Of a DNA stretch of 64,000 nt, positions 1 to 64,000 are shown in pieces; within the stretch, counting starts at the first letter, position 1, and each line of letters begins with the position of its first letter. The stretch lies in the sequence record OL631482.1. One strand, written 5' to 3'. The translations under genes were made by a program, and so were the position numbers. The notes under the pieces are model-generated. The model worked only from the letters and a program-made list of their open reading frames with translations. It did no database searches and was not told where the DNA came from. Source of the stretch: Escherichia phage ECML-359.

Positions 1-249
1 GACACCGTTTTCAACTTCGCCGCCGTTGTTTTCAATTTCATCTTTAAACCACTGGGAGCACTCATAACCGACAGGATAATATGTACGGCCTGAACCATAA
101 TCACCGGTACCGAATTGGATACCATATTCATCTGCGATTTCTTCACAGTGTTTTTCAATTTCAGAGGTCTTATTTAGAAGAGAATAGATAGCTTTTTCTG
201 CAGATTTCTCATCATAATACTTGGGGATAGCAATTTCAATTTTATTCAT
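1..249 (-). CDS. hypothetical protein, N-terminal part only (continues past window start)
   Basis: Hand translation of minus strand from ATG at 249-247 gives MNKIEIAIPKYYDEKSAEKAIYSLLNKTSEIEKHCEEIADEYGIQFG... with no stop to position 1; ATGA overlap with stop of ORF 246..599. Confidence 0.4.
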   Translation of the reverse strand, partial: MNKIEIAIPKYYDEKSAEKAIYSLLNKTSEIEKHCEEIADEYGIQFGTGDYGSGRTYYPVGYECSQWFKDEIENNGGEVENGV

Positions 250-599
250 GATTTACATTCCTTAATAAAGGTTTCAAGGTCATTACGTTTTGTTTTGTCT
301 AGGAACTTATTATACTCAGCCATTGCTGAAGCGTATCTCTTCCGACTAGGAGCATTCAAGGCATTTGTGTGACAGATATCATACACAACAGGGATAAAAT
401 AAGCCACAACAGCCGGAGCGATTATCATAAAGAAGCCCATCTCAATAGGCATGACTCCCTCGATTGCAGCCATAACCGTGGTCATTACCAGACCAACCAA
501 ACCACCAAGCATACCGGTAGCAATCCCTAATAATAAATTGGCACCAATATCATATTCAGCCAATTGATAAACATGTGATGCAAGACTAGGCCGTTCCAT
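246..599 (-). CDS. small membrane protein, unknown function
   Basis: ORF track 246..692 trimmed to ATG (MERPSLASH...) preceded by GGAGG; two hydrophobic helices; C-terminal charged tail ...ETFIKECKS. Confidence 0.55.
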   Translation of the reverse strand: MERPSLASHVYQLAEYDIGANLLLGIATGMLGGLVGLVMTTVMAAIEGVMPIEMGFFMIIAPAVVAYFIPVVYDICHTNALNAPSRKRYASAMAEYNKFLDKTKRNDLETFIKECKS

Positions 600-945
600 T
601 ACGAACCTCCTTAATAAATTCTTCGGCACATTTAATTTTGTGCTCTTCTTGTAGGGAAACACATTTTTGTTCCCACTCTTTAACTCGTCCACGATATCCT
701 TTATTCATATGATTTTGATGCCACACATTTATCAAAATCATACTCAGGACTGTAATAAAAGGAGCTGCAATTATTAGTGCCCAGGCGACTCCAACACTAA
801 TGATACCCATATCTCCACAAACAACCATCATTATAACCCCAACGATGCACATGGACAGCGCCCCAAATGGAGGCATAAGGTCTTTATCAATCTTGTCTGC
901 ATATACAAATTTTTCTGGTTTACTTGGCAGATATAGCGTTCGCAT
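586..945 (-). CDS. small membrane protein, unknown function (paralog-like of 246..599)
   Basis: ORF track 586..981 trimmed to ATG (MRTLYLPSK...) with AAGGGG RBS; two hydrophobic helices; C-terminal ...EEFIKEVRNGTA resembles neighbour. Confidence 0.5.
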   Translation of the reverse strand: MRTLYLPSKPEKFVYADKIDKDLMPPFGALSMCIVGVIMMVVCGDMGIISVGVAWALIIAAPFITVLSMILINVWHQNHMNKGYRGRVKEWEQKCVSLQEEHKIKCAEEFIKEVRNGTA

Positions 946-1474
946 TTTGAACCCCTTTAGCATATTCACGACATTCAGCAATAAAACGATTAAGTTTACG
1001 TTTCCGTTTACGACTTTCTAATGTGTACTCAGCCGCCAAATCAAGAAGCTCATCTTTATCATAATTTTTAATATCCGTATAAGCGGGACGACGGTCAACC
1101 ATTCCAAAGTGGTCACCATTTTCTAACATCAAATAACACACCAAATGGTCATCATCGTCCGCATTAGTAAGCTGTTTATAATCACTTGGTTCGTTTAAAG
1201 CATATACTGAATAACGTAGTCCAGCGAATTCCACTCGTTGAATACCCAGATTTACATCAATAATTTCCAAGGCATCTGCGAAAGAAAGGTCTTCAGCTAA
1301 AGCAAAAATAAAAGGCAATTTGGTAGTATCGCCGCGACTTGTTGTTCTTCTTAAGAAATCATTGGAATAGCCCAAGTCGCGGCGGATTCTATAAAGAACT
1401 GTGTTAGTTTCAGTGGCAAGACCACTACCGCCAAACCATTCCACATTTGATAAAAGATTATCATATAAAGTCAT
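920..1474 (-). CDS. hypothetical protein
   Basis: ORF track 920..1492 trimmed to ATG (MTLYDNLLSN...) preceded by GGAGAGGAG; acidic patch DDDDH; basic RKRKRK segment. Confidence 0.6.
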   Translation of the reverse strand: MTLYDNLLSNVEWFGGSGLATETNTVLYRIRRDLGYSNDFLRRTTSRGDTTKLPFIFALAEDLSFADALEIIDVNLGIQRVEFAGLRYSVYALNEPSDYKQLTNADDDDHLVCYLMLENGDHFGMVDRRPAYTDIKNYDKDELLDLAAEYTLESRKRKRKLNRFIAECREYAKGVQNANAISAK

Positions 1475-1494
1475 AATTTTCTCCTCTCCCAATT

Positions 1495-1514
1495 AAGGGG
1501 GCTTTGCCCCCTTT
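1495..1514 (-). terminator. hairpin terminator
   Basis: aagggggctttgccccc followed by ttt. Confidence 0.45.
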
Positions 1515-1517
1515 ATC

Positions 1518-2111
1518 TTACTTAAGTGAATTGATGTATTCTTCAATGTCAGCGGACGTGGTATCCACACCAACCTGTGGACCTTTGAAGGTTTCAACAC
1601 GCATCAAGGTGTCTTCAATATCAATCTTAGTCAATGCAGCGATTTCAACAACATCATCTGCAGTCGCAATACCCAGGGCAGATACCTTACGGGTTTCGCG
1701 GATGTATTCCAGTTTAACAGCTAGTTCCTGACGAGAATCATCCAGCTCTTTAACTTTCAATTTAATTTCATTACGCATTTCAACATAATCGTCTGCCTTC
1801 TTACGAAGTTGTTTAGCAGTGCGACGATACAGGAGACCCAGTTTAGCATGGACCTGGACATCCGCGCCATCAGCAATCAGTTTGCGGATTTCACGCTCTT
1901 TTGAAGCGGCGAGTTGGTCTTTTTCATTCGCTAACTCGCGGATGCGTTTTTCTTCATTAACAGACTTAACGTGGGCGGTCTGGAGCTCAGTAATCTTGTC
2001 AATCAGGGTAGACGCCGCTTGAGTATATTGGTCTTCAATAGACAGGTTTTTTGCCATTGCAGTACCCAGTTTGGAGCGGATGAATTCAACAAGTTTCTTT
2101 AAAGTATTCAT
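1518..2111 (-). CDS. coiled-coil protein, unknown function (weak PspA/IM30-like heptad pattern)
   Basis: 197-aa ORF, strongly heptad-patterned charged sequence; hairpin terminator downstream at about 1495-1514. Confidence 0.6.
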
Positions 2112-2183
2112 GGTATTTCCTTCAGTTGGTTAATGTTTTATTATCCAGGGAACATACTATCATGTTCCCATTAAAGCACTAAT

Positions 2184-2489
2184 TTAGATTTTGTTTTCCT
2201 GCACACCATAGTAAAGTTCATCAGACACAATATCCAGGATGCGGCGAACATATTCATCATGGTATTGGCAGTCAAAATCAAATGCAACAGTAGTTTCCGC
2301 TTCACGAGTGAATTTAACTTGCACATTCAGGTGATTAACAACGTTAGTTAATTTATCAGTAAAGAACTCTTTTGCTACCGCCTGTTGGACTTGCACTTTA
2401 AACTTGGTGTTACGAATCATATTTTCAGCAGATGCGAAATTACCAGTTTTATCAAAGTCAACAAGCGCCAGGTTGATGATGAATTTCAT
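2184..2489 (-). CDS. hypothetical early protein
   Basis: 101-aa ORF; GGAG RBS; preceded by early-promoter stem-loop cassette 2490-2572. Confidence 0.6.
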   Translation of the reverse strand: MKFIINLALVDFDKTGNFASAENMIRNTKFKVQVQQAVAKEFFTDKLTNVVNHLNVQVKFTREAETTVAFDFDCQYHDEYVRRILDIVSDELYYGVQENKI

Positions 2490-2572
2490 TTTATTCTCCA
2501 GTGTTTTATTTGGTAACTCAGTATGGAATCATTATGCCTTAAAGCAGGGGGCTTGTATACCCCCTTTTTGAA
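2490..2572 (-). promoter_or_regulatory. early promoter with stem-loop and conserved leader
   Basis: hairpin agggggcttgtataccccct; -10 CATAAT; leader shared with copies at 3005-3086, 3513-3600, 41022-41100. Confidence 0.55.
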
Positions 2573-3004
2573 TTAAATTTCAAATTCTTTGCGGAAGTTG
2601 GAAGCATAAGACTGAACTGATGCTTTGTTGAATCCAAACTCACGCACAATCATATCAATAACAGCTCTGCGAGCAGCACCATTAGACATATTAACAGTTT
2701 TGAACATATCATAGCATAAATCTTTGTTGCTCATACCGGAGCGTTTAGGTGCCTTACGTTCAGCTTTAGGAGTAGGTTTAACTTCTGGTTTAACCTGTCC
2801 ATCATTCAGACCTTTAAAAATTTTACCTGCCAGAGTTGCCAGTTTAGCAGCTTCGCCACGAGTGATACCAAATACTGCCGGGTTAAATGAAATACCTTCA
2901 GCTGCCAGACGTTTGAAGAACATACGTGCTGCGGATTGTGCTTCAGCTTCAGAAGAGTTGTTTAATGCCAGCTTAACGTACTTAACCAGTTTTGAAGTTT
3001 TCAT
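2573..3004 (-). CDS. hypothetical early protein with shared C-terminal module
   Basis: 143-aa ORF; C-terminal NGAARRAVIDMIVREFGFNKASVQSYASNFRKEF shared with 3087..3512; own early promoter 3005-3086. Confidence 0.65.
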   Translation of the reverse strand: MKTSKLVKYVKLALNNSSEAEAQSAARMFFKRLAAEGISFNPAVFGITRGEAAKLATLAGKIFKGLNDGQVKPEVKPTPKAERKAPKRSGMSNKDLCYDMFKTVNMSNGAARRAVIDMIVREFGFNKASVQSYASNFRKEFEI

Positions 3005-3086
3005 TTTATTCTCCAGTGTTTTATTTGGTAACTCAGTATGGGATAATTATACACTATCCCACTTGGAAGTAAAACACTTTTCTCAA
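3005..3086 (-). promoter_or_regulatory. early promoter (-35 GTTTTAC, 17-nt spacer, -10 TATAAT) with -10 in the loop of a gggata/tatccc stem-loop
   Basis: minus-strand reading GTTTTACttccaagtgggatagtgTATAATtatccca...GGAG. Confidence 0.6.
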
Positions 3087-3512
3087 TTATTTTTGAGCTT
3101 TGCGGAAGTTGGAAGCATATGACTGAACAACAGTCTTTTTGATATCATGGGTGTTAACCAGAACATCAATCAGGGCGCGGCGAGCTGCACCATCTGCCAT
3201 ATCAATTTCTGCAAATGCCTGGAAGCAAATGTCACGAGCATTACCAGATTTGGACTGGATTTTTTCTTCTTTAACTTCTTCAATTGGGAATTCAATCATT
3301 TCAGCTTGGATTAATTCAATGATAGATTCTTTTGACTGTTTGGTGTTTACCTTCAGTTCAGAATTAAGGGACTTAGCGATGGCAACAATCTGGGTTGAAG
3401 TCAGATGAATAAGTGCATCTTCACGAATGCAGATTTCACATACTTCGTCGGCAACCATTTTGTTAGTGATGCGGGTAACAGAGAATGCAGAAGTCAGGGT
3501 CAGGAAGTTCAT
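3087..3512 (-). CDS. hypothetical early protein with shared C-terminal module
   Basis: ORF track 3087..3593 trimmed to ATG (MNFLTLTS...) with GGAGA RBS; C-terminal DGAARRALIDVLV...VVQSYASNFRKAQK. Confidence 0.6.
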   Translation of the reverse strand: MNFLTLTSAFSVTRITNKMVADEVCEICIREDALIHLTSTQIVAIAKSLNSELKVNTKQSKESIIELIQAEMIEFPIEEVKEEKIQSKSGNARDICFQAFAEIDMADGAARRALIDVLVNTHDIKKTVVQSYASNFRKAQK

Positions 3513-3600
3513 TTTATTTCTCCAAAGTTTTGTTTGATTCAGTGTGTAACTCAGTATGGAATCATTATGCATCCAGTCAATTCGGATGTACACTACTTTT
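3513..3600 (-). promoter_or_regulatory. early promoter (-35 GTGTAC, 17-nt spacer, -10 CATAAT) with conserved leader
   Basis: same leader ccatactgagtta... as neighbouring cassettes. Confidence 0.55.
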
Positions 3601-3617
3601 TGAAGAAATATTAAAAA

Positions 3618-3637
3618 TAAACCCGCCGAAGCGGGTT
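3618..3637 (-). terminator. hairpin terminator
   Basis: aaacccgccgaagcgggttt. Confidence 0.5.
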
Positions 3638-3640
3638 TGA

Positions 3641-4195
3641 TTAGTTCTTATAAAAGCGGAACGGATTTATATGAAAGGCGAGCATAGCCTTAGGGATTGG
3701 TCGGGACAGAAGACTCTTGAGCTTCCAGCCACAATAAACGCGCAGATAAAAGGTGATTCCACCGACCTTGAGATAAGGAACAGAAGCAAAAACACCCCAG
3801 GCATTATCCGTCCACATCCAGAGCCATCCGTGATGAGCTTTATCCGGGGAGCCGGATTCAACATCAGGATTACCTTTATAATGGAATTCTGAATTGCAAT
3901 CACGACCGAGCTTGTGGTAAGCAAAATTGTATGCTTTGTTTCGCCAGAGCCAGGCTACTCGTTGGAAGTAAACACCTAATGGCCATTTTCGGATTTTTGA
4001 CCAACGCTCGACATGACCCCGGTCACCATCAATCGGATTATCATAAGTCATCATCCAATCAAACCCGAACGGAAGTTTACCAGTCTTTTTATTATGGAAT
4101 GGAACTACAAATGGAGCCAGGATAACGGCCAGAATCATGGAGATAAAATCCAGTGGAACTAACAGAATCCAACTCAAATATTTTAACAGTTTCAT
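3641..4195 (-). CDS. membrane-anchored Trp-rich protein, unknown function
   Basis: ORF track 3641..4273 trimmed to ATG (MKLLKYLSWILL...); N-terminal TM helix; hairpin terminators on both sides. Confidence 0.6.
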   Translation of the reverse strand: MKLLKYLSWILLVPLDFISMILAVILAPFVVPFHNKKTGKLPFGFDWMMTYDNPIDGDRGHVERWSKIRKWPLGVYFQRVAWLWRNKAYNFAYHKLGRDCNSEFHYKGNPDVESGSPDKAHHGWLWMWTDNAWGVFASVPYLKVGGITFYLRVYCGWKLKSLLSRPIPKAMLAFHINPFRFYKN

Positions 4196-4223
4196 ACGTT
4201 TCTCTTTAGTTGATTTATAAAAA

Positions 4224-4246
4224 AGCCCCAACCTTTCGGAAGGGGC
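4224..4246 (-). terminator. hairpin terminator after 4285..4668
   Basis: agccccaacctttcggaaggggct. Confidence 0.45.
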
Positions 4247-4284
4247 TATACCTTGTCGGGGTTCCACCTGCAAGGCAAGTGTTC

Positions 4285-4668
4285 TTATCCGCGAGCGAAT
4301 GCCATTGCGGCGCGTTCGTTGGCACGGTCGGTGATGTTCAAGAATTTATCACGAGCGATTTCGATTGGAGCGCCAACCCAGTCAGCAGCACCATTACCTG
4401 GAGACTGTTTAGGGCGAACCATATAAGTTGAAACTTTAGAACCGGCCAGTTTGGCACCTGGTGCCGCGGCATTTTTAACGTCTTTAGCTTTGATGCCAAA
4501 CCCAGTTACGATACCCCAAGAAACACCATTAACTGGTTTCTTGAACATAACACGGTCACCAATTGAAACACCGGCTTTTTCTGGAGCCACTAAAGAAAAT
4601 TTACCAGCTTCAGTCAGTACGGATTCGGTGATGGTATTGCGATTTAAAAATTCTGCATATGTAAGCAT
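4285..4668 (-). CDS. internal-protein-like protein with capsid-targeting-like N-terminus
   Basis: N-terminus MLTYAEFLNRN resembles T4 internal-protein leader MKTYQEFIAEA; TATAAATA late promoter on minus strand just upstream (about 4702-4709). Confidence 0.55.
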   Translation of the reverse strand: MLTYAEFLNRNTITESVLTEAGKFSLVAPEKAGVSIGDRVMFKKPVNGVSWGIVTGFGIKAKDVKNAAAPGAKLAGSKVSTYMVRPKQSPGNGAADWVGAPIEIARDKFLNITDRANERAAMAFARG

Positions 4669-4701
4669 TTTGTTTTTCCATTATTAGGGTTGTTGTTAAT
4701 A

Positions 4702-4709
4702 TTTATATT
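4702..4709 (-). promoter_or_regulatory. late promoter TATAAATA
   Basis: reverse complement of tatttata about 40 nt upstream of ATG of 4285..4668. Confidence 0.5.
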
Positions 4710-4715
4710 CCATAG

Positions 4716-4900
4716 TACCGGATGCACCATCCGCTCGGATTTCTCATACTACCGGACGCACCGTCCGCTCTGGAAAAACTCCGTTAAAAGGGTGCGCCGT
4801 TTCAGCTGTGGTAGTAAAGAACCAGAACACAGTAAAACTGTGGGAGGAACTATACTTCAGGGAACGTCAGTCCGACGACTTACCGGTAGCGACCCGGTTT
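4716..4900 (-). ncRNA. candidate small structured RNA downstream of the tRNA genes (position analogous to T4 stable RNAs C/D)
   Basis: two near-identical short hairpins (ccggatgcaccatccg / ccggacgcaccgtccg) as a direct repeat; no convincing ORF; same strand and just downstream of tRNAs. Confidence 0.25.
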
Positions 4901-5156
4901 CTCATTCAATTGTAATAGCTAATTTGACTTTAACAACCTTATAATTGGAATCAAGGTCATTGAATTCCATAAAATTTGTTGCTAATCTGCGAGTCGGGAA
5001 ACTTAGATATTTATTATGCTCAGGTGGAGCAGTTAATGCAAACCATGGGACTTGTTTATCATTTTCATCAAACTCATCAAAGCTATAAACCAGCTCGTTG
5101 TTGGTTATATCCATAACTGCATATGATTCACTAATAACCATAATATCCTCGGTAAT

Positions 5157-5233
5157 TGGTCGGGGTGGTGGGATTCTAACCCACAACCTACGGTTTAGAA
5201 GACCGTTGCTCTATACAATTGAGCTACACCCCG
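5157..5233 (-). tRNA. tRNA-Arg (anticodon TCT)
   Basis: Hand-folded cloverleaf: acceptor CGGGGTG/CACCCCG, anticodon loop CTTCTAA, T-arm GTGGG-TTAGAAT-CCCAC, encoded CCA. Confidence 0.85.
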
Positions 5234-5309
5234 GGTGGCCCCATCCGGACTTGAACCGGAAACCTGCCAGTTATGAGCCGGATGCTCTAACCAATTGAGC
5301 TACAGGGCC
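5234..5309 (-). tRNA. tRNA with CAT anticodon (Met by anticodon; the T4 counterpart with CAU is tRNA-Ile)
   Basis: acceptor GGCCCTG/TGGGGCC, D-arm GCTCAATTGGTTAGAGC, anticodon loop CTCATAA, T-arm CCGG-TTCAAGT-CCGG; directly abuts tRNA-Arg. Confidence 0.8.
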
Positions 5310-5314
5310 TAAAA

Positions 5315-5584
5315 TTAAATTACAAATCCAGCGGGAGCATTATCATCTTTAACCATATGCTGAATTGTATGATAAGTCATTTCTTCTGGTGCAACCAGAT
5401 AAGCCGCCGTATTAACCAACGGGATTAATTTGACTTTATTGAATGTTGAACAACCAATTGACATAAAGGTTTCACCTGTTGGATGCTGAATTTCACCAAA
5501 TTGGCACTCATACGAAATAGAGCAACGTTTGGTAGTGGTTGTCTTTGTTTTAGGGTCGTAAAAAGCTAATTTTAATACTAACAT
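5315..5584 (-). CDS. hypothetical protein
   Basis: 89-aa ORF immediately upstream of tRNA genes on same strand. Confidence 0.5.
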   Translation of the reverse strand: MLVLKLAFYDPKTKTTTTKRCSISYECQFGEIQHPTGETFMSIGCSTFNKVKLIPLVNTAAYLVAPEEMTYHTIQHMVKDDNAPAGFVI

Positions 5585-5704
5585 AACACCTCAAGTAAAA
5601 TTAAGTAAAGTAAGTTTGATTAATAGCACATGCTATTATGAAAGGTTCTTTGAGGGAAGAACCTTTGGTAATAGAGGGTACTTATTAATAATAACGCGTT
5701 TTTG

Positions 5705-6187
5705 TTAAAGCATATCAAGCGCTTTAACAGATGGGATTTGGATTTCTTCTTCGATTATATATAGCTTAACATAAGAAATTACACGCATGAAATCGCCAGC
5801 ATATTCGCAAGCCATACCAAGGAGCTCAGTAAGGGCTTCATTCAGGTAGTATTCTTCATCATCGCCATTTAGCAATGCATCTAAATCTTCTACACCCAAA
5901 ACCTTACTTAAAAATTCATGGGTTAACTGACCAGATTTTACGCCAGATTCAATGTGGGCGATAACCAAGTGTTTAACCACATCCCATTTTGAATTACCAC
6001 ATTTGTTGTGGTTGTTGCAATGCGAACCATGGAAAAGTTCCAGGATATATTTGTACTGTTGGATTTCTTGTTCTTCTACGCCAAATACCGTTTGGGTTTT
6101 ATAATTATCACCATCATTTTCCCAGGTTTCAATTTCAATCACATAACCTTTAGGGATGGTCTGACCAAATTTGATATTCATAATCAA
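5705..6187 (-). CDS. hypothetical protein with Cys/His cluster
   Basis: 160-aa ORF; HGSHCNNHNKCGNS motif; acidic C-terminal half. Confidence 0.55.
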   Translation of the reverse strand: MIMNIKFGQTIPKGYVIEIETWENDGDNYKTQTVFGVEEQEIQQYKYILELFHGSHCNNHNKCGNSKWDVVKHLVIAHIESGVKSGQLTHEFLSKVLGVEDLDALLNGDDEEYYLNEALTELLGMACEYAGDFMRVISYVKLYIIEEEIQIPSVKALDML

Positions 6188-6564
6188 CCTTCATCAACAA
6201 TAGTATGTGTATTAGCATTAACAATCTGCCACCAGTCAAAACGGTTGGAACCATAACAAGGCTTCTTCTCGTTTTCTTTAATGATATCACGCAGTTCATC
6301 TTCAGTCGCAGCTTTTGCAATTAAGTCAGCATAACCGCCACGAGGATAATAGCTATCACCTGCAAAGAGCAAAAAGTTTGTTTTGATATTCTTGAATTCT
6401 TCAAGTGTAATAACTGTTCCATTGGGTTGAACAATATCCACATAACTATACCCTAATTCCTGGGCTTTATCTACCGCCTCAAGCAGGGTGTCGTGTGCCC
6501 ACCCAATTTGACAATCTGGTTTTTCAGATGGGTTTGCCTGATAATCCGCATACACTTTATACAT
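6184..6564 (-). CDS. hypothetical protein
   Basis: ORF track 6184..6612 trimmed to ATG (MYKVYADYQ...); ATGA overlap with 5705..6187. Confidence 0.55.
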   Translation of the reverse strand: MYKVYADYQANPSEKPDCQIGWAHDTLLEAVDKAQELGYSYVDIVQPNGTVITLEEFKNIKTNFLLFAGDSYYPRGGYADLIAKAATEDELRDIIKENEKKPCYGSNRFDWWQIVNANTHTIVDEG

Positions 6565-6565
6565 T

Positions 6566-6751
6566 TTACTCACCTTTGGAGATTTTATCCATAACGAAAG
6601 AGATTGAACCAATTAAAAATGCAACTACTAAAGAGATTATATTCTCAGAAGTTGAAAGCATATTCAACATAAAGCCAGCAAACATGCTAAAACCAAAAGC
6701 GGTAACAGCAACAAGGGCAGTAACATTTCTAATTAATTCGCAACGTTTCAT
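6566..6751 (-). CDS. small hydrophobic membrane peptide (61 aa)
   Basis: almost entirely hydrophobic; first gene after early promoter cassette 6752-6808; tightly coupled to downstream ORF. Confidence 0.45.
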   Translation of the reverse strand: MKRCELIRNVTALVAVTAFGFSMFAGFMLNMLSTSENIISLVVAFLIGSISFVMDKISKGE

Positions 6752-6808
6752 TTTATTCTCCTCAGTAGTTGATGGGATAATTATACGCTATCCCATTCAA
6801 AAGTACAC
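6752..6808 (-). promoter_or_regulatory. early promoter in stem-loop (tgggata/tatccca) upstream of 6566..6751
   Basis: -10 TATAAT in loop; -35-like GTGTAC 17 nt upstream. Confidence 0.5.
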
Positions 6809-7063
6809 TTATTTTTTAGGGATACGATAGTAACGCATCTCAACATCTTTCTGCTTGTGCCACTTTTTGATAAGGTCTTCAGAACCTTTAATGGTAACGA
6901 TGTCATAGCGACCATCATGCGATACTTCAGCACTTAACTGCATGAAGTTGTCTAGTGAACGGCGCAATTCCTCATTAGAAAAACTACCACGCGGGGAACC
7001 AACATAAGCAAACTCAACTTTTGCATCTGCGGCTTCGTTAATAAATTCTTGATAAGTTTTCAT
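6809..7063 (-). CDS. internal protein (capsid-targeting leader MKTYQEFINEA)
   Basis: N-terminus matches T4 IP capsid-targeting sequence; 84 aa; own promoter cassette. Confidence 0.75.
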   Translation of the reverse strand: MKTYQEFINEAADAKVEFAYVGSPRGSFSNEELRRSLDNFMQLSAEVSHDGRYDIVTIKGSEDLIKKWHKQKDVEMRYYRIPKK

Positions 7064-7119
7064 GTTGTCTCCAGTAGTTGATGAGATAATTATACTGCAG
7101 TTATCCCATCGCGTATACT
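7064..7119 (-). promoter_or_regulatory. early promoter in stem-loop (internal-protein cassette)
   Basis: gatgagataattatactgcagttatcccatc; -10 TATAAT. Confidence 0.5.
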
Positions 7120-7362
7120 TTATTTTAAGTCTTCCAGACGTTTTTTCATCTTGGTGCCGTTCTTAGCAATCTCGCCTGCATCAGAACAAAGAGCAAGGAG
7201 AGCTTTAACTTTACCCTGGTCGCCTTTAAAAGATGATGCATCTACTGAATCAGCAAGTTCTTTGATACGTGCAAACAGGCGCTCTGCTTCAGCAAGGGCT
7301 TGACCAAGTTTAACTTCCATACCATGGGAAGATTCTGTTATAAATGTTTGATAAGTTTTCAT
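7120..7362 (-). CDS. internal protein (leader MKTYQTFITES)
   Basis: capsid-targeting-like N-terminus; 80 aa; own promoter cassette 7363-7407. Confidence 0.7.
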   Translation of the reverse strand: MKTYQTFITESSHGMEVKLGQALAEAERLFARIKELADSVDASSFKGDQGKVKALLALCSDAGEIAKNGTKMKKRLEDLK

Positions 7363-7407
7363 GTTGTCTCCAAGCCATAAAAAGGGGATAATTATCCCCT
7401 TTTGTTA
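7363..7407 (-). promoter_or_regulatory. perfect 24-nt palindrome aaaaggggataattatcccctttt (terminator/promoter cassette)
   Basis: perfect inverted repeat between two internal-protein genes. Confidence 0.5.
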
Positions 7408-7707
7408 TTACATCTTACTACCACGAATTACGCCATAAGCAGCGAAGTCGTCAGTGATATTTTTAGGAGTGTTTTTACCCGTTTCAATGAAAGCGATGCT
7501 TGATTTCTGACTAAAAGAGGTAATTTTGTTATAGTTAGAGTCAAGGAAGGTATAACCATTTTTACGCAGCTGGTCAAAGTCTTCAGCGTCGCCTTTACCT
7601 TTGAAGTCAACCCATTTGTAGGTGTTTTTCTTCTGAAGGCCCAGAGGCCAGGTTTTTGCTTCTGCCAGGTAATTGTTTTCTACCAAAAATTCATGAAAAG
7701 TTTGCAT
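7408..7707 (-). CDS. internal protein (leader MQTFHEFLVEN)
   Basis: capsid-targeting-like N-terminus; 99 aa. Confidence 0.65.
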   Translation of the reverse strand: MQTFHEFLVENNYLAEAKTWPLGLQKKNTYKWVDFKGKGDAEDFDQLRKNGYTFLDSNYNKITSFSQKSSIAFIETGKNTPKNITDDFAAYGVIRGSKM

Positions 7708-7715
7708 TTGAAATC

Positions 7716-7988
7716 CTATTTAAGATAAATTGCGTATTTTTTATAACCAGCCGTCTCATGGCGAAGACCCTTGTCATTGGCAAAACGCTCAATGTTATTA
7801 ATTTGGTTCTGGTCAAGTTCTGAAATGCCAAACGCGAAAAAGTTGCGTTTGTTGCCAATTGTTATATGGTCAGTTAAGTCAATGCTATACAGGTGATTGA
7901 TATTGTCAATCATAGCTTTGACTGCTTTACTAATTTTTACTTCTTCATTTAGTTGTGACTCGTTGAAAAATTCATTGAAAGTTTTCAT
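7716..7988 (-). CDS. internal protein (leader MKTFNEFFNES)
   Basis: capsid-targeting-like N-terminus; 90 aa. Confidence 0.65.
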   Translation of the reverse strand: MKTFNEFFNESQLNEEVKISKAVKAMIDNINHLYSIDLTDHITIGNKRNFFAFGISELDQNQINNIERFANDKGLRHETAGYKKYAIYLK

Positions 7989-7996
7989 AAGAAACC

Positions 7997-8329
7997 TTAT
8001 TTATAAAGTTTTGCTAGTTCTTTACGTCCGCGAGCAGACATAATAAATTGTTCATCGCCAATTTTAAAATAAGCCATACCGCCGTCAACAGCGATACCAA
8101 TTTCTTTAGTACCTTCTTTGCCTTTCCACTTGCCACCAGATTTCAGGACAGCTTCAACTGCAGCTTTGGAATATTTGGACGTTTGAAAACGTTCATTACC
8201 AATCTGAAAGAAAACACCATCTGCATTTTTGGTTAAACCAAATTTCAGGGAGCCTTCACTATCATCAATTGATTTGGTCTCATTGATGGCGGATTCGGCT
8301 AAAAACTCGTTGTAAGTTTTGATGTTCAT
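7997..8329 (-). CDS. internal protein (leader MNIKTYNEFLAES)
   Basis: capsid-targeting-like N-terminus; 110 aa; early promoter stem-loop 8330-8393 upstream. Confidence 0.65.
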   Translation of the reverse strand: MNIKTYNEFLAESAINETKSIDDSEGSLKFGLTKNADGVFFQIGNERFQTSKYSKAAVEAVLKSGGKWKGKEGTKEIGIAVDGGMAYFKIGDEQFIMSARGRKELAKLYK

Positions 8330-8393
8330 ATTAACTCCGTTTGTTCATTCGTTGGTGTAGGAACATAATACTGCACCTACACTTATTTGTACA
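8330..8393 (-). promoter_or_regulatory. early promoter (-35 TGTACA, 17-nt spacer, -10 TATTAT) in stem-loop gtgtagg/cctacac
   Basis: upstream of first internal-protein gene. Confidence 0.5.
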
Positions 8394-9084
<691 letters not shown>

Positions 9085-9085
<1 letters not shown>

Positions 9086-9762
9086 TATATTACCTTATTA
9101 ATTTTATCAAAAAGTTCTTCGAGTGTGCCATCGTTTTTAATAACAATGTCACTAGCTAGTGGTGGAAGTCCAGCTTCCGTAATGTGTGTATCGGTAGAAT
9201 GATTTGCTTCATCGCGTTCTACAAAGATTATTGTAGCACCCATCGCCCGAAGCGAATCAAGTTCGTTCTTTTGACGAACATCTGGGACAACGTAATATTT
9301 ATATCCAGAATAGAGGTTGTCAAGATAATCGCACGCAAAAGTTTTAATCCAAAACATGCTGTCGAACTCTGTACAAACGATGTCAGTTCCAAGGGTCTGC
9401 ATGAAACGTCTAACTGTCCAGGGCTCAACATTATTTAGTGTGTGAAATTCAATGATTTTACGAACCATATCTGGATTCGGAAGGTCAAGATTGTATTGTT
9501 GTTTCAACCATTCAAGAGCATCAACCAGAAGAATATAAGCTTCGGTGTTGTTCATTATCAAGGTTTTTTCACGGTCATAACCTTGTCCATCAAAATTTTC
9601 CAGGGTCAAATTGTGTGGCAGGTCTTGACGAATCCACGCTTTATAAAGCGCTTCTTTAATCGGACCTGCAAGCTGCCACTTTGTTCCGTTTTGACTAATA
9701 ACATAATCAGCAGTCGTATCTTTACCACTGCGTTTTTTACCCACAATCGCAATTAATTTCAT
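9085..9762 (-). CDS. 1: deoxynucleoside monophosphate kinase
   Basis: P-loop GKKRSGKDTTAD, ...THITEAGLP...NDGTLEELF matches T4 gp1. Confidence 0.9.
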
Positions 9763-10358
9763 ACGTTTCTCATAGATGGATGCATTGACTTAGACCTGAT
9801 TTCCTGTTGCATTGCTGCATTACTATCAATCTGTGGTCTACCTTCTATTATTATACCATCAATTTCTACAGCAAAAGACTTAAAGTTAAAAGTTGCTGTT
9901 GCATTGATAGCCGGGTCAGAATCTTCTTTATATGAGTACTGAATCTCTGACAGGTCGGACGGCCATGCTCCATAGTAATGGATTGACATGACAATTTTGT
10001 CCTTGTTGTTATCTAAGATATGAAGCGTGACCGCTTCGGGGCGACCCTTCGGATGCCATGCCTTCGATTCGTGTGTGATGTAGTTGTTGAGCGAGAGCAT
10101 CCATTTATAAATGTCAAGCCATGCTCTTAGGTCTTTGTCACACAGAAAGTTAACAATCAGTGGGTCGAATTCTATTGTACTACCAGGAAGACTGGAGCGA
10201 TTTATACCTTGTGTTCCCCCAGGAACATCTGTCACAGGGATGTGAACACCAGGGAGGGTAACGTCTTGAACGTTGAGTTTAAAGGTCTGTGTGAGGTTTG
10301 AATCGCTTACCTCTAATATAAAGTTAGTCGTGTTAGTTTGATTATATAAACCTGACAT
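9759..10358 (-). CDS. 3: tail completion and sheath stabiliser protein gp3 (by synteny)
   Basis: ORF track 9759..10520 trimmed to internal ATG (MSGLYNQ...); position between genes 1 and 2. Confidence 0.65.
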   Translation of the reverse strand: MSGLYNQTNTTNFILEVSDSNLTQTFKLNVQDVTLPGVHIPVTDVPGGTQGINRSSLPGSTIEFDPLIVNFLCDKDLRAWLDIYKWMLSLNNYITHESKAWHPKGRPEAVTLHILDNNKDKIVMSIHYYGAWPSDLSEIQYSYKEDSDPAINATATFNFKSFAVEIDGIIIEGRPQIDSNAAMQQEIRSKSMHPSMRNV

Positions 10359-10370
10359 AATGCACCTTGT

Positions 10371-10412
10371 TTGCTTTAAAACAATCAGTGTTATAATGGT
10401 TCTAGACCTTTT
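10371..10412 (+). promoter_or_regulatory. MotA-box middle-promoter-like element (TTGCTTTA-N13-TATAAT-GGTTCTAGACC), antisense to flanking genes
   Basis: exact promoter architecture on plus strand in the gap between minus-strand genes 3 and 2. Confidence 0.5.
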
Positions 10413-10443
10413 GTCCTTACCAATAACACTGACCGATAATAGA

Positions 10444-11277
10444 TTATGAATTTCTCCATACTTTCTGGGAAGAGAATCTTTTGCCTTTCGACATAAATTG
10501 TTGCAACGGAAGCATAACAACGTTTGCCCAGTCGCTGGGCTTGATTTCAGTGATAGTACCTTTTATATTGCCAGGTATATATGCTTTAATCATCTGGTCA
10601 GCCCCTTTAAATCCCTTCACCTTTGACCAATCAATCTTCAGATGAGTCTTGTTCGTAATCGTAGGAGTATTAGCATATTGCTTAAGAAGTTCCTCAAGGA
10701 ACTCTTGACGTGCCTTCGGTGGAATATAGTGCAAGTTCAAACCGTACATCAAATTATGCTTACCTAGACCAAGATAAATGATTAACGGATATTTGTCCCA
10801 GTACGGAAGAGTATCCTTATGCTTTGCATCATAGATATAAGCATAAAGTTTGCCTGGTTGAGGTTTAGCCGTTACGTGACCGCGAACTGATTTCTTAATT
10901 GTCTCTGCGAACCATCTGGCGGATTTGGTGTTGCTTGCAGCGCCTTCGTTAGCAATCTTATCTCTTATGCTCTTCCTAAAGCTATTCACCATTATCAGCT
11001 GGCGTTCAGCCTTCGTAAGTTTACCAGCAGGTTTCTTTTTGAGCTTGGATACTTTATAAGCAGTCTGAATTCTTGAATGATACCTCGACATGCTTTTGGT
11101 AAAGGTCGAATAATTGATTCCTTTCTCTTCAGCAAACTTCTTCGAGGTCATTCCCTTTTCTTTTGCTGTATAAAATTCAACCCCTATCTCAACCCATTGT
11201 TGTTCGGATTTACTGGGTTTCGGACCTGGTTTATCTGCAGATTCATTGATAAATGTAAAAATACTCATCCTTTCCAT
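10444..11277 (-). CDS. 2: DNA end protector protein gp2
   Basis: 277 aa basic protein; position and size match T4 gp2. Confidence 0.8.
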
Positions 11278-11714
11278 CCTAATTTTTTCAGTGAGTTTTC
11301 AGTGATTATCCTGAACGTTATACCCATTTTATCTGCGGTAGCTTGCGCAGCTTTCCATTTGTCAGAGTTAACACTCCAGGTGTACATCTCGTTAATAAAT
11401 CTCTTTTTACTCGCGGCTGTATTATTAACCGGTTTGGTTGGAGGTCTTGTTTCTTTTAATGGCTTAACTTCAAAAAAGAACTGTTGTCCTGTATCAAACT
11501 TAACCCAGAAATCCATATAATATCTGCGCTTTTTCCCTTCAGCATTGCAGAAGTATGGAATAATCACAGTCTCAGAACCCCATTGAACAACGTTCGGATG
11601 GTTGTCGAGCCATCTCATCAACCACGCCTCCCAGCTTGACCGGTATTGTATTTTCTTCCAGTCGCCCTTATATTTTTCTATATTAGTGGGCTTAAATTTC
11701 CCGGAGTATGCCAT
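11265..11714 (-). CDS. 4: head completion protein gp4
   Basis: [19 protein letters not shown]...; 149 aa; AGGAGG RBS and TATAAATA late promoter upstream. Confidence 0.85.
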
Positions 11715-11742
11715 ATAGCCTCCTAATAAATATTGATATACT

Positions 11743-11754
11743 TATTTATAAATG
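11743..11754. promoter_or_regulatory. divergent late promoters (TATAAATA for gene 4 on minus; TATAAATG for gene 53 on plus)
   Basis: tatttataaatg between divergent genes 4 and 53. Confidence 0.55.
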
Positions 11755-11762
11755 GAGGCTTT

Positions 11763-12365
11763 ATGCTTTTTTCATTTTTTAACCCAATTGATTATGATGC
11801 TAAAACAATCAGAAAAAACTCGGCATCATTAACGAAAGAAGATGTCTTAAGCATCCCAATGACTGACATCTTCAGAAACTATCGTGCATATTTTGATAAG
11901 GTCGCGGTTAATTATACACCGAAAACATATTACATCGCCGGAGCTCCGAGACCTGAAGAACTTGCATATCAGCTCTATGGTAATACTCAACTCTATTGGG
12001 TTCTCCTTATGCTTAATAATATCTATGACCCGTATTATGGTTGGATATGTTCACAAGAATCATCATATCAGGCATCAATTCAACGCTATTCGAATATAGG
12101 TGGTAATCAGGTCCTTTATCATGTAAATGAAGACGGTGAAAAATTCTGGAATCTTGTTTCTTATCCTGATAATCCATACACATGGTATGATAAAGGTGAT
12201 AAGAACAAATTATACCCACAGTATGAAGGCCCATTAGCTGCAGTGGATATCTACGAAGATGCTATTCGCAAAAATGAATATAAACGAGAAATAAAGATAA
12301 TCGACCCTAATGATATCGAATCATTTATTTCGGCATTAATCCGCGAGATGGAGAAGGCGCTATGA
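11763..12365 (+). CDS. 53: baseplate wedge protein gp53
   Basis: ORF track 11733..12365 trimmed to ATG after GGAGG; size and position match. Confidence 0.85.
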   Translation: MLFSFFNPIDYDAKTIRKNSASLTKEDVLSIPMTDIFRNYRAYFDKVAVNYTPKTYYIAGAPRPEELAYQLYGNTQLYWVLLMLNNIYDPYYGWICSQESSYQASIQRYSNIGGNQVLYHVNEDGEKFWNLVSYPDNPYTWYDKGDKNKLYPQYEGPLAAVDIYEDAIRKNEYKREIKIIDPNDIESFISALIREMEKAL

Positions 12366-14104
12366 TTAATATGTCAGATAGTGTAAGTTGGTTCGTCGGT
12401 GTTGTCGAAGACCGAATGGACCCACTTCAACAAGGTCGTGTTCGGGTTCGGGTATGGGGTATGCATCCATATGAGAAATCACAAGGGCCTGTAAAAGGTA
12501 TCAGAACTGAAGACCTACCATGGATGTCCGTACTGATGCCAACATCATCTGCATCGGTTTCCGGTATTCAAACTGCCATGACTGGTATGGTACCAGGGAC
12601 TCAGGTATATGGTCACTTTTTGGACAAGTGGAAGCTCAATGGATTAGTCCTTGGTACATATGGCTCAGCATCAAGACAGAAGGCAAACACAACAGAAGGT
12701 TTTAGTGACCCCACAGGGCAATATCCACTTTATGTGGGCAATGATGCTGCTGCGCTTAACCGAGGCGGTGAGGTCGGTTATGATGACACTTCAAACGTAA
12801 TACAAGATGCAAACACTGATGTAGGTATTAATCCAGACGGGTTAGATTTAAGCCAAGTTAAGCCTGATGATAATCCTAATTTCACAATAGAAAACATGCT
12901 TCACCGCGATGAAGGTCTTCGTCTGAAAGTATATTGGGACACTGAAGGTTATCCTACTATAGGTATAGGACACTTAATTACACCACAACCTATTAGAGAT
13001 ATGAATCAGATAAACAAAATATTATCTAATCAAATAGGCCGTGAAGTTAAAGGTAACCCTGGTGCAATATCAATGGACGAGGCTTCTAAGTTATTCCAAG
13101 AAGACCTTAAAAAAGTCCAAAATGATATAGGTAGACATAGTGTTGTAGGTCCGGTTTACAATAAAGAAAACCGTTCAAGACAAATGGCTCTTGAAAACAT
13201 GGCTTTCCAAATGGGATTAGGTGGACTTGCTAAATTCCGTGGAATGCTTAGTGCAATGTTAATAGGCGATTATAAAAAGGCATTTGAAGAAGCTCGCAAT
13301 TCAGTATGGTTTAACCAAACTAAAGGACGTGCATCAAGGGTATCAATGATTATCCTCACCGGTAATATGGAATCATACGGTATTATGGCCCCAAAAGAAA
13401 TGGAATTTAATGGGCGTTCTTATAGGATGATTCAAACCTTTGCAGCCCCTACAAATTCCGACCCGGCCGACCCGTGGACTCCAGAAGATACGAGGATTCT
13501 GTTTAAAGAGCCAGAATCAAGTTACAAGGGCGAATATCCTTATGTGCAGACAATGCAAACTGAAGGCGGTCATATTCAGGAATTCGATAATACTCCAGGA
13601 CAAGAACGTTATCGATTGATTCATCCGACTGGTTCCTATGAGGAAGTTGCACCAGATGGTCGTAAGACTTCGAAGACGGTAGCCGATGGCTATTATATGA
13701 CCCAGGGCGATTCAAGCACTTATGTTGGCGGGAATAATAAAGTCAACGTTGGCGGTGATGAAACCTATTACAATATGGCTAACGTTCGTCGTCAGACCGA
13801 TGGAAACGAAACCATCCATATTCGTGGTAACGAAGAGAAAACTGTAGAAGGTAATGGAACACTCAGAGTTAAAGGCAACGTTACTGTTATTGTTGAAGGA
13901 AATGCTGATGTTACTGTTAAGGGTGATGCGACTACCTTAGTAGAAGGTAATGAAACTCGCACGACTAATGGTAATTTAAACTGGACTGTAAATGGTACCG
14001 TATCTTGGACTTGTGCAGGTGCTTGGTCCGAGACTATGGCTTCAATGAGTTCTATTGCATCTGGTCAATATACTATTGATGGTTCGAGGATTGACATTGG
14101 CTAA
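12362..14104 (+). CDS. 5: baseplate hub subunit and tail lysozyme gp5
   Basis: N-terminal VVEDRMDPLQQGRVRVRVWGMHPY; central lysozyme domain (YWDTEGYPTIGIGHL); C-terminal repeated V-x-G-x beta-helix. Confidence 0.95.
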   Translation: MINMSDSVSWFVGVVEDRMDPLQQGRVRVRVWGMHPYEKSQGPVKGIRTEDLPWMSVLMPTSSASVSGIQTAMTGMVPGTQVYGHFLDKWKLNGLVLGTYGSASRQKANTTEGFSDPTGQYPLYVGNDAAALNRGGEVGYDDTSNVIQDANTDVGINPDGLDLSQVKPDDNPNFTIENMLHRDEGLRLKVYWDTEGYPTIGIGHLITPQPIRDMNQINKILSNQIGREVKGNPGAISMDEASKLFQEDLKKVQNDIGRHSVVGPVYNKENRSRQMALENMAFQMGLGGLAKFRGMLSAMLIGDYKKAFEEARNSVWFNQTKGRASRVSMIILTGNMESYGIMAPKEMEFNGRSYRMIQTFAAPTNSDPADPWTPEDTRILFKEPESSYKGEYPYVQTMQTEGGHIQEFDNTPGQERYRLIHPTGSYEEVAPDGRKTSKTVADGYYMTQGDSSTYVGGNNKVNVGGDETYYNMANVRRQTDGNETIHIRGNEEKTVEGNGTLRVKGNVTVIVEGNADVTVKGDATTLVEGNETRTTNGNLNWTVNGTVSWTCAGAWSETMASMSSIASGQYTIDGSRIDIG

Positions 14105-14114
14105 TATACTTCCA

Positions 14115-14636
14115 ATGAGCACTGACCTAGGAGACTCCATGGAAGGAGCCTCAATCGATGTTACGTTTACAGCTCAATTAGAAACAAACGAAACATTAGT
14201 CGAAATAAATATAACTGAATATGAGGCCACCCCTGGCGTTAATGTTGAGGGTAATCATCTTTATGGTGTTTATGAATCCGTGTTCGGATTTGCGGATGAT
14301 GCACTTAAATATCGGCTTAATGACGAATTTAAAACTGCTGGTTCATGGGAAGACCTTCCTACCGATAAGAGTACTCAATTGTATCTCTGGAGGGCCCCAT
14401 CGAGCCTCCAGAAGGTCTTTTCATACACGGTAACCCTAACCTATGACTTTCAAGAAGAGAGCTCTGGCGGAGACACAGGGAACTCTGGTGGCAGTAATAG
14501 CCGTGCAGTTAATGAGACCGACCCACCTCCTGTGCCAGTAAGAAAGACAATGACAAAAGTTTACACAAAAACTATCGTTGGCAACTGGTCAAGATGGGCA
14601 GATAAATTGCGTTCATACGTATACGCGAGGGATTAA
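14115..14636 (+). CDS. 5.1: gp5.1-like protein
   Basis: ORF track 14055..14636 trimmed to ATG after gene 5 stop; synteny. Confidence 0.7.
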
Positions 14637-14929
14637 TGGCTGGATTAAGTTTTAATCAATGTGTTACAGCAGGCCACGAAGCATGGCCGCCGACTGTAAT
14701 TAATGCAACTCAAGGTAAAGTATTCACCGGGGGAATTCCAGTATTAGTTGCCGGAGACCCTATTACCGAGCATACCGAAATTAAAAAACCATATGAAACC
14801 CACGGCGGAGTAACACAACCGCGTACATCAAAGGTATTTGTTACTGGTAAGAAAGCTGTTCAAATGGCAGACCCGATTTCATGTGGTGATACTGTGGCTC
14901 AAGCCTCATCAAAAGTCTTTATAAAATAG
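14636..14929 (+). CDS. 5.4: PAAR-repeat spike tip protein gp5.4
   Basis: 97 aa with PAAR-like motifs; position after 5.1. Confidence 0.85.
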
Positions 14930-14937
14930 GAAATAAA

Positions 14938-16884
14938 ATGGCTACTCCTACGAATTACCAATTAACAAGAACCGTTAACGCTATCCCAAAAGTATTTGTG
15001 GGAGCTACGTTTGAAGAAATTAAAAAGAATATCATCGACTGGTTATCAAGCCAGGATGAATTTAAGGATTATGATTTCGTAGGTTCGCGAATGAATATCC
15101 TGATTGACATGCTTGCATATAATACATTGTATATGCAGCAGTTTGCTAATACAGCGGTTTATGAATCATTTATCGGAACTGCAAACTTAAGGTCTTCAGT
15201 TGTTCAGGCTGCGCAGGATAATGGATATCTTCCATCTTCTCGCTCGGCTGCAAAGACTTCGGTTATGTTGACATGTTCTCATGCTCTGCAACCATCGAAT
15301 ATTGAAATCCCACGAGGAACTAAATTCCTGGCTTATGCTCGTGATACATCAGCTGACCCTTATGTTTTTGTTACCACGGAAAACGTTATCGCGGTTAAAG
15401 ATATTAACAACCAATACCTTCCGATTGTATCTCTGGCACAGGGTCGTATTATTCGTACGGAACTTTTATATGACCCGAAACAACCTATTCTTATCCGCGA
15501 CCCGGATATTGACCGCAAAGAAGTTAAGTTATATGTGAATGGTGTTGAGTGGGATGACTGGACGAACAAATCAATGGTTCACGCTGGTTCGACTTCCACC
15601 ATATTTTATATGCGTGAAACAATCGATGGCTATACCGAATTTTTCTTCGGTGAAGGCGAATCCACCAAATCTGTGGCCGGTGGCGTTATGGAAGCCAACT
15701 ATATTGGCGGTCTTAAACCTGTGCAAGATTCAACAATTGTTATTGAGTATCTTCGTACTTCCGGGGCAGATGCAAACGGCGCTGTTGATTTCAGTTATGC
15801 TGATACGTTGTCTTATATCACAGTGGATAAGATTACTGAAAACTACAATAATGACCCCGATTATGTCGGTGCTGATGGTGGTGGTGACCCAGAAGATATC
15901 GAACGTATCCGTGAACTGGCTGTTGTTAAACGTGAAGCGCAGATGCGTGCTGTCACCGGAACAGATTATGATACCTTCGTATCCGAAAGATTTGGGTCAA
16001 TTGTACAAGCCGTGCAGACGTTTACAGACGCTAATAAACCTGGATATGCGTTTATATCAGTTAAGCCTAAATCGGGCTTGTATCTCACTGCAGTGCAGCG
16101 CGAGGACATCCAGAACTACCTTAGCGAGTTCAACGTATCAACAATTACACCATCGGTAATTTCTCCGGATTATTTGTTCCTTAAACATAATATCAAAGTG
16201 TCTTATGCGCTGAACAAATTGCAAGAATCTGAACAATGGTTGCAAGCACAAATCATTAATCAGATTGACCGTTATTATATTGATGAAGTTGAAATCTTTA
16301 ACAGAAGTTTTGCTAAGTCAAAAATGCTTACATACGTGGATAATACCGACCATAGTATTCTTGGTTCGTCTGCAACCATTTCGATGGTGCGTGAGGTCCT
16401 GAACTTCTTTAAGACTCCAGAATCCGGCATTAAATACTATAACCAGTATGGCAACCGTTCAGTCGAATCAAGCGAATTTGAATTTGTTCCGACTACAGGT
16501 GAAGCCTATAACGTTCGCATTGTTGCAACTGATAAAGATTCTCGTGGTGATGGCAAAATGGTAATTGGTCCATTCCGTCCGGGTGATGTTATCGAAAACG
16601 TAAACATCCAGCCTTACCTACAAGATGACTTTAATAAAATGGAAGCTCCGACTGACCAAACAGTTTATTACGCAATTGGCGAAATTGACTATTACTCTGA
16701 CTATATTTTTTGGGATATCGCCGCGATTGGATTGACATCCGAGCGCTTTGAAGTTCAATCAATCGAACTTTATGCAAGTCCCAACCAAGATAATATATAC
16801 ACGCAAGATGGTTCACTGATTGTATTTGAGAATGACCTTCGTCCGCAATATACAAAGATTGACCTTGAACCGATTACACTATAA
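14938..16884 (+). CDS. 6: baseplate wedge protein gp6
   Basis: 648 aa; synteny and size. Confidence 0.9.
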   Translation: MATPTNYQLTRTVNAIPKVFVGATFEEIKKNIIDWLSSQDEFKDYDFVGSRMNILIDMLAYNTLYMQQFANTAVYESFIGTANLRSSVVQAAQDNGYLPSSRSAAKTSVMLTCSHALQPSNIEIPRGTKFLAYARDTSADPYVFVTTENVIAVKDINNQYLPIVSLAQGRIIRTELLYDPKQPILIRDPDIDRKEVKLYVNGVEWDDWTNKSMVHAGSTSTIFYMRETIDGYTEFFFGEGESTKSVAGGVMEANYIGGLKPVQDSTIVIEYLRTSGADANGAVDFSYADTLSYITVDKITENYNNDPDYVGADGGGDPEDIERIRELAVVKREAQMRAVTGTDYDTFVSERFGSIVQAVQTFTDANKPGYAFISVKPKSGLYLTAVQREDIQNYLSEFNVSTITPSVISPDYLFLKHNIKVSYALNKLQESEQWLQAQIINQIDRYYIDEVEIFNRSFAKSKMLTYVDNTDHSILGSSATISMVREVLNFFKTPESGIKYYNQYGNRSVESSEFEFVPTTGEAYNVRIVATDKDSRGDGKMVIGPFRPGDVIENVNIQPYLQDDFNKMEAPTDQTVYYAIGEIDYYSDYIFWDIAAIGLTSERFEVQSIELYASPNQDNIYTQDGSLIVFENDLRPQYTKIDLEPITL

Positions 16885-16904
16885 GCCTCTTCGGAGGCTT
16901 TTTA
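16885..16904 (+). terminator. hairpin plus T-run after gene 6
   Basis: gcctcttcggaggc followed by ttttt. Confidence 0.5.
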
Positions 16905-16912
16905 AGGAAACC

Positions 16913-19900
16913 ATGATGAGTGTTAAAGCCCCTTATGTAACCAGCTTACGGATTGATAAACTATCTGCTAACCAGGTTAGCATAAAATGGGATAATGTTG
17001 GCGCCAACTTTTATTATTTTGTTGAGATTGCTACGACAAAAGAAAATGGTGTTGCTATTCCAGAAGAAAATCTGTTATGGAGGAATTTAGGTTATACTCC
17101 AGACAATGAATGGTTCGAACAAGATTTTATTCGTCCAGTATCATTTTACAAAATGCGTGTTGCTGTTGCAGCAATGGGTTTTGAACAATCTGATTGGGTT
17201 TATACCGAAGAATTTGAAACCTTTGCAACTAACGCATACACATTTGAGCACATGCGTGAATTTACATTAACAAATAAATTCATCGAAGAAAAATTTACAA
17301 ACAATAACCAAGCTTATATCAACTTTAATAATGATGCAATTATGGCATCGCTGATGTCTGAAGATTTTAGCTTTACTCCTGCGTATTCTCATTTGTCTTC
17401 AATTTCAAACTATGTATTAAAAGAAGACCAATACCACGAAATCCAGGGTAGCATTCAGCCGGTATGTAACGATGTTAATCGTACGATGATTGCTGAACTC
17501 GGTGGCGTACTGTATTTGTTTGAACGATTCCAGACAACTGTCAAAGTCTCCAATGATAAAGGGCAGAACTGGTATTATGTAAAATTGTTTAATGACCGTA
17601 TCGGTAACCCAGTATCGCGCACAATTTATTATCAATCAGATACAACAACTTATGTACTCGGGTATGACCGAATTTTTTACGGTCGCAAATCAAGTGACAT
17701 AAGATGGTCTGCTGATGATGTTCGATTCAGTTCTCAGGACATAACATTTGCAAAAATTGGTTCGGATATCAATCTTGGATTTGATATTGAAATATTTGGC
17801 ACATACGCAAGACTTCCTGCTTATATCTCGACAATTGCCGAAGCAATCACTACGACCGATTCCATGATTTACGTTGCTGGGCGCGACCGCGTGTACAAAG
17901 CTAAATCTTCTGATGCTCCAATTGATAACGACCCCAACTCCCCAACATTCGGTGAAAAATTATTTGAAGCTGGATATAGCACAATAAGTGGTAACCCAAA
18001 AGCTGTTTGTTATAAGATGGATGCAATTGATGGTGAAGTATTTGCATTAATCACGGGGGAAGTAAAAGAAGAGCGACAAGACCCGACTAAACCTGAAAAC
18101 GTTGTCGATTCGTTATCTAAGGGCGTTTATAAATTAAATGCTGACACCGATACATGGACACGAGTTTTTGGTAACACAGAGGATGAACGTCGACGTATTG
18201 AACATGGTTACACAAGCATGTCAACCGACGGAATTGAACTTTTTATCAGTTCAAGTAATTTCCGTTATTCCGTTGAACCAGATACCGAACTCCCTGCTAA
18301 GTATCCTGAAGAAGTTAACGAAGCAGTCAAATATGTGTATGATGAACAATGGATACACGACAAGCATTATTTGATGATGAGTTTTAGGTCGAATAAAGAT
18401 TCAGGTTGGGAAGAGTTTAAACCTGGTCGTATGTCATATTACGCTGAACCGTTCTTTAACTGGTCTCGTCGTGATGATACTCGTTGTTGGATTACCACAT
18501 CAGACAGAGCTCTGGTTGTATATAATGACATGCTATATCAAAAGATTATCGATACCTTTGGTGGTTCATCGCCTGAACGTATTGTACACGAATACTGGAA
18601 TAAAGGCCAAGTAAAAGTTACTTCTCCTAACATCGAATTCAATGGCTTTAAAAAATACGCCTCGGGTATTATGTTACACAAAAATACTGGAGAGCTTATT
18701 GGCTATTTTGAATTTGACTATCGTAGACGTGATGAAGTTAGATTAATCTGGAAACCGAAAGAAGTTATGTTCACTGCAGAATTACAGAACCAGGAACATG
18801 ATATTCCATGGACACCAGATAATGACGAACAAGAGAAAGACCCAGACTTGCGTCCTCTTTTAACAAAGATGGTTCCAGATAGTTATTTGCTCCAGGATAG
18901 CAACTTTGAAAAATTCTGTGAATATTATTTGCAGTTTATCAGTGATGGCTCTGGTACATATTATAACAACCTTTTGAACTTAATTCGCAACCAGTACCCG
19001 CGCGAGGAAGATGCATGGGAATACCTTTGGAGCGAAATGTACAAAAGAAATATATATTTGTCAAAGACCAAGCGTGACGAAGTAGTTCGTTTCTTTGAAG
19101 CAAGACAGTCTGATTTTTGGGCAACTAAGGGGACTGAAGCATCCTATAAATTTTTGTTCAAATTGTTATATAATGAAGACGTTGAAATTGATATTGAATC
19201 CAAGAACGGAACCGAGTATGACATAATCATCGAATCTGATAACATCAGCGAAGATATTGTTGGACAAACAATTTACACACCAACTGGTCGCAGTAACGTT
19301 ACTTATATGGAACGTGACTACAAACAGGGTAAATTGAGATGGCGTATCACGATTCATAACTTACTTGGTCGCTTTATTGTTGGGCAAGAAATTAAATCCG
19401 AAAGGACTTCCTTTGAAGGTATGATTGTTCAGGGTGTTCGTGGGAAAGAATTACTTAGCAACAACATCGATTATATCAACCGAAATCGTTCTTACTATGT
19501 AATGACCATTAAATCAAGTCTCCCAACATCTCGTTATCGTAATGACGTATTGCGATTTGTTCATCCGGTTGGATTTGGATTCGTTGGAATTACATTATTG
19601 ACAATGTTTGTTAATGCTGGTCTGTCATTAAAACATACAGAAACTATTATCAATAAACTGAACAACTATCGTTGGTCGTCTGGTATTCCGTCAGAATGGT
19701 GCGACCGTATCGCAGTTATTGGGGCCGATGGAAACATTGAGCATAGTCCTGTTACAGGTGAAGCAGTATATAATATTGCTCCTAATGCAGGTTTACCATT
19801 CCCATTACCAGCAGATTATGATGCCGAAAACGATTTTTCGGATTTTCATGGAACTCTCCCGTCTGAACGTCGTAAAAAATACAGTCCATTGTTTGACCAG

Positions 19901-20011
19901 TCTGCCGTGACTTTTGCTAACTGGCGCAATTTGGTTAATCAACGTCTTAAGGATGATATTGGTAATCCACGCGACCCGAAAGAACCCACACAGGTAAAGG
20001 TAAATGAATAA
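16913..20011 (+). CDS. 7: baseplate wedge protein gp7
   Basis: ORF track 16820..20011 trimmed to ATG (MMSVKAPY...) giving about 1032 aa. Confidence 0.9.
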   Translation: MMSVKAPYVTSLRIDKLSANQVSIKWDNVGANFYYFVEIATTKENGVAIPEENLLWRNLGYTPDNEWFEQDFIRPVSFYKMRVAVAAMGFEQSDWVYTEEFETFATNAYTFEHMREFTLTNKFIEEKFTNNNQAYINFNNDAIMASLMSEDFSFTPAYSHLSSISNYVLKEDQYHEIQGSIQPVCNDVNRTMIAELGGVLYLFERFQTTVKVSNDKGQNWYYVKLFNDRIGNPVSRTIYYQSDTTTYVLGYDRIFYGRKSSDIRWSADDVRFSSQDITFAKIGSDINLGFDIEIFGTYARLPAYISTIAEAITTTDSMIYVAGRDRVYKAKSSDAPIDNDPNSPTFGEKLFEAGYSTISGNPKAVCYKMDAIDGEVFALITGEVKEERQDPTKPENVVDSLSKGVYKLNADTDTWTRVFGNTEDERRRIEHGYTSMSTDGIELFISSSNFRYSVEPDTELPAKYPEEVNEAVKYVYDEQWIHDKHYLMMSFRSNKDSGWEEFKPGRMSYYAEPFFNWSRRDDTRCWITTSDRALVVYNDMLYQKIIDTFGGSSPERIVHEYWNKGQVKVTSPNIEFNGFKKYASGIMLHKNTGELIGYFEFDYRRRDEVRLIWKPKEVMFTAELQNQEHDIPWTPDNDEQEKDPDLRPLLTKMVPDSYLLQDSNFEKFCEYYLQFISDGSGTYYNNLLNLIRNQYPREEDAWEYLWSEMYKRNIYLSKTKRDEVVRFFEARQSDFWATKGTEASYKFLFKLLYNEDVEIDIESKNGTEYDIIIESDNISEDIVGQTIYTPTGRSNVTYMERDYKQGKLRWRITIHNLLGRFIVGQEIKSERTSFEGMIVQGVRGKELLSNNIDYINRNRSYYVMTIKSSLPTSRYRNDVLRFVHPVGFGFVGITLLTMFVNAGLSLKHTETIINKLNNYRWSSGIPSEWCDRIAVIGADGNIEHSPVTGEAVYNIAPNAGLPFPLPADYDAENDFSDFHGTLPSERRKKYSPLFDQSAVTFANWRNLVNQRLKDDIGNPRDPKEPTQVKVNE

Positions 20012-21008
20012 TTCATCTGTAGTTTATCGTTCGATAATTACCTCGAAATTTCGAACTGAAAAAATGTATAACTTTTATAAAATGATTGGTAACGAGCCCG
20101 ACCAGAATACGATGTATGTAACATTCGGTCGTGCTGAACCCTGGGCTTCGAATGAGAATGACCCGGGGTTCGCCCCTCCTTATCCGGTTGATACAGCACA
20201 AGGTGTTGAAGATACTTGGACCAATATGATGGGGGCAGTCAAAGTTTATAAATCAATGCTTGATTGTGTTGTCCCACGTAAAGACTGGGGCGATATCAGA
20301 TATCCTAATCCGCTTAACTTCCAGGTAGGGGAAATTGTTGTAGCTAACAGTGCTCCATATAACCGAACTGATGTTGGTAAAGGTTGGATGGTTTATCGTT
20401 GTGTAGATGTTCCTGATGTTGGGACTTGCTCCATTTATTCCATTATCAATAAAGAAGAGTGCTTAAAACTCGGTGGTAAATGGACGGCGGAATATAACTC
20501 GACGAGAGCTCCAGCAGGGACTGGCGACACTGAAGGACGAGTTGATATGGGCGATGGTTATCTCTGGGAATATTTGTATGAGATTCCGCCTGATGTATCC
20601 ATCAACCGTTGTACTAACGAATATATTGTTGTTCCATGGCCTGAAGAAATCGAAGAAGACCCGTCACGCTGGGGTTACAAAGACAATATCAGCTGGCAAC
20701 AAGATGATTTTGGTTTAATATATAGAATCAAAGGATATACAATAAGATTTAAAGCATTTATGGATTCCATTTACTTCCCAGAATTCAGTCTCCCGGGAAA
20801 CAAAGGCTTCCGACAGCTGTCAATTATATCCAACCCGCTTGAAGTTAAAGTACATCCTAATGACCCAAATATCAAAGCAATCAAAGAATACTATGATGCA
20901 ATTGATTTGGACCGTCATTCTGGGGAAATGATTTATATGGAAAACCGCCCGCCAATTATTCGTGCAATGGACCAGACAGAAGAAGTTAACATTATTTTTG
21001 AATTCTAA
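20004..21008 (+). CDS. 8: baseplate wedge protein gp8
   Basis: 334 aa; synteny. Confidence 0.9.
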   Translation: MNNSSVVYRSIITSKFRTEKMYNFYKMIGNEPDQNTMYVTFGRAEPWASNENDPGFAPPYPVDTAQGVEDTWTNMMGAVKVYKSMLDCVVPRKDWGDIRYPNPLNFQVGEIVVANSAPYNRTDVGKGWMVYRCVDVPDVGTCSIYSIINKEECLKLGGKWTAEYNSTRAPAGTGDTEGRVDMGDGYLWEYLYEIPPDVSINRCTNEYIVVPWPEEIEEDPSRWGYKDNISWQQDDFGLIYRIKGYTIRFKAFMDSIYFPEFSLPGNKGFRQLSIISNPLEVKVHPNDPNIKAIKEYYDAIDLDRHSGEMIYMENRPPIIRAMDQTEEVNIIFEF

Positions 21009-21010
21009 CT

Positions 21011-21036
21011 AGGGGCCTTCGGGTCCCTTTTTTATT
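21011..21036 (+). terminator. hairpin plus T-run after gene 8
   Basis: aggggccttcgggtccc followed by tttttt. Confidence 0.5.
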
Positions 21037-21037
21037 C

Positions 21038-21045
21038 TATAAATA
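21038..21045 (+). promoter_or_regulatory. late promoter TATAAATA (gene 9)
   Basis: exact TATAAATA about 30 nt upstream of ATG. Confidence 0.6.
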
Positions 21046-21072
21046 TAGCTATATCAATAACGAGGCTTACCT

Positions 21073-21942
21073 ATGATTAATCAAACCCCAAAATTATTAG
21101 TAGACATCGGCGAGATTGGTAACGCCAGCACCGGTGATATTCTATATGAAGGCGGTCGTAAACTGAACGTAGATTTAGACAGTTTGTATAATACATTTGG
21201 CGACCAGCGTCTATACTCCGTGAACAATGGAGAAAACACCCAGGTTCTTCACGCGACTGGGTACTATCAAAAAGCTACAAATATCATCGAATGGAACTCA
21301 ACTGTTGCTCTCGGTTCTATGCGTGATGTCAATACTGCCGAAGGTGTTATCACTGCAAGAATTGCAAAAGGTAAAGCAGGCGAAGGTGTTATCTTTATTA
21401 ACTCCAATGGTTCATTATCCACCTCGATGCCTCTGGAAGTTGAACTACAAGGCACGGATTCATTCCTGACCGCTGCAACGAACAAAATGAAATTTACTCA
21501 GCCTTATACAAAAATTACATTGTGGTGTATTGACGATGCTAACGGCGTAGGGACCTGGGACTACAAAATTGAAAGTATGTTTGGTAACCAATCTGTATTG
21601 CTCGACAAAACATACAATATGAGCTCGGTTGTTCGTGATATTCCAATCGCTTACCGCGCAGATTATAAAACTATCAAATTGATGCTTACGGCTATTTCAA
21701 CAGACGAAACTAAATACAAAGCATCAGAAATGTTACTTTACATCGACCTTAAGGACCGCAAGGTATATAGCACAGAATACGCTGTAATCAGACGTGGACA
21801 AGCTAACGACGATGATGAGATATATGCTATCGATTTTAGAATTGATAACCAGGACATCATACAGGCGGCTATAAGCTCACCCACTGCCATGAAGCTCGCT
21901 ATTAAAGTAATTTCCGCCCAAACAATCGGAGTACCGGTATAA
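21073..21942 (+). CDS. 9: baseplate wedge / long tail fibre socket protein gp9
   Basis: 289 aa; synteny. Confidence 0.9.
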   Translation: MINQTPKLLVDIGEIGNASTGDILYEGGRKLNVDLDSLYNTFGDQRLYSVNNGENTQVLHATGYYQKATNIIEWNSTVALGSMRDVNTAEGVITARIAKGKAGEGVIFINSNGSLSTSMPLEVELQGTDSFLTAATNKMKFTQPYTKITLWCIDDANGVGTWDYKIESMFGNQSVLLDKTYNMSSVVRDIPIAYRADYKTIKLMLTAISTDETKYKASEMLLYIDLKDRKVYSTEYAVIRRGQANDDDEIYAIDFRIDNQDIIQAAISSPTAMKLAIKVISAQTIGVPV

Positions 21943-23753
21943 TGAAACAGAATTTAAAAATTGGCAATATGGTTGATGATGGTACTGGTGATTACCTTCG
22001 TCTCGGCGGTCAAAAAATAAATAATAACTTTGATGACCTTTATTATCAGCTAGGGGACGGTGAAAATCCCCATGCAGCTGGTGCATGGAAAACTTGGACT
22101 ACGCAAGAAGGCACCGAGTTGTCCGCTGTTATGGGTCGAAGCTATACCATCGATACATCAGCCGGTGCAGTTCGAGTTATCCTTCCAAAAGGAACAACTC
22201 AAGAATACAATTATGTAATTCGCTTGCGTGATGTGTTTGCTACCTGGCAAATCAACCCGGTGACAATTGTTCCTGCAGTTGGGGATACGATTAAAGGCTC
22301 ACCGAATCCAGTAGAAATTAAACGCAACTTAGCTGACCTTGAACTTGTATATTGTTCACCAGGTCGTTGGGAATATATCGATAATAAACAAGTCGATAAA
22401 ATTTCAAATAACGACGTTGCTACAGTTGCATCCCAACAGTTTATTGCCACCGAAGGACAAACTGACTTTATCAATGTGTTTGGTGCTATTCCATATAGCA
22501 TATCGAACTTAGAAGTCAAACATCGTGGTAACGACCTGTTTTATGGTAAAGATGATATTTTCGACCCGGTGAATGCTGAATTTGGTTCCCCTGGTGCAAA
22601 CCCTGGTGAAATCGTTGCGCTTGATGGTAAAAGCATCCGTCTGAAAATGCCATGTGCTGAAGGTGATACTGTTATCATCCGAACATTTAATGATGGTATT
22701 GCTCAATGGCGTAGTTCGTATAATCGTCGTGATATACTTGTTCGTAGTCAAGACAGGACCAAAGAAACAACAATTAATGGTTCTTTGATTGTTACAGATT
22801 TGACAACCAAACACACCTTTACAATTGAAGAACTTGGTATTTCTCCGGGTAGCCCAATTAACCCAAACGCATGTCAGGTATTCATTAACAGTATTTTGCA
22901 ACATCAAGCTGGTACTGCGGGAACTCCAGTATTTTATTGTGAAGGTGCACAAGGTTCTACTGCTGCAGAATGTAGTGCAAATGGTGGTAGCTGGTCTGAA
23001 TCAAACCAGGATTATTTGCTGCAATTTGATGATGATAACCGTATCGAAGGCATTAGCATTTACCGTGAATTTGAAGACGGTGATATTCTGTCGGTCATTT
23101 GGTACAATAACGATATCGGCACAACTATGACCATGGATGAAATCCGTGATGAGACTGATACTCTTTATGTTTCTCAGGGAAATACGTTGAGCCTAACCGG
23201 TCGTGTGCGTATTACAGATTTTGATAATCCGTTTGCACCAAACGTTGAACCAGTCGGTCTTCAGGAAGTTGTTCCATCTTCTGTTGGCGCTATCTTTGAA
23301 TTATTCTATCCGGTCGGTACAATTTACGAAAATACGGTTAACCCAAATAACCCGGTTACTTATATGGGATTTGGTTCATGGAAACGTTTGAAAGAACGTG
23401 TAATTGTTGCCTGGTCAGACGACCCTGCCTCAAACTTCCATACAAACAATAATGACCTGGATTCTGGTGGTAACCCACAAGCGACAGCAGGTGGTACAGG
23501 TGGTAGCGTTGAAGTTCATATTAAAGATATAAACGTACCTAAACTTGAAACTGATGAGAAGGTTTTAGTTGTTGATGATAATGGCCCGATTGTTGTCGGT
23601 GGTTGTCAGGTAGACCCGGATGCACAAGGTCCAGCCTATACCAAATACAGAGAAGACAAAGCCACCATTAACCAGGCGCAAGACCCTCAAGCTCAACCGG
23701 TTTATACAATGCCTCCATATTTGATTGCTCATCGCTGGGTAAGGATTGCTTAA
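21942..23753 (+). CDS. 10: baseplate wedge and tail pin protein gp10
   Basis: 603 aa; ATGA overlap with gene 9. Confidence 0.9.
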   Translation: MKQNLKIGNMVDDGTGDYLRLGGQKINNNFDDLYYQLGDGENPHAAGAWKTWTTQEGTELSAVMGRSYTIDTSAGAVRVILPKGTTQEYNYVIRLRDVFATWQINPVTIVPAVGDTIKGSPNPVEIKRNLADLELVYCSPGRWEYIDNKQVDKISNNDVATVASQQFIATEGQTDFINVFGAIPYSISNLEVKHRGNDLFYGKDDIFDPVNAEFGSPGANPGEIVALDGKSIRLKMPCAEGDTVIIRTFNDGIAQWRSSYNRRDILVRSQDRTKETTINGSLIVTDLTTKHTFTIEELGISPGSPINPNACQVFINSILQHQAGTAGTPVFYCEGAQGSTAAECSANGGSWSESNQDYLLQFDDDNRIEGISIYREFEDGDILSVIWYNNDIGTTMTMDEIRDETDTLYVSQGNTLSLTGRVRITDFDNPFAPNVEPVGLQEVVPSSVGAIFELFYPVGTIYENTVNPNNPVTYMGFGSWKRLKERVIVAWSDDPASNFHTNNNDLDSGGNPQATAGGTGGSVEVHIKDINVPKLETDEKVLVVDDNGPIVVGGCQVDPDAQGPAYTKYREDKATINQAQDPQAQPVYTMPPYLIAHRWVRIA

Positions 23754-24418
23754 TGAAAACATTAACGAATAAAAAGGCTGGAGTAATTTCCCGCCTTGCT
23801 AGTTGCTTAGAATTTCAAAATACATCAAAAAATATTACGGCTGTCATGGGTCAACGAGCAATCGGCGGCCCATCTGCAACACAAACAACCGAGGGTATTT
23901 TTTATCCAACAGTTCAGAGCGCAATAGATGATATTGCGTTTCGATATGAGCTTCCGGTTGGCAGTGTAATTACTAATACGAATAACCTTTCTCCTGCGGC
24001 AATCAGTCAGTCGGATAAAATTAAATTTACCGGGTCTATTTCTGGTGCTGGAGTTGGTGATACTGTTTTATTTTTCATTTTTGGTATTCCAGTTGAGGTT
24101 ATTGTCGGGGATTCGGCTGTATTAGTTGCTTCCAAGGTTAACGATGCTTTGTTAGCGGCTGTTGCTGATAGTTTAATTGTGTCAAGCTCTGCAATTGATA
24201 GTGTAGACCAGTCTATATTAAATATTACATATAACGATTATCAAAACCATAATTTTGCACCTTTTGCTCAATATGGTTGTACGCTTAGCCAGACTATTAT
24301 ACAACAACCGCGCGGTGGTTATGGTTCCTGGGAATATCTTGGAACTTCAACCCAGACATTATCAGGTGGCACAGCAGATGGCGCAATTTCACTTTACCAT
24401 TATAAGCGAGTATCGTAA
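23753..24418 (+). CDS. 11: baseplate wedge and tail pin protein gp11
   Basis: 221 aa; synteny. Confidence 0.9.
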   Translation: MKTLTNKKAGVISRLASCLEFQNTSKNITAVMGQRAIGGPSATQTTEGIFYPTVQSAIDDIAFRYELPVGSVITNTNNLSPAAISQSDKIKFTGSISGAGVGDTVLFFIFGIPVEVIVGDSAVLVASKVNDALLAAVADSLIVSSSAIDSVDQSILNITYNDYQNHNFAPFAQYGCTLSQTIIQQPRGGYGSWEYLGTSTQTLSGGTADGAISLYHYKRVS

Positions 24419-25968
24419 TGACAACGACTAACACGCTAAAACACATTAGCGATAAATCCGAATATAAAACATTCGACCCGACGGGAACAGCTTTCCCGTC
24501 GACTGTTACCAACGTGCAAGAGGCTTTAGGGTCTCTTAATAAAATTGCGTTAGATGGATATATCCCAGCCTCATCCGAAACGACCGCAGGACTCATCAGG
24601 CTAGCCACCACACAAGAAGTTATTGATGGTATTAGTCCAGACTCTGCTGTCACCCCAGCGACCTTAAAAGCTCGTTTAGACATTCCTACGCAAGCTACAG
24701 AAACTTATGTAGGTATTACCCGTTATGCAACCAATGCCGAAGCAATTGCCGGGACAGTAACCGATGCAGCTATTGTTCCATCTTCATTAAAAGCAACAAT
24801 TGATAATGTTTTTACTGTTCGTGTTGGTACTGAAAATAACCTGGGTGTTCTTCGTATTAGTACCGAGGATGCAGCTTTAGCTGGCACAGATGACACAACC
24901 GCTATGTCTCCGTTGAAAGTTGCTCTGGCAATTGGCAAAGCAACAGCGGCGCTTCCAACTTATTCAACTGCCACACAAACTGTTTCTGGTTTAGTACGAA
25001 TTGCTACAAATGCTGAAGTGCAAGCAGGAACCCTGGGTGACGGTGTAGCAATTTCTCCAGCAGGTTTAAATGCTCGTACAGCAACACAAGACCGCGCTGG
25101 GATTATTCGTCTTGGTAATCAGTCAGAGATTAATAACAGTGCTGATGGTGTTGCGGTAACTGGCGCAACTCTTAATGGTCGTGGAGCCACAACCGATAAT
25201 CGCGGCGTCGTTAGATTAACTACTCAGGCTGGGGTTGCTCCTGGTGGTGATGGTGCCGGTGCACTGGCTTGGAATGCTGATGTAATCAACACTCGCGGTG
25301 GTCAACGAATTAATGGAAGTCTTTCTTTAGATTATATTTCCACCGGCAATTTTGATTCCAATACAGCTCATATGGGCGGTCAATTACTTTCTACACAGCG
25401 TTATGCTTCTGAACGGGTTCCAGTTGGAACGGTGATGATGTTCGCAGGTGATAGTGCTCCTCCTGGCTGGATTATGTGTCACGGCGGCACCGTTAATGGT
25501 GACCAATTCCCTGACTATCGAAATACTGTTGGAACTCGTTTCGGTGGCGATTGGACCAACGTCGGTATTCCTGATATGCGTGGTTTGTTTGTTCGTGGTG
25601 CTGGTACCGGTGGACATATTCTGAATAACCGCGGTCAAGATGGTTATGGCAAAGACCGTTTGGGTGTTGGTTGTGATGGTTCATGGGTCGGTGGTGTACA
25701 AGCTCAGCAAATGTCATATCATAAACACGCGGGTGGTTGGGGTGAATACCAACGTAACGAAGCTCCATTTGGTGCATCAGTTTATCAAGGTTATCTGGGT
25801 ACAAGAAAATATGCAGACTGGGATAACGCTTCATATTTTACTAACGATGGATTTGAACTCGGTGGCGGCAGAGATGCTTTAGGTACGTTAAACCGTGAAG
25901 GTCTTATTGGTTATGAAACTCGCCCATGGAATATGTCTTTAAACTATATTATCAAAATTCATTACTAA
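24418..25968 (+). CDS. 12: short tail fibre protein gp12
   Basis: 516 aa; repetitive A/T/G-rich shaft; C-terminal globular region. Confidence 0.9.
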   Translation: MTTTNTLKHISDKSEYKTFDPTGTAFPSTVTNVQEALGSLNKIALDGYIPASSETTAGLIRLATTQEVIDGISPDSAVTPATLKARLDIPTQATETYVGITRYATNAEAIAGTVTDAAIVPSSLKATIDNVFTVRVGTENNLGVLRISTEDAALAGTDDTTAMSPLKVALAIGKATAALPTYSTATQTVSGLVRIATNAEVQAGTLGDGVAISPAGLNARTATQDRAGIIRLGNQSEINNSADGVAVTGATLNGRGATTDNRGVVRLTTQAGVAPGGDGAGALAWNADVINTRGGQRINGSLSLDYISTGNFDSNTAHMGGQLLSTQRYASERVPVGTVMMFAGDSAPPGWIMCHGGTVNGDQFPDYRNTVGTRFGGDWTNVGIPDMRGLFVRGAGTGGHILNNRGQDGYGKDRLGVGCDGSWVGGVQAQQMSYHKHAGGWGEYQRNEAPFGASVYQGYLGTRKYADWDNASYFTNDGFELGGGRDALGTLNREGLIGYETRPWNMSLNYIIKIHY

Positions 25969-25976
25969 GGACCAAA

Positions 25977-27602
25977 ATGATTAATAAACTCAGTCTCAAA
26001 GAACTGCCGTATAGCATCGGTATTCCAGACGAAGGTCAACAGAGAATTCGTTGGATACAAAACGGCGATTGTATGACTGCGGCCAGTACCAAATATGGTC
26101 ATGATGGTAATTTGAACGCCGCTGCAGTTGGCGTTCAAACAAACGTAGATACACTCGACGACAACTCAAATGCATCTAAAGAAAAAATAAACGAAATTAT
26201 TGATAACGTCAATAATATTCAGGAAGCTTTGAATATAACAACTAACACGGAAGTTGTTAAACAAATTGAAAAAAACCGTACAGATATTCTTGACCTTGAT
26301 GAACGTCAATTTAATACCGAATTGTTATCAAGCGAAACATCTGAAGACCTTAAAAAGTTAAAAGAAGATGTTGGTGTTTATGACCCGTTAACCGATTCAT
26401 ATTATCGCACAGTTCGTAATGACCTCGTATGGATTAAAAATGAATTAGGCCAGTATGTTGACCAAGATATAAATGGTCTCCAGGTTATCGGCAATCCGTC
26501 AAAAGGCATGAAACGCCGCATCATCGATAACAGTTCGGCTATTGTTGCTCATGGAGTTCGTATTAAGACTCTTGAAGATAACTATCATGATTCTGATGTT
26601 GGTTCTCTTAACGTAAAAGTAATTAAAATTCGTGAAGAATTAGGTGAGTCTACTTTAGCAACAGGTAAACCGGCTGTATTTGTTCGACTGAATATTCTTG
26701 ACGACAAAGTAGTCGAAATTGACGAAGATATTGTCAACATTCAAGAAGCTATTGGTTTTGGTAACGGACTTGCAATTACAACTCGCGTTGAAAATCTTGG
26801 TGGACGTGTTTCGGTCAATGAAACAGATATTGCGGATATCAAACCAAGACTTGTTAAGGTTGAAGCTGATATCGGCACCGCTCTGGAACCATTAACAATT
26901 AATGGTCGAATCAGTGCTTTGCGCTCGGATGTTAATGGCTTACAGGTTGTTGTTGGCCAGGATTCAAGCTCTGGTTTACGTGGTACCACTGCATGGCTTT
27001 CTCAGAGAATCGGTACAGAGCAATCTCCGGAGCCAAACACTATCACGTATAAGTTGAATGCGACCACTACACTGGCTAACGAAACTGCATCAGGCCTTCA
27101 GGATGTACAGGCCGAAATCGGTACAAATAGCACTGGTATGAAAGGCTCTATTTTGACTTTAACTAGCCAGATGAATGGTACAAACCCTAACGGTGCTACC
27201 GTGGCTGAACGTGGTGTTCTTCCGGTTGTAATTAACTTGGATATGCTGATGGCGTCCAAGCTGAACGACGCACCATTGGACAATAAGTTATATGGTCGCA
27301 AGCAAGGAAACTGGACTGAAATTATCGATACCAGAACCGAGATTGATGCAATTAAACTCGATACTGCAAAAATTGCACCATTAACCACTCGCGTGACAAC
27401 CCTTGAAGGTACAGTAACTCCGCTCCCTGGTCGCCTGGATGCGGCCGAGGCGAAGATAACTACTTTAGAAGGTAAAGTATCAGCCTTAGAAACAGAGCTC
27501 GCCAAAAGGCCTCCTGTCGCTCCTGCAGCTGATGGTCTCCCTTATGTGCTCGTTGATAATGCATGGGTTCTTTTGTCTACATTCGTGACTGTTGGACCAT
27601 AA
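25977..27602 (+). CDS. wac: fibritin (neck whiskers)
   Basis: ORF track 25926..27602 trimmed to ATG; long coiled coil; C-terminal ...DGLPYVLVDNAWVLLSTFV foldon-like tail. Confidence 0.9.
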   Translation: MINKLSLKELPYSIGIPDEGQQRIRWIQNGDCMTAASTKYGHDGNLNAAAVGVQTNVDTLDDNSNASKEKINEIIDNVNNIQEALNITTNTEVVKQIEKNRTDILDLDERQFNTELLSSETSEDLKKLKEDVGVYDPLTDSYYRTVRNDLVWIKNELGQYVDQDINGLQVIGNPSKGMKRRIIDNSSAIVAHGVRIKTLEDNYHDSDVGSLNVKVIKIREELGESTLATGKPAVFVRLNILDDKVVEIDEDIVNIQEAIGFGNGLAITTRVENLGGRVSVNETDIADIKPRLVKVEADIGTALEPLTINGRISALRSDVNGLQVVVGQDSSSGLRGTTAWLSQRIGTEQSPEPNTITYKLNATTTLANETASGLQDVQAEIGTNSTGMKGSILTLTSQMNGTNPNGATVAERGVLPVVINLDMLMASKLNDAPLDNKLYGRKQGNWTEIIDTRTEIDAIKLDTAKIAPLTTRVTTLEGTVTPLPGRLDAAEAKITTLEGKVSALETELAKRPPVAPAADGLPYVLVDNAWVLLSTFVTVGP

Positions 27603-27603
27603 C

Positions 27604-27626
27604 AAAAGGGCTTCGGCCCTTTTTTC
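27604..27626 (+). terminator. hairpin plus T-run after wac
   Basis: aagggcttcggccc followed by tttttt. Confidence 0.55.
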
Positions 27627-27627
27627 G

Positions 27628-27635
27628 TATAAATA
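27628..27635 (+). promoter_or_regulatory. late promoter TATAAATA (gene 13)
   Basis: exact TATAAATA then AAGAGGA RBS. Confidence 0.6.
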
Positions 27636-27653
27636 CAGTAAAGAGGAAAACAT

Positions 27654-28592
27654 ATGGCAACTGAATCATACAACCCGAAACAATTAAAAGATGCAATCCT
27701 TCGACGTCTTGGTGCTCCAATTACGAATATCGAAGTTACGACCGAACAGGTCTATGATTGCATCCAGCGTGCATTAGAATTATATGGCGAATATCATTAT
27801 AATGGTTATAACAAAGGTTATCAGGCTTTTTATATCGGTCATGATGACGTTTCACAACAGAAATTTCGCGATGGTGTTTTCGATTTAAAAGGCCGTAATA
27901 TTTTTGCAGTAACGCAGATTATTCGTACTAACGTCGGTTCATTAACTTCGATGGATGGTCAAGCTACATATCCATGGTTCACAGATTTTGTTCTGGGACT
28001 GGCCGGGATTAACGGTGGAATGGGTAGCTCATGTAACAGCTTTGGTCCAAATGCTTTTGGCGCGGACCTTGGTTATTTTACACAGCTTATGCAATACCGT
28101 TCAATGATGCAAGACCTGATGGTTCCGCTGCCAGATTACTGGTATAATGACGATACCGAACAACTTAAAATTATGGGTAACTTCCGCCAGGGAGATGTGA
28201 TTGTAATTGAAGTTTATACAAAATCGTATAACGGCGTGGATTCAATGGTAGGTAATACAGCTGGATATGGTTTTGCTTCGGCCGATTGTGATAATCCGTG
28301 GAATGCTGGCGCACAGTGGGATAACCCGGCGCGCAGAATAAGCGGCATGAGAGCAGGTGAGGACCTTGGACTTCAAGATGGCGCATACAACAACCGTTGG
28401 GTGAAAGACTATGCCACGGCGCTCGTTAAGGAAGTTAACGGCAACGTATTGGCTAAACACCAGGGGATGATGATGCCAGGTGGTACCACGGTTGATGGTG
28501 TTCGTTTAATTGAAGAAGCTCGTATGGAAAAAGAACGTCTCCGCGAAGAACTTGACCTGCTGGATGCACCGACTCCTATATTGGTGGGCTAA
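27654..28592 (+). CDS. 13: neck protein gp13
   Basis: 312 aa; synteny. Confidence 0.9.
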
Positions 28593-29377
28593 TGGCTACT
28601 TATGACGCAAGATTATTCGCCCGGCTCGAAGACGGGACCGGGTATGACAATATCAATGCTACAGAGATATTGAACCCTTATGTAAACTTTATGCATCATG
28701 AAAATACCCAGACTTTAGCCGATGCTATTGTTGCTGAAAGTATTCAGATGCGCGGAATGTCTCTTTATTATATCCCAAGGCAATTCGTTAAACCGGATTT
28801 GTTATTTGGTGAAGACCTCCAGAGTAAATTTGATAAAGCATGGAAATTTGCTGGATATCTGGATACGTTCGATGCATATCAGGGTGACGGTTCTATCTTT
28901 AGTAAATTCGGTATGACTGTGAACGATGAAATTACAATATCGATTAACCCTAACCTGTTTAAACACCAATGTAACGGAACCGAACCTATTGCCGGGGATT
29001 TGATTTATTTCCCTCTCGATAACAGTCTGTTCGAAATTACGTGGGTGCAGCCTTATGACCCATTCTATCAGGTAGGTCAAAACGCCATTCGTAAAATCAC
29101 CGCGAGCAAATACATTTACTCCGGAGAAGAGCTTAAACCTGAATTGCAACGAAATGAAGGTATTAATATTCCAGAATTCAGTGAGCTCGATTTACAACCA
29201 ATCCACAATATCGATGGTCTTACAGATATCAGCGATATCCCTTATGCTGAATCCAATGAGATTAACGCAGAAGCAGCTGAATATGTTAAACCATATTTTG
29301 TGCAGAATGGTCGTGGACTTGAGGCTCCACCTAAGGCAAAACAGGATAGCTTTGACGATAGTTTCTTTGATGAATAA
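28592..29377 (+). CDS. 14: neck protein gp14
   Basis: 261 aa; ATGG overlap with gene 13. Confidence 0.9.
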
Positions 29378-29420
29378 ATACATTTATTAATGCGCCCGAA
29401 CTGGGCGCCTGGAGGTTACT

Positions 29421-30292
29421 TTGTTTGGGCATTTTTATAATTCGTCTCTGCGTCGCTATATCGTTTTAATGGGCGATTTATTTTCCCATGTACAAGTGGC
29501 CAGAACCAGAGAAGACACTGGACTTAAATATATTAAGGTCCCTATTTCTTATGCTTCAAAAGAAAAATTCATGATGCAGCTTGGAAAATGGACCGCTATT
29601 CAGAATACACCGACTCCTGACATGTCACCACAAGAACGTGCTGCTCAGAAGGCTAAAATCGAGACCGTATTGCCCCGTATGAACCTACATATGGTTGACT
29701 TGATGTATAACGGGCAATATAAAACGGCTCTCCAGAATCACACACAGGCGCGATTTGCTAATAACGACCCTCGCAAGCAGATATCTCAATATTCTCCTGT
29801 GCCGGTCAAAATGATTTTCGAGCTTGGAATATATACAAGGCATCAAGATGATATGTTCCAGATTATCGAACAAATCATGCCTTACTTCCAACCACATTTT
29901 AATACAACTATCACCGAACTTTACACGAATGAAATTACATTCGAACGTGATATAAGAATCGTATTGCAGTCCATAGCAATGGATGAGCAAATTGAAGGTG
30001 ATGCAATGACTCGTCGTAGACTCGAATGGTCCATTATGTTCGAAGTTAACGGTTGGTTATATCCACCGGTCAAGGAAGTAGCCGGGGAAATCCGTACTAT
30101 CTATCTTGACTTCTTTGCAAATTCCAGAGAGCTTGCACCGGAGGGCAATTTCGAATCTGTTGACTCGGAAGCTGTTCCACGAGACGTCGACCAAGAAGAC
30201 TGGCAAGGTGAATCTGTTCAAACATATTCGCAGGATATTCCTGTACCGGTTGACCCAGCGCCGCCAGCCCCAAGAAAAAATAGGGTACCACT

Positions 30293-30296
<4 letters not shown>
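29421..30296 (+). CDS. 15: tail sheath stabiliser/completion protein gp15
   Basis: [13 protein letters not shown]...; 291 aa. Confidence 0.9.
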
Positions 30297-32603
<2,307 letters not shown>

Positions 32604-32632
32604 AAGTAAAGCAAACTATTAGAGGACTCAAA

Positions 32633-34612
32633 ATGGCTTTATTATCCCCGGGCATTGAGCTCAAAGAAACAACGGTACAAAGCACTGTTGTTCGTAACGC
32701 GACGGGTCGTGCGGCGCTGGTTGGTAAATTCCAGTGGGGCCCAGCTTTCCAGGTAACTCAAATTACAAACGAAGTTGAACTTGTTGATTTGTTTGGTGGT
32801 CCGAATAATGAAACAGCAGATTACTTTATGAGTGGGATGAACTTCCTGCAATATGGTAACGACCTCCGTACTGTACGTGTTGTTAACCGTGACGAAGCTA
32901 AAAACGCATCCCCTATTGCTGGCAATATTGAAACTACCATCGTAACTGCTGGTACAAACTATGCTGTCGGTGATGTTATTCAGGTTAAACACAACCAGAC
33001 TGTTGTTGAACCGGCTGGCCGTGTGACCAAGGTCGACGTTGATGGTAAAATTCAGGCAATCTTTATTCCTACCGATAAGATTATTGCATTTGCCAAAACT
33101 ATTAACCAGTATCCTAATTTAGGTAGTGCATGGACTGCAGAAGTTACGACCACTTCTTCCGGTGTATCTGGTACCATTACTGTTGGGAAAATTGTTACCG
33201 ATTCTGGCATTCTGTTGACTGAAGCAGAAAACAGTGAAGAAGCAATTACTTCCCTGGAATTCCAGGCATCACTGGCAAAATATGCAATGCCGGGTGTTGT
33301 TGCTCTTTACCCAGGCGAAATCGGTTCGACTCTGGAAGTTGAAATCGTATCTAAAGCTGAATTTGAAAAAGGCGCAGCTGCAAATCTGAATATTTTCCCG
33401 GGCGGCGGAACGCGTGCTTCTGTGGCTCGTGCCGTGTTTAACTATGGCCCTCAGTCTGAAAACCAATATGCAATTATCGTTCGCCGCGATGGTGCAATCG
33501 TCGAAAACGTTGTTTTGTCTACCAAGCAGGGCGAAAAAGATGTTTACGGTAATAACATTTATCTGGATGACTACTTTGCAAAAGGTACTTCCAACTACAT
33601 CTATGCAACATCTCGCAACTGGCCTGTAGGCTTCAGTGGTATCATCAATCTGTCTGGTGGTATTTCTGCAAACGATAAGATTACCGCTGGTGATTTGATG
33701 CAAGGTTGGGACCTGTTTGCTGACCGTGAAGCACTGCATATTAACCTGCTTATCGCTGGTGCAGTAGCTGGTGAAGGTGATGCGACTGCTTCCACTGTTC
33801 AGAAACACGTGGTTTCTATTGCTGACGAACGTCAGGATTGTCTGGCATTTATTTCCCCGCCGAAAGGTCTGTTGGTTAACGTTCCTCTGACCCGTGCAGT
33901 GGATAACCTGATTGACTGGCGTACAGGTGCTGGCGCATTTGATACTGATAACATGAATATCAGCACGACTTATGCAGCGATTGATGGCAACTATAAATAT
34001 CAGTATGATAAATATAATGACGTTAACCGTTGGGTTCCTCTGGCAGCTGATATGGCTGGTCTGTGTGCTCGTACTGATGACGTTTCTCAGCCTTGGATGT
34101 CTCCGGCCGGTTATAACCGCGGTCAGATTCTGAACGTTCTGAAATTGGCTGTTGAACCACGTCAGACCCAACGTGACCGCATGTATCAAGAAGCTATCAA
34201 CCCGGTTGTTGGTTTCGCAGGTGGTGATGGTTTTGTTCTGTATGGTGATAAGACTGCAACTAAAGTTCCATCTCCGATGGACCATATTAACGTTCGTCGT
34301 CTTACGAATATGCTGAAGAAAAATATCGGTGATGCATCTAAATATAAACTGTTTGAGCTTAACGATAACTTCACTCGTGCATCATTCCGTATGGAAACTT
34401 CTCAATACTTGGATGGTATTCGTGCACTTGGTGGCATTTATGAAGGTCGTGTAGTTTGTGATACTACTAACAACACCCCGTCGGTCATAGACCGAAATGA
34501 GTTTGTTGCTAGCATTTATTTTAAACCTGCACGCAGCATCAACTACATCACTCTTAACTTCGTAGCCACTAGCACTGGTGCTGATTTTGATGAGCTGATT
34601 GGGCCACAATAA
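32633..34612 (+). CDS. 18: tail sheath protein gp18
   Basis: MALLSPGIELKET...; 659 aa. Confidence 0.95.
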   Translation: MALLSPGIELKETTVQSTVVRNATGRAALVGKFQWGPAFQVTQITNEVELVDLFGGPNNETADYFMSGMNFLQYGNDLRTVRVVNRDEAKNASPIAGNIETTIVTAGTNYAVGDVIQVKHNQTVVEPAGRVTKVDVDGKIQAIFIPTDKIIAFAKTINQYPNLGSAWTAEVTTTSSGVSGTITVGKIVTDSGILLTEAENSEEAITSLEFQASLAKYAMPGVVALYPGEIGSTLEVEIVSKAEFEKGAAANLNIFPGGGTRASVARAVFNYGPQSENQYAIIVRRDGAIVENVVLSTKQGEKDVYGNNIYLDDYFAKGTSNYIYATSRNWPVGFSGIINLSGGISANDKITAGDLMQGWDLFADREALHINLLIAGAVAGEGDATASTVQKHVVSIADERQDCLAFISPPKGLLVNVPLTRAVDNLIDWRTGAGAFDTDNMNISTTYAAIDGNYKYQYDKYNDVNRWVPLAADMAGLCARTDDVSQPWMSPAGYNRGQILNVLKLAVEPRQTQRDRMYQEAINPVVGFAGGDGFVLYGDKTATKVPSPMDHINVRRLTNMLKKNIGDASKYKLFELNDNFTRASFRMETSQYLDGIRALGGIYEGRVVCDTTNNTPSVIDRNEFVASIYFKPARSINYITLNFVATSTGADFDELIGPQ

Positions 34613-34636
34613 TTATCATCGCTTAGAATGAATTAA

Positions 34637-34688
34637 TCAGTTAGAAACCGTAGAACCATTATACAGTGGTATAAATAAAAGCATAATC
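34637..34688 (-). promoter_or_regulatory. middle-promoter-like element inside a stem-loop, antisense to gene 18
   Basis: minus-strand reading: TGCTTTTA-N12-TATAAT-GGTTCTACGG; inverted repeat accgtagaacc / ggttctacgg. Confidence 0.45.
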
Positions 34689-34756
34689 GGTTCTACGGGC
34701 TCCTGTGGTTGATTCTGGGAAGCCATTATCTTGAGATGATGAATCATATTACCTAG

Positions 34757-34764
34757 TATAAATA
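34757..34764 (+). promoter_or_regulatory. late promoter TATAAATA (gene 19)
   Basis: exact TATAAATA; AAAGAGGA RBS before ATG at 34817. Confidence 0.6.
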
Positions 34765-34816
34765 CATGCATCAGGGACGCGTTCGCGCGACCTGTGTCTA
34801 TAAAGAGGATTCCTTA

Positions 34817-35308
34817 ATGGAGTTGACCGATATCACACGCGCTTTCGAATCCGGCGACTTTGCTCGCCCTAACCTGTTCGAAGTCGAAATCCCATTCCTG
34901 GGTAAAAACTTTGCTTTCCATTGTAAAGCAGCCCCGATGCCTGCTGGCATTGTAGAAAAAGTTCCTGTCGGTTACATGAACCGTAAAATCAACGTTGCGG
35001 GCGACCGTACATTTGATGACTGGACTATTACGATTTATAACGACGATGCTCATAAAGTTCGTCAAGCAATTGTTGATTGGCAAAACCTGTGTCACGGTAT
35101 GACTAACGAAATCACCGGTGCAGCTCCTGCTGATTATAAGAAAACTGCTACTGTCCGCCAGTTCCATCGTGATGGCAAGACCGTTACGAAAGAAGTTGTT
35201 ATTACCGGCATGTGGCCAACCAACGTTGGGGAAGTCCAGATGGATTGGGACAGTAACAACGAAATTGAAACGTTCGAAGCAACGTTTGCAATTGACTGGT
35301 GGGAATAA
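34817..35308 (+). CDS. 19: tail tube protein gp19
   Basis: ORF track 34766..35308 trimmed to MELTDITRAFESGDFARPNLFEVEI...; 163 aa. Confidence 0.95.
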   Translation: MELTDITRAFESGDFARPNLFEVEIPFLGKNFAFHCKAAPMPAGIVEKVPVGYMNRKINVAGDRTFDDWTITIYNDDAHKVRQAIVDWQNLCHGMTNEITGAAPADYKKTATVRQFHRDGKTVTKEVVITGMWPTNVGEVQMDWDSNNEIETFEATFAIDWWE

Positions 35309-35309
35309 G

Positions 35310-35317
35310 TATAAATA
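35310..35317 (+). promoter_or_regulatory. late promoter TATAAATA (gene 20)
   Basis: exact TATAAATA just after gene 19 stop; hairpin gaggcttcggcctc follows. Confidence 0.55.
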
Positions 35318-35365
35318 AAGTTATTATGAGGCTTCGGCCTCATTTCCCAAACTTCGGAGACTCTA

Positions 35366-36940
35366 ATGGCAGGTTTTAACACAATACTAAATTTTCTTAA
35401 GCCTTGGGCTAAAGAAGATGAACAAGAATATAAGCAACAAGAAAAAAATAATTTAGAGTCAATGACCGGGCCGAAGTTTGACGATGGGGCTCGCGAAATT
35501 GAGTCACAAGAACAAAACGTCCCGTATAATGCATTGATGCAACAGATGTTCGGGAGTAATGAACCTGAAGTAAAAAATACCAGGGAATTAATTGACACAT
35601 ACCGCAACTTACTAAATAATTATGAAGTTGATAACGCGGTGCAAGAAATTGTGTCTGATGCTATCGTTTTTGAAGACGGTAAAGATGTTGTAGCTCTTAA
35701 CCTTGATGCTACCGAATTTAGTCAGAAAATTAAAGACCGAATCCTCGAAGAATTCACGGAAGTTAATAACCTCCTCAATTTCGAGCGTAAAGGTTCTGAC
35801 CACTTTAAACGTTGGTATGTGGATTCTCGAATTTTCTTCCACAAAATTATCAACCCAGCAAAACTTAAAGATGGAGTTCAAGAACTTCGTCGCCTTGACC
35901 CAAGACAAATCCAGTTCATCCGTGAAATCGTTACACGCATGGAAAATGGCACAAAAATTGTCGACGGTTACAGAGAATATTTTGTATACGATACTGGCCA
36001 TGAAAGTTATTGTGCCGATGGTCGTATATATGAAGCAGGTACTAAAATAAAAATTCCTCGTGCGGCGATTGTATATGCGCATTCTGGATTACTCGATTGC
36101 TGTGGCAAGAATATCATCGGATACTTACAACGAGCAATTAAACCTGCAAACCAATTAAAACTATTAGAAGATGCTTTAGTCATTTATCGTATAACTCGTG
36201 CCCCAGACCGCCGAGTCTTTTATATCGATACTGGGAATATGCCGTCTCGTAAAGCAGCAGCACACATGCAACATATTATGAATACGATGAAAAACCGTGT
36301 CGTATATGATGCAACCACGGGTAAAATCAAAAACCAACAGCACAACATGTCTATGACCGAAGACTATTGGTTGCAACGTCGTGATGGTAAAGCAGTCACC
36401 GAAGTTGATACTCTCCCAGGCGCGCAAGGCATGTCGGATATGGACGATGTTCGCTGGTTTAAGAACAACCTATATCAGGCTCTCCGAATTCCATTATCTC
36501 GTATCCCTAATGACCAAAACAGCGGCGTTATGTTTGATGCGGGCGCGACAATTACTCGCGATGAATTGAATTTCTCTAAATGGATTAGGCAGCTACAGAA
36601 TAAATTTGAAGAAGTTTTCCTCGACCCGCTTAAAACCAACCTTATCCTGAAAAAAATTATTTCAGAAGAGGAATGGGAAAAGGAACTAAATAATATTAAA
36701 GTTACGTTCAACCGTGATAGCTATTTCACCGAAATGAAAGACGCAGAAATCATGGAACGCAGAATCAATATGCTAACGATGGCTGAACCGTTTATCGGTA
36801 AATATATTTCGCATCAAACGGCTATGAAGGACTTCCTCCAGATGTCTGATGAAGAAATTAATCAAGAAGCTAAGCAAATTGAATTGGAGTCCAAAGAGGC
36901 TCGTTTCCAAAACCCTGAAGAAGAAGAAGAGGATTTCTAA
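35366..36940 (+). CDS. 20: portal vertex protein gp20
   Basis: 524 aa; synteny; acidic C-terminus. Confidence 0.95.
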
Positions 36941-37191
36941 TGGATGATTTATTTGAAGCCATTAAATCAAACGACCTCGTAGCCGTTCGCAAATATTTTG
37001 CTGAAAACATTGGCCCAGTATGCGGTAGTTTGATTGAAGAACGTAAGATTGAAATTGCACGTTCCATCATGATTGAAGGCGAAGAGCCTAAAGAAGATGA
37101 TGAAGACGGTAAAGCAGAAAAGAAAGACAAAAAAGAATCTGATGACGCTGACGAAGGCGACGATGATGAAGATGATGAGGACGATGAATAA
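36940..37191 (+). CDS. 67: prohead core protein gp67
   Basis: 83 aa, acidic C-terminal tail; ATGG overlap. Confidence 0.85.
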
Positions 37192-37619
37192 TGTTTATTA
37201 TCCCTGATGATTACGAATTAACTCTTGAAAACATTGAAAGTGTTTCCGAAGAAGCTCAGGGACAATTTGATTCATTATCTGAAGCTTTAGAAAAAGACGA
37301 TATAAATATTATTGTAGAAAACATGTTTGCAGCTGGTGAATATGAAAAAGCAACGGTTATCGGCGCGCTGAATGAAGGTGTTCAGCTTAACGAATTTATC
37401 GTTAAACATGTATCGTCTCGCGGTGAGTTAACCCGCACAAAAGACCTAGCTACTCGTAAGCGTAATGCTTTCCAAACAACTGGTCTTTCTAAAGCTAAAC
37501 GTCGTCAAATTGCCCGTCTGGCTACTAAAACAAAAAGAGCAAACCCATCTACGCAAATCAGAGCAGAGCGCAAGCGCAAAAAAGCTCGAGCTAAGCGTAA
37601 AGCATTCGGACTTGATTAA
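37191..37619 (+). CDS. 68: prohead core protein gp68
   Basis: 142 aa, basic C-terminus; synteny. Confidence 0.85.
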
Positions 37620-38257
37620 TGGAACAGAAACCAGAGTTACTAATCGAACACTGGGGTCAACCGGGCGAAATTAAAGATGGTGTACCGATGTTGGAATCTC
37701 ATGATGGTTCCAGCACCGGTTTAAAGCCAGGACTTTATATTGAAGGTATTTTCCTACAAGCTGAAGTTGTTAACCGTAATAAACGACTTTATCCTAAACA
37801 TATTTTGGAAAAAGCCGTTGCTGATTATATGACAGAACAGGTTGCTACTAAACAAGCTTTAGGAGAATTAAATCATCCGCCCCGTGCTAACGTCGACCCT
37901 ATGCAAGCCGCTATTATTATTGAAGATATGTGGTGGAAAGGTAATGATGTATATGGCCGCGCGCGTATTATCGAAGGCGACCATGGCCCAGGTGATAAAC
38001 TTGCTGCAAATATAAGAGCAGGTTGGATTCCAGGTGTATCTAGTCGTGGACTTGGTTCCTTGACTAAATCAGCAAAAGGTTATAGCATCGTTAATGAAGG
38101 TTTTAAATTGACGGTTGGAGTAGATGCAGTATGGGGGCCAAGTGCTCCGGACGCTTGGGTCAAACCAAAGCAGATTACAGAATCACAAACGGCAGTTGCC
38201 GATACCAGTGCCGATGACGCCTTTATGGCTCTCGCAGAGGCTTTAAAGACGTTATAA
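37619..38257 (+). CDS. 21: prohead core scaffold protein and protease gp21
   Basis: 212 aa; synteny. Confidence 0.9.
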   Translation: MEQKPELLIEHWGQPGEIKDGVPMLESHDGSSTGLKPGLYIEGIFLQAEVVNRNKRLYPKHILEKAVADYMTEQVATKQALGELNHPPRANVDPMQAAIIIEDMWWKGNDVYGRARIIEGDHGPGDKLAANIRAGWIPGVSSRGLGSLTKSAKGYSIVNEGFKLTVGVDAVWGPSAPDAWVKPKQITESQTAVADTSADDAFMALAEALKTL

Positions 38258-38260
38258 ATA
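38253..38260 (+). promoter_or_regulatory. late promoter TATAAATA (gene 22)
   Basis: exact TATAAATA overlapping gene 21 stop. Confidence 0.55.
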
Positions 38261-38289
38261 AATGTATATCTTAACAACAGGACTACAAA

Positions 38290-39108
38290 ATGCTTAAAGA
38301 ACAACTCATTTCTGAAGCTCAGAATATCGATGCTTCCGTTGCTCTCGATAGTATTTTCGAATCAGTTAATTTGTCCCCGGAAGCGAAAGCTACCTTCGGC
38401 ACTGTATTCGAAGCTACCGTCAAGCAACACGCCATCAAACTGGCAGAATCTCACATTCACGCCATCGCTGAAAAAGCTGAAGAAGAAGTCGAAAAGAATA
38501 AAGAAGAAGCCGACGAAAAAGCAGAGAAAAAACTGAAAGAATCTGCCGCTAAATTCCTGGACCACGTTGCTAAAGAATGGCTCGCTGAAAATAAACTGGC
38601 TGTCGACCGTGGCATTAAAGCTGACCTGTTCGAATCCATGTTCACCGGCATGAAAGAACTGTTCGTTGAGCACAACGTTGTTGTTCCAGAAGAATCTGTC
38701 GATGTTGTTGCAGAAATGCAGGAAGAACTGGCTGAACAGAAAGAAGAAACCGCTAATCTGTTCGAAGAAGTTGCTAAGCGTGATGCTTATATCAATTATG
38801 TCCAACGTGAAGTTGCGTTGACTGAAGCGACTAAAGACCTGACTGAATCTCAAAAAGAAAAAGTTGGTTCTCTGGTAGAAGGCATGGAATACTCTGATGC
38901 ATTCGGTACCAAAATTGGCGCTATCGTTGAAATGGTTAAAGGTCAGGTAGAACCCACCAACAAACCAATCACCGAAGCCGCTATAAATAAAAATGTAGAC
39001 GATGCTGCGGCACTGAATTACATTTCAGAAGCAGTTGAAGAAAAAGGCGCCAAGCCTACCCTGTCCTTCGCGGACTTGTCTGCTCTCGCAGCATCACGAA
39101 TTTCTTAA
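38290..39108 (+). CDS. 22: prohead core scaffold protein gp22
   Basis: 272 aa, highly charged E/K-rich. Confidence 0.9.
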   Translation: MLKEQLISEAQNIDASVALDSIFESVNLSPEAKATFGTVFEATVKQHAIKLAESHIHAIAEKAEEEVEKNKEEADEKAEKKLKESAAKFLDHVAKEWLAENKLAVDRGIKADLFESMFTGMKELFVEHNVVVPEESVDVVAEMQEELAEQKEETANLFEEVAKRDAYINYVQREVALTEATKDLTESQKEKVGSLVEGMEYSDAFGTKIGAIVEMVKGQVEPTNKPITEAAINKNVDDAAALNYISEAVEEKGAKPTLSFADLSALAASRIS

Positions 39109-39129
39109 TTTAATAAGGTTATACAACAC

Positions 39130-40689
39130 ATGAAAAAGAATGCATTAGTTCAAAAATGGTCCGCTCTGCTGGAAAACGAAGCTCTTCCGGAAATCGTTGG
39201 TGCTTCTAAACAAGCTATCATCGCTAAAATCTTTGAAAACCAGGAACAAGATATTCTGACCGCTCCTGAATACCGTGACGAAAAAATCTCCGAAGCATTT
39301 GGTTCTTTCCTGACCGAAGCTGAAATCGGTGGTGACCATGGTTATGATGCTACCAATATCGCTGCTGGCCAGACCTCTGGTGCAGTAACTCAGATTGGGC
39401 CGGCAGTTATGGGTATGGTTCGTCGTGCTATCCCGCATCTGATTGCGTTTGATATTTGTGGCGTACAGCCTCTGAACAACCCGACTGGCCAGGTATTTGC
39501 CCTGCGTGCAGTTTACGGTAAAGACCCTGTAGCTGCTGGTGCTAAAGAAGCTTTCCACCCGATGTATGCTCCAAATGCTATGTTCTCTGGTCAGGGCGCT
39601 GCTGAAGCTTTCGAAGCTCTGGCTGCAAGCAAAGTTCTTACCGTTGGTAAAATTTATTCTCACTTCTTCGAAGCAACCGGTGCCGCGCACTTCCAGGCTG
39701 TTGAAGCTGTAACCGTTGATGCTGCTGCTACTGATGCCGCTAAACTTGACGCCGAAGTTACCAAACTGCTCGAAGCTGGTAAGCTGGCCGAAATCGCTGA
39801 AGGTATGGCTACCTCTATCGCCGAATTGCAGGAAGGCTTCAACGGTTCTACTGATAACCCGTGGAACGAAATGGGCTTCCGTATCGATAAACAAGTTATC
39901 GAAGCTAAATCTCGTCAGCTGAAAGCAAGTTACTCCATCGAACTGGCACAGGACCTGCGCGCTGTTCACGGTATGGATGCTGATGCCGAATTGAGTGGTA
40001 TTCTGGCTACCGAAATTATGTTGGAAATCAACCGCGAAGTTATCGATTGGATTAACTACTCCGCACAGGTTGGTAAATCTGGTATGACCAACACCGTTGG
40101 CGCTAAAGCTGGTGTGTTTGACTTCCAGGACCCGATTGATATCCGTGGCGCTCGTTGGGCTGGTGAAAGCTTCAAAGCTTTACTGTTCCAGATTGATAAA
40201 GAAGCCGCTGAAATCGCTCGTCAGACTGGCCGTGGTGCAGGTAACTTCATCATCGCTTCCCGTAACGTAGTTAACGTACTGGCTGCAGTTGATACCTCCG
40301 TATCTTATGCTGCTCAGGGTCTGGGTAAAGGTTTCAACGTTGACACCACTAAAGCTGTGTTCGCTGGTGTTCTGGGTGGCAAATACCGTGTATACATCGA
40401 CCAGTATGCTCGTGCAGACTATTTCACCATCGGTTACAAAGGCGCTAACGAAATGGATGCTGGTATCTACTACGCACCATATGTTGCACTGACCCCGCTG
40501 CGTGGCTCTGACCCGAAAAACTTCCAGCCGGTTATGGGCTTCAAAACCCGTTACGGTATCGGTATTAACCCGTTCGCTGACCCGGTAGCTCAGGCTCCGA
40601 CTAAGCGCATTCAGAACGGCATGCCAGACATCGTTAACAGCCTCGGCTTGAACGGTTACTTCCGCCGCGTATATGTTAAAGGAATTTAA
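39130..40689 (+). CDS. 23: major capsid protein gp23
   Basis: 519 aa; protease-site-containing N-terminal region ...LTEAEIGG; strong codon bias. Confidence 0.95.
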   Translation: MKKNALVQKWSALLENEALPEIVGASKQAIIAKIFENQEQDILTAPEYRDEKISEAFGSFLTEAEIGGDHGYDATNIAAGQTSGAVTQIGPAVMGMVRRAIPHLIAFDICGVQPLNNPTGQVFALRAVYGKDPVAAGAKEAFHPMYAPNAMFSGQGAAEAFEALAASKVLTVGKIYSHFFEATGAAHFQAVEAVTVDAAATDAAKLDAEVTKLLEAGKLAEIAEGMATSIAELQEGFNGSTDNPWNEMGFRIDKQVIEAKSRQLKASYSIELAQDLRAVHGMDADAELSGILATEIMLEINREVIDWINYSAQVGKSGMTNTVGAKAGVFDFQDPIDIRGARWAGESFKALLFQIDKEAAEIARQTGRGAGNFIIASRNVVNVLAAVDTSVSYAAQGLGKGFNVDTTKAVFAGVLGGKYRVYIDQYARADYFTIGYKGANEMDAGIYYAPYVALTPLRGSDPKNFQPVMGFKTRYGIGINPFADPVAQAPTKRIQNGMPDIVNSLGLNGYFRRVYVKGI

Positions 40690-40707
40690 TCCTAGATTAA
40701 GTTAAAT

Positions 40708-40740
40708 AAAAAGGGACCCTTGAGGTCCCTTTCTTGTTTT
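40708..40740. terminator. bidirectional hairpin terminator between gene 23 and the minus-strand 93-aa ORF
   Basis: aaaagggacccttgaggtccctttc flanked by A-run and T-run. Confidence 0.6.
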
Positions 40741-41021
40741 CATACCATACCATTTAAATGAACTTCTACCCGGCGCTTGATGAGGTCTCTGAAGTTAACA
40801 TTGTTTTCTTGAAGTTTCAACCAGTTACCATTTTTATCTTTAGTGTGAGTAGAATAATTACCATTCCACCAGAAATCAGTGTCATATGCTAAGTTTTCAT
40901 ATTTTTTAACTAGTTTGTTCAGAGCATTACCATTAACACCATTTGGGTATTTGTTGACCAATGCAATAACTTCAATTTCCAATTTTTTAAAGGTGTTCAG
41001 AAGGAAAGTTGCTTTGTTCAT
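40740..41021 (-). CDS. hypothetical early protein (93 aa) in the gene 23-24 intergenic slot
   Basis: clean ORF; GGAG RBS; strong early promoter cassette 41022-41100 upstream. Confidence 0.6.
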   Translation of the reverse strand: MNKATFLLNTFKKLEIEVIALVNKYPNGVNGNALNKLVKKYENLAYDTDFWWNGNYSTHTKDKNGNWLKLQENNVNFRDLIKRRVEVHLNGMV

Positions 41022-41100
41022 TTTTAAACTCCAGGTTTTGTTTGTTAACTCAGTATGGAATCATTATGTCTTATCTTAATCTGGTTGTAAACAACTTTTA
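41022..41100 (-). promoter_or_regulatory. early promoter cassette (-35 GTTTAC, 18-nt spacer, -10 CATAAT, conserved leader)
   Basis: leader matches copies at about 2521, 3021 and 3541. Confidence 0.6.
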
Positions 41101-41106
41101 TAAATA
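41099..41106 (+). promoter_or_regulatory. late promoter TATAAATA (gene 24)
   Basis: exact TATAAATA about 25 nt upstream of ATG at 41133. Confidence 0.6.
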
Positions 41107-41132
41107 AAGTATATCACAAAAGGAAAGCGCAA

Positions 41133-42413
41133 ATGGCAAAGATTAACAAATTACTGCGCGAGTCAACTATTACTACCAGCAACTCCTTGGGCCGCCCGAA
41201 TCTTGTTGCTTTGACCCGCGCTACGACTAAATTGATTTACCGCGATATCATCGCTGAACAACGTACTAACCAACCTGTTGCTGCACTGTATGGTGTTAAA
41301 TATCTTACTCCTGATAACGAATTCAGTTTCCAGACGGGCGCTACTTATGGAGGTGAAGTCGGTTCTAAAGACCGTACAACTATTCCAGAATTAGCTACAG
41401 CCACTCAGCCTGTTGCTAAAGGCGAATATGTAAAATACCAAAATATCGTTTACAAAGCTCTGGTTGATAATCCATTTGCATCGACCACAGAAACAGTGTT
41501 ATCTGATGTTCTGCAAGAAGGTCTTATTGCATCGACTATTCGTTTAGTTCCTGATGCTGCACACACCGAAAAATTCGAAGCTGGTGATGTTGAAATTAGC
41601 AATGCTGTATTCCAGGTTAATAAATGGAATGCTCCGGTTAAAACACGTAAATTGAAAACTGCATTAACTGTTGAACTTGCTCAGGATATGGAAGCAAATG
41701 GTTTTAACGCTCCTGCATTCTTGGAAGACCTGCTTGCCACTATTATGGCAGATGAAATTAACAAAGATGTTCTTCAGTCTCTTATTACCGTTTCCAAGCG
41801 TTATAAAGTAACTGGTGTTTCTGACAATGGCACCATCGATTTAACATACGATGCAGCCCCAGAAGGTGCACGTAAACTGTACGAACTGGTTTGCGAAATG
41901 AACTCCGAAATTCAGAAAACTACATCTTATTCCGGTACCTTTGTTGTTGCCTCTAGCCGTGTTGCTGCTATGTTGGCCGGTTCTGGTTGGTTGAAACACA
42001 GGCCAGAAGACGAACAGTGGCTCCCCGAAACAGCGTACGGTTATTTGATTAATGGCCTCCCTGTATTCTGTGATGTTAACAGTCCATTGGATTATGTAAC
42101 TGTTGGTGTTAAAGAAAATTACGGCGGAAACGAAGTCGTAGGCTCAATTTTCTATGCTCCTTATACCGAAGGCCTGGACTTGGATGATGAAGAGCACGTT
42201 GGTGCGTTTAAGGTCATTGTGGACCCAGACAGCTTGCAGCCATCTATCTCTCTGATGGTTCGTTACGCACTTTCAGCTAACCCGTACACCGTTGCTAAAG
42301 ACGATAAAGAAGCTCGTATTATCGATGCAACCAATATGGATTTAATGGCCGGTCAGAGCAATATGTCTTATCTGCTCGGTGTTAAACTTCCGCCAATCAT
42401 TTATGAGGCGTAA
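41133..42413 (+). CDS. 24: capsid vertex protein gp24
   Basis: MAKINKLLRESTITTSNSLGRPNLVALTRATTKLIY...; 426 aa; gp23-fold vertex protein. Confidence 0.9.
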   Translation: MAKINKLLRESTITTSNSLGRPNLVALTRATTKLIYRDIIAEQRTNQPVAALYGVKYLTPDNEFSFQTGATYGGEVGSKDRTTIPELATATQPVAKGEYVKYQNIVYKALVDNPFASTTETVLSDVLQEGLIASTIRLVPDAAHTEKFEAGDVEISNAVFQVNKWNAPVKTRKLKTALTVELAQDMEANGFNAPAFLEDLLATIMADEINKDVLQSLITVSKRYKVTGVSDNGTIDLTYDAAPEGARKLYELVCEMNSEIQKTTSYSGTFVVASSRVAAMLAGSGWLKHRPEDEQWLPETAYGYLINGLPVFCDVNSPLDYVTVGVKENYGGNEVVGSIFYAPYTEGLDLDDEEHVGAFKVIVDPDSLQPSISLMVRYALSANPYTVAKDDKEARIIDATNMDLMAGQSNMSYLLGVKLPPIIYEA

Positions 42414-43697
42414 ATGCAAAAGATTAATGCACTAATTCACGAATCAACATTAACGGCGGCCAACCAGGTCGCCCGTCCTAATTTGCTTTCTTATACCCAG
42501 GCTACGAATAAACGAATTTTTAAAGCACTCGTGGCCGAACAGAAAACTACCCAGCCTGTTGCAGCCCTGTATGGTGTTCGTGTTCTGAACCCAGATGATA
42601 AAATGACTTATCTCGGTGGAGCAACATTTGCAGGTCAGATTGGTATGTTCGAGCGTAAGAATATTCCAGAATTTACAAACAAAGACGAAGCTTATGCAGT
42701 CGGCGATATGTTCCAGTTTGAAAGTGTTGTGTTCAAAGTTTTGGAAGCATCCCCATTCGCCGGTACACTCGAAACTGATTTAGGTGAAGTTATTTCTGAA
42801 GCCATTGCTGCTGGGCATATAAGAATGATGTCAGATGCTGCTTTCACTGATAAATTTGAAAAGGGGCATCCTGAAATTGCTGAAGCTGGTTTTCGTATCG
42901 ATAAATGGCAGACTGAAGTTAAATCCAGAAAGTTGAAAACTTCTTTAACTGTCGAGCTTGCCCAGGACCTGGAAGCAAACGGTTTTGATGCAACAGACTT
43001 CATCGATAATATTCTCGGCATTCAAATGGCAGAGGAAATTAATAAGGATGTACTGCAATCTCTTATTACTGTTAGTTCCCGTTTCAAGGTGCAAGGTGTT
43101 TCTGAAAAAGGTGTATTGAATCTTACTGACCCGAAATATGATAACGCACAGGACCGCGCACGAACCCTGTATTATTATATGTGTGAAATGAATTCTGCAG
43201 TTCAACGTCAGACTTCGTTTGCTGGTACATATGCAGTTGCTTCTTCCCGTTGTGCAGCTATTTTAGCCGCTTCTGGCTGGGTTGAGAAAAAGGAAGACCA
43301 GGATGAATTGGCCTATGGTGTTCTGAAGAACGGTTTGCCTCTTTACGCTGATATGAATAGTCCATGCGATTATGTTATTGTTGGTGTAAATGCAGATATG
43401 GGTGAAGGTCAGACGGTCGCATCTTTATATTATGCGCCTTATACGGAAGGACTTAGCGAAGTTGATGATGAGGGGGATACCTCGGTTGGGGAATTCAAGG
43501 TTATTGTTGACCCTGAAAGCTTACAGCCTACGGTTGCACTGTTAGCTCGTTATGCTTTGACTGCAAACCCTTACACCGTTGCTAAAGATGATAAAGAAGC
43601 TCGCCTTATTGATGGAGCTGATATGGATAAGATGGCTAACCAAAGCCAATTGAGTTCTTATCTTGGCGTTAAACTTCCACCGCTGGAAAAAGAATAA
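42414..43697 (+). CDS. capsid vertex protein gp24 paralog (diverged second copy)
   Basis: 427 aa colinear with preceding gene; roughly 55-60% identical by eye over the N-terminal 60 residues. Confidence 0.85.
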   Translation: MQKINALIHESTLTAANQVARPNLLSYTQATNKRIFKALVAEQKTTQPVAALYGVRVLNPDDKMTYLGGATFAGQIGMFERKNIPEFTNKDEAYAVGDMFQFESVVFKVLEASPFAGTLETDLGEVISEAIAAGHIRMMSDAAFTDKFEKGHPEIAEAGFRIDKWQTEVKSRKLKTSLTVELAQDLEANGFDATDFIDNILGIQMAEEINKDVLQSLITVSSRFKVQGVSEKGVLNLTDPKYDNAQDRARTLYYYMCEMNSAVQRQTSFAGTYAVASSRCAAILAASGWVEKKEDQDELAYGVLKNGLPLYADMNSPCDYVIVGVNADMGEGQTVASLYYAPYTEGLSEVDDEGDTSVGEFKVIVDPESLQPTVALLARYALTANPYTVAKDDKEARLIDGADMDKMANQSQLSSYLGVKLPPLEKE

Positions 43698-43717
43698 GGG
43701 CCTTGCGGCCCTTTTTT
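43696..43717. terminator. bidirectional hairpin terminator (second gene 24 copy / rnlB)
   Basis: aagggccttgcggccc followed by tttttt. Confidence 0.6.
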
Positions 43718-44723
43718 ATTCACTAATTAATGCAATCCATACATGTCTTAATGTTTCTTTTACATTTGCGATAAGTTGCTTTTTAACTTCAACAGGATTT
43801 TCTGTCTGGGTTAATTCAAGTCCTTCACGACCCGCTTCTTCCAGGATATCCTGAACAGTCAAACCCATTACCTTCCCAAAATCCTTCGGCGATACTTCCC
43901 CAATCTTACTGATAACATTGTTAATACGGTTGACAGTCACATAATCAGTAAACTTCCATAAAACATCCAGGTCTTCCTGGGACAACACAACAGCAGCCTT
44001 AATAGGCTTATCAGACTTTTTCTTTTCGCTGAATTTAGAGTTCTTACATTTAATCGCTACACGCTCGCCGTTAGGTAACCATGCAGGAACATCAGGTTTT
44101 AATACAAATCCTTCAGCAGTGAATACTTTACCTTCCACCTTTGCATCAAAATCAGTGGTATTTGCTGTAGTCAATCCTGCGTTATCCACTGTAAAATTGT
44201 AATCAGGGACCACAGAATCCAGGTCATTAGGGAGCTTAATCAAGTCTTCAAAGCTTCCGGTAGCCAGGCGCGGAGCAACTTTAAACTTATGAATAATACA
44301 AAAGGCTTCCATCAGTGTGTCAGTCAGGACGGATTCAGTTCCATCTTCTTTAGTAACGCGAATATCAAACACATAAAAATCTTTATCACCGTAATCCACA
44401 TTCTTCTGGATACCTGCCCCGGCAAACTCACCATAAATCTGATATGCCTGGTAATTAATATCCTGCAAAAGTTTCTGCACAGATTTAATAGAATCTGCGT
44501 AGTTCTTTAATACAATTTCATAACCATAGAAATCTTCTGCAGGTAGGATAGGTCCAGTGCGTTTCGCGCATGTCACATTGTCTTGTTCAATGATTAATGA
44601 AAAGTTGGTACCATGAATTTTCTCACGAGCTACCCATTCACCGCTGGTGAAGCCTTGCAGGCGAATCTTTTCAATGAACTTGTTATTATAGTGATTTTCA
44701 AGGCTGTTGTATTTCTTAAACAT
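43716..44723 (-). CDS. rnlB: RNA ligase 2
   Basis: [19 protein letters not shown]...[13 protein letters not shown] (nucleotidyltransferase lysine motif KxHG); 335 aa. Confidence 0.93.
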
Positions 44724-44808
44724 AATCTCTCACTTTTGATGTTATAAATATCATTATAAATTAGACCCGCTATACTTTCTTTCTTTGAAAGGAATTAATA
44801 GTCACAAA

Positions 44809-44847
44809 GGGTCTAGAACCATTATACCGCATTTTTATTTGAAGCAA
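44809..44847 (-). promoter_or_regulatory. MotA-box middle promoter (TTGCTTCA-N13-TATAAT-GGTTCTAGACCC) for rnlB
   Basis: motif upstream of rnlB in sense orientation. Confidence 0.55.
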
Positions 44848-44853
44848 AAAGGG

Positions 44854-45117
44854 TCAGAATTTTACATACAGCATTGGCTTGGATTCTTGCCAATCATAAT
44901 TCCAGGTAAAAGATGTAAATTTTTCTGCTCGCAGAAATTCAGATATCTTTGCGCGGTTTCCTTCTTCATACTCTTTTTCAGAAACTGCCATATTAACAGC
45001 ATCTTTGCCGTTCTCGGCGGCGGCAATAGCCACTTTGCGAAATATAGAAATAAAGTCATTTGCAACTTTATCTTGTGACTCTTTGGCTATTTGGCGTAGT
45101 TCTTCTGCGAATGTCAT
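44854..45117 (-). CDS. gp24.2-like hypothetical protein
   Basis: 87-aa ORF; position matches T4 24.2. Confidence 0.6.
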   Translation of the reverse strand: MTFAEELRQIAKESQDKVANDFISIFRKVAIAAAENGKDAVNMAVSEKEYEEGNRAKISEFLRAEKFTSFTWNYDWQESKPMLYVKF

Positions 45118-45317
45118 TTCTTCACCTTTTTGTTATTCAAACGTTTACGATAAACAATCTTTTCTTTCGCTTTAAATTTAGCTTTGGCTTGTTCTACATC
45201 AACCCAGGCCTTTGCCATCTCTTTAGCAGTCCCGCCTAATACCTTGGCGATTTCAATAAATGTCATACCAGATTCATGCAGAAAATGTACTTTAACCTTA
45301 TCCATAATGATTCTCAT
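45114..45317 (-). CDS. gp24.3-like small protein, possible helix-turn-helix
   Basis: 67 aa; MTFIEIAKVLGGTAKEMAKAW HTH-like segment; basic C-terminus. Confidence 0.55.
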   Translation of the reverse strand: MRIIMDKVKVHFLHESGMTFIEIAKVLGGTAKEMAKAWVDVEQAKAKFKAKEKIVYRKRLNNKKVKK

Positions 45318-45457
45318 GTTGAGTTAGTGAAGCTATCTTAACATGGAATTTTTAACTTGTAAACATGATTTTTATGCCAGATGAACAATTGCATGGTATG
45401 GTCACAAAGACTCACTAGAGAAGGGTCCAGGTAACATTTGCCCAGTACCATAAAAAT

Positions 45458-45480
45458 AAAGGGACCAAAGGTCCCTTTTT
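45458..45480. terminator. hairpin terminator downstream of hoc
   Basis: aaagggaccaaaggtccc followed by ttttt. Confidence 0.55.
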
Positions 45481-45482
45481 AA

Positions 45483-46616
45483 TTAATAAACGTAATCGTA
45501 TATAATACCAGTTTCTAAAGCGGTGCGATGAATAACTCGACCATTACGAGATTCTTGTACATCAACCTCTGGATAGTCGGTAATCATTTTTTGAAGTGTG
45601 TATCGGTGCAAATAATACGGGCTATCCGGGTCATCAGTTTTCCAGTCTTGGCCGGCAAGAGTCATTTTCTGAATTTCATCCATAACCCACCAACCACACC
45701 AGATATAAGCTGAATTACGTACTGGCAATGGGTGAATATATGGTAATTCGCCATCTGGAACTGGTGCGACTTTAGCCGTGACTGTTACATTACCAGTTTT
45801 GGTAACGGTTACAGGGTTATAATCTGTAGCAGATACAACAACAGAAACTTCAATTAACTGGGAACCTTCGGCGCTTGTATCGATTGCTAAAGTATCCGTG
45901 GTACCAGCGACTGGTGAACCATCTTTCTTCCAAGAATAGGCAAAAGTAGCACCAGCAGGCGCACCGGCTACAGTAGCTTTAAAAGAAGCCGGAGTTCCTT
46001 CAGGAACATTAATAGAGGTCGGTGCTAAAGTAACAGAAACACCCGACATAGTTTTCTTAACAAAAGTTACCGCAGCTCCTTTAGATGCGGTGCCATTATT
46101 ATAATCGGGTGCAGAAACAGTAACTTCACAGTTCAATGTATAATTTGCTTCTGCTGATTCGGTGACGGTAATAGTTTTACCAGTTTGACCTGCGATTACG
46201 CTAGTGTTACGTTTCCAAACGTAAGCGATTGTTGCACCAGAAGGAGCGCCTGTCACGTTAGCAGTAACAACTTGAGATTGCCCCACTTCTTTAGTAACAG
46301 AGGCAGGGTCTAAAGTCAATGTAATAGCAGGCATTGTTTTATTCTGGATAGTTAAAGTTGTCTCAGCCTCAGCAGTTTCCGGTTCACCGTCTGCCGGAGT
46401 GGTAGTTGCAACAACTTTAATAGTCTTACTGCCTGCTGGGCCAACAGCGACATAAGTCATTGCTGCAGTCACAGAAGATTGAGGAACGCCATCAACGGTC
46501 CATACAAATGATTCAACACCTTCAGCTGCAGCGCCAGACCCGGTTGCAGTGAAATTGGTTGTTGCTCCAATAACGGCCGTAGCCGCCAAAGGAGCAATAG
46601 CTACGGTATAAGCCAT
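45483..46616 (-). CDS. hoc: outer capsid decoration protein Hoc (Ig-like domains)
   Basis: MAYTVAIAPLAATAVIGATTNFTATGSG...; repeated Ig-like segments; 377 aa. Confidence 0.9.
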   Translation of the reverse strand: MAYTVAIAPLAATAVIGATTNFTATGSGAAAEGVESFVWTVDGVPQSSVTAAMTYVAVGPAGSKTIKVVATTTPADGEPETAEAETTLTIQNKTMPAITLTLDPASVTKEVGQSQVVTANVTGAPSGATIAYVWKRNTSVIAGQTGKTITVTESAEANYTLNCEVTVSAPDYNNGTASKGAAVTFVKKTMSGVSVTLAPTSINVPEGTPASFKATVAGAPAGATFAYSWKKDGSPVAGTTDTLAIDTSAEGSQLIEVSVVVSATDYNPVTVTKTGNVTVTAKVAPVPDGELPYIHPLPVRNSAYIWCGWWVMDEIQKMTLAGQDWKTDDPDSPYYLHRYTLQKMITDYPEVDVQESRNGRVIHRTALETGIIYDYVY

Positions 46617-46625
46617 AATAAACCC

Positions 46626-47291
46626 TTATTTTAAAGTGACAAAAGATGAGTTACGAGTTTCTCGTACTAGAACAGACCCATTACGATTGATGTAATAAAT
46701 CAAACTGAATAGGGTTTGATGCGCGGTGGGATGTGGGAAAGCAGTTGGACGTTCTTTCCAATCCGGAGTCTCAGAAATCCACTGATAAATCCACCATGGA
46801 ACAGTACAGAATCCAGGGTTCTTGCCAATAAGCATAAGATTTGGACTAAAGTTTTTTGGTAGAGCAAATACAGGTTTTTCAGATTCGATAACCTTAGCAA
46901 CAGCTGCTTCGAACTTTTCTTCGATAAAAGGAACATCTTCTTCGACCAAAACAACTGGTTCTTCGATTTCAACAACTTCAACCTTTGCTTCGGTTAGAGC
47001 ATCAAATAAGAGTTTAGCTTCTTCTTTAGCTGACTCATCGCCATCAAATTTAGCACCTGACAATTCATCGTCAGCATCAATAAGGTCGGTGATGCTCAGG
47101 CCTTCATTATCATCAGGCATAGGCATGTCAGCAAATGCTTTAAGTCCTGCTTCCAGGTCAGCCAACATATTATCAAAGGTTTTTGTTTTCTTAACATCAA
47201 CGCCAAGTGATGCTGCGTATTCGGCTAATTTTTCTTTGGCTTCTTTTTTCTCGAGGACACGAATTTCCTCAATGTAGTTCTTGTCAATCAT
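46626..47291 (-). CDS. inh: inhibitor of prohead protease
   Basis: 221 aa; position between hoc and uvsW. Confidence 0.75.
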   Translation of the reverse strand: MIDKNYIEEIRVLEKKEAKEKLAEYAASLGVDVKKTKTFDNMLADLEAGLKAFADMPMPDDNEGLSITDLIDADDELSGAKFDGDESAKEEAKLLFDALTEAKVEVVEIEEPVVLVEEDVPFIEEKFEAAVAKVIESEKPVFALPKNFSPNLMLIGKNPGFCTVPWWIYQWISETPDWKERPTAFPHPTAHQTLFSLIYYINRNGSVLVRETRNSSFVTLK

Positions 47292-47309
47292 GATGAACCT
47301 CGGTTAGTG

Positions 47310-47317
47310 TATAAATA
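47310..47317 (+). promoter_or_regulatory. late promoter TATAAATA (uvsW)
   Basis: exact TATAAATA about 30 nt upstream of ATG at 47346. Confidence 0.6.
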
Positions 47318-47345
47318 TAGATATATTTATTACCTTGGAATCATC

Positions 47346-48845
47346 ATGGATATTAAAATCAACTTTCTAAATTTTAGTCACGTGCATGTTGAATGTGAAG
47401 ATGGAATCTTCTACGAACTCCGTGATTACTTCAGCTTCGAAGCTGAAAACTATCGCTTCAATCCAAAATTCAAGCAGGGAGTTTGGGACGGACGAATCCG
47501 CCTCCTGGATTACAATCGTAAATTACCATACGGTTTGGTTAATCAAATTAAAAAGTTCGCTGACCAGTTTGGCTATTCATTCTGGATTGACCCACAAATC
47601 ACCGAGAAAGAAGAAATCTCTCGCGAAGAATTCGACAAATGGGTCGAGTCAAAAGAAATCTATTCAGGCAATACTAAGATAACGCCCCATTGGTATCAAT
47701 CTGACGCCGTATATGATGGTCTGGTCAACAGAAGAAAGATTCTGAACTTACCTACGTCTGCGGGTAAAAGCCTCATCCAGGCGCTTCTGGCGCGATATTA
47801 TCTCGAGAACTATGAAGGCAAGGTGCTTATCCTTGTTCCTACAACCGCGCTTGTTGACCAGATGATTAATGACTTTGTTGATTATCGGCTTTTCCCTCGT
47901 GAAGCTTGTCTGGGTATTCGTTCCGGGACTAAACGCGATTCTGATGCGATGATTTATGTATCGACTTATCAGACGGCTGTAAAACAACCTAAAGAATGGT
48001 TTGAACAGTTCGGCCAGTTTATGAATGACGAATGTCACATGGCTACAGGTAAATCAATTTCGACGGTTATCGAAGGCCTTACGAATTGTATGTTTAAATT
48101 TGGTCTGTCAGGCTCACTCCGTGACGGCAAAGCCAACCTTATGCAATATATGGGTCTGTTTGGTGATATCTTTAAACCAGTATCAACATCTAAATTGATG
48201 GAAGACGGTCAGGTCACCGACCTTAAAATAAATAGTATTTTCCTTCGTTATCCTGATGAATTTACCGTTAAAATGAAAGGTAAAACTTATCAGGATGAAA
48301 TTAAGGTAATTACAAAAGCTACACGCCGAAATAAATGGGTAACAAATCTTGCTCTCAAGCTTGCTAAAAAAGATGAAAACGTCTTTTTGATGTTTAAGAA
48401 TATCGAGCATGGCAAATCGATGTTTGAAATGCTTAAGGAAGCTGGTCATGAGAAAGCGTATTATGTTTCCGGGGAAGTTGATACCGAAACCCGTAATGCT
48501 CTGAAGGTCATGGCAGAGAATGGAAAAGGAATTATCGTTGTAGCTTCATATGGTGTATTCTCGACGGGGATTTCCGTTAAAAACCTCCATCACATTATTT
48601 TCGCCCACCCGGTCAAGTCAAAGGTAATTGTACTTCAGACAATTGGTCGTGTACTTCGAAAACATGAATCTAAATCGACCGCAAACGTGTGGGACATTGT
48701 GGATGATATGGGGGTCAAACCCAAATCAGCAAACGCTAAAAAGAAATATGTTCATATTAACTTTGCGCTTAAACATGCATTAGAACGTATTCAGCGGTAT
48801 GCAGACGAACAATTCAATTATGTAATTAAACAGGTGGAAATATAA
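47346..48845 (+). CDS. uvsW: UvsW DNA/RNA helicase (SF2)
   Basis: ORF track 47307..48845 trimmed to MDIKINFLNFSHVHVECEDG...; Walker A PTSAGKS; DECH box. Confidence 0.93.
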   Translation: MDIKINFLNFSHVHVECEDGIFYELRDYFSFEAENYRFNPKFKQGVWDGRIRLLDYNRKLPYGLVNQIKKFADQFGYSFWIDPQITEKEEISREEFDKWVESKEIYSGNTKITPHWYQSDAVYDGLVNRRKILNLPTSAGKSLIQALLARYYLENYEGKVLILVPTTALVDQMINDFVDYRLFPREACLGIRSGTKRDSDAMIYVSTYQTAVKQPKEWFEQFGQFMNDECHMATGKSISTVIEGLTNCMFKFGLSGSLRDGKANLMQYMGLFGDIFKPVSTSKLMEDGQVTDLKINSIFLRYPDEFTVKMKGKTYQDEIKVITKATRRNKWVTNLALKLAKKDENVFLMFKNIEHGKSMFEMLKEAGHEKAYYVSGEVDTETRNALKVMAENGKGIIVVASYGVFSTGISVKNLHHIIFAHPVKSKVIVLQTIGRVLRKHESKSTANVWDIVDDMGVKPKSANAKKKYVHINFALKHALERIQRYADEQFNYVIKQVEI

Positions 48846-49078
48846 TGAAATCCTTTGAAGAAATTATGTACGAAGCATCAATTGAAGGCTTTATGGCTAA
48901 GATTGGTTCCTGTCAGACCATGGACGGTCTGAAGGAGTTGGAAGGCTATTATAAAAAACGCAGCAAAGAAGCTGAACTAAAAGATTCCGATGATATCAGT
49001 GTTCGTGATGCTCTTGCCGGTAAACGCGCCGAGCTTGAGGATATGGACGAAGACGAAGACGAAGACGAAGATTTCTAA
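48845..49078 (+). CDS. uvsW.1: UvsW.1 small acidic protein
   Basis: 77 aa; ATGA overlap with uvsW; acidic DEDEDEDEDF tail. Confidence 0.8.
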   Translation: MKSFEEIMYEASIEGFMAKIGSCQTMDGLKELEGYYKKRSKEAELKDSDDISVRDALAGKRAELEDMDEDEDEDEDF

Positions 49079-49080
49079 AT

Positions 49081-49112
49081 AAAAAGGCCCCAACCAAAAG
49101 GAAGGGGCAAAA
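49081..49112. terminator. hairpin between uvsW.1 and minus-strand small ORFs
   Basis: aggcccc...ggggc stem with flanking A-runs. Confidence 0.4.
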
Positions 49113-49131
49113 CCAAAAAATGGTTAACAAC

Positions 49132-49305
49132 ACTAGCTAAATTAAAAGTTGGGTCTCGTTCAGTTGCTCTTCTGTATTTTCCGTAACTGGCAAACTCTGA
49201 ACATAATTATAACAGGCGCCCGGATGCACCGGACCTTGGTCTGTATCCACAACCAATGCAGAATCGATTGGAGTTTTACAGACAACACAAATCTTATCTG
49301 ACATG
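49132..49305 (-). CDS. small Cys-containing protein (57 aa)
   Basis: Hand translation MSDKICVVCKTPIDSALVVDTDQGPVHPGACYNYV...; GGAGA RBS; below ORF-track size cutoff. Confidence 0.4.
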
Positions 49306-49332
49306 ATTGTCTCCTCAGTTAAACTTACATAT

Positions 49333-49443
49333 CTATTTAGTGCTCTTCATAATAGCAGCACGAGCTTTCATCTCATTAACAATTTCAGTTATTCGGTTTG
49401 CAGAGATAACCATCTCGTCGAGAATCTTACTAATATTTTTCAT
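49333..49443 (-). CDS. small ORF (36 aa)
   Basis: Hand translation MKNISKILDEMVISANRITEIVNEMKARAAIMKSTK; tightly packed between neighbours. Confidence 0.3.
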   Translation of the reverse strand: MKNISKILDEMVISANRITEIVNEMKARAAIMKSTK

Positions 49444-49677
49444 TTAATTTTCCTTAAAGTATCTCATACCAGTATCTATCCCCATATTGTGAGAATAGAA
49501 CGCATCATCGATGTATCCTGCAAATTTACCTTTAACATAGATAACATCTTCACCGCAAGGGTGGTCAGCGCAGATACGAATATCTGCACGATTCAATTTC
49601 CATTCCTTCATCATATACTTAATTTCTTCTTCGAACTCTTCGTCTTGGTTAAACGCATCGTCGATAGAATATCGCAT
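49444..49677 (-). CDS. uvsY.-1-like small protein
   Basis: 77-aa ORF immediately downstream of uvsY; synteny. Confidence 0.65.
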   Translation of the reverse strand: MRYSIDDAFNQDEEFEEEIKYMMKEWKLNRADIRICADHPCGEDVIYVKGKFAGYIDDAFYSHNMGIDTGMRYFKEN

Positions 49678-50111
49678 TATTTGCCTGCCTCGAATTGTCT
49701 TATTTCTAACATATGTTTAAGTGCGAAACTTCGCGACTTAACACCATCTAATGCAGCGCTACAGAAGTCCTGGAGTAGTGCCCAATACTGAATTGAAGTA
49801 TCAATCTTCAGTATGTTTGAATCTGCTGCCATGACTGTTTTCAATTCCGACTTCTCGTATACATCCATGCATACTTCTTCCCCTGGGTCACCTCTTCCCG
49901 TATAATGGTCTAGTCGTTTTTTCAGTGCAGTTTTCTTCTGAATCTCAAGACGCATTATTTCTTTCTTGCAGTTGGTATACAATCTCAACCATTTGCTATG
50001 CAACAAAACGTTGTTTTGTGTTTCATATTGAAGTTGCGTACCATCAATTTTTAAATCTGCATCTAACTCATCCTGAAAGACTTCTAACTTATATTCAATC
50101 TCTGTTTTCAT
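49677..50111 (-). CDS. uvsY: recombination mediator UvsY
   Basis: ORF track 49677..50141 trimmed to MKTEIEYKLEVFQDELDADLKIDGTQLQYE...KSRSFALKHMLEIRQFEAGK; the extended N-terminus lies in the promoter element. Confidence 0.9.
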   Translation of the reverse strand: MKTEIEYKLEVFQDELDADLKIDGTQLQYETQNNVLLHSKWLRLYTNCKKEIMRLEIQKKTALKKRLDHYTGRGDPGEEVCMDVYEKSELKTVMAADSNILKIDTSIQYWALLQDFCSAALDGVKSRSFALKHMLEIRQFEAGK

Positions 50112-50127
50112 AATGTATCCAATGTAA

Positions 50128-50166
50128 GGGTCTAGAACCATTATACAGCCATAAAATTAAAGCATT
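50128..50166 (-). promoter_or_regulatory. MotA-box middle promoter upstream of uvsY (oriF-like position)
   Basis: minus-strand reading AATGCTTTTA-N12-TATAAT-GGTTCTAGACCC. Confidence 0.55.
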
Positions 50167-50554
50167 AACCGTTTTGACTTAACTGAATCCTAATTTGTTC
50201 GAGGGTATCAGGGTCATCAACAATGCTGAACTGAACCGTTACGATAATGGAGTTATCATCATACATAGGGACAACTGCAACCTGTAGATTACTTATTCTT
50301 GGTTCGAAGTTCCGCACCGCGGAGACGATGTTGCGTTTAATGGTATCTGTAATTAACGGTGTGATATTCTCAAAAAGCTGATTACTTATATCACATCCAA
50401 ATTCGGGCATAAAAGGCCGTGACCCTTTTCTTGTGGTGATTATTCCCAGAAGACTGTTCTTAACAGACCTTGCACCAGTTACTTTAGCAACGTCTTTATC
50501 CCAACTTGTAGATAAGTTGGGAGATACATCGCTATACATTTTGTTTATATTCAT
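50165..50554 (-). CDS. 25: baseplate wedge protein gp25
   Basis: MNINKMYSD...LLGIITTRKGSRPFMPEFGCD...; 129 aa. Confidence 0.93.
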   Translation of the reverse strand: MNINKMYSDVSPNLSTSWDKDVAKVTGARSVKNSLLGIITTRKGSRPFMPEFGCDISNQLFENITPLITDTIKRNIVSAVRNFEPRISNLQVAVVPMYDDNSIIVTVQFSIVDDPDTLEQIRIQLSQNG

Positions 50555-51178
50555 TTACATAAACTTAAAGAATTCTTTAAGCCCCTTAATTACATGGACA
50601 GAATGCGCTCCGCACTCGCAAGAGATAGGAATAGCCATTTGGACCTGTGGCTTGAGAAGTTCTTCGGTTAGTGCATTTATATCATCGAGGGTAATTGCGT
50701 TGTATAGGTCCTCGATTTCGGCTTCATTTAAGTCATCAACAACGATGCGCTCGCCACCTTCCGTGATAATATATTCGATACAACAAGCAATCATTTTACC
50801 TTTATCGCCGTCTTCAAACAACCCAGGATAACGGAATTTAATTTTAAATGCCCCGAAATCACGAATAACTTCAGACTCATCCACGATGCTTGCACGACTT
50901 ATAGTCACAGGAATATCTTGTTCCTTTCCACATTCGCATACCCATGTATGTTCGACATTAACAACCCCAAGACTATTTGCCCAGAGAATAATAAGAAGCA
51001 GCTCAGCTTCCTGTTTGTTTAACCCTTTAGCATCAGTGCATTTATTAAGCAGTTCAATTATTGCAGGTTCCATACGCTTTTCTAATTTTGCCTGAAGCAA
51101 ATCTTTGTATTCGCGCAATGTAAAAGCCCTACAATTTATAGTTTTATTTTTAATTTGGACAATAAATTCATAAGTCAT
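50555..51178 (-). CDS. 26: baseplate hub protein gp26
   Basis: ORF track 50555..51211 trimmed to ATG with AAGGAG RBS (MTYEFIVQ...); about 207 aa. Confidence 0.85.
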   Translation of the reverse strand: MTYEFIVQIKNKTINCRAFTLREYKDLLQAKLEKRMEPAIIELLNKCTDAKGLNKQEAELLLIILWANSLGVVNVEHTWVCECGKEQDIPVTISRASIVDESEVIRDFGAFKIKFRYPGLFEDGDKGKMIACCIEYIITEGGERIVVDDLNEAEIEDLYNAITLDDINALTEELLKPQVQMAIPISCECGAHSVHVIKGLKEFFKFM

Positions 51179-51195
51179 AATTTGCTCCTTTACTG

Positions 51196-51207
51196 TATTT
51201 ATAAATA
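51196..51207. promoter_or_regulatory. divergent overlapping late promoters (TATAAATA on both strands) for genes 26 and 51
   Basis: tatttataaata reads TATAAATA in both directions. Confidence 0.55.
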
Positions 51208-51231
51208 TCAATAAAGATAAAAGGGGATTCT

Positions 51232-51984
51232 ATGGCCAATATCGTAAGATGTGAAATGCCAGACGGAGTTCATCGTTTCAAACCGTTTACAGTCGCTGAT
51301 TACCGTGATTTACTGCTTGTGCGAAACGACATGAACAACAAACCCGTCGAAGAACAAAAACAATTATTAGACGAACTGTTGGAAGATTATTTTGGAGAGT
51401 ATCCAAAAGCATGGAGGCCTTACATATTCCTGAAGGTATTCACTTCCTCTATCGGTAAGACAAAAGTCCCGGTAGCGTTTGAATGTCAAAAATGTAAAAA
51501 GACAAAGCAGACTTTGTTTAATATGAGTCAAGGTCCATTGACAAATCCAACAATGGAAACCGCGGGGATAAAAATACAATTTAAGTTCCCTGAAGTAGAA
51601 TATAAAGATAAGTCGGAGCTTGTTCTAAACACCATCCAGACTGTCGAAGACTCAGAACAAAAATACAATTGGGAAGACCTTCCTGAAGAAACGAAGATGC
51701 AGGTTATTGATGCAATTGATATAGAGAGTCTCGAAGAGCTCCTTAAGAAAATGCATTCAGTTTATATTCCATTTACATATGGTTGCTGCGAAAAACACAA
51801 AACCGAATATACAGACTTGATTGATGTCTTTAAGCTTATCCTTAACCCGGATGAAGTCTTTGTATTTTATCAAATTAACCACTTACTGGTAAAGAATCAA
51901 TATACACTGGATAGCATCATGCACATGATTCCTATCGAACGAGGTATTGCTTTATCGTTAGTTGAGAAGGACTTGAAGAAATGA
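51232..51984 (+). CDS. 51: baseplate hub assembly catalyst gp51
   Basis: 250 aa; synteny; Cys pairs. Confidence 0.85.
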
Positions 51985-53150
51985 CAGCTAAATCTATGCA
52001 GCGTGAAGGCTTTCCTAATATCAGTATACGCCTTTACGAAGATTATGATGCCTGGCTCGAACACCGTTTTGTAGAACTGGCTGCGACATTTACAACCATG
52101 ACCATGCGTGATTCCCTTTACGGAAGAAACGAAGGTCTGTTGCAATTCTACGACACAAAGAACTTACATACAAAAATGAACGGTGAACAAATTATACAAG
52201 TCTCCGTTAAGAATGCCAACTCAGACCGAACCCAATCCAGAATATATGGAAGCAAACACTTTGCAGTTTCTGTGGATTCAAAAGGCGATAATATAATTAC
52301 AATTCAGCTGGCTCCTATTCACGAAATTGAAGACCTGAAATTTAGTCGTATGTTTTACCCGAGTGTACAGGAAACATTAGTCGAAATGACCGGGGTAATT
52401 TATCAGGATAGACCGTTGCTTTCTCCACCAATAAACGGCATAAACGTTTATGCTCCTAACGTTCCATGGTGTGATTCGATGAACCGATATATGGAATTCA
52501 TAAGGGAAGTTGGTCTGGCAGTAGAAACTGATAAATTTGTTTTTGTATGGGAAGATATTGATGGAATAAGTATCCAGGATTATGAATGGTTAACATCACA
52601 AGAGCCAATTAATTTCGTGGTGGGTGAACCTCGATTGGTTGGCCAGTTTGTACAAAACCTCGAGACTCCATTGGCCTTCGATTTTGAATGGTTAACAAAG
52701 GCGAACCAACACACAAGAAAACCATACGAAAACGCAACCGTGTATGCACATTCATTCCTTGACAAGAACGCAACCAGAATAACTTTTGGGGAAGGACAAA
52801 ACAGCATTCTGGTATCTCGTTCAGGCGGCTATTCGGATTATACATACCGAAACGGTTTCGAAGAAGCGCAACGATTAATAACCATGTCTCAATATGATGG
52901 TTACGCGCATTGCAAAACATACGGGAACTTTGAATTAACCCCGGGTGATAAGATAAATTTCTATGACCCGAAGAACCAATTCAAATATGATTTTTACGTA
53001 GACGAAGTTATTCATGAAGTGAGTAACAATACATCAATTACAAACCTCTATATGTTTACCAATGGTAAGCCTATTGAAGTTGAAGAGCCACCAAAGGTTA
53101 AAAATGAACTTAAAACTGATTCTGCCGACGAAGAAAATACAGCTGGGTGA
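51981..53150 (+). CDS. 27: baseplate hub protein gp27
   Basis: 389 aa; ATGA overlap with gene 51. Confidence 0.9.
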
Positions 53151-53622
53151 TAAAGAGATTCACATTCCTAAGCTGGGTCTTAAACATCACAATCTGATTA
53201 AAAACGAACCTAACCCATACGCTGCCTTAAAAAAGATTATGCAATCGATATTCCCTAATCTTACAGCAGCTGAATCCGACTTTGTATCTTTACATCTTCT
53301 GGAATTTAATGGTAAGCTAAAAGACAAACGCGAGATTGATGGGTTTACATATAAGCTGGATGATGTTTATATCTGTCAGCGCCTTGAATTCTCTTATCAA
53401 GGAAAAACATTTAAATTCCGCTCTAATAAACCGTATGAAGAATTCGGACCAGTAGACAATCTCCTGGAGACCCTTTATCTCGGGGAAGACGTTCCAGACT
53501 TTCTGGATATGCCTGCTTTTGTTGCTAAGTGGGCAGACGATATCACAAGCACATTAGCAATCCCGGGACCGAATGGTCCTGTTAAGGGGTTACTGAAAAT
53601 AATGGAACTCCTAAATGAATAA
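53104..53622 (+). CDS. 28: baseplate distal hub protein gp28
   Basis: ORF track 53062..53622 trimmed to ATG with AAGG RBS; overlaps gene 27 3' end. Confidence 0.75.
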
Positions 53623-55360
53623 GAACTCCGAACAAACAAGCTTCAGACGCGGTGGACCGAATAAAAAGCTTATTGAAGAATTAGCACCACAAAGGAGGGC
53701 GGAAGCCCTCTCTGCCGAACAGAATGACGAACTATCGAATCTGAATACAACTCTTACAAATACACAAGCTGCAACCGAACTTGTGTCGGAAGCTATTGAG
53801 GATAAGGGTAATCAGATTATCGAGAATATCCAAACCAATAATGGAGTCCTCCAGGATATCAGTGCTGGGGTCGAACTGACGGCCGAAGCCACCGAGAAGA
53901 CTCAACAAGGGATTAAAAACCTCACGGATATTCTCTCGGATAAACTCGACAAACTCAGTGCAATGATAAGTGGTAAACTAGGTGTCACGTCTCCTGTAGC
54001 TGGTTCTGAAAGCCTTAAACCTGTGGAGGATGCATTACCAGAGCCTGAAGAGAATAAGCCCACGGCGAGCGTTCCAGAGCTCATACCGCCAGAAGAACAA
54101 AAGCCAGACGCAGACTTCATTCCAGAACCAGAACAACCAAAAAACGATGCAGAAGGCAAAGAGACTAATACCTGGTCACTTAGCGATAAGCTTGACACCC
54201 TTTCAAAGATAACCGAAAAAGGATTTAAGGCATCGATTTCTGTTGCTGACCGAATCTCTGGGATGTTGTTCAAATACACAATTACGGCCGCTGCCGAAGC
54301 AGCCAAGCTTATTGGTGGATTATTGCTGTTGGTATTTGGTATCGATGCGATACGAGTTTATTTTCAATATTTCATGAAACAATTCGAAAAAGGATGGGCC
54401 GAATTTAATGACAAGTTCAAAGAATGGGGGCCATTACTCGAAGGACTAATGACTTGGGCTAAGAATGCTGAAGCGATGTTTAGTGAAAGGAACTGGTTGG
54501 GATTAGCTGAAGCTATTATCCGTGGGATGGTTAACTTAACGAAGAACATGGCTCAACTTCTTATGCTTGGGATTTCGAAACTGATTTCAGCTATCTTAAG
54601 CAAAATCCCTGGGATGGGTGATTTAGCAGATAATGTGGAAGCCTCGGCTTTGATGTCTTATCAGCAAAATACAGGGGCAACTCTGGATGATGAAGACCAA
54701 ACCAAGATAGCAAAATATCATGACAAACGTTCGGCTGAAGCAATGAAAGCTGCAGAGAAGATGAATAAGAAGTATAAGGATAAGCCTGAACTAATTAATC
54801 AAGCCGAAAAATATGGTAACCTTACCAAGGAACAAGCTGACCAGCTTCGCGCGGGTGGTATTGACACAAGCTTCAGAGACCTTCCAGAAGAAGAACGTCT
54901 GGACTATTTCAAGAAGCGTGACAAAGCACAGGCTGATATTATTCGTTTGACCCAAACTGCTGACAACCTAATGAAGCCAGATGCGACCGATAAAAAGAAT
55001 GCGCTGGAAATGAGAGCTAACATTGAAAAACAATTAGCTGACCCTGCTATGGCAAAAGGTGGAGCTCCGAAAGACTTGAATATGCGTGCTCTCCTGGAAA
55101 AACTTGATAAGTCTCTTGAGAAGTTCAAAGATGAACCAAAGGTTAAACCGCCAGACATTAAGACTTCTCCGGATGCGCAACAAGCCGCGAAGGTTGATGA
55201 AGGCATGAAGGCCAAAGAAAATAAATACAAGGATGTACCAGCTCAGGCCCAAATTAACACGGTCAATAATATTCAGAAGACTTCCAGGACGCACTACAAT
55301 ATGCCTCCCCAAAGTTCAACCCCTGCCCCTGGCATGAGACAGGCTACGAGAATTAACTAA
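53615..55360 (+). CDS. 29: baseplate hub / tail length determinant gp29
   Basis: 581 aa; long alpha-helical protein; synteny. Confidence 0.9.
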   Translation: MNKNSEQTSFRRGGPNKKLIEELAPQRRAEALSAEQNDELSNLNTTLTNTQAATELVSEAIEDKGNQIIENIQTNNGVLQDISAGVELTAEATEKTQQGIKNLTDILSDKLDKLSAMISGKLGVTSPVAGSESLKPVEDALPEPEENKPTASVPELIPPEEQKPDADFIPEPEQPKNDAEGKETNTWSLSDKLDTLSKITEKGFKASISVADRISGMLFKYTITAAAEAAKLIGGLLLLVFGIDAIRVYFQYFMKQFEKGWAEFNDKFKEWGPLLEGLMTWAKNAEAMFSERNWLGLAEAIIRGMVNLTKNMAQLLMLGISKLISAILSKIPGMGDLADNVEASALMSYQQNTGATLDDEDQTKIAKYHDKRSAEAMKAAEKMNKKYKDKPELINQAEKYGNLTKEQADQLRAGGIDTSFRDLPEEERLDYFKKRDKAQADIIRLTQTADNLMKPDATDKKNALEMRANIEKQLADPAMAKGGAPKDLNMRALLEKLDKSLEKFKDEPKVKPPDIKTSPDAQQAAKVDEGMKAKENKYKDVPAQAQINTVNNIQKTSRTHYNMPPQSSTPAPGMRQATRIN

Positions 55361-55368
55361 GGAATAAT

Positions 55369-56463
55369 ATGAAAGTAAAAGAACTCGATATTGATATTGC
55401 GGGTTTGTTTAACGGAGGTTCTAAGACCTCCGCGGGGCAGTCAAAAGCTGCCCCGACTCAAGCTACTATTGTGGCGCAATATCCAGCAGAACGAGCTTCC
55501 GGTAATGATTCTTCAGATGATATGCGAGTTAATGACCTTTATAAAAATGGTCTGTTATTCACGGCATACAATTTCAGTTCAAGAACATCTCCGGAATTAC
55601 GCTCAGATAGGTCAAGCCAATTGACTTCATTAAAGAACGTTTCAAATGGTGCTTCATTTAACCCGGTTAAAAGTTTAACATCTTTTGCTAAATCGAAATT
55701 AACCGGGGCTGGCTCAACAGGTAAAAGTTTTGATTCAAATGCTGTTGCAAATATCCTGTTGCCTCGTTCGAAGTCTGATGTAGAATCCGTGTCGCATCGA
55801 TTCAATGATGTTGGTGAATCTCTTATTACGAAAGGGGGTGGCTCAGCCACCGGTATTCTTAGTAACATCGCATCGACTGCAGTTTTCGGCGCACTCGAAT
55901 CAGTTACAAACGGTGTAATGGCCGACCACGGTGAACAGATTTACACAACCGCACGAAGCATGTATGCTGGCCCGGACAACAGGACAAAAGTTTATACCTG
56001 GGAAATGACTCCACGTTCGGCCCAGGACTTAATCCAGATAGTGAAGATATACGAGATTTTTAACTATTACTCCTATGGGGAAACAGGTAAAAGTTCGTTT
56101 GCTTCCGAGTTGAAAGATAAAATCGACACATGGTATAAATCCACCTTCAAAAAAGAAGCAATCGATAACTTTGATGGTAAGTTACTCGGTGAAGAGATAA
56201 CAAGCTTCCTAACGAACGTTCTGGTGGTCTCTAACCCTACTATCTGGTATATCCGCAACTTCGGTGATACAAGCTCGTATGATGGTCGTGGGGAGCTATT
56301 TGGGCCATGCCAGATTCAGAGCATAAGATTTGATAAATCTCCGGATGGTCATTTCGGTGGATTAGCTATTGCTCCTAACCTGCCATCGACTTTTGTACTT
56401 GAAATCACTTTCCGTGAAATCATTACGCTTAACCGTGGCTCGTTATATGCGGAGGGTTTCTAA
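55369..56463 (+). CDS. 48: baseplate tail tube cap gp48
   Basis: 364 aa; synteny. Confidence 0.9.
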   Translation: MKVKELDIDIAGLFNGGSKTSAGQSKAAPTQATIVAQYPAERASGNDSSDDMRVNDLYKNGLLFTAYNFSSRTSPELRSDRSSQLTSLKNVSNGASFNPVKSLTSFAKSKLTGAGSTGKSFDSNAVANILLPRSKSDVESVSHRFNDVGESLITKGGGSATGILSNIASTAVFGALESVTNGVMADHGEQIYTTARSMYAGPDNRTKVYTWEMTPRSAQDLIQIVKIYEIFNYYSYGETGKSSFASELKDKIDTWYKSTFKKEAIDNFDGKLLGEEITSFLTNVLVVSNPTIWYIRNFGDTSSYDGRGELFGPCQIQSIRFDKSPDGHFGGLAIAPNLPSTFVLEITFREIITLNRGSLYAEGF

Positions 56464-57422
56464 TGTTTACTTTACAAGAATTCCAAACGCAGGCGATTAA
56501 TATCGACTTACAAAGGAATAACCTTTTTAGTGTGGTCTTCGCGACCACACCTTCCTCCAAATCTCAGAATCTTCTGGACCAGTTTGGTGGCGCATTATTC
56601 AGCAACCTTCCTGTTAACTCAGATTGGTTTGGTTTAACGCAAGGCGACTTAACTCAAGGGATAACAACTCTTGTTACTGCTGGGACACAAAAGCTTATTC
56701 GCAAATCAGGGATAAGCAAATATCTTATCGGGGCAATGAGTAACCGTGTTGTGCAATCATTATTGGGGGAATTCGAGGTTGGTACTTACCTGCTTGATTT
56801 CTTTAATATGGCCTATCCAACGGCTGGTCTATTGGTCCACTCTGTTAAGCTTCCGGATAACACGTTGAACTACGAAATGGACCTCAACCATAACGCACCA
56901 AATATCAAGATAACAGGAAGAGAATATTCTCCATTGGTATTGAGCTTTAGAATGGATTCAGAGGCAGGGAACTACAGAGCATTTAACGATTGGGTTAACT
57001 CTGTGCAAGACCCAGTTACCCAGCTAAGGGCCTTGCCTGAAGACGTTGAAGCTGATATTCAGGTTAACCTTCACTCACGTAATGGATTGCCGCATACGGT
57101 TGTTATGCTAACTGGTTGTGTTCCTGTAAGTGTATCAGCGCCTGAATTGAGTTATGAAGGGGATAATCAGATAGCTACATTTGATGTGACTTTTGCTTAT
57201 CGCGTTATGTCAACTGGTGCGGTGGGAAGAGCTGCTGCATTGGAATGGTTAGAAGATAAGGTTATTAAGGGTGTATCTGGTATTAGTTCAGATAATAACT
57301 TGAACGCCGAAGTTGCCAAATTGAGTCGCTTGTCTGGTGCTCAATCTGGATTAACAAGTCTATACAATACGTTCACTGGTTCTGGGAGAACAATCTCCGG
57401 TGGAAGTCAACGTATATTATAA
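56463..57422 (+). CDS. 54: baseplate tail tube initiator gp54
   Basis: 319 aa; synteny. Confidence 0.9.
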   Translation: MFTLQEFQTQAINIDLQRNNLFSVVFATTPSSKSQNLLDQFGGALFSNLPVNSDWFGLTQGDLTQGITTLVTAGTQKLIRKSGISKYLIGAMSNRVVQSLLGEFEVGTYLLDFFNMAYPTAGLLVHSVKLPDNTLNYEMDLNHNAPNIKITGREYSPLVLSFRMDSEAGNYRAFNDWVNSVQDPVTQLRALPEDVEADIQVNLHSRNGLPHTVVMLTGCVPVSVSAPELSYEGDNQIATFDVTFAYRVMSTGAVGRAAALEWLEDKVIKGVSGISSDNNLNAEVAKLSRLSGAQSGLTSLYNTFTGSGRTISGGSQRIL

Positions 57423-57426
57423 AAAG

Positions 57427-57450
57427 AAAGGGACCCGAAGGTCCCTTTTT
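57427..57450. terminator. bidirectional hairpin terminator after gene 54
   Basis: aaagggacccgaaggtccc followed by tttttt. Confidence 0.6.
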
Positions 57451-57772
57451 ATTTGCGGAATGAAATGAAACCTGCTGCAGTCATTACAGCTTCTTTCTTA
57501 GCAAAGACTGTAATTGCAATTGGTGCTTCAGATTCAAGTTGTCCAGTTACTACACCATTAAAAATATTTTCTGTTTGTTCAGAATTTACAAAGTTTTCAA
57601 CAGGGCGAAGGTCAAACTTCTTATCTTCACCAAATACACGGCGCAATTCATTACCCACCGCGCTGTCAAACTCTTCTGAAGCCGGGATAACATTCTCAAC
57701 TACCAGTTCCTGACCGTTAAAGCGAAAAGATGATTTCATTTTGTTTTCCTCATGTGTAATTGATATGAACAT
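57449..57772 (-). CDS. hypothetical protein (alt.-x position)
   Basis: 107-aa ORF downstream of alt on same strand. Confidence 0.55.
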   Translation of the reverse strand: MFISITHEENKMKSSFRFNGQELVVENVIPASEEFDSAVGNELRRVFGEDKKFDLRPVENFVNSEQTENIFNGVVTGQLESEAPIAITVFAKKEAVMTAAGFISFRK

Positions 57773-57802
57773 TGTATCGCACTTCCTTGTGCTTGTAAAC
57801 CC

Positions 57803-59863
57803 CTATGAAAGGAATTTAGGAGGAATAGCTTCCAAATTAATACAACTAGCAAGAATACCAAGCCCTTGATTGACTTTCTTCGTTACCCCAGAGGATGCAA
57901 ACGATGCAAAGTCAACAGATTCTACTGGCTCTTCTGTTTCCTCGCCCTGATAAACGACAAGCTCACCAGTTTCTATCAACACATCACCATCATAGATAAC
58001 TGCATTTTCATCCAGTTGGTCCGTGGTCTGGATATCAGCTTCCAGCATTTTGACGTTCGCGTTTCCTTGATACGAAGCATCAGTAATTTTGGTAATCTTA
58101 ACTACAGTCCCACGAGGAAGAATAACTTCCTGCTCGGATGGGTTGCTTGACAATTCCCCAGGAACAATTACGTTAATTAAGTCCGCCCCAGAAATTTTCC
58201 AACCAACATGCATCATTACGTGGTCGCGGCGTGCTTCCGGCATATCTGGTAAAACAATTTCGTCATCAGCCTGGAAAGATGTCCCATCACGATAGTCCTG
58301 ATGAACTGCAGCCATAGCAACGTTCGCCACCCAGCCACCAAAGATAATCGGTTTAAACGACGTTGATACATAGTTCCTGAAATAAAATAATTTAGATTTC
58401 TTAATTTTATCAAATGTAGGAACGTTTAAATATTGACCACGCCAAAGAGTTGTATTAGGCGGCAACTTATGTCCAATTTCAAAGGCCGAATCCAATTCCT
58501 TAATTGTTTCGACAACTCTGTCTAGATTTAGGAATTCAGCTTCTTCTTCATAATATTTGCCCATCAAATAATTATTAATATCGGCATAGTTTGCTCCACA
58601 ATAATCTGCAATTGCTTCTCGCTGACCATAATGGAAACGGTTGTCAGTATACCCTGCTGTGAAATTAAGAGTATTTTCTGATGCTTCTTCAGCAAAGTCT
58701 TTAACTGCAACACGAATGGCGCTTGTGTATTCTTTTTCCCAGAGCGAGGCTGCATAAGTGGCTGCATCCACATTAGGAGGAGCATCATTCATTTTTCTTT
58801 CGATAAATGCGGCTTTGCGAAGGTTAAGAATCTCTGCGCATGATTCGGCAAAAATCTGCATCTGCTTCATACTACCAACTGGAGCACGTTTAAGTTCGCG
58901 ATGCATACGGTTAAAAATTGGGTCAGAGTCTTCAACACGAATTTCTTCTTTCCAAACACCATTTGCTCGCATAGCCGTATCTGCTGCGCGCATACGAGCC
59001 ATAGTATTCGTTTCGGAAGGTCGAACAAAAATTTCCAGTTCTTCATAATCATCGATAAGTTCTGCCGTAGCCGGTCGACTAAACTTAGCAGCTTCTGCAT
59101 CAATTTCGTCCCAACCTTCTGGCACGGAATCCATTGGGGCGTACTGGGCTTGTGCAATAGCTCGGCGACTGATTTTAGTTTTCTGGGCAACAGCAGCATC
59201 GGTCTTTTTGTTTGCTGCGTCAATCAGAATCTCGGCTGCAATTTCTTGTTTGGATACTTGTGCACCATTATCTTTATTGGTGAATACATCACCAACTTTA
59301 GTTTCGACTTTTTTATATTTCTCAGGGACTGGTGGCATACCATCGACTGAAAGCAGGTCAACACCCCTTTTGTACATAATTACATAAGCGTTCTTTTTAC
59401 CAAGGCCAGAAGCATTCGGAAGAACATGATAACGTCCGCTGGTTTTCATTTGAATCAGTCGATTCATAATACGAATAATAGCTTGGTCTTGTCCTTTCAT
59501 CTTTTTGGATGGGAAACGGAACAAGACTACATCAGGTTTGCCTAGTTTAATGCTTTCCCAGACTGTAGTAAAAATCAAGTTAATTGCATCAAGAGGTTTT
59601 TCACCTAAACCACCCTTCAGAGGAACAGCATGGCCATGTGAAGTCCCGGATAACAGAAATACCTCGGCAATTGCATCACCGCGTTTATATTGTTTAACTG
59701 TTTCTTTGCCCGTGAATTGCATCAAACGGGCCATAAGAGAATTGGTCCCAGGAACACCGAATTGCCAAACCTGTGGGACCTTGTATTTTGGATTCATATT
59801 AATGACAGGATAACCGAAGGTTTCGATATATTTGTCAAAGAGTTCATTTAATTGTTCAGACAT
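57803..59863 (-). CDS. alt: ADP-ribosyltransferase Alt (virion-packaged)
   Basis: 686 aa; MSEQLNELFDKYIETFGYPVINMNPKYKVPQVWQFG...; late promoter upstream. Confidence 0.9.
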   Translation of the reverse strand: MSEQLNELFDKYIETFGYPVINMNPKYKVPQVWQFGVPGTNSLMARLMQFTGKETVKQYKRGDAIAEVFLLSGTSHGHAVPLKGGLGEKPLDAINLIFTTVWESIKLGKPDVVLFRFPSKKMKGQDQAIIRIMNRLIQMKTSGRYHVLPNASGLGKKNAYVIMYKRGVDLLSVDGMPPVPEKYKKVETKVGDVFTNKDNGAQVSKQEIAAEILIDAANKKTDAAVAQKTKISRRAIAQAQYAPMDSVPEGWDEIDAEAAKFSRPATAELIDDYEELEIFVRPSETNTMARMRAADTAMRANGVWKEEIRVEDSDPIFNRMHRELKRAPVGSMKQMQIFAESCAEILNLRKAAFIERKMNDAPPNVDAATYAASLWEKEYTSAIRVAVKDFAEEASENTLNFTAGYTDNRFHYGQREAIADYCGANYADINNYLMGKYYEEEAEFLNLDRVVETIKELDSAFEIGHKLPPNTTLWRGQYLNVPTFDKIKKSKLFYFRNYVSTSFKPIIFGGWVANVAMAAVHQDYRDGTSFQADDEIVLPDMPEARRDHVMMHVGWKISGADLINVIVPGELSSNPSEQEVILPRGTVVKITKITDASYQGNANVKMLEADIQTTDQLDENAVIYDGDVLIETGELVVYQGEETEEPVESVDFASFASSGVTKKVNQGLGILASCINLEAIPPKFLS

Positions 59864-59888
59864 AATAGGTTCCTTATAAAATATGATG

Positions 59889-59896
59889 TATTTATA
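59889..59896 (-). promoter_or_regulatory. late promoter TATAAATA (alt)
   Basis: reverse complement of tatttata about 25 nt upstream of alt ATG. Confidence 0.55.
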
Positions 59897-59900
59897 CTAA

Positions 59901-59920
59901 AAAAGGGCCGAAGCCCTTTT
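59901..59920 (-). terminator. hairpin terminator after gene 30
   Basis: aaaagggccgaagccc followed by tttt. Confidence 0.55.
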
Positions 59921-59921
59921 G

Positions 59922-61454
59922 TTATTTTAATCCAGTCTTTGACCAGTCGCCAAATACATCTTCGAATGTGTCTGCATGGTCTTTATCAAAACGGAACCCT
60001 TTGATAATCGACAGGAACAATGCAACCGTATTATCTTTACGAGTCTCGGAAGTCAACCAACCATTGCATTCACAGTCGGCAATCATTCCAACCAATTCAC
60101 CTTTACGTGCTTTAACCATCAAGGCTTCACGGTCCATTTCATGACGCTCCTCAATCGGAATAGTAACCCATTTTTTGGTTTTCTTATCTTTGACTTGAGT
60201 TGTGTCTTTAAAACCAGAACCACAGTTATTTGTAATCTTACCACAAGAAGAACGAAGCACCACACCGCCAATCTTATTCGGGTCTTTATCGTGCTCGTAA
60301 TATCCAATGATTTCCATTGCAATGTCAATTACTTCTTTGAACTTATACAGGTTCTTTGAGCGCTTGTTTTCCCAAATCGATGCCATGTTCTTAAGGATAA
60401 TACCTTCAAGGCCTTCATCCACGTATTTCTTATAGATAACTTTCGCTTCATCAAGATTGTTAACAACATGGTTTTCAATCAGAATCATGCGGTCAAAACC
60501 ATGCAGCACCACGTTATCTGCAATCATCTTTTCCAGAACAGCAAAACGCACATCGTATTTCAACGGATTGAGAATCTTAACATCAGAATAGACTTCAATC
60601 AGCGGAACATAATCCCAAACCTGGAATTTCATACAAGAAGCTTCTGCTGCAGAAATAGTTCCTTTCAATGATTTGTTTGCCATACCATTTGAAAAGGTTC
60701 TTGATTCAGCAGTTTCTTTTGCAGGAGCAATCTCATCTGAATCGTCAAAAAGGAAGCCCAAACCGTCATTCTGGGGAGCTATTTTCTGTTCATGGTATAC
60801 TAACTCGCCATCAATTAAAACGCCCTCAGGATGTCTCTCGCGCGCTTCACGAGTAGCTTCAATCAATTCCTTTTTAAGGAGGTCAAGCTTGAGGTACTCA
60901 TTTCCGGCTCGGGATAACAATCGAACATCATCCAACTCATCGCCGCGAACTTCTGCAAAACACCGAGCGCCATCGGCTTTCAATTGTGCAAAGGCCGGGA
61001 ACTTAATGTTCTTAGCAATACCAGCTTCATCATAAGAAGAAGCGAGCATCTGCGGTTGTTCAGGAATTAAACCTTTCCAAACCTTATTCGCAATTGATAC
61101 AGATGCACCACATTCCAGGTCACGCATCATCACACGCCGCAAGACTTCAACATCGGCCTTTTTACCATCTGCAATATAACCAGATAATTCCTCGATTGCC
61201 GCATTACCTGTTAATTTGCGAGAGGCTAATGTGAATTCGATAAAGTCAAGCATATCATCGATATTCAACATACCAAAGCTTTGAGTCGTTGCCCCAGGTT
61301 TTGGCCATTTCTTTATATAGAACTGGATGCCTTTGGAATATGTCAAACGATACACGCGTTTAAGGGTTTCATTATCAGAATACGATTCTAAGATAGCTTG
61401 TTTCTCTTTAGTAGAATCGGTTGCAGCAATTTCATTTAAAATATCTAAAATCAT
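59922..61454 (-). CDS. 30: ATP-dependent DNA ligase gp30
   Basis: MILDILNEIAATDSTKEKQAILES...; adenylation motif KADGAR; 510 aa. Confidence 0.95.
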   Translation of the reverse strand: MILDILNEIAATDSTKEKQAILESYSDNETLKRVYRLTYSKGIQFYIKKWPKPGATTQSFGMLNIDDMLDFIEFTLASRKLTGNAAIEELSGYIADGKKADVEVLRRVMMRDLECGASVSIANKVWKGLIPEQPQMLASSYDEAGIAKNIKFPAFAQLKADGARCFAEVRGDELDDVRLLSRAGNEYLKLDLLKKELIEATREARERHPEGVLIDGELVYHEQKIAPQNDGLGFLFDDSDEIAPAKETAESRTFSNGMANKSLKGTISAAEASCMKFQVWDYVPLIEVYSDVKILNPLKYDVRFAVLEKMIADNVVLHGFDRMILIENHVVNNLDEAKVIYKKYVDEGLEGIILKNMASIWENKRSKNLYKFKEVIDIAMEIIGYYEHDKDPNKIGGVVLRSSCGKITNNCGSGFKDTTQVKDKKTKKWVTIPIEERHEMDREALMVKARKGELVGMIADCECNGWLTSETRKDNTVALFLSIIKGFRFDKDHADTFEDVFGDWSKTGLK

Positions 61455-61464
61455 TAATCACCTC

Positions 61465-61746
61465 TTAGTCGTTGACTCTATTATATGCCACGTCTTCCAA
61501 AAGCAAATCCAGCCGCTTATGATAAGTGAACACAAATTTAGTTGCCCCGTCTGGTTTCATTTTGGTCATGAAGTGAATATAGATAAATCCTTGCTCAACG
61601 CATTCACGCCAAACGGGGTTATCTTTAGCCGGATTAATATCAAACGAGTAATTATGATTCACATGACGAATAAACTGATTAACATGACCGTAATCCATCG
61701 TGGTAGTTGGACCATGGTCAGAAATAGTATGAACGACAAACATCAA
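61465..61746 (-). CDS. gp30.1-like hypothetical protein
   Basis: 93-aa ORF; ATGA overlap with upstream gene. Confidence 0.6.
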   Translation of the reverse strand: MMFVVHTISDHGPTTTMDYGHVNQFIRHVNHNYSFDINPAKDNPVWRECVEQGFIYIHFMTKMKPDGATKFVFTYHKRLDLLLEDVAYNRVND

Positions 61747-62567
61747 TTACCCCCTTGGCCACCGGTCGGTTGATTGTACCAGTATTCAATACCAGTACCT
61801 ACACGCTGGCCATATTGATATGGATATGCTGGATTATATCCAGGAGTCCACGGTTGACCAGGCTGCCAGCCTTGCTGCATTTGTTGTTGAAGGCGTCGAG
61901 TTTCACGAAACAGCTCTTCCAGTTTACGGAGTTCATCTGGAGTGAATTCTGGTTTGACTGGTTCATCTTTGTGTTTCAGTTTAAGCTGTCCAGCAACATC
62001 GTCCCAATTAAAAACTTTGGAAGCTGTTTTAGGAATAGCATCACGTTCGCCGCGGGCCATCCAATAAACCGGAACCTCAAGAATTTCACTCGCATGGTCG
62101 CAATGGTGTGCAAGGTCATCAATATAACAAATGACATTATATTTGTCTTTTGCCTTCTGAAACAAATCCTCTTTAGAGGCTGTATGGCCACACATCATCA
62201 CTTCTTTAAACGCTCCAGGGAACAAAGCATTCAGGTTAAATTGACGATTCAAGCGTGCGTCAATGGAATCACCCAGGGCTGTAACAGCCACAAAATCATA
62301 TTGCTCTTTGAGGTTATTGATAACCCTTAATGCATCCGCATAAGGAGACAAATAGCGAATAAAGTCTGAACAGTTATATTTTTCAATTAACTGCGCGCCT
62401 AACTCTTCATCACAATTGAAAAGTTTACCAGGGGTCACAAATTTTTCGTCCTGAATCATCTTAAGGATATGTTCCAGGGGTAAATTATATTTTTGAGCGA
62501 AATAAGGTAAGCCAGACTGCCATGACAAACATACGCCATCAATATCTGTTAAAATAACGGGTTTCAT
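61743..62567 (-). CDS. HAD-superfamily phosphatase-like protein with Q/P/Y/G-rich C-terminal tail (30.2 position)
   Basis: N-terminal MKPVILTDIDGVCLSW (HAD motif I); low-complexity C-terminal 60 residues. Confidence 0.65.
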   Translation of the reverse strand: MKPVILTDIDGVCLSWQSGLPYFAQKYNLPLEHILKMIQDEKFVTPGKLFNCDEELGAQLIEKYNCSDFIRYLSPYADALRVINNLKEQYDFVAVTALGDSIDARLNRQFNLNALFPGAFKEVMMCGHTASKEDLFQKAKDKYNVICYIDDLAHHCDHASEILEVPVYWMARGERDAIPKTASKVFNWDDVAGQLKLKHKDEPVKPEFTPDELRKLEELFRETRRLQQQMQQGWQPGQPWTPGYNPAYPYQYGQRVGTGIEYWYNQPTGGQGGN

Positions 62568-63031
62568 AATGCATCTCTCAATTGGTTAAGTATGTCAATA
62601 AATTCTTGTTCAGTCAATATTGTATCATGAACAGTAAGGTGGCTCGCCATCGAATGCTTTAAAACTTTGCCTTTTGTGGATTGTAACGCATTGCGGAATC
62701 CTTGGTTCTGGAGCGCTGCTTCAAAATATGCATTTGTATACAGCTCTTTCCATGCTGCAGAGTATCTTGAAAAGGGAATTCCAAGCCAGAAAAGCGTCCC
62801 ACGGTCCGCAGCTCTTGCATAAGCTCTTCCACTTTGCTGGGCGGCCAATCCGGACATCCCAAATATACGTTTTTGTTGTTCATGATTTCTCACCTTGCAC
62901 CCTTGTAGGAAGCCTTCAAGACCTCCAAACTGGATACCCTCCATAACAAAAGGCCATTTAGCAAAGTTACTTAATGCACATGATGGCCATGGGAAATTGC
63001 TTCTGATTTCTAACTCAGACATTTTTGACAC
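62564..63031 (-). CDS. NADAR/YbiA (DUF1768)-like protein (30.3 position)
   Basis: SNFAKWPF...EGFLQGCKV resembles the YbiA-family SNFAAWP...EHYFQAQKF core. Confidence 0.55.
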   Translation of the reverse strand: MSKMSELEIRSNFPWPSCALSNFAKWPFVMEGIQFGGLEGFLQGCKVRNHEQQKRIFGMSGLAAQQSGRAYARAADRGTLFWLGIPFSRYSAAWKELYTNAYFEAALQNQGFRNALQSTKGKVLKHSMASHLTVHDTILTEQEFIDILNQLRDAL

Positions 63032-63227
63032 TGATAATCTCTACATCAGCCCAATGACCATAACCAGGTAAACGGTCTTTAATAGATAATCCGCCGTCAG
63101 ATTTCAGCATTTTAATTGTTTTAGTATATGGTTCAATATTTCGGGCCCATGGACTTACGTCAGTCACGCGATAAGTAACTTCAACCATTTCTGTTCCCAA
63201 AATTTTCTGAATCAGTTTCTTAAACAT
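63015..63227 (-). CDS. hypothetical small protein
   Basis: 70-aa ORF overlapping neighbours by a few codons. Confidence 0.5.
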   Translation of the reverse strand: MFKKLIQKILGTEMVEVTYRVTDVSPWARNIEPYTKTIKMLKSDGGLSIKDRLPGYGHWADVEIISVKNV

Positions 63228-63228
63228 A

Positions 63229-63423
63229 TTATCCTCGCTTTAAACATTTGATTACAGACAACTCACCACCCATGCGAACGTCTTCAGTTCCATCAACCCA
63301 CAAGACTGCATATGCTTCTTTAATTTGGGTATTGCCTAATTTAAACGCAGGCAGGACCTTTGAAATCATTCCAGGAATACCCACACCTTTTAACTGAACA
63401 GTTTGTGATAAGAATAATTTCAT
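63229..63423 (-). CDS. hypothetical small protein
   Basis: 64-aa ORF. Confidence 0.5.
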   Translation of the reverse strand: MKLFLSQTVQLKGVGIPGMISKVLPAFKLGNTQIKEAYAVLWVDGTEDVRMGGELSVIKCLKRG

Positions 63424-63710
63424 TAGAACCTCATCTGGAAACCGTGTGATTTAACATTACCGCCATTAATATCAGATGAATTAATTTCACGTGCTGCAAT
63501 TGGGGCAATATCAATGTCGCGTCTAAGCTTGGTGATTGCCAGAGTATCGCGTCCATTAACAGTCCGGAATTCTAGTGGGCAAACTACATCAACATAGTTC
63601 TTAATGGAATCACGTGTTGGTTCACACCCAGCAGGAACATTAGGGCCTTTTTTAGAGAAAACAACTTCACAGAAATTTTTACGTGTATCAAAGTAAGTAG
63701 TCATAAACAT
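63423..63710 (-). CDS. hypothetical protein
   Basis: ORF track 63423..63764 trimmed to ATG with GAGGAAA RBS (MFMTTYFDTRK...). Confidence 0.5.
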   Translation of the reverse strand: MFMTTYFDTRKNFCEVVFSKKGPNVPAGCEPTRDSIKNYVDVVCPLEFRTVNGRDTLAITKLRRDIDIAPIAAREINSSDINGGNVKSHGFQMRF

Positions 63711-63747
63711 AGTATTTTCCTCAAGGGGCTTTCGCCCCCATTTAAGA

Positions 63748-63999
63748 TTAGATATCAAATTCATTAAGAACTACATCAAAGATTGCTTCCAGGTGTTCAG
63801 GTTTTGCTTTGTTGCTCAGGATGTGACGAATCCAAGTTTTAACCAGAAGCTTGCGATTAACACCATTCCAGCAAGGATGAGTCCCTAAATCACGTTCACG
63901 GAAATCATCATCTAATGCGATTTTGAATACCGAACCTTCCATCGTGATTGAAAGAGTGATACCATTTTCAAATCGCATATAAACGTAGTTAGGAGTCAT
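63748..63999 (-). CDS. hypothetical protein (start at window edge, may extend further)
   Basis: 83-aa ORF; RBS would lie outside window. Confidence 0.45.
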   Translation of the reverse strand: MTPNYVYMRFENGITLSITMEGSVFKIALDDDFRERDLGTHPCWNGVNRKLLVKTWIRHILSNKAKPEHLEAIFDVVLNEFDI

Positions 64000-64000
64000 A

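Follow-up and report, generated by a model that had tools for sequence, protein, structure and literature searches.

The five consecutive minus-strand ORFs between 57B and trna.4 in the window (the whole 64,000-nucleotide stretch of Escherichia phage ECML-359 analysed here; OL631482.1) are very probably internal-protein (ip) genes, and together they make up the ipI locus, apparently hyperplastic, of a VR7-like T4-type coliphage. By analogy with T4, their products would be packaged, processed by gp21 and injected, and they likely act against host defences. A preliminary description of this DNA had read them in the same way, as internal proteins bearing a capsid-targeting sequence (CTS) that are probably injected as anti-defence effectors, and context, homology and the literature support that reading. 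The features discussed below are collected in Table 1.

Table 1. Features of the internal-protein locus and of the prohead genes in the window. A slash within a leader marks the putative gp21 cut.
Feature	Position	Strand	Description
trna.4, small membrane protein	6566..6751	-	phrog_1692, E 7e-34; T4 trna.4 synteny; conserved downstream border of locus
Early promoter and stem-loop upstream of trna.4	6752..6808	-	GTGTAC ... TATAAT; stem-loop 6769-6800; conserved downstream border cassette; aligns with T4 region upstream of trna.4
Ip gene E	6809..7063	-	84 aa; leader MKTYQEFINE/A; family F1 (Ip6-like); phrog_8111 internal virion protein, E 1.6e-15
Early promoter and stem-loop upstream of E	7064..7119	-	GTATAC ... 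TATAAT; stem-loop 7080-7110, then E Shine-Dalgarno; 87% repeat of cassette upstream of trna.4
Ip gene D	7120..7362	-	80 aa; leader MKTYQTFITE/S; family F6 = Ip5; phrog_3499 internal head protein, E 2.4e-41; VR26 ip5 annotation, matched via gene order
Terminator-like hairpin after C	7380..7403	-	Perfect palindrome AAAAGGGGATAA/TTATCCCCTTTT; no -35 element; -13.1 kcal/mol, z -3.0
Ip gene C	7408..7707	-	99 aa; leader MQTFHEFLVE/N; family F5; phrog_2667, E 5.9e-21
Ip gene B	7716..7988	-	90 aa; leader MKTFNEFFNE/S (alternative L-N-E site, residues 13-15); family F2 = Ip9; phrog_7673 internal head protein, E 9.5e-56 over 1-90/90; VR7 ip9
Ip gene A	7997..8329	-	110 aa; N terminus MNIKTYNEFLAES; leader MNIKTYNEFLAE/S; family F3; internal repeat; phrog_3966 'unknown function'
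Late-promoter consensus TATAAATA	7998..8005 (8005..7998 on gene strand)	-	Exact; overlaps A stop codon, 9 nt before B ATG; also in three Gaprivervirus-type loci (L005-L007)
Early promoter and stem-loop upstream of A	8330..8393	-	T4-early-type TGTACA-17-TATTAT overlapping stem-loop 8355-8382, then A Shine-Dalgarno; -13.9 kcal/mol, z -2.2; aligns with T4 ipI upstream cassette
57B = Acb1 anti-CBASS phosphodiesterase	8394..8849	-	Pfam PF23474 Acb1, E 1.2e-59; 83% identical to T4 57B; conserved upstream border of locus
Late-promoter consensus TATAAATA in gene 1	9296..9303	-	211 nt upstream of 57A; late transcripts may read through from here into cassette; T4 gene 1 also carries one
Prohead core genes gp67, gp68 and scaffold gp22, flanking gp21	36940..39108	+	Pfam GP67, E 4.8e-19; T4_CASP, E 3.8e-91; gp68 via position and EAWsc9 annotation; thought to be the leader target
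gp21 prohead core serine protease	37619..38257	+	Pfam Peptidase_S77, E 4.9e-102; expected leader-removing enzyme

The coordinates, the strand and the N-terminal sequences given in the preliminary description all proved exact. A regular expression for the leader (^M.{0,3}[KQR]T[YF]..F[ILFV].E) was run on all 687 ORFs in the window that start with ATG and encode 40 aa or more; it matched the five cassette ORFs and none of the 682 others, and the pattern is therefore not due to chance. Each of the five proteins thus begins with a CTS of 10-12 residues. In IPIII, targeting is reported to depend on an aromatic residue at 4 and on Phe at 7, and processing on L/I at 8 and Glu at 10 (PMC9026906). Y/F at 4, F at 7 and Glu at 10 are kept in all five leaders, if A, which has two extra N-terminal residues (MNI-KTY...), is numbered from K4. 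L/I at position 8 is present in all except B. The putative gp21 motif L/I-x-E accordingly occupies residues 8-10 as I-N-E in E, I-T-E in D, L-V-E in C and L-A-E in A; in B the motif reads F-N-E, so that P3 is F instead of L/I, and an L-N-E follows five residues later. The gp23 of the window keeps L-T-E/A, which we take to be the cleavage site of T4 gp23.

Once the leaders were removed, pairwise BLASTP gave no meaningful match between any two payloads (best E 0.047-0.07 over 15-17 residues), which bears out the earlier statement that they are mutually unrelated. None of the five has sequence similarity to T4 IPI*, IPII* or IPIII*, and none has a match in Pfam. The GC composition of the cassette is unremarkable. 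The matches of B, C, D and E to PHROG families labelled internal head or virion protein span each protein completely and include the leader; those of B, D and E begin at residue 1 in both protein and profile. Annotations in relatives use the names Ip5, Ip6 and Ip9 for cassette proteins, and a paralogue of C is present in the second IP locus of the close relative EAWsc9. GenBank names for T-even internal proteins follow an Ip4-Ip13 style.

Protein A carries no internal-protein label in the annotations checked. The annotations of relatives are inconsistent here: A appears as 'hypothetical' or 'profilin', and C is a 'homing endonuclease' in EAWsc9. The preliminary description had proposed structure prediction for each payload, and this was informative for A, whose predicted fold is Whirly/PUR-like, with two beta-beta-beta-beta-alpha repeats that would form a Whirly-type domain. 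We rejected the EAWsc9 label 'profilin' for A, whose best structural matches are Whirly/PUR proteins, and 'homing endonuclease' for C, which has no PDB structural match better than E 0.9. The prediction for C is weak: of its five models, a single one attains pLDDT 71, and we conclude nothing from it. Close homologues that lack the leader and have a defined, unrelated intracellular function had been named beforehand as evidence that would count against the internal-protein reading. In a search of 5.8 billion proteins, all 15 homologues of A and C keep the leader, and no leaderless or bacterial homologue of either was found.

The position of the genes points the same way. The window belongs to a Gaprivervirus, a VR7-like T4-type phage, and has 98.8% DNA identity here to Escherichia phage EAWsc9, whose GenBank record contains the identical five-gene array. 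The gene order (gene 1, 57A, 57B, ip genes, trna.4) is that of T4, VR7 and EAWsc9, and, judged by this synteny, the slot that the cassette takes up between 57B (Acb1) and trna.4 is the classic polymorphic ipI locus.

We compared 33 versions of the locus: those of the window, EAWsc9, VR7, P8 and T4, and 28 IMG/VR loci. Where trna.4 was found, the 57B-trna.4 gap ranges from 268 to 1666 nt. The loci hold between zero and five leader-bearing genes each, 68 in total, falling into 12 payload families; the array described here is the largest (five genes, plus one at a second locus). One leader is paired with different payloads, and one payload with different leaders, so that the payload turnover behind a conserved leader, for which the preliminary description had suggested looking, is indeed found. 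The VR7 array, for example, is F3-F2-F5-F8-F1 and that of P8 is F3-F2-F6-F1-F4, and the cassettes of VR7, VR25, VR26, SP18, EAWsc9 and P8 differ from one another by the exchange or loss of one or two modules. In comparisons with VR7 and P8, the breakpoints at 7331 and 7694 fall within the leader codons or immediately behind them, and the one at 7126 coincides with the start of the next cassette. At the level of sequence, these comparisons show that the array has been built and reshuffled by recombination at the leader-coding DNA and at the early-promoter/stem-loop cassettes. An apparent leader loss in one locus (L011) was rejected, since the gene starts at GTG; in another (L022), a 34-aa leader ORF precedes an ORF without a leader, and the two may be what is left of a decayed gene.

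This pattern bears on what the proteins do once packaged. If their main role were structural or physical, such as neutralising DNA charge, setting the kinetics of head assembly or escorting the DNA, rather than specific inhibition of a defence, then zero to five genes from 12 unrelated families would hardly be expected among close relatives; such variation fits accessory genes in an arms race and not a structural need. Moreover, T4 can do without its ip genes, and specific anti-restriction targets are known for each of Ip1, Ip2 and Ip3 (PMC12373910; PMC9026906). We therefore regard a mainly structural role as unlikely.

The preliminary description had the five genes separated by stem-loop promoter cassettes. 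Such cassettes precede A, E and trna.4, but the A-B and B-C junctions are 8 nt each, with no cassette, and the C-D junction holds only a terminator-like palindrome, behind which D lacks a promoter of its own. The folding z-scores of the stem-loops are modest (-1.2 to -3.0). That all the promoters directly upstream are of early type might suggest that these are ordinary early cytoplasmic proteins of accessory function that are never packaged, their conserved 5' end being a recombination or translation-initiation module rather than a protein signal; the leader DNA and ribosome-binding site are indeed repeated at up to 88% identity, and breakpoints fall there. However, across the 28 leader variants it is the protein that is conserved, at the residues reported to be needed for targeting and cleavage, in spite of synonymous and conservative changes in the DNA, and a gp21-type cleavage motif follows in frame. 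In addition, the upstream regions of T4 ipI, ipII and ipIII are of the same early-promoter/stem-loop type, and their products are reported to be packaged at hundreds of copies (PMC9026906). Taken together, these points make an unpackaged, cytoplasmic role very improbable, and we return to the view that the proteins are probably packaged.

The statement that no late promoter lies inside the cassette is not strictly true, as an exact TATAAATA overlaps the end of A. With the start-site spacing of T4 late promoters, transcription from this element would begin within a few bases of the ATG of B. Because the transcript would then presumably lose the Shine-Dalgarno sequence, it is doubtful that the element is a working late promoter for B. 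The caveat for packaging that had been drawn from a lack of late promoters is nevertheless weak, because T4 ipI, ipII and ipIII have no TATAAATA within about 100 nt either and their products are reported as packaged.

These observations are consistent with the following model, most of which is extrapolated from T4. Transcription would proceed from the T4-early-type promoters upstream of A and E, with a hairpin after C, and late supply may come by read-through from the late promoter upstream of 57A. As work on T4 IPIII suggests, the leader would attach each precursor to the gp22/gp67/gp68 scaffolding core while the prohead assembles. gp21 would then cut after the Glu of L/I-x-E, a motif present in four of the five proteins, with B atypical, to leave a mildly basic mature protein of 70-98 aa in the head. 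The mature proteins would exit the head alongside the DNA and take effect immediately in the new host, where each would most likely disable one variant of a host defence, namely a type IV, GmrSD-like modification-dependent nuclease. This class of target is the weakest link in the model: because no payload resembles IPI*, IPII* or IPIII*, the role of GmrSD inhibitor is assigned by analogy only.

The nature of the phage DNA complicates this last step. In tblastn searches with T4 proteins against pieces of EAWsc9 and the window (E<=0.01), gp42, alpha-gt and beta-gt gave no match, whereas the controls gp43 and imm did. Gaprivervirus is described as lacking the hmC transferase, yet as having dCTPase, denA, denB and alc, and an as yet unknown base may be present in its DNA (PMC8056088; PMC12115623). 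Because the three genes are undetectable in so close a relative, glucosyl-hmC DNA, the substrate that makes GmrSD relevant in T4, is probably absent from this phage. A five-gene Ip array in a genus apparently without hmC or glucosyl-hmC would imply that at least some of the Ips act on other targets. It is thus possible, though we put it forward tentatively, that some of these injected effectors, for example the predicted Whirly-like A, act beyond the glucosyl-hmC-specific GmrSD, either against nucleases that sense an undiscovered Gaprivervirus base modification or against unrelated defence systems. The lack of similarity between the payloads and Ip1-3, and the anti-CBASS enzyme encoded by the adjoining gene, are in keeping with this idea. 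Against it, families F1, F2 and F6 also occur in loci with T4-like 57B and trna.4 (e.g., L008), and the same payloads therefore serve phages that probably have glucosyl-hmC. Furthermore, all genes of both Ip loci have been proposed to target GmrSD variants (Silas et al., PMC12373910), and hypomodified DNA is also cut by a BrxU-type GmrSD (PMC12373910). If some targets do lie outside GmrSD, the known target range of injected internal proteins would be widened.

In its general design the locus is correctly identified but ordinary, as the combination of shared leader and variable payload at T-even IP loci has been known since 1994. The T-even Ips are a diverse set in which the CTS alone is conserved, and T4 Ip1, Ip2 and Ip3 are reported to inhibit GmrSD type IV restriction enzymes, a different one in each case (PMC3012670; PMC12373910; PMC2839356). 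The polymorphism of these loci goes back to Repoila et al. (1994), as cited in PMC3012670, PMC12373910 and PMC2839356. Shared leader, unrelated payloads, early-promoter stem-loops and injected anti-restriction are covered between that paper, as quoted there, and Rao & Black (2010), Arbiol (2010) and Silas (2025); PMC4122927 lends further support to the ip-gene reading. A literature search for virion proteomics of VR7-type phages, for the names Ip5-Ip9 and for the timing of ip promoters returned nothing usable. In 2025, experiments carried the anti-restriction logic over to Ip2 and Ip3, and the exact array is already in GenBank. What the analysis adds is that the label of internal-protein gene can be given to the whole set of five, A and C among them, whose existing annotations are poor or wrong, and that the locus offers five candidate injected effectors, none of them related to Ip1-3. 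Knowing what they act on could show which feature of Gaprivervirus DNA host nucleases recognise and whether Ips act beyond GmrSD.

Like T4 IPI, IPII and IPIII and the T-even IP loci, the array occupies the 57B-trna.4 slot and encodes a capsid-targeting leader with a gp21-type site. Its payloads are likewise small, mildly basic and mutually unrelated, T4-early promoters and stem-loops flank it, and gene number and order vary. It differs from T4 in the number of genes at this locus (five, against one in T4), in the absence of homology to IPI*, IPII* and IPIII*, in the MNI- extension of A and the F-N-E site of B, and in belonging to a genus apparently without genes for hmC or glucosylation.

The array also resembles the PeSL cassettes (Arbiol et al. 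2010; Comeau et al. 2014), in which a composite of promoter and stem-loop between small accessory genes provides a recombination joint for modular shuffling. The elements of T-even IP loci are, however, analogues and not homologues of the RB49/phi1 PeSLs, with T4 early promoters and weaker, AT-rich stems (Arbiol et al., PMC2839356), and here cassettes are found at three junctions only, rather than flanking each mobile ORF. Finally, the locus is comparable to anti-CRISPR and other anti-defence islands, in that small, unrelated and rapidly exchanged putative inhibitors are stacked at a fixed hotspot, in this case beside the Acb1 counter-defence gene. Unlike the products of such islands, which are expressed after entry, the proteins described here would be made in advance, packaged by means of a shared leader and delivered together with the DNA.

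The five minus-strand ORFs, A to E, proved to be as proposed, with N-termini exactly as the preliminary description had written them. A pattern describing the T4-type capsid-targeting leader (M, up to three residues, K/Q/R, T, Y/F, two residues, F, I/L/F/V, one residue, E) matched all five, and none of the 682 other window ORFs that start with ATG and encode 40 aa or more. As had also been claimed, the payloads that follow the leaders are mutually unrelated: without leaders, the best pairwise E value was about 0.05, over 15-17 residues. Sequence comparison likewise revealed no resemblance between any of them and IPI*, IPII* or IPIII*, the T4 internal proteins without their leaders. The predicted mature parts are 70-98 aa long, with a pI of 8.0-9.3.

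Escherichia phage EAWsc9 matches the 2.4 kb around the cassette at 98.8% identity, and vB_EcoM_VR7 matches 81% of this length at 94%; the two phages belong to the genus Gaprivervirus (Tevenvirinae). In T4 the corresponding interval carries one gene only, ipI, and we therefore conclude that the cassette occupies the classic ipI locus. Where the window has two tRNA genes, T4 has eight tRNAs and segB; the CAT-anticodon tRNA is labelled Ile2 in EAWsc9 and Met in VR7. Because 57B is Acb1, the array of putatively injected proteins adjoins another counter-defence gene. B, C, D and E fall into families that PHROGs labels as internal virion or internal head protein, with matches that begin at residue 1 of protein and profile alike, and A is assigned to phrog_3966, "unknown function". 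Going by VR7 and VR26 annotations, B is Ip9, D Ip5 and E Ip6-like.

Features of the cassette, its neighbours and related EAWsc9 loci
Feature	Location	Strand	Description
ORF A	7997-8329	-	110 aa
ORF B	7716-7988	-	90 aa
ORF C	7408-7707	-	99 aa
ORF D	7120-7362	-	80 aa
ORF E	6809-7063	-	84 aa
gene 1	upstream of cassette		dNMP kinase, Pfam 4e-77
57A	upstream of cassette		GP57, 5e-25
57B	8394-8849	-	borders cassette upstream; Acb1 anti-CBASS phosphodiesterase, Pfam PF23474, E 1.2e-59
trna.4	downstream of cassette		phrog_1692
trna.3	downstream of cassette		phrog_1411
tRNA-Arg(tct) and CAT-anticodon tRNA	5157-5309	-	beyond trna.4/trna.3
C paralogue	EAWsc9 record 132426-132686 (L033 4427-4687)	-	outside window
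Doubtful EAWsc9 labels	L001 3409-3708 and 3998-4330		"homing endonuclease", "profilin"

In T4 IPIII the first 10 residues are enough for packaging; targeting depends on residues 4 and 7 and processing on 8 and 10, and gp21 cleaves after Glu in L/I-x-E (reviewed in PMC9026906). All five leaders keep an aromatic residue 4, Phe7 and Glu10, and four of them L/I at 8; the exception, B, has F-N-E, with L-N-E five residues beyond. Gaprivervirus copies of A carry two additional leader residues (MNI- before KTY), an extension missing from relatives outside the genus. The window also encodes gp67, gp68, gp21 protease (Peptidase_S77, 4.9e-102), gp22 scaffold and gp23, the last containing L-T-E|A at what we take to be the T4 cleavage site. 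A 55-aa ORF elsewhere in EAWsc9 (record 91660-91827; L036 41660-41827, minus strand; outside the window) joins a leader-like MKTFKDFINE|D to a body (AGDAGGNPTNIATGTTSGAVV...) similar to the gp23 mature N-terminus (GGDHGYDATNIAAGQTSGAVT...).

Leaderless homologues with an unrelated function would speak against internal proteins. Among 5.8 billion proteins we recovered 11 that are related to A and 4 to C, all 15 with the leader and, where the source was named, all from T4-like phage contexts; no leaderless or bacterial homologue of either was found. EAWsc9 has seven leader-bearing ORFs altogether, including an 86-aa paralogue of C (36% identity over 61 aa, E 1e-14) in its second IP locus, beside denV and e. 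The sequence of A is internally duplicated (FFQIGNERFQTSK / YFKIGDEQFIMSAR), and its predicted fold is Whirly/PUR-like, which suggests a nucleic-acid-binding or protein-docking module; the EAWsc9 label "profilin" is not supported by this prediction. For C the model was weak and matched no structure, so "homing endonuclease" is unsupported. Tiny ORFs elsewhere in that GenBank record are named "ovule protein", "oleosin" and "malate synthase"; these names, like the two above, look like over-interpreted automatic labels, unfit for propagation.

Payload turnover behind a conserved leader was the expected outcome of comparing loci, and we obtained it with 33 versions: 28 IMG/VR loci fetched via 57B, EAWsc9, VR7, P8, T4 and the window. 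The 57B-trna.4 gap spans 268-1666 nt where trna.4 was found, each locus has 0-5 leader-bearing genes, and the 68 such genes form 12 payload families (F numbers). Gene order is F3-F2-F5-F6-F1 in the window, where the array is the largest among the loci compared, F3-F2-F5-F8-F1 in VR7, F3-F2-F6-F1-F4 in P8 and F9 in T4. The leader MKTYQEFINE precedes four distinct families, and F2 is found behind five or more leader variants. Alignment of the DNA with VR7 stops at 7331, directly after the D leader codons, and restarts where the next promoter cassette begins, at 7126; P8 lacks the C module, from 14 nt into the C leader up to the D ATG. These breakpoints identify leader DNA and promoter cassettes as the recombination joints. 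In one IMG/VR locus (L022 5453-5835), an ORF of 34 aa keeps an intact leader (MKSYQEFLME...) and the 79-aa ORF behind it has none; a frameshift may have split an ip gene here.

The proposed separation of the genes by stem-loop promoter cassettes held only in part. Three sites, upstream of A, E and trna.4, have a T4-early-type promoter that overlaps a stem-loop, and these elements align with those upstream of T4 ipI and trna.4; none lies at the A-B and B-C junctions (8 nt each) or at C-D. A perfect 12+12 palindrome and T-run 3' of C is terminator-like and has no -35 element, so D lacks a promoter of its own. Copies of the late-promoter consensus TATAAATA are more frequent in the window than expected (21 against 4.6), and one of them, at 8005..7998 (minus strand), overlaps the A stop codon inside the cassette, where none had been seen before. 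This copy exists because the Gaprivervirus A protein ends in LYK*, and it recurs in the three loci of that type (L005-L007); relatives of A from elsewhere, with ...FK as their last residues, do not have it. Another copy (9303..9296) lies within gene 1, upstream of 57A, and a copy is also present within T4 gene 1. T4 ipI, ipII and ipIII have early-promoter/stem-loop regions upstream and no TATAAATA within ~100 nt, yet their products are reported in the head at ~300 copies each (PMC9026906); the absence of a late promoter, raised as a caveat for packaging, therefore weighs little.

The only potentially new part concerns the targets of the array. The EAWsc9 whole genome (PQ341120; L035, L036, L037, L033, L001) stood in for that of the window's phage. 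In it, T4 gp42 (dCMP hydroxymethylase), alpha-gt and beta-gt gave no tblastn match at E<=0.01, while the controls gp43 and imm were detected; the three genes are also missing from the syntenic slots uvsX-imm-43 and 47-55. Alc, denA, denB, dCTPase and Arn-like genes are annotated. Gaprivervirus is described as missing hmC transferase but keeping dCTPase, denA, denB and alc, so that an unknown base is suspected (PMC8056088, PMC12115623). If glucosyl-hmC is absent from the DNA, the GmrSD enzymes familiar from T4 are no longer the obvious targets.

Overall, the reading of the cassette as injected internal proteins is supported and already known. That T-even internal proteins are diverse and share only the conserved leader has been described since 1994 (Repoila et al., as cited in PMC3012670). 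Arbiol et al. (PMC2839356) report that the two IP loci are highly variable, that PeSL-like elements had been observed there by Repoila et al., and that the known IP variants numbered more than 30. Silas et al. (2025) showed that T4 Ip1, Ip2 and Ip3 act as inhibitors of three different GmrSD type IV enzymes, one each, and propose the same role for all genes of both Ip loci (PMC12373910). Thus no element of the finding is unpublished, and GenBank already contains the same array.

Follow-up and report, generated by a model that had tools for sequence, protein, structure and literature searches.

A widely conserved, predicted clockwise promoter of the MotA/AsiA middle class in the gene 3/gene 2 gap of T4-like phages

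Middle transcription and the replication origins of phage T4 are textbook systems. The 58 identified T4 middle promoters were tabulated by Hinton 2010 (PMC2988021); all of them read sensibly on the minus strand, i.e. counter-clockwise, and none is located at ~76000. These promoters carry a MotA box with the consensus (a/t)(a/t)(a/t)TGCTTtA centred at about -30 (PMC2988021; PMC1524935). Origins of the oriF/oriG type have a middle-mode promoter within a minimal origin of ~100 bp, and no middle promoter is known near oriE (PMC3016281). This last statement implies that the site described below, between genes 3 and 2, was not considered there.

The described systems closest to that site are PuvsY, which is the oriF promoter, and P34i, the oriG promoter inside late gene 34. 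A further comparison is offered by the PeSL cassettes, many copies of which lie in hyperplastic regions and each of which has a strong sigma-70 early promoter with a terminator stem-loop behind it. These are reportedly repeated promoter-bearing units with a stem-loop in the intergenic DNA of RB49/phi1-type phages, as Arbiol et al. are said to have described in 2010. Here we analyse a 64,000-nucleotide stretch of Escherichia phage ECML-359 (OL631482.1; hereafter the window), in which a middle-promoter element faces gene 2.

A promoter element between genes 3 and 2

The original prediction placed a MotA-box middle promoter on the plus strand of the 85-bp gap between genes 3 and 2, and both the coordinates and the pattern counts confirm every detail of it. 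The gap spans 10359-10443, with the whole promoter inside (Table 1). Its box, TTTGCTTTA, fits the MotA consensus at the expected distance, and a sigma-70 type -10 (TAnnnT, 11-13 bp past the box) is present as TATAAT after a 13-nt spacer, directly followed by GGTTCTAGACC at 10398-10408 (+). The signature is therefore complete, i.e. box, 13-nt spacer, perfect -10, G-rich discriminator, and A start. No usable sigma-70 -35 element exists at 16-18 bp: the nearest -35-like match, TTGCTT, agrees with TTGACA at 3 of 6 positions and has a 15-nt spacer when read from the sequence, and a generic sigma-70 scan did not report the gene 3/2 site. The start is predicted at A10404 in the window, equivalent to 76000 in T4, by homology to PuvsY and PnrdC.7 of T4, whose starts have been mapped by experiment (115371 and 53325) to the corresponding A, the seventh nucleotide after TATAAT.

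The 17-mer TATAATGGTTCTAGACC occurs exactly three times in the 64-kb window (10392 +, 44826 -, and 50145 -) against 0.10 expected. The stringent pattern TGCTTNA-N11-13-TATAAT also has exactly three matches, at the same three sites, against 0.07 expected, and none of 100 shuffles reached this number. The proposed reuse of the core in sense orientation upstream of uvsY and rnlB is borne out as well, the 17-mer being identical at all three sites. We conclude that the gene 3/2 element is real, correctly placed, and far beyond chance.

Other features of the window touch on the same motifs. The MotA box of the uvsY copy (ggTTAATGCTTTA; 50160-50167, -) contains the gene 25 stop codon (TAA). Looser MotA-like matches with weak -10s are found at 20759 (-), 19768 (-), and 38429 (-), antisense inside plus-strand late genes (e.g. 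gene 8 and gene 7). A late-promoter reading of the minus strand of the gap was rejected, as inspection finds no TATAAATA there.

Table 1. Positions in the window of the promoter element, its further copies, and neighbouring features
Feature	Position	Strand	Remarks
MotA box TTTGCTTTA	10370-10378	+	TTGCTTTA at 10371-10378; box centre 10374, i.e. -30 from predicted start A10404
-10 hexamer TATAAT	10392-10397	+	13 nt after MotA box; preceded by TGT, giving the extended -10 form TGnTATAAT
Conserved start region GGTTCT-A-GACCTTTT	10398-10412	+	Predicted transcription start A10404, placed by homology
Gene 3	9759-10358	-	Start codon 10358-10356; ribosome-binding region abuts the MotA box on the opposite strand
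Gene 2 (DNA end protector)	10444-11268	-	Stop codon 10446-10444; predicted antisense target of the promoter
Left arm TCAGTGTTAT of 10-bp inverted repeat	10385-10394		Repeat encloses -10 and start site; p ~0.0035 vs shuffles
Right arm ATAACACTGA of inverted repeat	10423-10432		Pairs with TCAGTGTTAT
Conserved block GATAATAGATTA	10435-10446		Includes gene 2 stop codon 10444-10446; homing-endonuclease insertion junction in relatives
Terminator-like hairpin GCCCAGTCGCTGGGC then TTGATTTC	10526-10540	+	~122 nt past predicted start; possible 3' end of a short antisense RNA
Second copy, rnlB promoter: TTTGCTTCA, 13 nt, TATAATGGTTCTAGACC	44810-44849	-	Sense; directly upstream of rnlB ATG 44723 (-)
Third copy, uvsY promoter: AATGCTTTA, 12 nt, TATAATGGTTCTAGACC	50129-50167	-	Sense; directly upstream of uvsY ATG 50111 (-); T4 oriF position

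Conservation among relatives

The region 9700-11800 shows 95-99% identity to the Gapriverviruses EAWsc9, VR20, VR7, and SP18, which are T4 relatives within the Tevenvirinae, and gene order and strands are as in T4 (57B, 57A, 1, 3, 2, and 4 on the minus strand; 53, 5, 6, and onward on the plus strand). Both motA and asiA are annotated in VR7, a member of the same genus that is 95.7% identical here; that part of the genome lies outside the window, and the presence of the two proteins in the window phage is read through this relative. In T4, the plus strand of the gene 3/2 gap carries AATGCTTTA, 13 nt, TATAAT (75988-75993), and then GGGTCTAAGTCCCTT. When the T4 18-mer core TATAATGGGTCTAAGTCC is searched genome-wide with up to two mismatches, only the gene 3/2 site, PuvsY, and PnrdC.7 are recovered, the latter two being experimentally mapped T4 middle promoters. 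Likewise, VR20, VR25, and VR26 each hold exactly three copies of the window 17-mer. By sequence, each genus has three predicted promoters of this kind, two of them orthologous (gene 3/2 and uvsY) and one lineage-specific (rnlB or nrdC.7).

A survey of viral contigs anchored on gp3 yielded 47 loci, ~36 of which combine an nGCTTnA box with TATAAT at a spacing of 12-13 nt and a start region of the form G(G/A)nYYT-(A/G), all antisense to gene 3. Identity of gp3 among the loci with the orthologous antisense promoter ranges from 47 to 100%. The box, of nGCTTnA type, is conserved at the same distance in the 31 distinct orthologous sequences, and TATAAT is followed by G in 30 of these (the exception, of Ac42 type, has TACAAT), with diverging flanks. 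RB69 (Mosigvirus), X20 (Winklervirus), and JS98- and CC31/PG7-type phages also have the element. The relatives thus show that what had been predicted in a single phage is conserved in T4 and other Tevenvirinae.

Some lineages depart from this pattern. Genes 2 and 3 abut in Jiaodavirus KP1079 and at loci L060-L065, where the element is missing; in Jiaodavirus-type phages no such promoter is found within 1.5 kb, and the element is therefore dispensable in some lineages. It is also missing from the gene 2/3 junction in Krischvirus (RB49-like) and Slopekvirus; the Krischvirus lineage is reported to be without MotA and middle promoters (PMC1524935). A scan of viral contigs with a single MotA protein matched only close relatives and was useless for a presence/absence correlation. 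Start-region identity between the gene 3/2 and uvsY sites is striking in three lineages (11/12, 10/12, and 12/12). Within-genome co-variation of these regions is not significant over eight lineages (permutation p 0.15-0.39) and, as such, we do not claim concerted evolution.

The surroundings of the element vary among relatives. Homing-endonuclease genes are recurrently inserted between gene 2 and GATAATAGATTA, e.g. MobB-like genes in VR7 (L001 2244-2900) and VR25, and others in DK-13, P8, PSD2001, X20 (L134 1-369), and locus L044. The window phage has no such insert, and the promoter element is kept either way. In Aeromonas phage 31, the gene 2/3 gap holds an annotated multi-copy repeat, '31repeatA_3' (L130 339-409), antisense to gene 3, with a hairpin (ATCCTTTA...TAAAGGAT) around TTATATAAT and without a MotA box at -30.

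By sequence, the gene 3/2 promoter is a widely conserved new addition to the MotA/AsiA middle-promoter class. It has apparently been overlooked in T4 so far. No genome-wide map of T4 start sites, no report of 'anti-late' RNA, and no mention of the promoter strings turned up in the literature searched; earlier work, such as Miller et al. 2003 and the original sequencing papers, may already note the site. The T4 plus strand (AF158101) has further stringent MotA-box/-10 matches at 11863, 85596, and 108456 (e.g. AAATGCTTTA-12-TATAAT at 11863), none of which is in the 2010 middle-promoter list.

Transcription over gene 2

Published RNA-seq tables give a view of the orthologous T4 site. At 5 min, mean reads in wt/motAam/dksA- are 1208/61/681 for gene 2, 131/25/78 for gene 3, 527/22/47 for gene 4, 597/14/42 for gene 53, 729/62/115 for gene 5, and 7399/540/6725 for gene 34, the last with a dksA- log2 change of +0.02 (PMC6024815, Table S1). 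Gene 2 reads, which the tables do not split by strand, drop 20-fold in motAam and are DksA-insensitive, unlike those of the late neighbours. Specifically, deletion of dksA, which delays late transcription, changes gene 2 by log2 -0.63, similar to middle genes 1, 57A, and 57B (-0.60 to -0.70), and the late neighbours 4, 53, 5, and 5.1 by log2 -2.4 to -3.6. Per nucleotide, read density over gene 2 in the dksA- host is ~8 times that of gene 4 and ~5.6 times that of gene 3.

The library of that study was stranded, and strand handling in counting is not stated there (PMC6024815). Gene 34, which has the antisense P34i inside, behaves like gene 2, which suggests that the counts include antisense reads. 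By default, featureCounts ignores strand. This program was run with default settings in a T4 time course, which is silent on strand and which classes gene 2 as 'middle RNA, late protein' and genes 3, 4, 53, and 5 as late/late (PMC9697503). For T4 genes 34, 2, 38, and t, which are late genes overlapped by known or probable antisense transcription, the RNA is scored as early or middle or responds oddly to motAam (PMC6024815 Table S1; PMC9697503 Tables S2/S4). Gene-level T4 RNA-seq tables seem to mix strands, and a warning follows for such studies, i.e. unstranded counting misclassifies late genes carrying antisense promoters.

We found no MotA-type minus-strand promoter upstream of T4 gene 2, and the only perfect candidate at 75.3-78.5 kb besides P1 is the plus-strand gene 3/2 site. 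The simplest reading of the T4 counts and the promoter scan is an active MotA-dependent clockwise transcript over gene 2. From the published count tables, we infer that the T4 site is active and MotA-dependent, and we consider it very probable that the gene 3/2 promoter is active. Transcription had been predicted to run antisense through genes 2 and 4: the orientation antisense to gene 2 stands, and the T4 counts suggest an RNA that covers gene 2 and largely fades before gene 4.

As for function, we rank first a functional MotA/AsiA middle promoter combined with antisense control or transcriptional interference at gene 2, an explanation to which we give an even chance, with a role as replication origin ranked second. 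The gene 2 product, gp2, is a DNA-end-binding protein that is reported to be toxic and to interfere with end-dependent recombination, and its early presence should be harmful. Under the first explanation, a MotA/AsiA-dependent (sigma-appropriation) promoter would fire clockwise from ~A10404, against late genes 3, 2, and 4, and would produce a mid-infection RNA antisense to gene 2 that largely ends before or within gene 4. This antisense RNA, or the head-on transcription itself, may hold back gp2 until the late phase, which is speculative, and its target would be any gene 2 message arising by read-through from upstream early promoters. The promoter geometry fits a cis-antisense regulator, and the reads counted over gene 2 in T4 do not conflict with such a role. 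In T4, the gene 2 protein appears late despite its 'middle' RNA (PMC9697503).

Between the promoter and gene 53 there is no conserved plus-strand ORF; one of 147 aa (11077-11520, +) is spurious, as it is absent even in VR20 and T4. An Rfam scan of 10200-10700 returned nothing relevant. We do not rely on the terminator-like hairpin within gene 2 (Table 1), because its conservation is no more than partial and its position coincides with the conserved P-S-D-W-A codons of this gene.

Alternative roles and comparison with known systems

The second explanation is that the gene 3/2 promoter is an R-loop origin promoter of the oriF/oriG type, either as a separate (unrecognised sixth) origin or as the rightward half of oriE. 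The middle transcript would then stay hybridised downstream of its start and prime clockwise leading-strand synthesis. Several features are in line with this. The middle-mode promoter of such origins is present here as a sequence element, and its extended start motif is common with PuvsY (17/17 in the window phage and 16/18 in T4) and partly with P34i. In several lineages, the gene 3/2 and uvsY copies both have a CAATAAC-like motif downstream, and the geometry mirrors that of P34i, which is likewise a middle promoter lying antisense among late genes. The element is also 1.4 kb from the point where transcription diverges, a typical place of oriE, F, and G (PMC3016281), and T4 oriE is annotated at 79355, inside gene 5 and ~3.3 kb clockwise of the T4 site.

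Nonetheless, we regard an origin role as unlikely. The start motif is not specific to origins, as its third copy serves ordinary genes (rnlB here and nrdC.7 in T4). The A+T content of +1 to +60 is 67% here and 69% in T4 and equals the mean of the 58 T4 middle promoters (67.7 ± 5.4%), so no distinct unwinding element is evident; the same interval is somewhat G-poor (10-13% vs 18 ± 4% for the 58 promoters). The T4 record annotates oriE at 79355, oriF at 115321, and oriG at 152947 and has no origin at 76.0 kb, and Jiaodavirus-type phages lack the element altogether. If the origin role were true, a MotA-dependent rightward R-loop would overturn the view that no middle-mode promoter serves the oriE region, and a dedicated 'origin-type' start motif would be common with PuvsY/oriF across Tevenvirinae. 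A conserved, active clockwise MotA promoter at this site would, in any case, offer a defined target for mutation in studies of replication initiation around oriE.

At roughly the place of T4 oriE, the window has direct repeats (13844-13974, in the C-terminal part of gene 5; spacings 24 and 72 nt). These probably reflect coding repeats.

The conservation of the gap could also stem from its minus strand, i.e. from a stabilising or processing hairpin, or a control of gene 3 translation, in the gene 2-gene 3 late mRNA, with the promoter-like plus strand being incidental or vestigial. A folding energy of -23.9 kcal/mol (z = -3.94; none of 200 shuffles is as stable) is obtained for the gap as minus-strand RNA, and the long hairpin that it forms has UUUU at its end, immediately ahead of the Shine-Dalgarno sequence of gene 3. 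Because a common alignment puts the arms of different clades out of register, stem statistics were computed lineage by lineage. VR-, L048- (CCCGGCCAGT/ACTGGCCGGG), L051- (ATCCCAGTTT/AAACTGGGAT), and L050-type phages all have a stem at this place, with differing sequences, and the MotA box abuts the ribosome-binding site of gene 3. This hairpin muddies the conservation argument for the promoter, given that it may be relevant to the late mRNA.

We give such an exclusive minus-strand role little credence, however. The hairpin shifts by lineage, enclosing the -10 in VR/JS98 types and giving way in T4, RB69, and CC31 types to a CTTCC...GGAAG hairpin that follows the start, whereas the box, spacing, TATAAT+G, and A start are fixed. 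It is specific to the gene 3/2 locus, and the 17-mer is identical to that of the rnlB and uvsY promoters, which have no hairpin. The T4 counts, moreover, point to MotA-dependent RNA over gene 2. The hairpin and promoter functions are not mutually exclusive, and the hairpin probably has its role in the late mRNA of genes 2 and 3, side by side with the promoter.

Less probable still is that the element has no role of its own, being either a promoter cassette that is mobile or has spread passively, like the PeSLs of RB49-type phages, or a homing-endonuclease leftover. There are three identical copies per genome, the third of which sits at rnlB or nrdC.7 depending on the genus; homing-endonuclease genes adjoin the element in VR7, VR25, X20, and others; and a multi-copy 'repeatA' is annotated for this gap in Aeromonas phage 31. 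Against this, position and orientation are conserved across genera at only 47-55% gp3 identity, the element persists with or without the endonuclease genes, which point in the opposite direction, and the promoter is of MotA type and not a sigma-70 early promoter plus terminator. A PeSL-type cassette was rejected in particular, as this MotA-type promoter has three copies at conserved loci, only one of which has a flanking inverted repeat.

The least probable role, middle-phase sense transcription that would reach the plus-strand baseplate genes from 53 and 5 onward by way of an antisense leader of 1.36 kb, draws on geometry only, with genes 53 (11763) and 5 (12362) as the first plus-strand genes downstream, and is opposed by the ~8-fold lower pre-late T4 signal per nucleotide in gene 4 than in gene 2 in the dksA- host, the behaviour of genes 53, 5, and 5.1 as DksA-sensitive late genes, the late/late class of genes 53 and 5, and the lack of a conserved plus-strand ORF ahead of gene 53.

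If it is active, a conserved clockwise MotA promoter facing gene 2 would add a timing control for a DNA-end-binding virion protein. It would also explain why gene 2 scores as 'middle' RNA and 'late' protein in omics studies.

How the promoter compares with described systems can be summarized as follows. The PeSL cassettes have in common with it a short, repeated, promoter-bearing intergenic unit with a stem-loop. Unlike them, the element described here is of MotA type, occurs three times, keeps its position among relatives, and has an enclosing hairpin only at the gene 3/2 copy.

P34i is closer, being MotA-type, antisense to late structural genes, and partly similar in its start region (TATAATGGTCCCAGAG). 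Genes 34 and 2 of T4 also both have MotA-dependent, DksA-insensitive pre-late reads in the RNA-seq tables. By contrast, P34i lies on the usual prereplicative (minus) strand inside a plus-strand gene, whereas the gene 3/2 copy is intergenic and on the plus strand.

The closest system is T4 PuvsY, which belongs to the same promoter class and has the same extended start motif, with 17/17 identity between the gene 3/2 and uvsY copies of the window phage, 16/18 identity between PuvsY and the T4 gene 3/2 site, and a start on the equivalent A. PuvsY reads in the sense direction into the gene that it serves. The gene 3/2 copy, by contrast, points at gene 2 and serves no gene. PuvsY is also the oriF promoter; the DNA downstream of the gene 3/2 copy is not unusually A+T-rich. 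Relative to the 58 listed T4 middle promoters, the gene 3/2 copy would be the only one that reads clockwise.

Follow-up and report, generated by a model that had tools for sequence, protein, structure and literature searches.

The spacer between the tail sheath gene (gene 18) and the tail tube gene (gene 19) of Escherichia phage ECML-359 raises the question of what a middle promoter does when it points back into a late gene and serves no gene of its own. We analysed a window of 64,000 nucleotides from this phage (record OL631482.1), and coordinates below refer to the window unless a relative is named. A sequence-only reading had described, at 34637-34688, a second antisense copy of the uvsY middle promoter that is embedded in a stem-loop, overlaps late signals and likely also terminates gene 18. 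Our analysis gives good support, from the sequence and from comparison with relatives, to an antisense MotA-type middle promoter that is nested in a hairpin and overlaid on late signals.

The element and its surroundings

The window belongs to a Gaprivervirus of the VR7/VR20/SP18 group. A 1.4-kb query around the element matched pEC-M719-6WT.2, VR20, VR25, SP18 and VR7 (Gaprivervirus) at 92-99% identity. The window corresponds to about 64.7-128.7 kb of VR20 (curated record KP007360), and the two are 97.5% identical over the region of the element. Gene 18 (32633-34612, plus strand) encodes a tail sheath protein of 659 aa and was assigned from the ORF list, five Pfam tail-sheath domains and the VR20 annotation. 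Gene 19 (34817-35308, plus strand) encodes a tail tube protein of 163 aa and was assigned from the ORF list and Pfam. The spacer between them is 204 bp long (34613-34816). AsiA and MotA are both annotated in VR20; their genes lie outside the window, and their presence here rests on this relative.

On the minus strand, positions 34686-34651 read TTATGCTTTT, 13 nt, TATAAT and GGTTCTA. Published MotA-dependent middle promoters have a box (a/t)(a/t)(a/t)TGCTTtA near -30 and a -10 sequence TAtaaT at a distance of 12 +/- 1 bp. The putative MotA box TTATGCTTTT (34677-34686, minus strand) agrees with the consensus wwwTGCTTtA at nine of ten positions, the final A being replaced by T. It is followed by a promoter spacer of 13 nt (34664-34676), a distance that is counted from the published 7-nt core TGCTTtA and lies inside the 12 +/- 1 rule, and by a perfect -10 hexamer TATAAT (34658-34663). 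The sequence-only reading had written the element as TGCTTTTA (34683-34676), 12 nt, TATAAT (34663-34658) and GGTTCTACGG (34657-34648), directed backward into gene 18. Each of these sequence statements holds, and the element does face the 3′ end of gene 18. Transcription is predicted to start at the A at 34651, because in T4 both PuvsY (115371) and P34i (153011) have their mapped start on an A seven nt after TATAAT.

The promoter pattern with at most one mismatch occurs three times in the window, against 0.05 expected. At the element, a promoter scan gave no -35/-10 pair of the sigma70 type for the minus strand. The plus strand has a sigma70-like match (CATAAT) in the loop; in the VR7 group an indel of 2 nt abolishes this match and leaves the minus-strand box intact. 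The TGCTTTT variant of the box is used at sense promoters as well, since TTTGCTTTTggaagacgtggcaTATAAT sits upstream of the gene 30 homologue. The sequence TTTGCTTTTggaagacgtggcaTATAAT (61480-61505, minus strand) has the form of an ordinary sense middle-type promoter 5′ of this gene (DNA ligase).

The plus strand carries two late-promoter boxes, one in the loop and one at 34757, as had been noticed earlier. Late box 1 (TATAAATA, 34670-34677) stands back-to-back with the middle promoter, and its reverse complement is contained in the promoter spacer. Late box 2 (TATAAATA, 34757-34764), assigned to gene 19, lies 87 bp further on and is conserved, with 4 of 71 columns variable in 34746-34816. The predicted starts of the middle promoter and of late box 1 diverge by about 30 bp, and the superposition of middle, antisense and late signals that had been proposed for this place is borne out. 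In the window TATAAATA occurs 21 times (4.6 expected), and all 14 boxes between 21 and 48 kb are on the plus strand. In the divergent spacer of genes 26 and 51 (51196-51207), two opposite-strand TATAAATA boxes share 4 nt (TATTTATAAATA) and look like compact divergent late promoters. The gene 19 leader, just 3′ of late box 2, contains a UUCG-tetraloop hairpin (34772-34794, plus strand; CAGG-GA-CGCG-UUCG-CGCG-A-CCUG); in relatives UACG replaces UUCG, and TH57 has a G.U change.

Other copies of the promoter

The exact 13-mer TATAATGGTTCTA of the element occurs four times in the window (0.00 expected) and five times in the complete VR20 genome, a count that was taken from the whole assembled sequence. 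Every copy is preceded at 12-13 nt by a MotA box, which is of the TGCTT type in the four copies of the window. One of them is the uvsY promoter, AATGCTTTA-12-TATAATGGTTCTAGACC (50133-50164, minus strand), in the gene 25/uvsY spacer and at the position of T4 PuvsY/oriF. It stands directly 5′ of an ORF with a UvsY Pfam match (2e-50), which confirms that the 18/19 element is the same element as that upstream of uvsY. Another copy is found upstream of rnlB in sense orientation (44814-44846, minus strand). The remaining copy, in the gene 3/gene 2 spacer (10372-10404, plus strand), is antisense to gene 2, since genes 3 and 2 are both on the minus strand. The 18/19 element had been called a second antisense copy; another antisense copy does exist, but it is the one between genes 3 and 2 and not the uvsY promoter. 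The fifth copy in VR20 (KP007360, 11024, plus strand) lies in the srd/modA spacer, is antisense to the early gene modA and has a degenerate box, ACGCTTTTA. VR20 gene 34 holds an antisense close variant, TTTGCTTCA-13-TATAATGGTCCCAGAG, in which the 16-mer TATAATGGTCCCAGAG (from TATAAT to GAG) is identical to that of T4 P34i, the oriG promoter.

The three orphans, the copies that face no gene of their own, have their predicted starts past the stop codon of the gene they face, by 39 nt at gene 18, 40 nt at gene 2 and 11 nt at modA (VR20). The flanking repeat that surrounds the 18/19 promoter is found at this one of the five family copies. The gene 2/3 orphan is kept in at least five T4-like genera including T4, down to 54% gp3 identity. 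The T4 copy is AATGCTTTA-13-TATAATGGGTCTAAGTCC (L321 1466-1501; T4 about 75,965-76,000). Its start is predicted near 76,000, and the 58 mapped T4 middle promoters tabulated in 2010 do not include it. In a small sample, the start-site segment of the gene 2/3 orphan agrees with the uvsY promoter of the same genome at 10, 11 and 9 of 12 positions, compared with 5-9 of 12 for the orthologue in other genera. This resemblance within a genome does not clearly extend to the 18/19 copy. The gene 2/3 orphan also overlaps a 10-bp inverted repeat (10385-10394 and 10423-10432).

Several features of the uvsY and rnlB-side promoters were seen in passing. The 17-mer TATAATGGTTCTAGACC is common to the rnlB-side promoter, the uvsY promoter and the gene 2/3 orphan. 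At the predicted start site of the rnlB-side and uvsY promoters, GGTTCTAGACC forms a near-palindrome with the centre TCTAGA. The longest uvsY ORF and the VR20 annotation (114575) both begin at an ATG within TATAATGG of the uvsY promoter; translation of uvsY probably starts instead at the ATG at 50111, which shortens the ORF by 10 codons.

The hairpin around the promoter

The promoter is enclosed by an inverted repeat of 10 nt with 100% complementarity and 31 nt between the arms. The left arm CCGTAGAACC (34648-34657) reads GGTTCTACGG on the minus strand, where it supplies the promoter's discriminator and start-site segment; the right arm GGTTCTACGG lies at 34689-34698. The stem can be extended by ATTAT/ATAAT with one bulged C. 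The repeat reported by the sequence-only reading is therefore present and does enclose the promoter, but the leading "a" given for it is unpaired, and since the right arm spans 34689-34698 the element ends at 34698 and not at 34688. Against shuffled sequences the fold has a z-score of -3.8 for RNA and, for DNA of either strand, of about -4, and the fold energies of the plus and minus strands do not discriminate between them. A longer predicted stem joins the flanks around the hairpin (34622-34719, plus strand), at -32 to -37 kcal/mol in insert-free genomes and, much weaker, at -23 kcal/mol in the VR7 group.

Fourteen of the 15 hairpin pairs never vary within the group. The remaining one shows a C-G to U-G change, caused by C->T in the left arm of L084, and this gives G.U on the plus strand and A.C on the minus strand. 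Because the arms are invariant within the group, covariation is uninformative either way. Rfam covariance models gave no match up to E = 1 over 34200-35000 on both strands.

It had been suggested that the repeat likely also terminates gene 18. Canonical features lend this no support: the loop is long (20-31 nt) and the plus-strand tail after the stem, GCTCCTGTGG, has no T-run, so that the stem is not a canonical intrinsic terminator. A terminator scan flagged a weak alternative hairpin here and nothing else, at a frequency expected by chance (4 found, 2.8 expected). The stem could form only in RNAs that cross the spacer, namely late gene 18 read-through mRNA, because the transcript of the middle promoter would carry just one arm. 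By analogy with the T4 hairpin at the matching position, a late-mRNA 3′ stem-loop is a plausible role for it.

Comparative analysis

The spacer is carried by 33 phage records, and those listed are all Gapriverviruses. A metagenome scan with gp19 added one further group member, L084. The island that comprises the repeat and promoter was aligned in 10 arm-bearing genomes, and 12 sequences were compared across two genera. The island is 51 nt long; among the 10 genomes its arms, -10 hexamer, late box and MotA core are free of variable columns, and the promoter spacer varies at 2 of 13. Its flanks vary at 23 of 36 and 26 of 47 columns. The -10 region GTATAATGG (minus strand) is the sole block that is invariant in all 12 sequences.

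VR26 lacks both arms and retains ATTATAccgtgtTATAAATAAAAGCA. In JS98-like phages, whose gp19 is 93% identical, the spacer is otherwise unalignable and there is no late box at that place, and their minus strand reads ACGCTGTAA-13-TATAATGGTTTTA. This architecture matches that of their own uvsY promoter, TTGCTGTTC-13-TATAATGGTCCTA. The core is enclosed by an unrelated stem, ATCCCAGGC/GCCTGGGAT, and the MotA box at this place is degenerate (CGCTGTA). The uvsY and 18/19 elements of JS98-like phages share a GCTGT box, which we considered as a variant of the MotA box throughout the lineage; this was rejected, as a normal TGCTTAA box stands at their gene 2/3 copy. In more distant genera, the corresponding position has the hairpin and the late box alone. 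Together, these comparative results argue that the core of the minus-strand promoter is selected, and not only the hairpin or the late box. Part of the conservation of the island could serve the plus strand, late box 1 being inside it.

In VR7, DK-13 and TH57, a 201-codon ORF (gp19.1; VR7, L002 2181-2786) lies between gene 18 and the island. VR26 has a related ORF (L006 814-1497) between the island and gene 19. The inserted ORFs belong to phrog_5104, are free-standing and have no Pfam match and a weak endonuclease VII-like match; related insertions are also present in the JS98-like L014 and in the more distant relative L012. Since related ORFs are inserted on either side of the island, the gene 18/19 spacer is an insertion hot spot.

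Among Gapriverviruses, gene 18 reaches its greatest synonymous divergence in the last 40 or so codons (34490-34609), at 0.30 compared with a mean of 0.13. A constrained antisense RNA, visible as suppression of synonymous changes at the 3′ end of gene 18, was considered and rejected, as the opposite was seen. The body of the transcript is thus unconstrained, which fits a role that does not depend on its sequence (R-loop priming, cis-antisense pairing or interference) or no role. The divergence peak (34490-34612) adjoins the insertion hot spot, and it may reflect recombination or co-conversion tracts. From +1 to +50 the A+T content is 64% at the 18/19 copy and 70% at the uvsY copy, for a window mean of 59%, values that do not discriminate for an unwinding element.

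Discussion

We think it rather likely that a functional middle promoter, dependent on MotA and AsiA and without a gene of its own, is carried by the minus strand of the 18/19 spacer. RNA polymerase with AsiA-remodelled sigma70, together with MotA on TTATGCTTTT at about -30, would use TATAAT at 34663-34658, start at A 34651 and proceed leftward, entering the 3′ end of gene 18 after 38 nt of A+T-rich spacer. This would yield a prereplicative RNA that is not translated. Because the middle promoter is back-to-back with late box 1, the same DNA would be used leftward in the middle period and rightward late. As to the function of this RNA, priming of replication through an R-loop would be favoured by analogy with T4 P34i/oriG and PuvsY/oriF, with antisense pairing a close second. 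An origin-type role of the element is nevertheless put forward tentatively. More speculative, and in our view rather doubtful, is the idea that the TATAATGG-YYYA class (the uvsY, gene 2/3, 18/19, srd/modA and rnlB copies and the gene 34 variant) forms a dedicated subclass of middle promoters whose conserved start-site segment marks R-loop primer transcripts; the 18/19 copy would then be an origin acquired by the Gaprivervirus/JS98 clade and the gene 2/3 copy an unrecognised general origin-type promoter. Against activity of the promoter stand the final T of its MotA box, the degenerate JS98-like box and the missing counterpart in T4. Excellent-looking middle promoters can be silent, as T4 GATT boxes are. 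A literature search on VR7/JS98 and on Gaprivervirus/Dhakavirus found no promoter, transcript, 5′-end or replication maps.

The promoter may instead be active and produce a cis-antisense ("anti-late") RNA, which would either base-pair with gene 18 mRNA at its 3′ end or hinder transcription through the junction of genes 18 and 19, and thereby tune when or how much sheath is made relative to tube. We regard this as possible, with some doubt. Antisense transcription is documented for T4 gene 32. The orphans are placed just past the stop codon of the gene they face, a geometry that suits antisense pairing at the 3′ end, and a cis-antisense RNA is complementary whatever its sequence, which is compatible with an unconstrained gene 18 3′ end. 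Early anti-late RNA was described for T4 in the literature of the 1970s. To our knowledge, however, no function has ever been assigned to it, which counts against the antisense reading. Middle promoters also switch off as late transcription starts, which would leave such an RNA little time together with gene 18 mRNA, and an untranslated antisense RNA would likely be stopped early by Rho.

It is unlikely that the plus strand alone matters here, with a stem-loop after gene 18 (as 3′ end or stabiliser of late mRNA) and late promoter 1 as the functional parts and a fortuitous or inactive promoter on the minus strand. T4 and other genera do have a hairpin and then TATAAATA at the same place with the minus-strand element absent, and part of the MotA box comes "free" because it abuts the reverse complement of TATAAATA. 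The RNA fold of the plus-strand hairpin is significant, and the L084 change still pairs on the plus strand and is a mismatch on the minus strand. However, the loop positions ATTATAC and AAAGCATA are invariant although neither the hairpin nor the late box needs them, and they persist in VR26, which has lost the arms, and in JS98-like phages, which have lost the late box. The identity over 13 nt to four other MotA-type promoters, for which the chance expectation is about 0, also speaks against a fortuitous match.

We consider it quite improbable that the island is a landmark of recombination or mobility, whether as a PmSL-like cassette, as a target or boundary of phrog_5104 ORFs, or as the relic promoter of a lost minus-strand ORF. 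In favour of such a landmark, phrog_5104 ORFs lie left of the island in VR7, DK-13 and TH57 and right of it in VR26, with L014 and L012 as similar cases; gene 18 synonymous divergence peaks beside the spacer; and PeSL and PmSL cassettes are tied to indels in T4-like genomes. In those cassettes, however, the stem-loop is 5′ of the promoter and the next ORF is driven via a Shine-Dalgarno sequence, whereas the present promoter sits in the loop with no ORF in front of it. The strand of the inserted ORFs is the opposite one, four of the five family copies have no flanking repeat, and retention in two genera speaks against a decaying relic.

Expression of a small protein from a 75-codon ORF inside gene 18 (34609-34382, minus strand) is highly improbable: the frame is open in six of six Gapriverviruses examined, but it starts with TTG without a Shine-Dalgarno sequence, and we reject a coding role for the minus-strand transcript because stop codons interrupt the ORF in JS98-like phages, where the promoter is retained, and in every more distant relative, and because its product varies freely, tracking the synonymous sites of gene 18.

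The preferred reading, a working middle promoter that serves no gene, may bear on how T4-like phages choose their origins. Among the T4 origins, which have no sequence motif in common, oriF and oriG are the only ones that are understood, each with a MotA promoter, an unwinding element and an R-loop primer. The open questions of the field include the control of R-loop formation and the choice of origin. The near-identical MotA-type promoters described here, one at the uvsY/oriF position and three orphans, are a compact and testable set. Should the orphans prime replication, this would reveal gain or movement of origins among T4 relatives and connect a motif at the start site with the function of origins. 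Should they act through antisense RNA, a defined promoter would become known for the long-described anti-late RNA. If neither applies, the element is merely a well-conserved extra promoter.

Relation to known systems

PeSL and PmSL elements (RB49/phi1, PST, nt-1) are linked to ORF indels, including in core regions, and PmSLs have a TGCTT Mot box and a -10 sequence. Like the 18/19 element, they are short composites of a promoter and a stem-loop. They occur in many copies and in hyperplastic regions with the stem 5′ of the promoter, whereas the 18/19 promoter is antisense and in the loop, and one of its five family copies has a stem. We therefore rejected the element as a PeSL/PmSL cassette, since its promoter is in the loop with no downstream ORF; the likeness is superficial.

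The T4 18/19 spacer (116 bp) shares with the present one two plus-strand TATAAATA boxes and a stem-loop just past the gene 18 stop. It differs in having two small tight hairpins (GGCCTG/CAGGCC), each with TATAAATA after the stem, and the minus-strand MotA element was not found in it. The 2010 table of 58 T4 middle promoters lists none between 75,393 and 109,763. Because a plain hairpin stands at this place in T4 and in other genera, the stem is probably older and the promoter a later addition specific to the lineage.

The gene 2/3 orphan resembles the 18/19 element in its promoter class, in facing the 3′ end of a late gene, in a start about 40 nt past the stop codon and in its inverted repeat. 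It is far more widely conserved and occurs in T4 as well; the 18/19 copy is limited to Gaprivervirus and JS98-like phages. The uvsY promoter of the window shares TATAATGGTTCTA with the 18/19 element at 13 of 13 nt, with the MotA box at an equal distance. The two differ in that PuvsY also expresses uvsY while the 18/19 copy is an orphan, and after +1 they read GACC and CGG, respectively. In T4, PuvsY doubles as an R-loop origin.

The minimal T4 oriF and oriG each consist of a middle promoter and an A+T-rich downstream element, about 100 bp in all, and in the T4 GenBank record the oriG primer RNA runs opposite the late gene 34. The 18/19 element has the middle promoter of such an origin at the sequence level, with no positional homology to any mapped T4 origin. 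It appears to be specific to its lineage, with T4 P34i/oriG as the closest analogue. P34i lies within a coding sequence and the 18/19 element in an intergenic hairpin, without positional homology, and origin activity is proven for oriG whereas the 18/19 element is a candidate. Both are MotA-type promoters that are antisense to a late structural gene and express no gene, and P34i (TTTGCTTCA-13-TATAATGGTCCCA) has the same spacing, the same TATAATGGT and the same start on A as the 18/19 element.

Follow-up and report, generated by a model that had tools for sequence, protein, structure and literature searches.

PeSL (promoter-early stem-loop) cassettes of T4-type phages, and insertion mediated by them, have been described previously (Arbiol 2010, PMC2839356; Comeau 2014, PMC4122927). 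The T4/PST early promoter consensus in these cassettes is TTTACW-N17-TAYWAT (PMC4122927). The other closely related system is the T4 locus of segD. According to a 2010 review, no other homing endonuclease gene of T4 is antisense to its neighbours, and no promoter specific to segD had been identified (PMC2988022). The segD RNA belongs to the early class and the SegD protein was detected in T4 omics data (PMC9697503 supplement). In RB69, a divergent pair of an early promoter, Pe:109605(-), and a late promoter, Pl:109573(+), was predicted by HMM in 2006 (PMC1524935 supplement), and thus the promoter architecture considered below is not new.

The window analysed here is a stretch of 64,000 nucleotides from Escherichia phage ECML-359 (OL631482.1). 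Between its genes 23 and 24, in the slot that holds antisense segD in T4, the sequence-only reading had reported a 93-aa minus-strand open reading frame (ORF) and quoted its translation. Both the ORF and the position of segD were confirmed (Table 1). Over the 600 bases around the ORF, identity is 99.8% to Yersinia phage vB_YenM_P8 and 90-99% to VR7, VR20, VR25, VR26 and SP18; to judge from these matches, the window is a Gaprivervirus, that is, a T4 relative of the VR7/SP18 type (Tevenvirinae, Straboviridae). Beyond the tandem gene 24 paralogs lies rnlB, on the minus strand. A literature search for transcriptome or functional studies of phages with the 93-aa ORF found none.

We consider it probable that the ORF is a true gene of accessory, non-essential character, long resident in antisense orientation in the 23/24 slot, expressed early and encoding a binding effector. 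Taken alone, it is an ordinary feature of a T4-type genome, a small fast-evolving early gene. The useful results are a conserved slot of probable early expression common to the ORF and segD, a tandem of the ORF and segD in phage 04086, an apparent conversion of the leader patch in Gaprivervirus, and a confidently predicted fold without known relatives.

Table 1. Features of the 23/24 slot and of the related early-region cassettes (positions in the window)
Feature	Positions	Strand	Remarks
Paralogous early promoter/leader cassette before unrelated 101-aa ORF (2184-2489)	2484..2582	-	
Paralogous early promoter/leader cassette before unrelated 143-aa ORF (2573-3004)	2999..3096	-	
Paralogous cassette with upstream terminator-like hairpin (canonical PeSL form), before 141-aa ORF (3087-3512)	3507..3640	-	
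Gene 23, major capsid protein	39130..40689	+	Slot flank
Bidirectional intrinsic terminator hairpin	40708..40734	.	Common to gene 23 (+) and 93-aa ORF (-)
93-aa ORF (phrog_6003; VR7ORF190c/JS98 ORF173c ortholog)	40740..41021	-	ATG start, family match, dN/dS, AF2 model
Leader, after -10 hexamer to start codon	41022..41062	-	With -10 box, segment common to three early-region copies
Shine-Dalgarno box GGAG	41029..41032	-	7 nt upstream of ATG
Candidate -10 hexamer CATAAT	41063..41068	-	Hexamer match
Candidate -35 element GTTTACA	41086..41092	-	TTTACA invariant in window, VR7/25/26, JS98, 04086, ST0, T4 segD
Gene 24 late promoter TATAAATA	41099..41106	+	Divergent from early promoter, in its UP-element zone
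Gene 24(1), capsid vertex protein	41133..42413	+	Slot flank
Second tandem gene 24 paralog	42414-43697	+	

The antisense gene and its distribution

The ORF is a genuine protein-coding gene under purifying selection. Its product matches the HMM of phrog_6003 (E 8.9e-47, residues 1-90 against positions 1-90 of 90), a family carried by 237 phage records. It is the same gene as VR7ORF190c, JS98 ORF173c and RB69ORF188c/189c, with no structural difference. It carries an annotation in more than 200 phages already, in many genomes as a hypothetical protein. Six GenBank phages share the sequence at 100% identity, and the values across Gaprivervirus are 91-99%. The sequence-only reading had named absence or disruption of the ORF in close relatives as an observation that would speak against it. 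The ORF is undisrupted in all 31 records with at least 90% identity, but split by frameshifts in the distant RB69.

The Nei-Gojobori dN/dS ratio is 0.19-0.28 in comparisons with VR7, VR25 and VR26, and 0.08-0.14 in other close pairs. Against JS98, pN is 0.245 and pS is 0.75, the synonymous sites being saturated. This synonymous divergence is close to that of the adjoining gp24 (0.61), and thus allelic replacement of the ORF need not be invoked; the non-synonymous divergence in the same comparison exceeds that of gp24 and gp23 by a factor of 4-12.

Homologs occupy the same slot in the same orientation in VR7, VR25, VR26 and phage 04086. Antisense orthologs were found between genes 23 and 24 of the Dhakavirus JS98 (61% amino acid identity), the Mosigvirus ST0 (36%) and two metagenomic T4-like lineages, P0017 (30%) and P0011 (55%). 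Several of the carriers have a duplicated gp24, whereas ST0 has a single one. No such gene was observed in the 23/24 slot of T4, Karamvirus and Jiaodavirus. The slot is empty in Jiaodavirus KpV477 and Karamvirus CC31: the late promoter directly adjoins the terminator, and both the early promoter and the gene are missing. Truncated forms of the family occur in other phages (P0020, P0021). In rV5-like phages the homolog is one of several small ORFs arrayed on the same strand, a T7 0.6-like gene among them; the matches of an early promoter scan upstream of these homologs were within chance.

By this synteny, the ORF is a long-standing resident of the 23/24 slot in several T4-like groups and not a recent insertion, and over longer times the unit of promoter and gene is an indel. 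A much older gain of this unit may have occurred, since the slot of Karamvirus and Jiaodavirus holds neither promoter nor gene. The absence from T4, Karamvirus and Jiaodavirus, the frameshifts in RB69 and the truncated forms suggest that the gene is a dispensable accessory one.

The family is small, with nine representatives among 1.84 billion clusters, two of which were rejected as repeat artefacts. In an exhaustive HMM search P0025 (nine partial stretches) and P0026 (Big-like repeats) produced repeat-inflated partial matches to the NGN-helix segment and were not retained as family members. The label "glycosyl hydrolase family 25" in the record of phage EAWsc9 was not supported by any search here, and neither was the JGI name "curcumin reductase" for P0017.

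The slots of T4 and PST contain antisense segD without the 93-aa ORF, and those of JS98, ST0, VR7, VR25, VR26 and the two metagenomic lineages contain the ORF alone, without a SegD homolog. Both genes are present in the Dhakavirus 04086, where an unannotated 223-aa GIY-YIG protein is encoded 4 nt downstream of the ORF homolog on the same strand. This SegD homolog is intact and 57% identical to SegD of T4. It appears that SegD inserts downstream of the ORF and uses the promoter of the latter. The segD locus of T4 resembles that of the window in slot and antisense orientation, in the homologous upstream DNA with TTTACA-17-TATTAT and a divergent gene 24 late promoter, and in the homologous terminator hairpin. 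It differs in that the cargo protein is unrelated, the two genes being found in tandem in 04086. The sequence TTTACA-17-TATTAT may be a candidate segD promoter missed by earlier bioinformatic searches of T4, although the early segD RNA could alternatively arise by read-through from the rnlB/24.2 promoters. If the candidate promoter is real, the 23/24 gap may be a fixed site of early expression in which the cargo is swapped. It would then be a conserved site for antisense early-expressed genes, with one promoter common to unrelated cargos, and not an oddity of T4.

Promoters, leader copies and terminator

The ORF is preceded by a candidate early promoter. With GTTTAC (41092-41087) as the -35 box the spacer to CATAAT is 18 nt, as in the sequence-only reading, and with TTTACA (41091-41086) it is 17 nt. 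The promoter matches 10 of the 12 sigma70 positions, and the sequence ATAAAAG immediately upstream of GTTTACA provides an A-rich stretch around -40. It has the features of a T4-type early promoter, except that the -10 box CATAAT starts with C where the T4/PST consensus TAYWAT has T. However, in DNA as AT-rich as this, the match to the sigma70 consensus by itself is no more than expected by chance: a simple scan identified two sites against 2.7 +/- 1.6 in shuffled sequences. The exact promoter pattern is unique in the window and occurred at least once in 26 of 100 shuffles. The promoter is credible because of its position just upstream of the ORF, its conservation across genera, its membership in a repeated cassette, and the fact that the seven matches of the early-type pattern in the window are all minus-strand ones.

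In the alignment of upstream regions, the 5' region of gene 24, the late promoter and TTGTTTACA are conserved in the window, VR7, VR25, VR26, JS98, 04086 and ST0. The same conserved region is found upstream of segD in T4, where the element is TTATTTACA. Late promoters of T4 require TATAAATA alone, so that the invariance of TTTACA in four genera speaks for an early promoter that functions; the 93-aa ORF probably has one of its own. Indirect support for early transcription comes from T4, where segD lies behind the homologous region and has RNA of the early class, and from RB69, where Pe:109605 was predicted for the ortholog. The gap between the gene 24 late promoter and the -35 hexamer is 7 nt. 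The overlap of the two promoters claimed in the sequence-only reading is thus one of polymerase footprints and not of the hexamers.

The hairpin downstream of the ORF had been described as a bidirectional terminator, in agreement with the folding energies. The minus-strand form has 12 bp (-17 kcal/mol, z -4.0) and precedes UUUUUAUUU, and the plus-strand form (-15.9 kcal/mol, z -3.3) has a weaker U-run. The hairpin is retained in JS98, ST0 and T4, with compensatory changes in two pairs of the stem. As the transcript of the ORF would stop at this terminator of gene 23, no antisense run into the capsid gene is expected.

The Shine-Dalgarno box with its A-rich tail (GGAGTTTAAAA) matches 9 of the 11 positions of the RegB/S1 site consensus GGAGRAYARAA (PMC1702504), and the leader copies at 2.5 and 3.0 kb (GGAGAATAAAA) match all 11. 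The regB gene is not in the window. These sites would fit an inactivation of the mRNA after the early period. A leader hairpin in which the 5' GAUUCCA pairs with the ribosome site was also considered and rejected as not significant (z -1.1).

The leader is repeated in the early region of the window, about 38 kb away, as the sequence-only reading had noticed. The copies, all on the minus strand, are identical to it in 36 of 39 positions (2503-2541, E 4e-10), 29 of 33 (3018-3050) and 23 of 23 (3547-3569), and the ORFs behind them are unrelated to the 93-aa ORF. A profile of the four copies finds its own members at E 1e-21 to 1e-25, and a weak fifth one near 6742-6817. The region 1900-3800 is variable among close relatives. 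The Gaprivervirus leader occurs in 5-12 copies per genome; the JS98-type leader occurs in up to five copies per genome and in a single copy in several records (286 records overall).

These elements resemble PeSL cassettes: each combines an early sigma70-type promoter, a ribosome site and a start codon, and they are present in multiple copies per genome, upstream of unrelated small ORFs in hyperplastic regions. In the window, four near-identical promoter/ribosome-site/ATG composites precede unrelated ORFs. However, the 23/24 copy is situated in a conserved structural block and has no upstream stem-loop (-5.2 kcal/mol, z -0.98, versus -14.3 kcal/mol, z -4.2, for the hairpin of the copy at 3586-3640). 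It is cassette-like only between the -10 box and the ribosome site, the homology to the early-region copies being confined to a patch of about 45 nt, whereas the -35 half is specific to the slot and shared across genera. The segment from the -10 box to the ribosome site is lineage-specific: JS98 and ST0 have TACTATAGAC(C/T)TATCAA, and all Gapriverviruses have CATAATGATT(C/T)CATACTGAGTTA, the sequence that recurs in the hyperplastic region (2.5-3.6 kb).

As only one half is cassette-like and the -35 half belongs to the slot, the 23/24 copy looks like a conversion patch and not like a whole transposed cassette. In the simplest history the leader would have been converted and the gene not delivered, the downstream half of the resident promoter having been overwritten by the genus's own leader. 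The lineage-specific patch may reflect recombination between leader copies. The 93-aa ORF is a typical case of a kind already described, an accessory early ORF with a promoter and leader of the PeSL type in front of it. A leader patch placed over a resident promoter in a structural block would extend the idea of PeSL recombination beyond hyperplastic regions.

The protein product

The AF2 model, built on an alignment of 19 sequences, has pLDDT 94.1 and pTM 0.81. It contains helices 3-24, 31-48 and 77-90 and a beta-hairpin 52-61/67-71. A Foldseek search of PDB with this model returned nothing at E 0.001 or better, and a search of BFVD returned one family member only (TM 0.86-0.90). The PDB sequence-profile search produced only de novo three-helix bundles with E above 0.02, and the Pfam, NCBIfam and PADLOC models, which include defence and anti-defence families, did not match the protein. 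Thus the profile and structure searches proposed in the sequence-only reading yielded a family, phrog_6003, and a confident fold, but no functional lead and no structural relative outside the family.

The residues M1, K3, F6, N30, G31, N32, A45 and Q71 are invariant in the family, and L14, L21 and N35 are nearly so. The hydrophobic invariant residues have a core-like spacing, and the polar ones lie in an Asn-rich loop and a helix cap. The family alignment contains no invariant His, Cys, Asp, Glu or Ser, and no residue of catalytic type is conserved. The proteins are hydrophilic, without hydrophobic segments, and basic (pI 9.2-10.1 in 18 of 19 members), which would fit nucleic acid binding as well as protein binding. 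These features suggest a dispensable, early-made accessory protein of the binding type.

The small early accessory and host-takeover proteins of T4 include AsiA, Alc, Ndd, Arn and MotB. The 93-aa protein resembles them in size (about 10 kDa), in having an early promoter, in being dispensable in the laboratory and variably present, and in the lack of enzymatic motifs. This is an analogy in the mode of action and not a family assignment: the protein has no sequence or fold similarity to characterised proteins, and its gene resides in the late structural block instead of an early cluster. The compact, confident fold and the narrow distribution make it a tractable target in the search for new host-takeover or anti-defence activities. 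In a more specific version, the previously unseen fold would be that of an early inhibitor of a host factor, above all one counteracting immunity that senses the capsid or its vertex; the linkage to genes 23 and 24 would follow from this, the protein being made before the capsid trigger appears. We consider this version very unlikely.

Proposed mechanism and alternative explanations

The following mechanism is proposed for the accessory gene. In the first minutes of infection the unmodified host sigma70 RNA polymerase would start at TTTACA-17-CATAAT and produce a monocistronic mRNA of about 330 nt with the GGAG ribosome site and with its end at the terminator hairpin of gene 23. Through the GGAG box and its A-rich tail the mRNA could plausibly be cleaved by RegB/S1, so that the ORF would be expressed in the early period only. 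The divergent gp55-dependent promoter of gene 24 would use this intergenic DNA late in infection. The comparison of genomes largely supports a promoter and gene ancestral to Gaprivervirus, Dhakavirus and Mosigvirus. To a similar extent it supports the replacement, in Gaprivervirus, of the patch from the -10 box to the ribosome site by the genus's own multi-copy PeSL-type leader via recombination or gene conversion, and the insertion of SegD just downstream of the ORF behind the same promoter in 04086, with segD alone kept behind the homologous promoter in Tequatrovirus. The weakest step concerns the protein: being soluble, basic and about 10 kDa in size, it would most likely bind a host (or phage) macromolecule stoichiometrically, early in infection, and would then be an effector of host takeover or counter-defence that evolves in an arms race.

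The sequence-only reading had explained the locus differently, namely by a mobile early promoter cassette that recently brought the ORF from the hyperplastic region into the gap between the capsid genes. The leader is indeed about 92-100% identical over 23-39 nt to the copies at 2.5-3.6 kb, these cassettes are multi-copy and lie beside variable ORFs, and PeSL-mediated insertion is a published process (PMC2839356; PMC4122927); moreover, given the empty slot of Karamvirus and Jiaodavirus, promoter and gene do behave together as an indel over long evolutionary times. However, at least five lineages have a syntenic ortholog of the gene, with identities as low as about 30%, and in other genera it follows a different leader, the leader being lineage-specific, whereas the -35 box and the upstream DNA are common to JS98, ST0 and the segD locus of T4. 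The limited extent of the early-region homology (about -17 to the ribosome site), the missing stem-loop and a synonymous divergence comparable with that of gp24 also speak against recent delivery, which is therefore unlikely. It is scarcely credible that the ORF is a degenerate remnant or an accessory subunit of a Seg-type homing endonuclease, be it the DNA-binding part, as had been suggested, or a homing helper. An alignment of the family profile by hhalign with the whole T4 SegD, including the DNA-binding C-terminus, had a probability of 0.6%. The ORF has no GIY-YIG domain, as the sequence-only reading had stated, and no Pfam family was matched at E values up to 10. The slot and orientation are those of segD in T4, the protein is basic, and in 04086 the ORF adjoins a SegD homolog and probably shares a transcript with it; but that homolog is intact, among the contexts examined it is the only one beside the ORF, T4 and PST have SegD without the ORF, and the rV5-like homologs are not beside endonucleases.

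Other explanations retain the antiquity of the locus and differ in what is selected. The RNA, or the act of transcription, could matter instead of the protein, tuning the late promoter of gene 24 or the terminator of gene 23, as might be expected from the overlap of the early promoter footprint with the late promoter and from an arrangement that is kept despite the change of cargo (segD in T4, the ORF elsewhere). This is very improbable in view of the purifying selection at the protein level and the confident fold. In addition, the transcript diverges from gene 24 and stops before gene 23, being antisense to neither, and the genera with the empty slot express both genes without it. Finally, the strict linkage to genes 23 and 24 across long evolutionary distances, together with the duplication of gp24 in several carriers, could indicate a capsid-related factor, that is, an assembly chaperone or regulator of gp23 or gp24 kept in place by functional linkage. 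We give this explanation hardly any weight: the ORF lies on the opposite strand, has an early-type promoter and no TATAAATA on its own strand, and coexists with a single gp24 in ST0. T4, Karamvirus and Jiaodavirus build heads without it, its distant homologs are found among early-type small ORFs and not among head genes, and RB69, in which the gene is disrupted, is viable.

Early promoters and their leaders

The window was scanned with the early-promoter pattern T[TG]TAC[AT]-N16-18-[TC]A[TCA][AT]AT, and each of the seven matches is on the minus strand. Downstream of most of them come a (G/T)(A/T)T(T/C)CC initial transcribed region and a GGAG ribosome site. At the 2.5- and 3.0-kb copies of the cassette (the early promoter and leader repeat that resembles the leader of ORF93, the antisense ORF between capsid genes 23 and 24), the ribosome site is GGAGAATAAAA, identical to the optimal RegB/S1 cleavage site of T4.

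Two of the cassette copies stand in front of ORFs of 143 and 141 aa that are paralogous over their C-terminal 58 residues (48% identity); local duplication of the cassette together with its ORF is suggested by this similarity. Coverage of window positions 1900-3800 in close relatives is just 49-100%, often with multiple matching places per genome.

The early leader of Gaprivervirus, the multi-copy segment from the -10 hexamer to the ribosome site, also has a weaker match (83%) in Morganella phage vB_MmoM_MP1, where the matching stretch coincides with a 'promoter' feature of the depositors. Thus this leader type reaches a distant member of Tevenvirinae.

Features in the window and in comparison loci (L, local coordinates)
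Feature	Position	Strand	Genome or remark
Early-promoter pattern matches	57799, 41091, 8393, 6807, 3592, 3073, 2215	-	window
Ribosome sites GGAGAATAAAA	2490-2500, 3005-3015	-	window
143-aa ORF behind cassette copy	2573-3004	-	window
141-aa ORF behind cassette copy	3087-3512	-	window
Gene 24 (capsid vertex protein) paralogs, tandem	41133-42413, 42414-43697	+	window
Leader match	KX078569 61313-61364		vB_MmoM_MP1
Short 23/24 gap	L005 4061-4141		Jiaodavirus KpV477
Short 23/24 gap	L006 4064-4148		Karamvirus CC31
TTTACA-17-TATTAT	L007 5234-5323		T4, upstream of segD
Split ORF93 homolog	L018 292-532 = NC_004928 109291-109531	-	RB69 reference
GIY-YIG ORF, 223 aa, unannotated	L011 1771-2442 = OR842557.1 107790-108461	+	Escherichia phage 04086

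The region between genes 23 and 24 in related phages

Upstream of T4 segD stands a candidate promoter, TTTACA-17-TATTAT, homologous to that of ORF93. According to a 2010 review, no segD-specific promoter could be found (PMC2988022). In T4 omics data, segD RNA belongs to the early class and the SegD protein was detected (PMC9697503 supplement).

The GIY-YIG ORF of phage 04086 is 57% identical to T4 SegD, and 4 nt separate its start from the stop codon of the preceding ORF93 homolog; it lies within a 735-nt gap left empty ahead of gene 23 in the annotation. In RB69, two frameshifts break the ORF93 homolog into RB69ORF188c and RB69ORF189c, while the gene of Mosigvirus ST0 is intact; the RB69 copy is either a pseudogene or the result of old sequencing errors.

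The 23/24 gap is just 82-86 nt long in KpV477 and CC31, with the gene 23 terminator hairpin directly adjoining the gene 24 late promoter, and contains no antisense promoter or gene in either phage. Like the window, JS98 and two metagenomic lineages carry two tandem gene 24 paralogs; a single gene 24 is present in T4, RB69/ST0, CC31 and KpV477.

Follow-up and report, generated by a model that had tools for sequence, protein, structure and literature searches.

A conserved tandem pair of anciently diverged gp24-type vertex genes in a VR7-like T4-type coliphage

Why does a T4-type phage carry two genes for the capsid vertex protein when T4 has one? The DNA analyzed here (the window) is a stretch of 64,000 nucleotides from Escherichia phage ECML-359 (OL631482.1), a VR7-like T4-type coliphage of the genus Gaprivervirus. 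A sequence-only reading of the window had called two colinear gp24 open reading frames of 426 and 427 aa, and its coordinates were exactly right; its statement that T4 has a single gene 24 was borne out by the T4 locus. The features of the locus are as follows.

40710-40732, + strand: terminator-like hairpin 3' of gene 23 (terminator scan and sequence)
41099-41106, + strand: T4-type late promoter TATAAATA, exact motif, 27 nt 5' of the 24A start
41121-41124, + strand: Shine-Dalgarno-like AGGA of 24A (read from the sequence)
41133-42413, + strand: gene 24A, A-type capsid vertex protein of 426 aa, equivalent to VR7 24(1) and JS98 24a
42405-42408, + strand: GAGG Shine-Dalgarno of 24B, within the last 24A codons and 5 nt 5' of the ATG
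42414-43697, + strand: gene 24B, B-type capsid vertex paralogue of 427 aa, equivalent to VR7 24(2) and JS98 24b
43696-43713, both strands: G+C-rich hairpin with T-runs on both strands, a putative bidirectional terminator (terminator scan and sequence)

A tandem gp24 pair is already known, being annotated in the public records of related phages. JS98, JS10, and IME08 (24a-24b) and VR7 (24(1)-24(2)) have the same locus, A-then-B order, and abutting junction as the window, and the same pair is annotated as "capsid vertex protein I/II" in VR5, VR20, VR25, and VR26 and as "head vertex protein I/II" in CGG4-1. There is no essential difference between these pairs and that of the window phage, which is a further member of the group. 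In the full-text literature searched, we found no discussion of what the pair does or where it came from, although closed literature may differ. The results on the single late transcription unit, translational coupling, selection, the cleavage motif, the B clade and its signature, co-occurrence, and the non-sister relationship of the copies are new here.

The two proteins (A and B) aligned over their full length with 55% identity, 75% positives, and 10 gap positions (BLASTP, E = 1e-172), consistent with the 55-60% estimated previously. Each matched Pfam PF07068 (Gp23 family; E = 5e-98 for A and 2e-97 for B) and phrog_138, and no NCBIfam model matched either one. B aligned end to end with the T4 gp24 crystal sequence 1YUE (residues 1-424, E = 4e-148), compared to E~1e-12 only, over residues 156-393, for gp23 chains. 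Identity to T4 gp24 was 69% for A and 55% for B, and identity to gp23 was about 28%. The first copy had been described as close to canonical gp24; it is the closer of the two, although that closeness is relative. Counterparts in VR7 were 97% (24(1)) and 98% (24(2)) identical to A and B, respectively, and those in JS98 were 89% (24a) and 95.5% (24b) identical. Judged by these alignments, A and B are full-length gp24 homologues that are closer to gp24 than to gp23, and identity to solved gp24 is decisive for the predicted fold. The HK97-type fold and I-domain of T4 gp24 (PDB 1YUE, 5VF3, and 7VS5) are thus expected in both, and T4 gp24 also shares with them a length of about 427 aa, the (L/I)xE-S site, the late promoter, and the gene 23 and rnlB neighbors.

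The prohead-protease motif reads MAKINKLLRE-ST in A and MQKINALIHE-ST in B, with the predicted cut after residue 10, and the alignment to the mature T4 gp24* chain (5VF3_a) begins at query residue 11. The (L/I)xE-S motif was also present in 20 of the 20 B-type clusters that match the N-arm motif. Both copies retain the (L/I)-x-E-S motif of the gp21 prohead protease, with a predicted 10-residue propeptide and a total length of about 427 aa.

The gene 24 locus sits after gene 23 and before rnlB, in synteny with T4 and VR7. A scan of both strands placed terminators only 3' of gene 23, where the hairpin forms the upstream boundary of the gene 24 unit, and 3' of 24B, where the hairpin is common to 24B and the convergent rnlB. 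The TATAAATA motif at 41099 is the sole late promoter for the pair; no further copy was found on the + strand between 41099 and 44743. T4 has the same motif at the same position 5' of gene 24, as do 16 of the other 19 relatives sampled, and the aggaaagcgcaATG context around the 24A Shine-Dalgarno is likewise kept in relatives. The two genes form a single late transcription unit, from the promoter at 41099 to the terminator at 43696.

A one-base gap had been reported between the two reading frames, but there is none: the 24A stop codon (TAA, 42411-42413) is followed directly by the 24B start codon (ATG, 42414-42416). In 10 of 10 two-copy genomes, including that of the window phage, the stop/start gap ranged from -4 to +1, and GAGG is also found at the A/B junction in Gaprivervirus, Dhakavirus, Gelderlandvirus, and Kosakonia phage 305. 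Because no promoter serves 24B alone and its start abuts or overlaps the 24A stop, both proteins should be made together, with translational coupling of the 24B start to the 24A stop. Such coupling also suggests similar synthesis of A and B.

Strong purifying selection acts on each copy, in all regions (dN/dS about 0.01-0.15). Within the genus, dN/dS was 0.04-0.05 for A and 0.008-0.03 for B; across all pairs compared it was below 0.17, and for B 0.008-0.09. Regional values were at most 0.15 throughout both copies, including the N-arm of B, and positive selection, which was sought in the surface I-domain, was absent (omega at most 0.15 everywhere). Decay of the second copy in relatives had been named as an outcome that would speak against a role for the pair, and it was not seen, both copies being intact in every relative examined. 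B was intact in 16 of 16 contexts and across 21 protein clusters (90% identity). No recent gene conversion was found between the two copies: they share no long identical tracts, the best being 197 nt at 72%.

A B-type gene was found in about 113 of approximately 1450 T4-like phage records (about 8%). At 80% identity or higher, A-type genes were found in 91 records and B-type genes in 93. These counts are from tblastn; in a blastn search with the whole pair as query, coverage is confounded, since the one gene of a single-copy phage aligns with either half. B was always directly 3' of an A-type gene in the 10 genomes and 6 metagenome contigs examined, and none of these 16 contexts had B without an upstream A-type gene. 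All 6 contigs carried the A-then-B pair with an abutting or overlapping stop/start. The recurrence of the pair in about 113 independent records and in metagenome contigs indicates that it is not an assembly artefact. Genome sizes overlapped between two-copy (158-176 kb) and single-copy phages (165-178 kb), so no correlate in capsid size was visible.

The second gene had been interpreted as a tandem duplication of the phage's own gene 24, with a phylogeny of the copies proposed for dating it. Neighbor-joining trees of about 420 aligned residues, with split-based bootstrap counts and indels considered in addition, do not agree with that interpretation. The A clade and the B clade each had 100% bootstrap, and A and B as sisters had 0%. 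A instead grouped with PEi20, T4, RB69-type, and Karamvirus (also CC31-type) gp24 at 98-100%, a grouping backed by two shared indels and by exclusive site patterns (9 sites for A with the T4 group compared to 2 for A with B). Duplication in situ within the window lineage was rejected on the 0% value together with the two indels. B forms a separate, old clade spread over at least six lineages; its stem is long, about 0.22 substitutions per site, so long-branch effects are possible. The two-copy pair of Erwinia phage FBB1-like phages branches off at a deeper level, in the A subtree as well as in the B subtree, which argues that the A/B pair is older than the split of T4-type gp24 from copy A.

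The closest single-copy relative of B is the gp24 of Jiaodavirus (Klebsiella JD18-like), at 64% identity to B and 63% to A. It joins the B clade at 69-85% bootstrap and has five exclusive residues in common with B, but it has neither the N-arm signature of B nor the loop insertion and is the sole vertex gene of its phage. The only T4-like virion mass spectrometry that we found in the literature is for Jiaodavirus, with its single gp24, and is uninformative for the pair. Since the pair is older than the T4/A split and no B-type gene occurred alone in the contexts examined, the single gene 24 of T4 may be a secondary state reached by loss of B or by allele replacement. Support in the gp23 and rnlB trees, used as proxies for the species tree, was too low to separate these two routes.

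B-type proteins share changes at positions that are otherwise invariant across gp24s, including all single-copy gp24s. Relative to T4, these are V25L, A26S, L27Y/F, T32N, L34R, Y36F, K56R, Y57V, T68G, and P244Q, plus a 3-residue loop insertion. We defined the signature as the N-arm motif LL[SA][YF]T.ATN[KR]RIF, "RV" at T4 positions 56-57, "GGA" at 67-69, and Q244. B of the window carries RPNLLSYTQATNKRIF, YGVRVLNP, LGGATF, and NAQD, with "GDT" as the inserted loop residues, and so differs from T4 gp24 by L27Y, L34R, Y57V, and others as well as by the insertion. The fixed changes cluster in I-domain linker 1 and in the N-arm strand, T4 residues 25-36. Within a T4 pentamer, residues 26-29 of one gp24 subunit make a beta-contact with the I-domain linker of the next subunit, and residues 11-20 extend to the neighboring hexamer (PMC9546572).

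The explanation that we consider best, with a probability of about 0.45 for the whole, is that A and B are two anciently diverged, non-redundant vertex proteins, possibly occupying separate vertices. That both are real and functional is very nearly certain, and it is likely that both are virion components. Both would enter the prohead, be cut by gp21, and stay as capsid subunits, with roles that do not replace each other. Because the fixed changes in B fall in the N-arm and linker 1, which are paired within the T4 pentamer, separate homopentamers seem the most likely arrangement. Placement at separate vertex classes is put forward tentatively, as a possibility: A and B pentamers would each occupy their own share of the 11 non-portal vertices in the prolate head, such as 5 portal-proximal and 6 distal vertices, a split that fits roughly equimolar synthesis. 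The duplication of gp23 that gave rise to gp24 likewise left a capsid-shell paralogue beside its parent, at a specialized sub-position of the lattice (PMC9958956; PMC10580926). Between gp23 and gp24, identity is about 21-28% and the division into hexamer and pentamer proteins is clear, whereas A and B have 55% identity and are both apparently pentamer formers, with a positional split that is hypothetical.

Alternatively, A and B could both be vertex subunits but mixed, either in heteropentamers or as interchangeable pentamers, with a general benefit for stability or robustness. Co-transcription and coupled translation would place the two proteins together in time and space, and the two share 53-69% identity in the P-domain, the spine helix, and the core of the A-domain. 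In T4, all 55 gp24* subunits lack significant conformational variation between vertices (PMC9546572), so the geometry makes no obvious demand for two vertex proteins, and T4 gp24 gives resistance to acid, heat, and protease (PMC10580926), which makes a second stabilizing variant conceivable. However, A and B at 1:1 cannot fit a five-fold pentamer symmetrically. The fixed changes in B lie on both partners of the intra-pentamer contact (N-arm residues 25-29 and I-linker 1), which looks like co-adaptation of B with B, and the strict upkeep of both copies over such divergence is poorly explained by interchangeability. We regard mixing as unlikely.

B could also act outside the mature shell, as a gp24-derived assembly factor (for example a transient vertex plug, a trigger of gp21 activation, or a head-length determinant) or as a decoy for capsid-sensing host systems. 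Binding of gp24 to T4 prohead vertices is thought to trigger the protease (PMC9958956), so a specialized paralogue is imaginable, and the long stem of B and its unique changes at otherwise invariant positions would be in keeping with a new task. However, parts of the fold should have been lost from a decoy or transient factor, whereas B keeps the full gp24 architecture, including the surface I-domain and C-terminal region, as well as the protease site, under constraint equal to that of A in all regions. Such a role is quite unlikely.

The suggestion that one copy is a host- or condition-specific alternative, with A and B exchanged according to temperature or host and only one of them in each particle, has been weakened by these results. 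VR7 and its relatives are low-temperature phages, and paralogue switching is a common route to a wider environmental range. However, differential expression is unlikely when B has no separate promoter and its start abuts or overlaps the A stop in every genome, and phages of varied ecology, from Salmonella, Klebsiella, Enterobacter, Kosakonia, Proteus, and Erwinia, conserve the pair equally well. We consider this alternative improbable. The idea that B is a redundant duplicate drifting to loss, or that the tandem is an assembly artefact, has in its favor only that T4 manages with one gene, and it is refuted by the dN/dS of B, its intactness in every context and cluster, and the number of independent genomes with the arrangement.

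For separate, non-redundant vertex proteins, a more extended form can be outlined, which we find rather doubtful: chemically distinct A and B pentamers at different vertex classes (5 proximal and 6 distal, or apex and rings) would give the head an axial asymmetry, and the pair would be ancestral for much of the Tevenvirinae, with T4 simplified. Descriptions of the T4 head, the reference model for large prolate capsids, give it one vertex protein. A second vertex paralogue, under strong constraint, is kept by about 8% of the T4-like phages sequenced, among them candidates for therapy against E. coli, Salmonella, Klebsiella, and Enterobacter. If A and B do occupy different vertices, the pair would offer a genetic handle on how a prolate shell tells its caps apart and on how the placement of pentamers relates to length determination, and capsid engineering would gain two orthogonal sites for display at vertices. 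If the single gene 24 of T4 is a derived state, as these data suggest it may be, the reading of the model phage itself would change.

The tandem pair consists of two real paralogues of gene 24, and the observation made by the sequence-only reading was confirmed with minor corrections. Both ORFs lie exactly where it had placed them, with the lengths it had given. The one-base gap that it described is absent, as the TAA of A (42411-42413) is followed directly by the ATG of B at 42414.

Features of the gene 24 locus in the window
40710-40732: terminator hairpin after gene 23
41099-41106: T4-type late promoter TATAAATA, 27 nt 5' of A
41133-42413, + strand: gene A (24A), ORF of 426 aa
within the final codons of A, 5 nt 5' of the B ATG: GAGG
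42414-43697, + strand: gene B (24B), ORF of 427 aa
43696-43713: bidirectional terminator hairpin directly 3' of B, common to B and the convergent rnlB

A and B aligned end to end at 55% identity and 75% positives (E=1e-172). The proposed gp24-like identity of both was borne out: each matched PF07068 in Pfam (E~1e-98) and phrog_138, and B residues 1 to 424 matched the T4 gp24 crystal structure sequence 1YUE (E=4e-148), with only a partial match of B to gp23 chains (about 1e-12). By sequence, the full gp24 architecture is present in each copy, and both keep the (L/I)xE|S protease site. Identity to T4 gp24 was 69% for A and 55% for B; A is therefore the nearer copy, yet is not the close match to canonical gp24 that had been described. 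T4 does have a single gene 24, between segD and rnlB, whereas the window phage carries A and B in tandem.

The late promoter is also found ahead of gene 24, in the same place, in T4 and 16 of 19 other sampled relatives. Between A and B there was no second late-promoter motif of the type TATAAATA, and the terminator scan gave no convincing + strand terminator there. The distance from the A stop to the B start was -4 to +1 in all 10 two-copy genomes, and metagenome contigs had the same stop-start overlap. One promoter, no inner terminator, and an abutting or overlapping start indicate that A and B form one late operon with predicted translational coupling, which counts against separate regulation of the two.

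Megablast with the pair as query gave matches in 88 phage records. Nucleotide identity was highest, at 98-99%, in Escherichia viruses TH40, TH22, EAWsc9, and UPEC07 and in Yersinia phage vB_YenM_P8; it was 92% in VR7, the Gaprivervirus type, and 82% in JS98. The pair is named 24(1) and 24(2) in the VR7 record, 24a and 24b in JS98, "capsid vertex protein I/II" in VR5/20/25/26, and "head vertex protein I/II" in CGG4-1 and ZX14. The feature is thus already public annotation, known from more than 100 genomes, and is not a new kind of system. A full-text literature search, with two JS98 genome papers outside its reach, found no paper on the function or origin of the pair. The pair occurs in Gaprivervirus (window, VR7, TH44), Dhakavirus (JS98, FB), Gelderlandvirus (STML-198, Proteus phage ABTNLPp2), Marfavirus (MY02, F48), Kosakonia phage 305 and its Enterobacter-phage relatives, and an Erwinia phage FBB1-like group (FBB1 proteins and metagenome contigs L021-L026), the B copies of which are only 66-70% identical to window B. 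A single gp24 was found in sampled T4, RB69-like JS09, Karamvirus, Jiaodavirus, Winklervirus, and PEi20, and also in an Acinetobacter phage, RB43, a Krischvirus, an Aeromonas phage, and a Providencia phage. By tblastn, a B-type gene was present in 113 phage records (E<=1e-185), out of about 1450 with a gp24 homologue of any kind; at 80% identity or more, A-type genes were in 91 records and B-type in 93. B lay directly 3' of an A-type gene in 16 of 16 contexts inspected, and none of these had B without it. Kanagawavirus is mixed, with one gp24 in Edwardsiella phage PEi20 and the pair in Kosakonia phage 305; either recent loss in PEi20 or cassette import into phage 305 would account for this.

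Within Gaprivervirus, where dS was unsaturated (0.26-0.56), Nei-Gojobori dN/dS was 0.04-0.05 for A and 0.008-0.03 for B. All pairs across five lineages were below 0.17 for both genes, and regional values (N-arm; I-domain and linkers; P/A core) were at most 0.15 throughout. Constraint on B is at least equal to that on A; between the window and JS98, 24B is 95.5% identical and 24A 89%. These data show long-term purifying selection on each gene. No long tract of similar DNA was found between A and B, the best being 197 nt at 72%, so there is no sign of recent gene conversion.

A and B were 53-57% identical within each genome. In neighbour-joining distance trees (split-based bootstrap, about 420 columns), the reading of which is limited by the long stem of B (~0.22 substitutions per site), the core-group A copies grouped together at 100%, all B copies at 100%, and A and B as sisters at 0%. 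Core A, PEi20, T4, RB69-type, and Karamvirus gp24 formed a clade without B and Jiaodavirus at 98-100%. Members of this clade lack one residue close to T4 position 239 and have an extended loop at T4 288-300; neither feature is seen in B, Jiaodavirus, FBB1-like A, or any outgroup, and the two indels lend the clade independent support. Exclusive residue sites point the same way, numbering 9 for A with the T4 group, 2 for A with B, 0 for B with the T4 group, and 5 for B with Jiaodavirus. On the sister value of 0% and the two indels, duplication of the window phage's own gene 24 was rejected: the diverged tandem paralogues stand, but not that origin.

The FBB1-like lineage is decisive for the age of the pair. 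Its B copies fell inside the B clade (100%), and its A copies fell outside the T4/RB69-type/Karamvirus/PEi20/core-A clade (98%) but within a wider A-type clade (90%). The A and B subtrees thus have matching topologies on either side of a split that predates the separation of T4 gp24 from window A. On the phylogeny proposed for dating the duplication, the simplest reading is that the pair was already present before that separation and that B was lost from T4-type single-copy phages. Alternatively, A alleles may have been swapped by homologous recombination in certain lineages; poorly resolved trees for gp23 and rnlB favoured neither account. The single gp24 of Jiaodavirus TU02 (3501-4781 in its sequence, L005) is nearly equidistant from A (63%) and B (64%). 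Klebsiella Jiaodavirus gp24 had a weak affinity to the B clade (bootstrap 69-85%, five exclusive residues in common) yet does not carry the B-type N-arm signature; its ancestry may lie in the lineage from which B arose.

At 43 positions, core A and core B are each fixed for different states, most densely in the N-arm (10 of 43 in 49 residues). B has L27Y/F, L34R, Y57V, G338A, and F341Y at residues otherwise invariant, distant gp24s included. The signature common to core and FBB1-like B copies comprises the motifs RPxLL[SA][YF]T[QK]ATN[KR]RIF and YG[IV]RV[LM]NP, GGA at T4 positions 67-69, Q at position 244, and a +3 insertion, GD[TA], in the loop corresponding to T4 348-359, which lacks ordered structure before expansion of the vertex (PMC9546572). 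T4 gp24 residues 11-20 extend onto the neighbouring hexamer, and residues 26-29 make a parallel beta-contact with the I-domain linker of the adjacent subunit in the same pentamer after expansion (PMC9546572). Since the N-arm strand and I-linker 1 (positions 65, 66, 68) are both altered in B, both partners of one intra-pentamer contact are changed, as would be expected if B-B contacts co-adapted. Outgroups matched B at 16 of the 43 positions and A at 25; derived states thus occur in A too, and both copies are specialised.

A 93-aa ORF (40740-41021, - strand) between gene 23 and 24A, in the slot of the T4 homing endonuclease segD, matched phrog_6003 (E=9e-47), where function is unassigned, and nothing in Pfam; its homologues VR7 ORF190c, JS98 orf173, and one in JS09 are annotated hypothetical. 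For the RNA ligase 2 encoded by rnlB (43716-44723, - strand), identity was 96% with TH44, 87% with JS98, and only 71% with VR7. The VR7 rnlB (8586-9590 in its sequence, L001) clusters with T4 rnlB (96% bootstrap), whereas VR7 24B is 98% identical to window 24B; a mosaic boundary lies just after 24B, with a putative recombination breakpoint in or close to the bidirectional terminator that the two genes share. In JS09 (Mosigvirus; L010, 4815-5814), rnlB is annotated as two CDS pieces of 150 nt and 720 nt, which suggests a disrupted or frameshifted gene in that record. A 377-aa ORF (45483-46616, - strand) with internal Ig-like repeats and the conserved Hoc capsid-binding motif ESRNG at its end is, judged by its syntenic position relative to VR7 and T4, the Hoc homologue; it differs in length and repeat content from the Hoc of JS98 (848 nt) and VR7. 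The FBB1-like pair is followed by two further + strand genes of about 332-352 aa and 165-279 aa (L021 2676-4506; L022 4890-6427; L025 5326-6841; L026 2634-4140), one with a faint collagen-repeat match. Two VR7 ORFs further downstream, the collagen-like ORF196w and an extra Hoc-like one, ORF197w, are absent from the window. These FBB1-like and VR7 genes may encode further decoration of the head surface or the vertices.

Co-expression, full gp24 architecture, the protease site, purifying selection, and strict co-occurrence are established for the pair at the sequence level. Both proteins would enter proheads, be processed by gp21, and remain in the shell in non-redundant roles. Our leading, still tentative reading (probability about 0.35) is that A and B form separate homopentamers, each kind occupying its own subset of the 11 non-portal vertices; a 6:5 division between them would suit roughly equimolar synthesis. 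Against it, no significant conformational difference was reported among the 55 gp24* subunits of T4 across vertices (PMC9546572), and genome size, presumably with head size, is similar in one-copy and two-copy phages. Mixed or interchangeable A/B pentamers are unlikely, and an assembly or decoy role for B outside the shell is somewhat less likely again, even though, in T4, the protease is believed to be activated when gp24 attaches (PMC9958956). The proposal of host- or condition-specific alternatives is improbable, being weakened by the translational coupling of A and B in one late operon. Decay of B, or an artefactual tandem, was refuted, with no decay of either copy found in relatives.

The T4 head gains resistance to acid, heat, and protease from gp24 (PMC10580926). 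Our analysis adds that the pair is of ancient origin, that the B signature is clade-wide and falls on an intra-pentamer contact, that B never stood alone in 16 contexts, and that the single gene 24 of T4 is possibly derived. These points make the A/B pair a reasonable experimental target.
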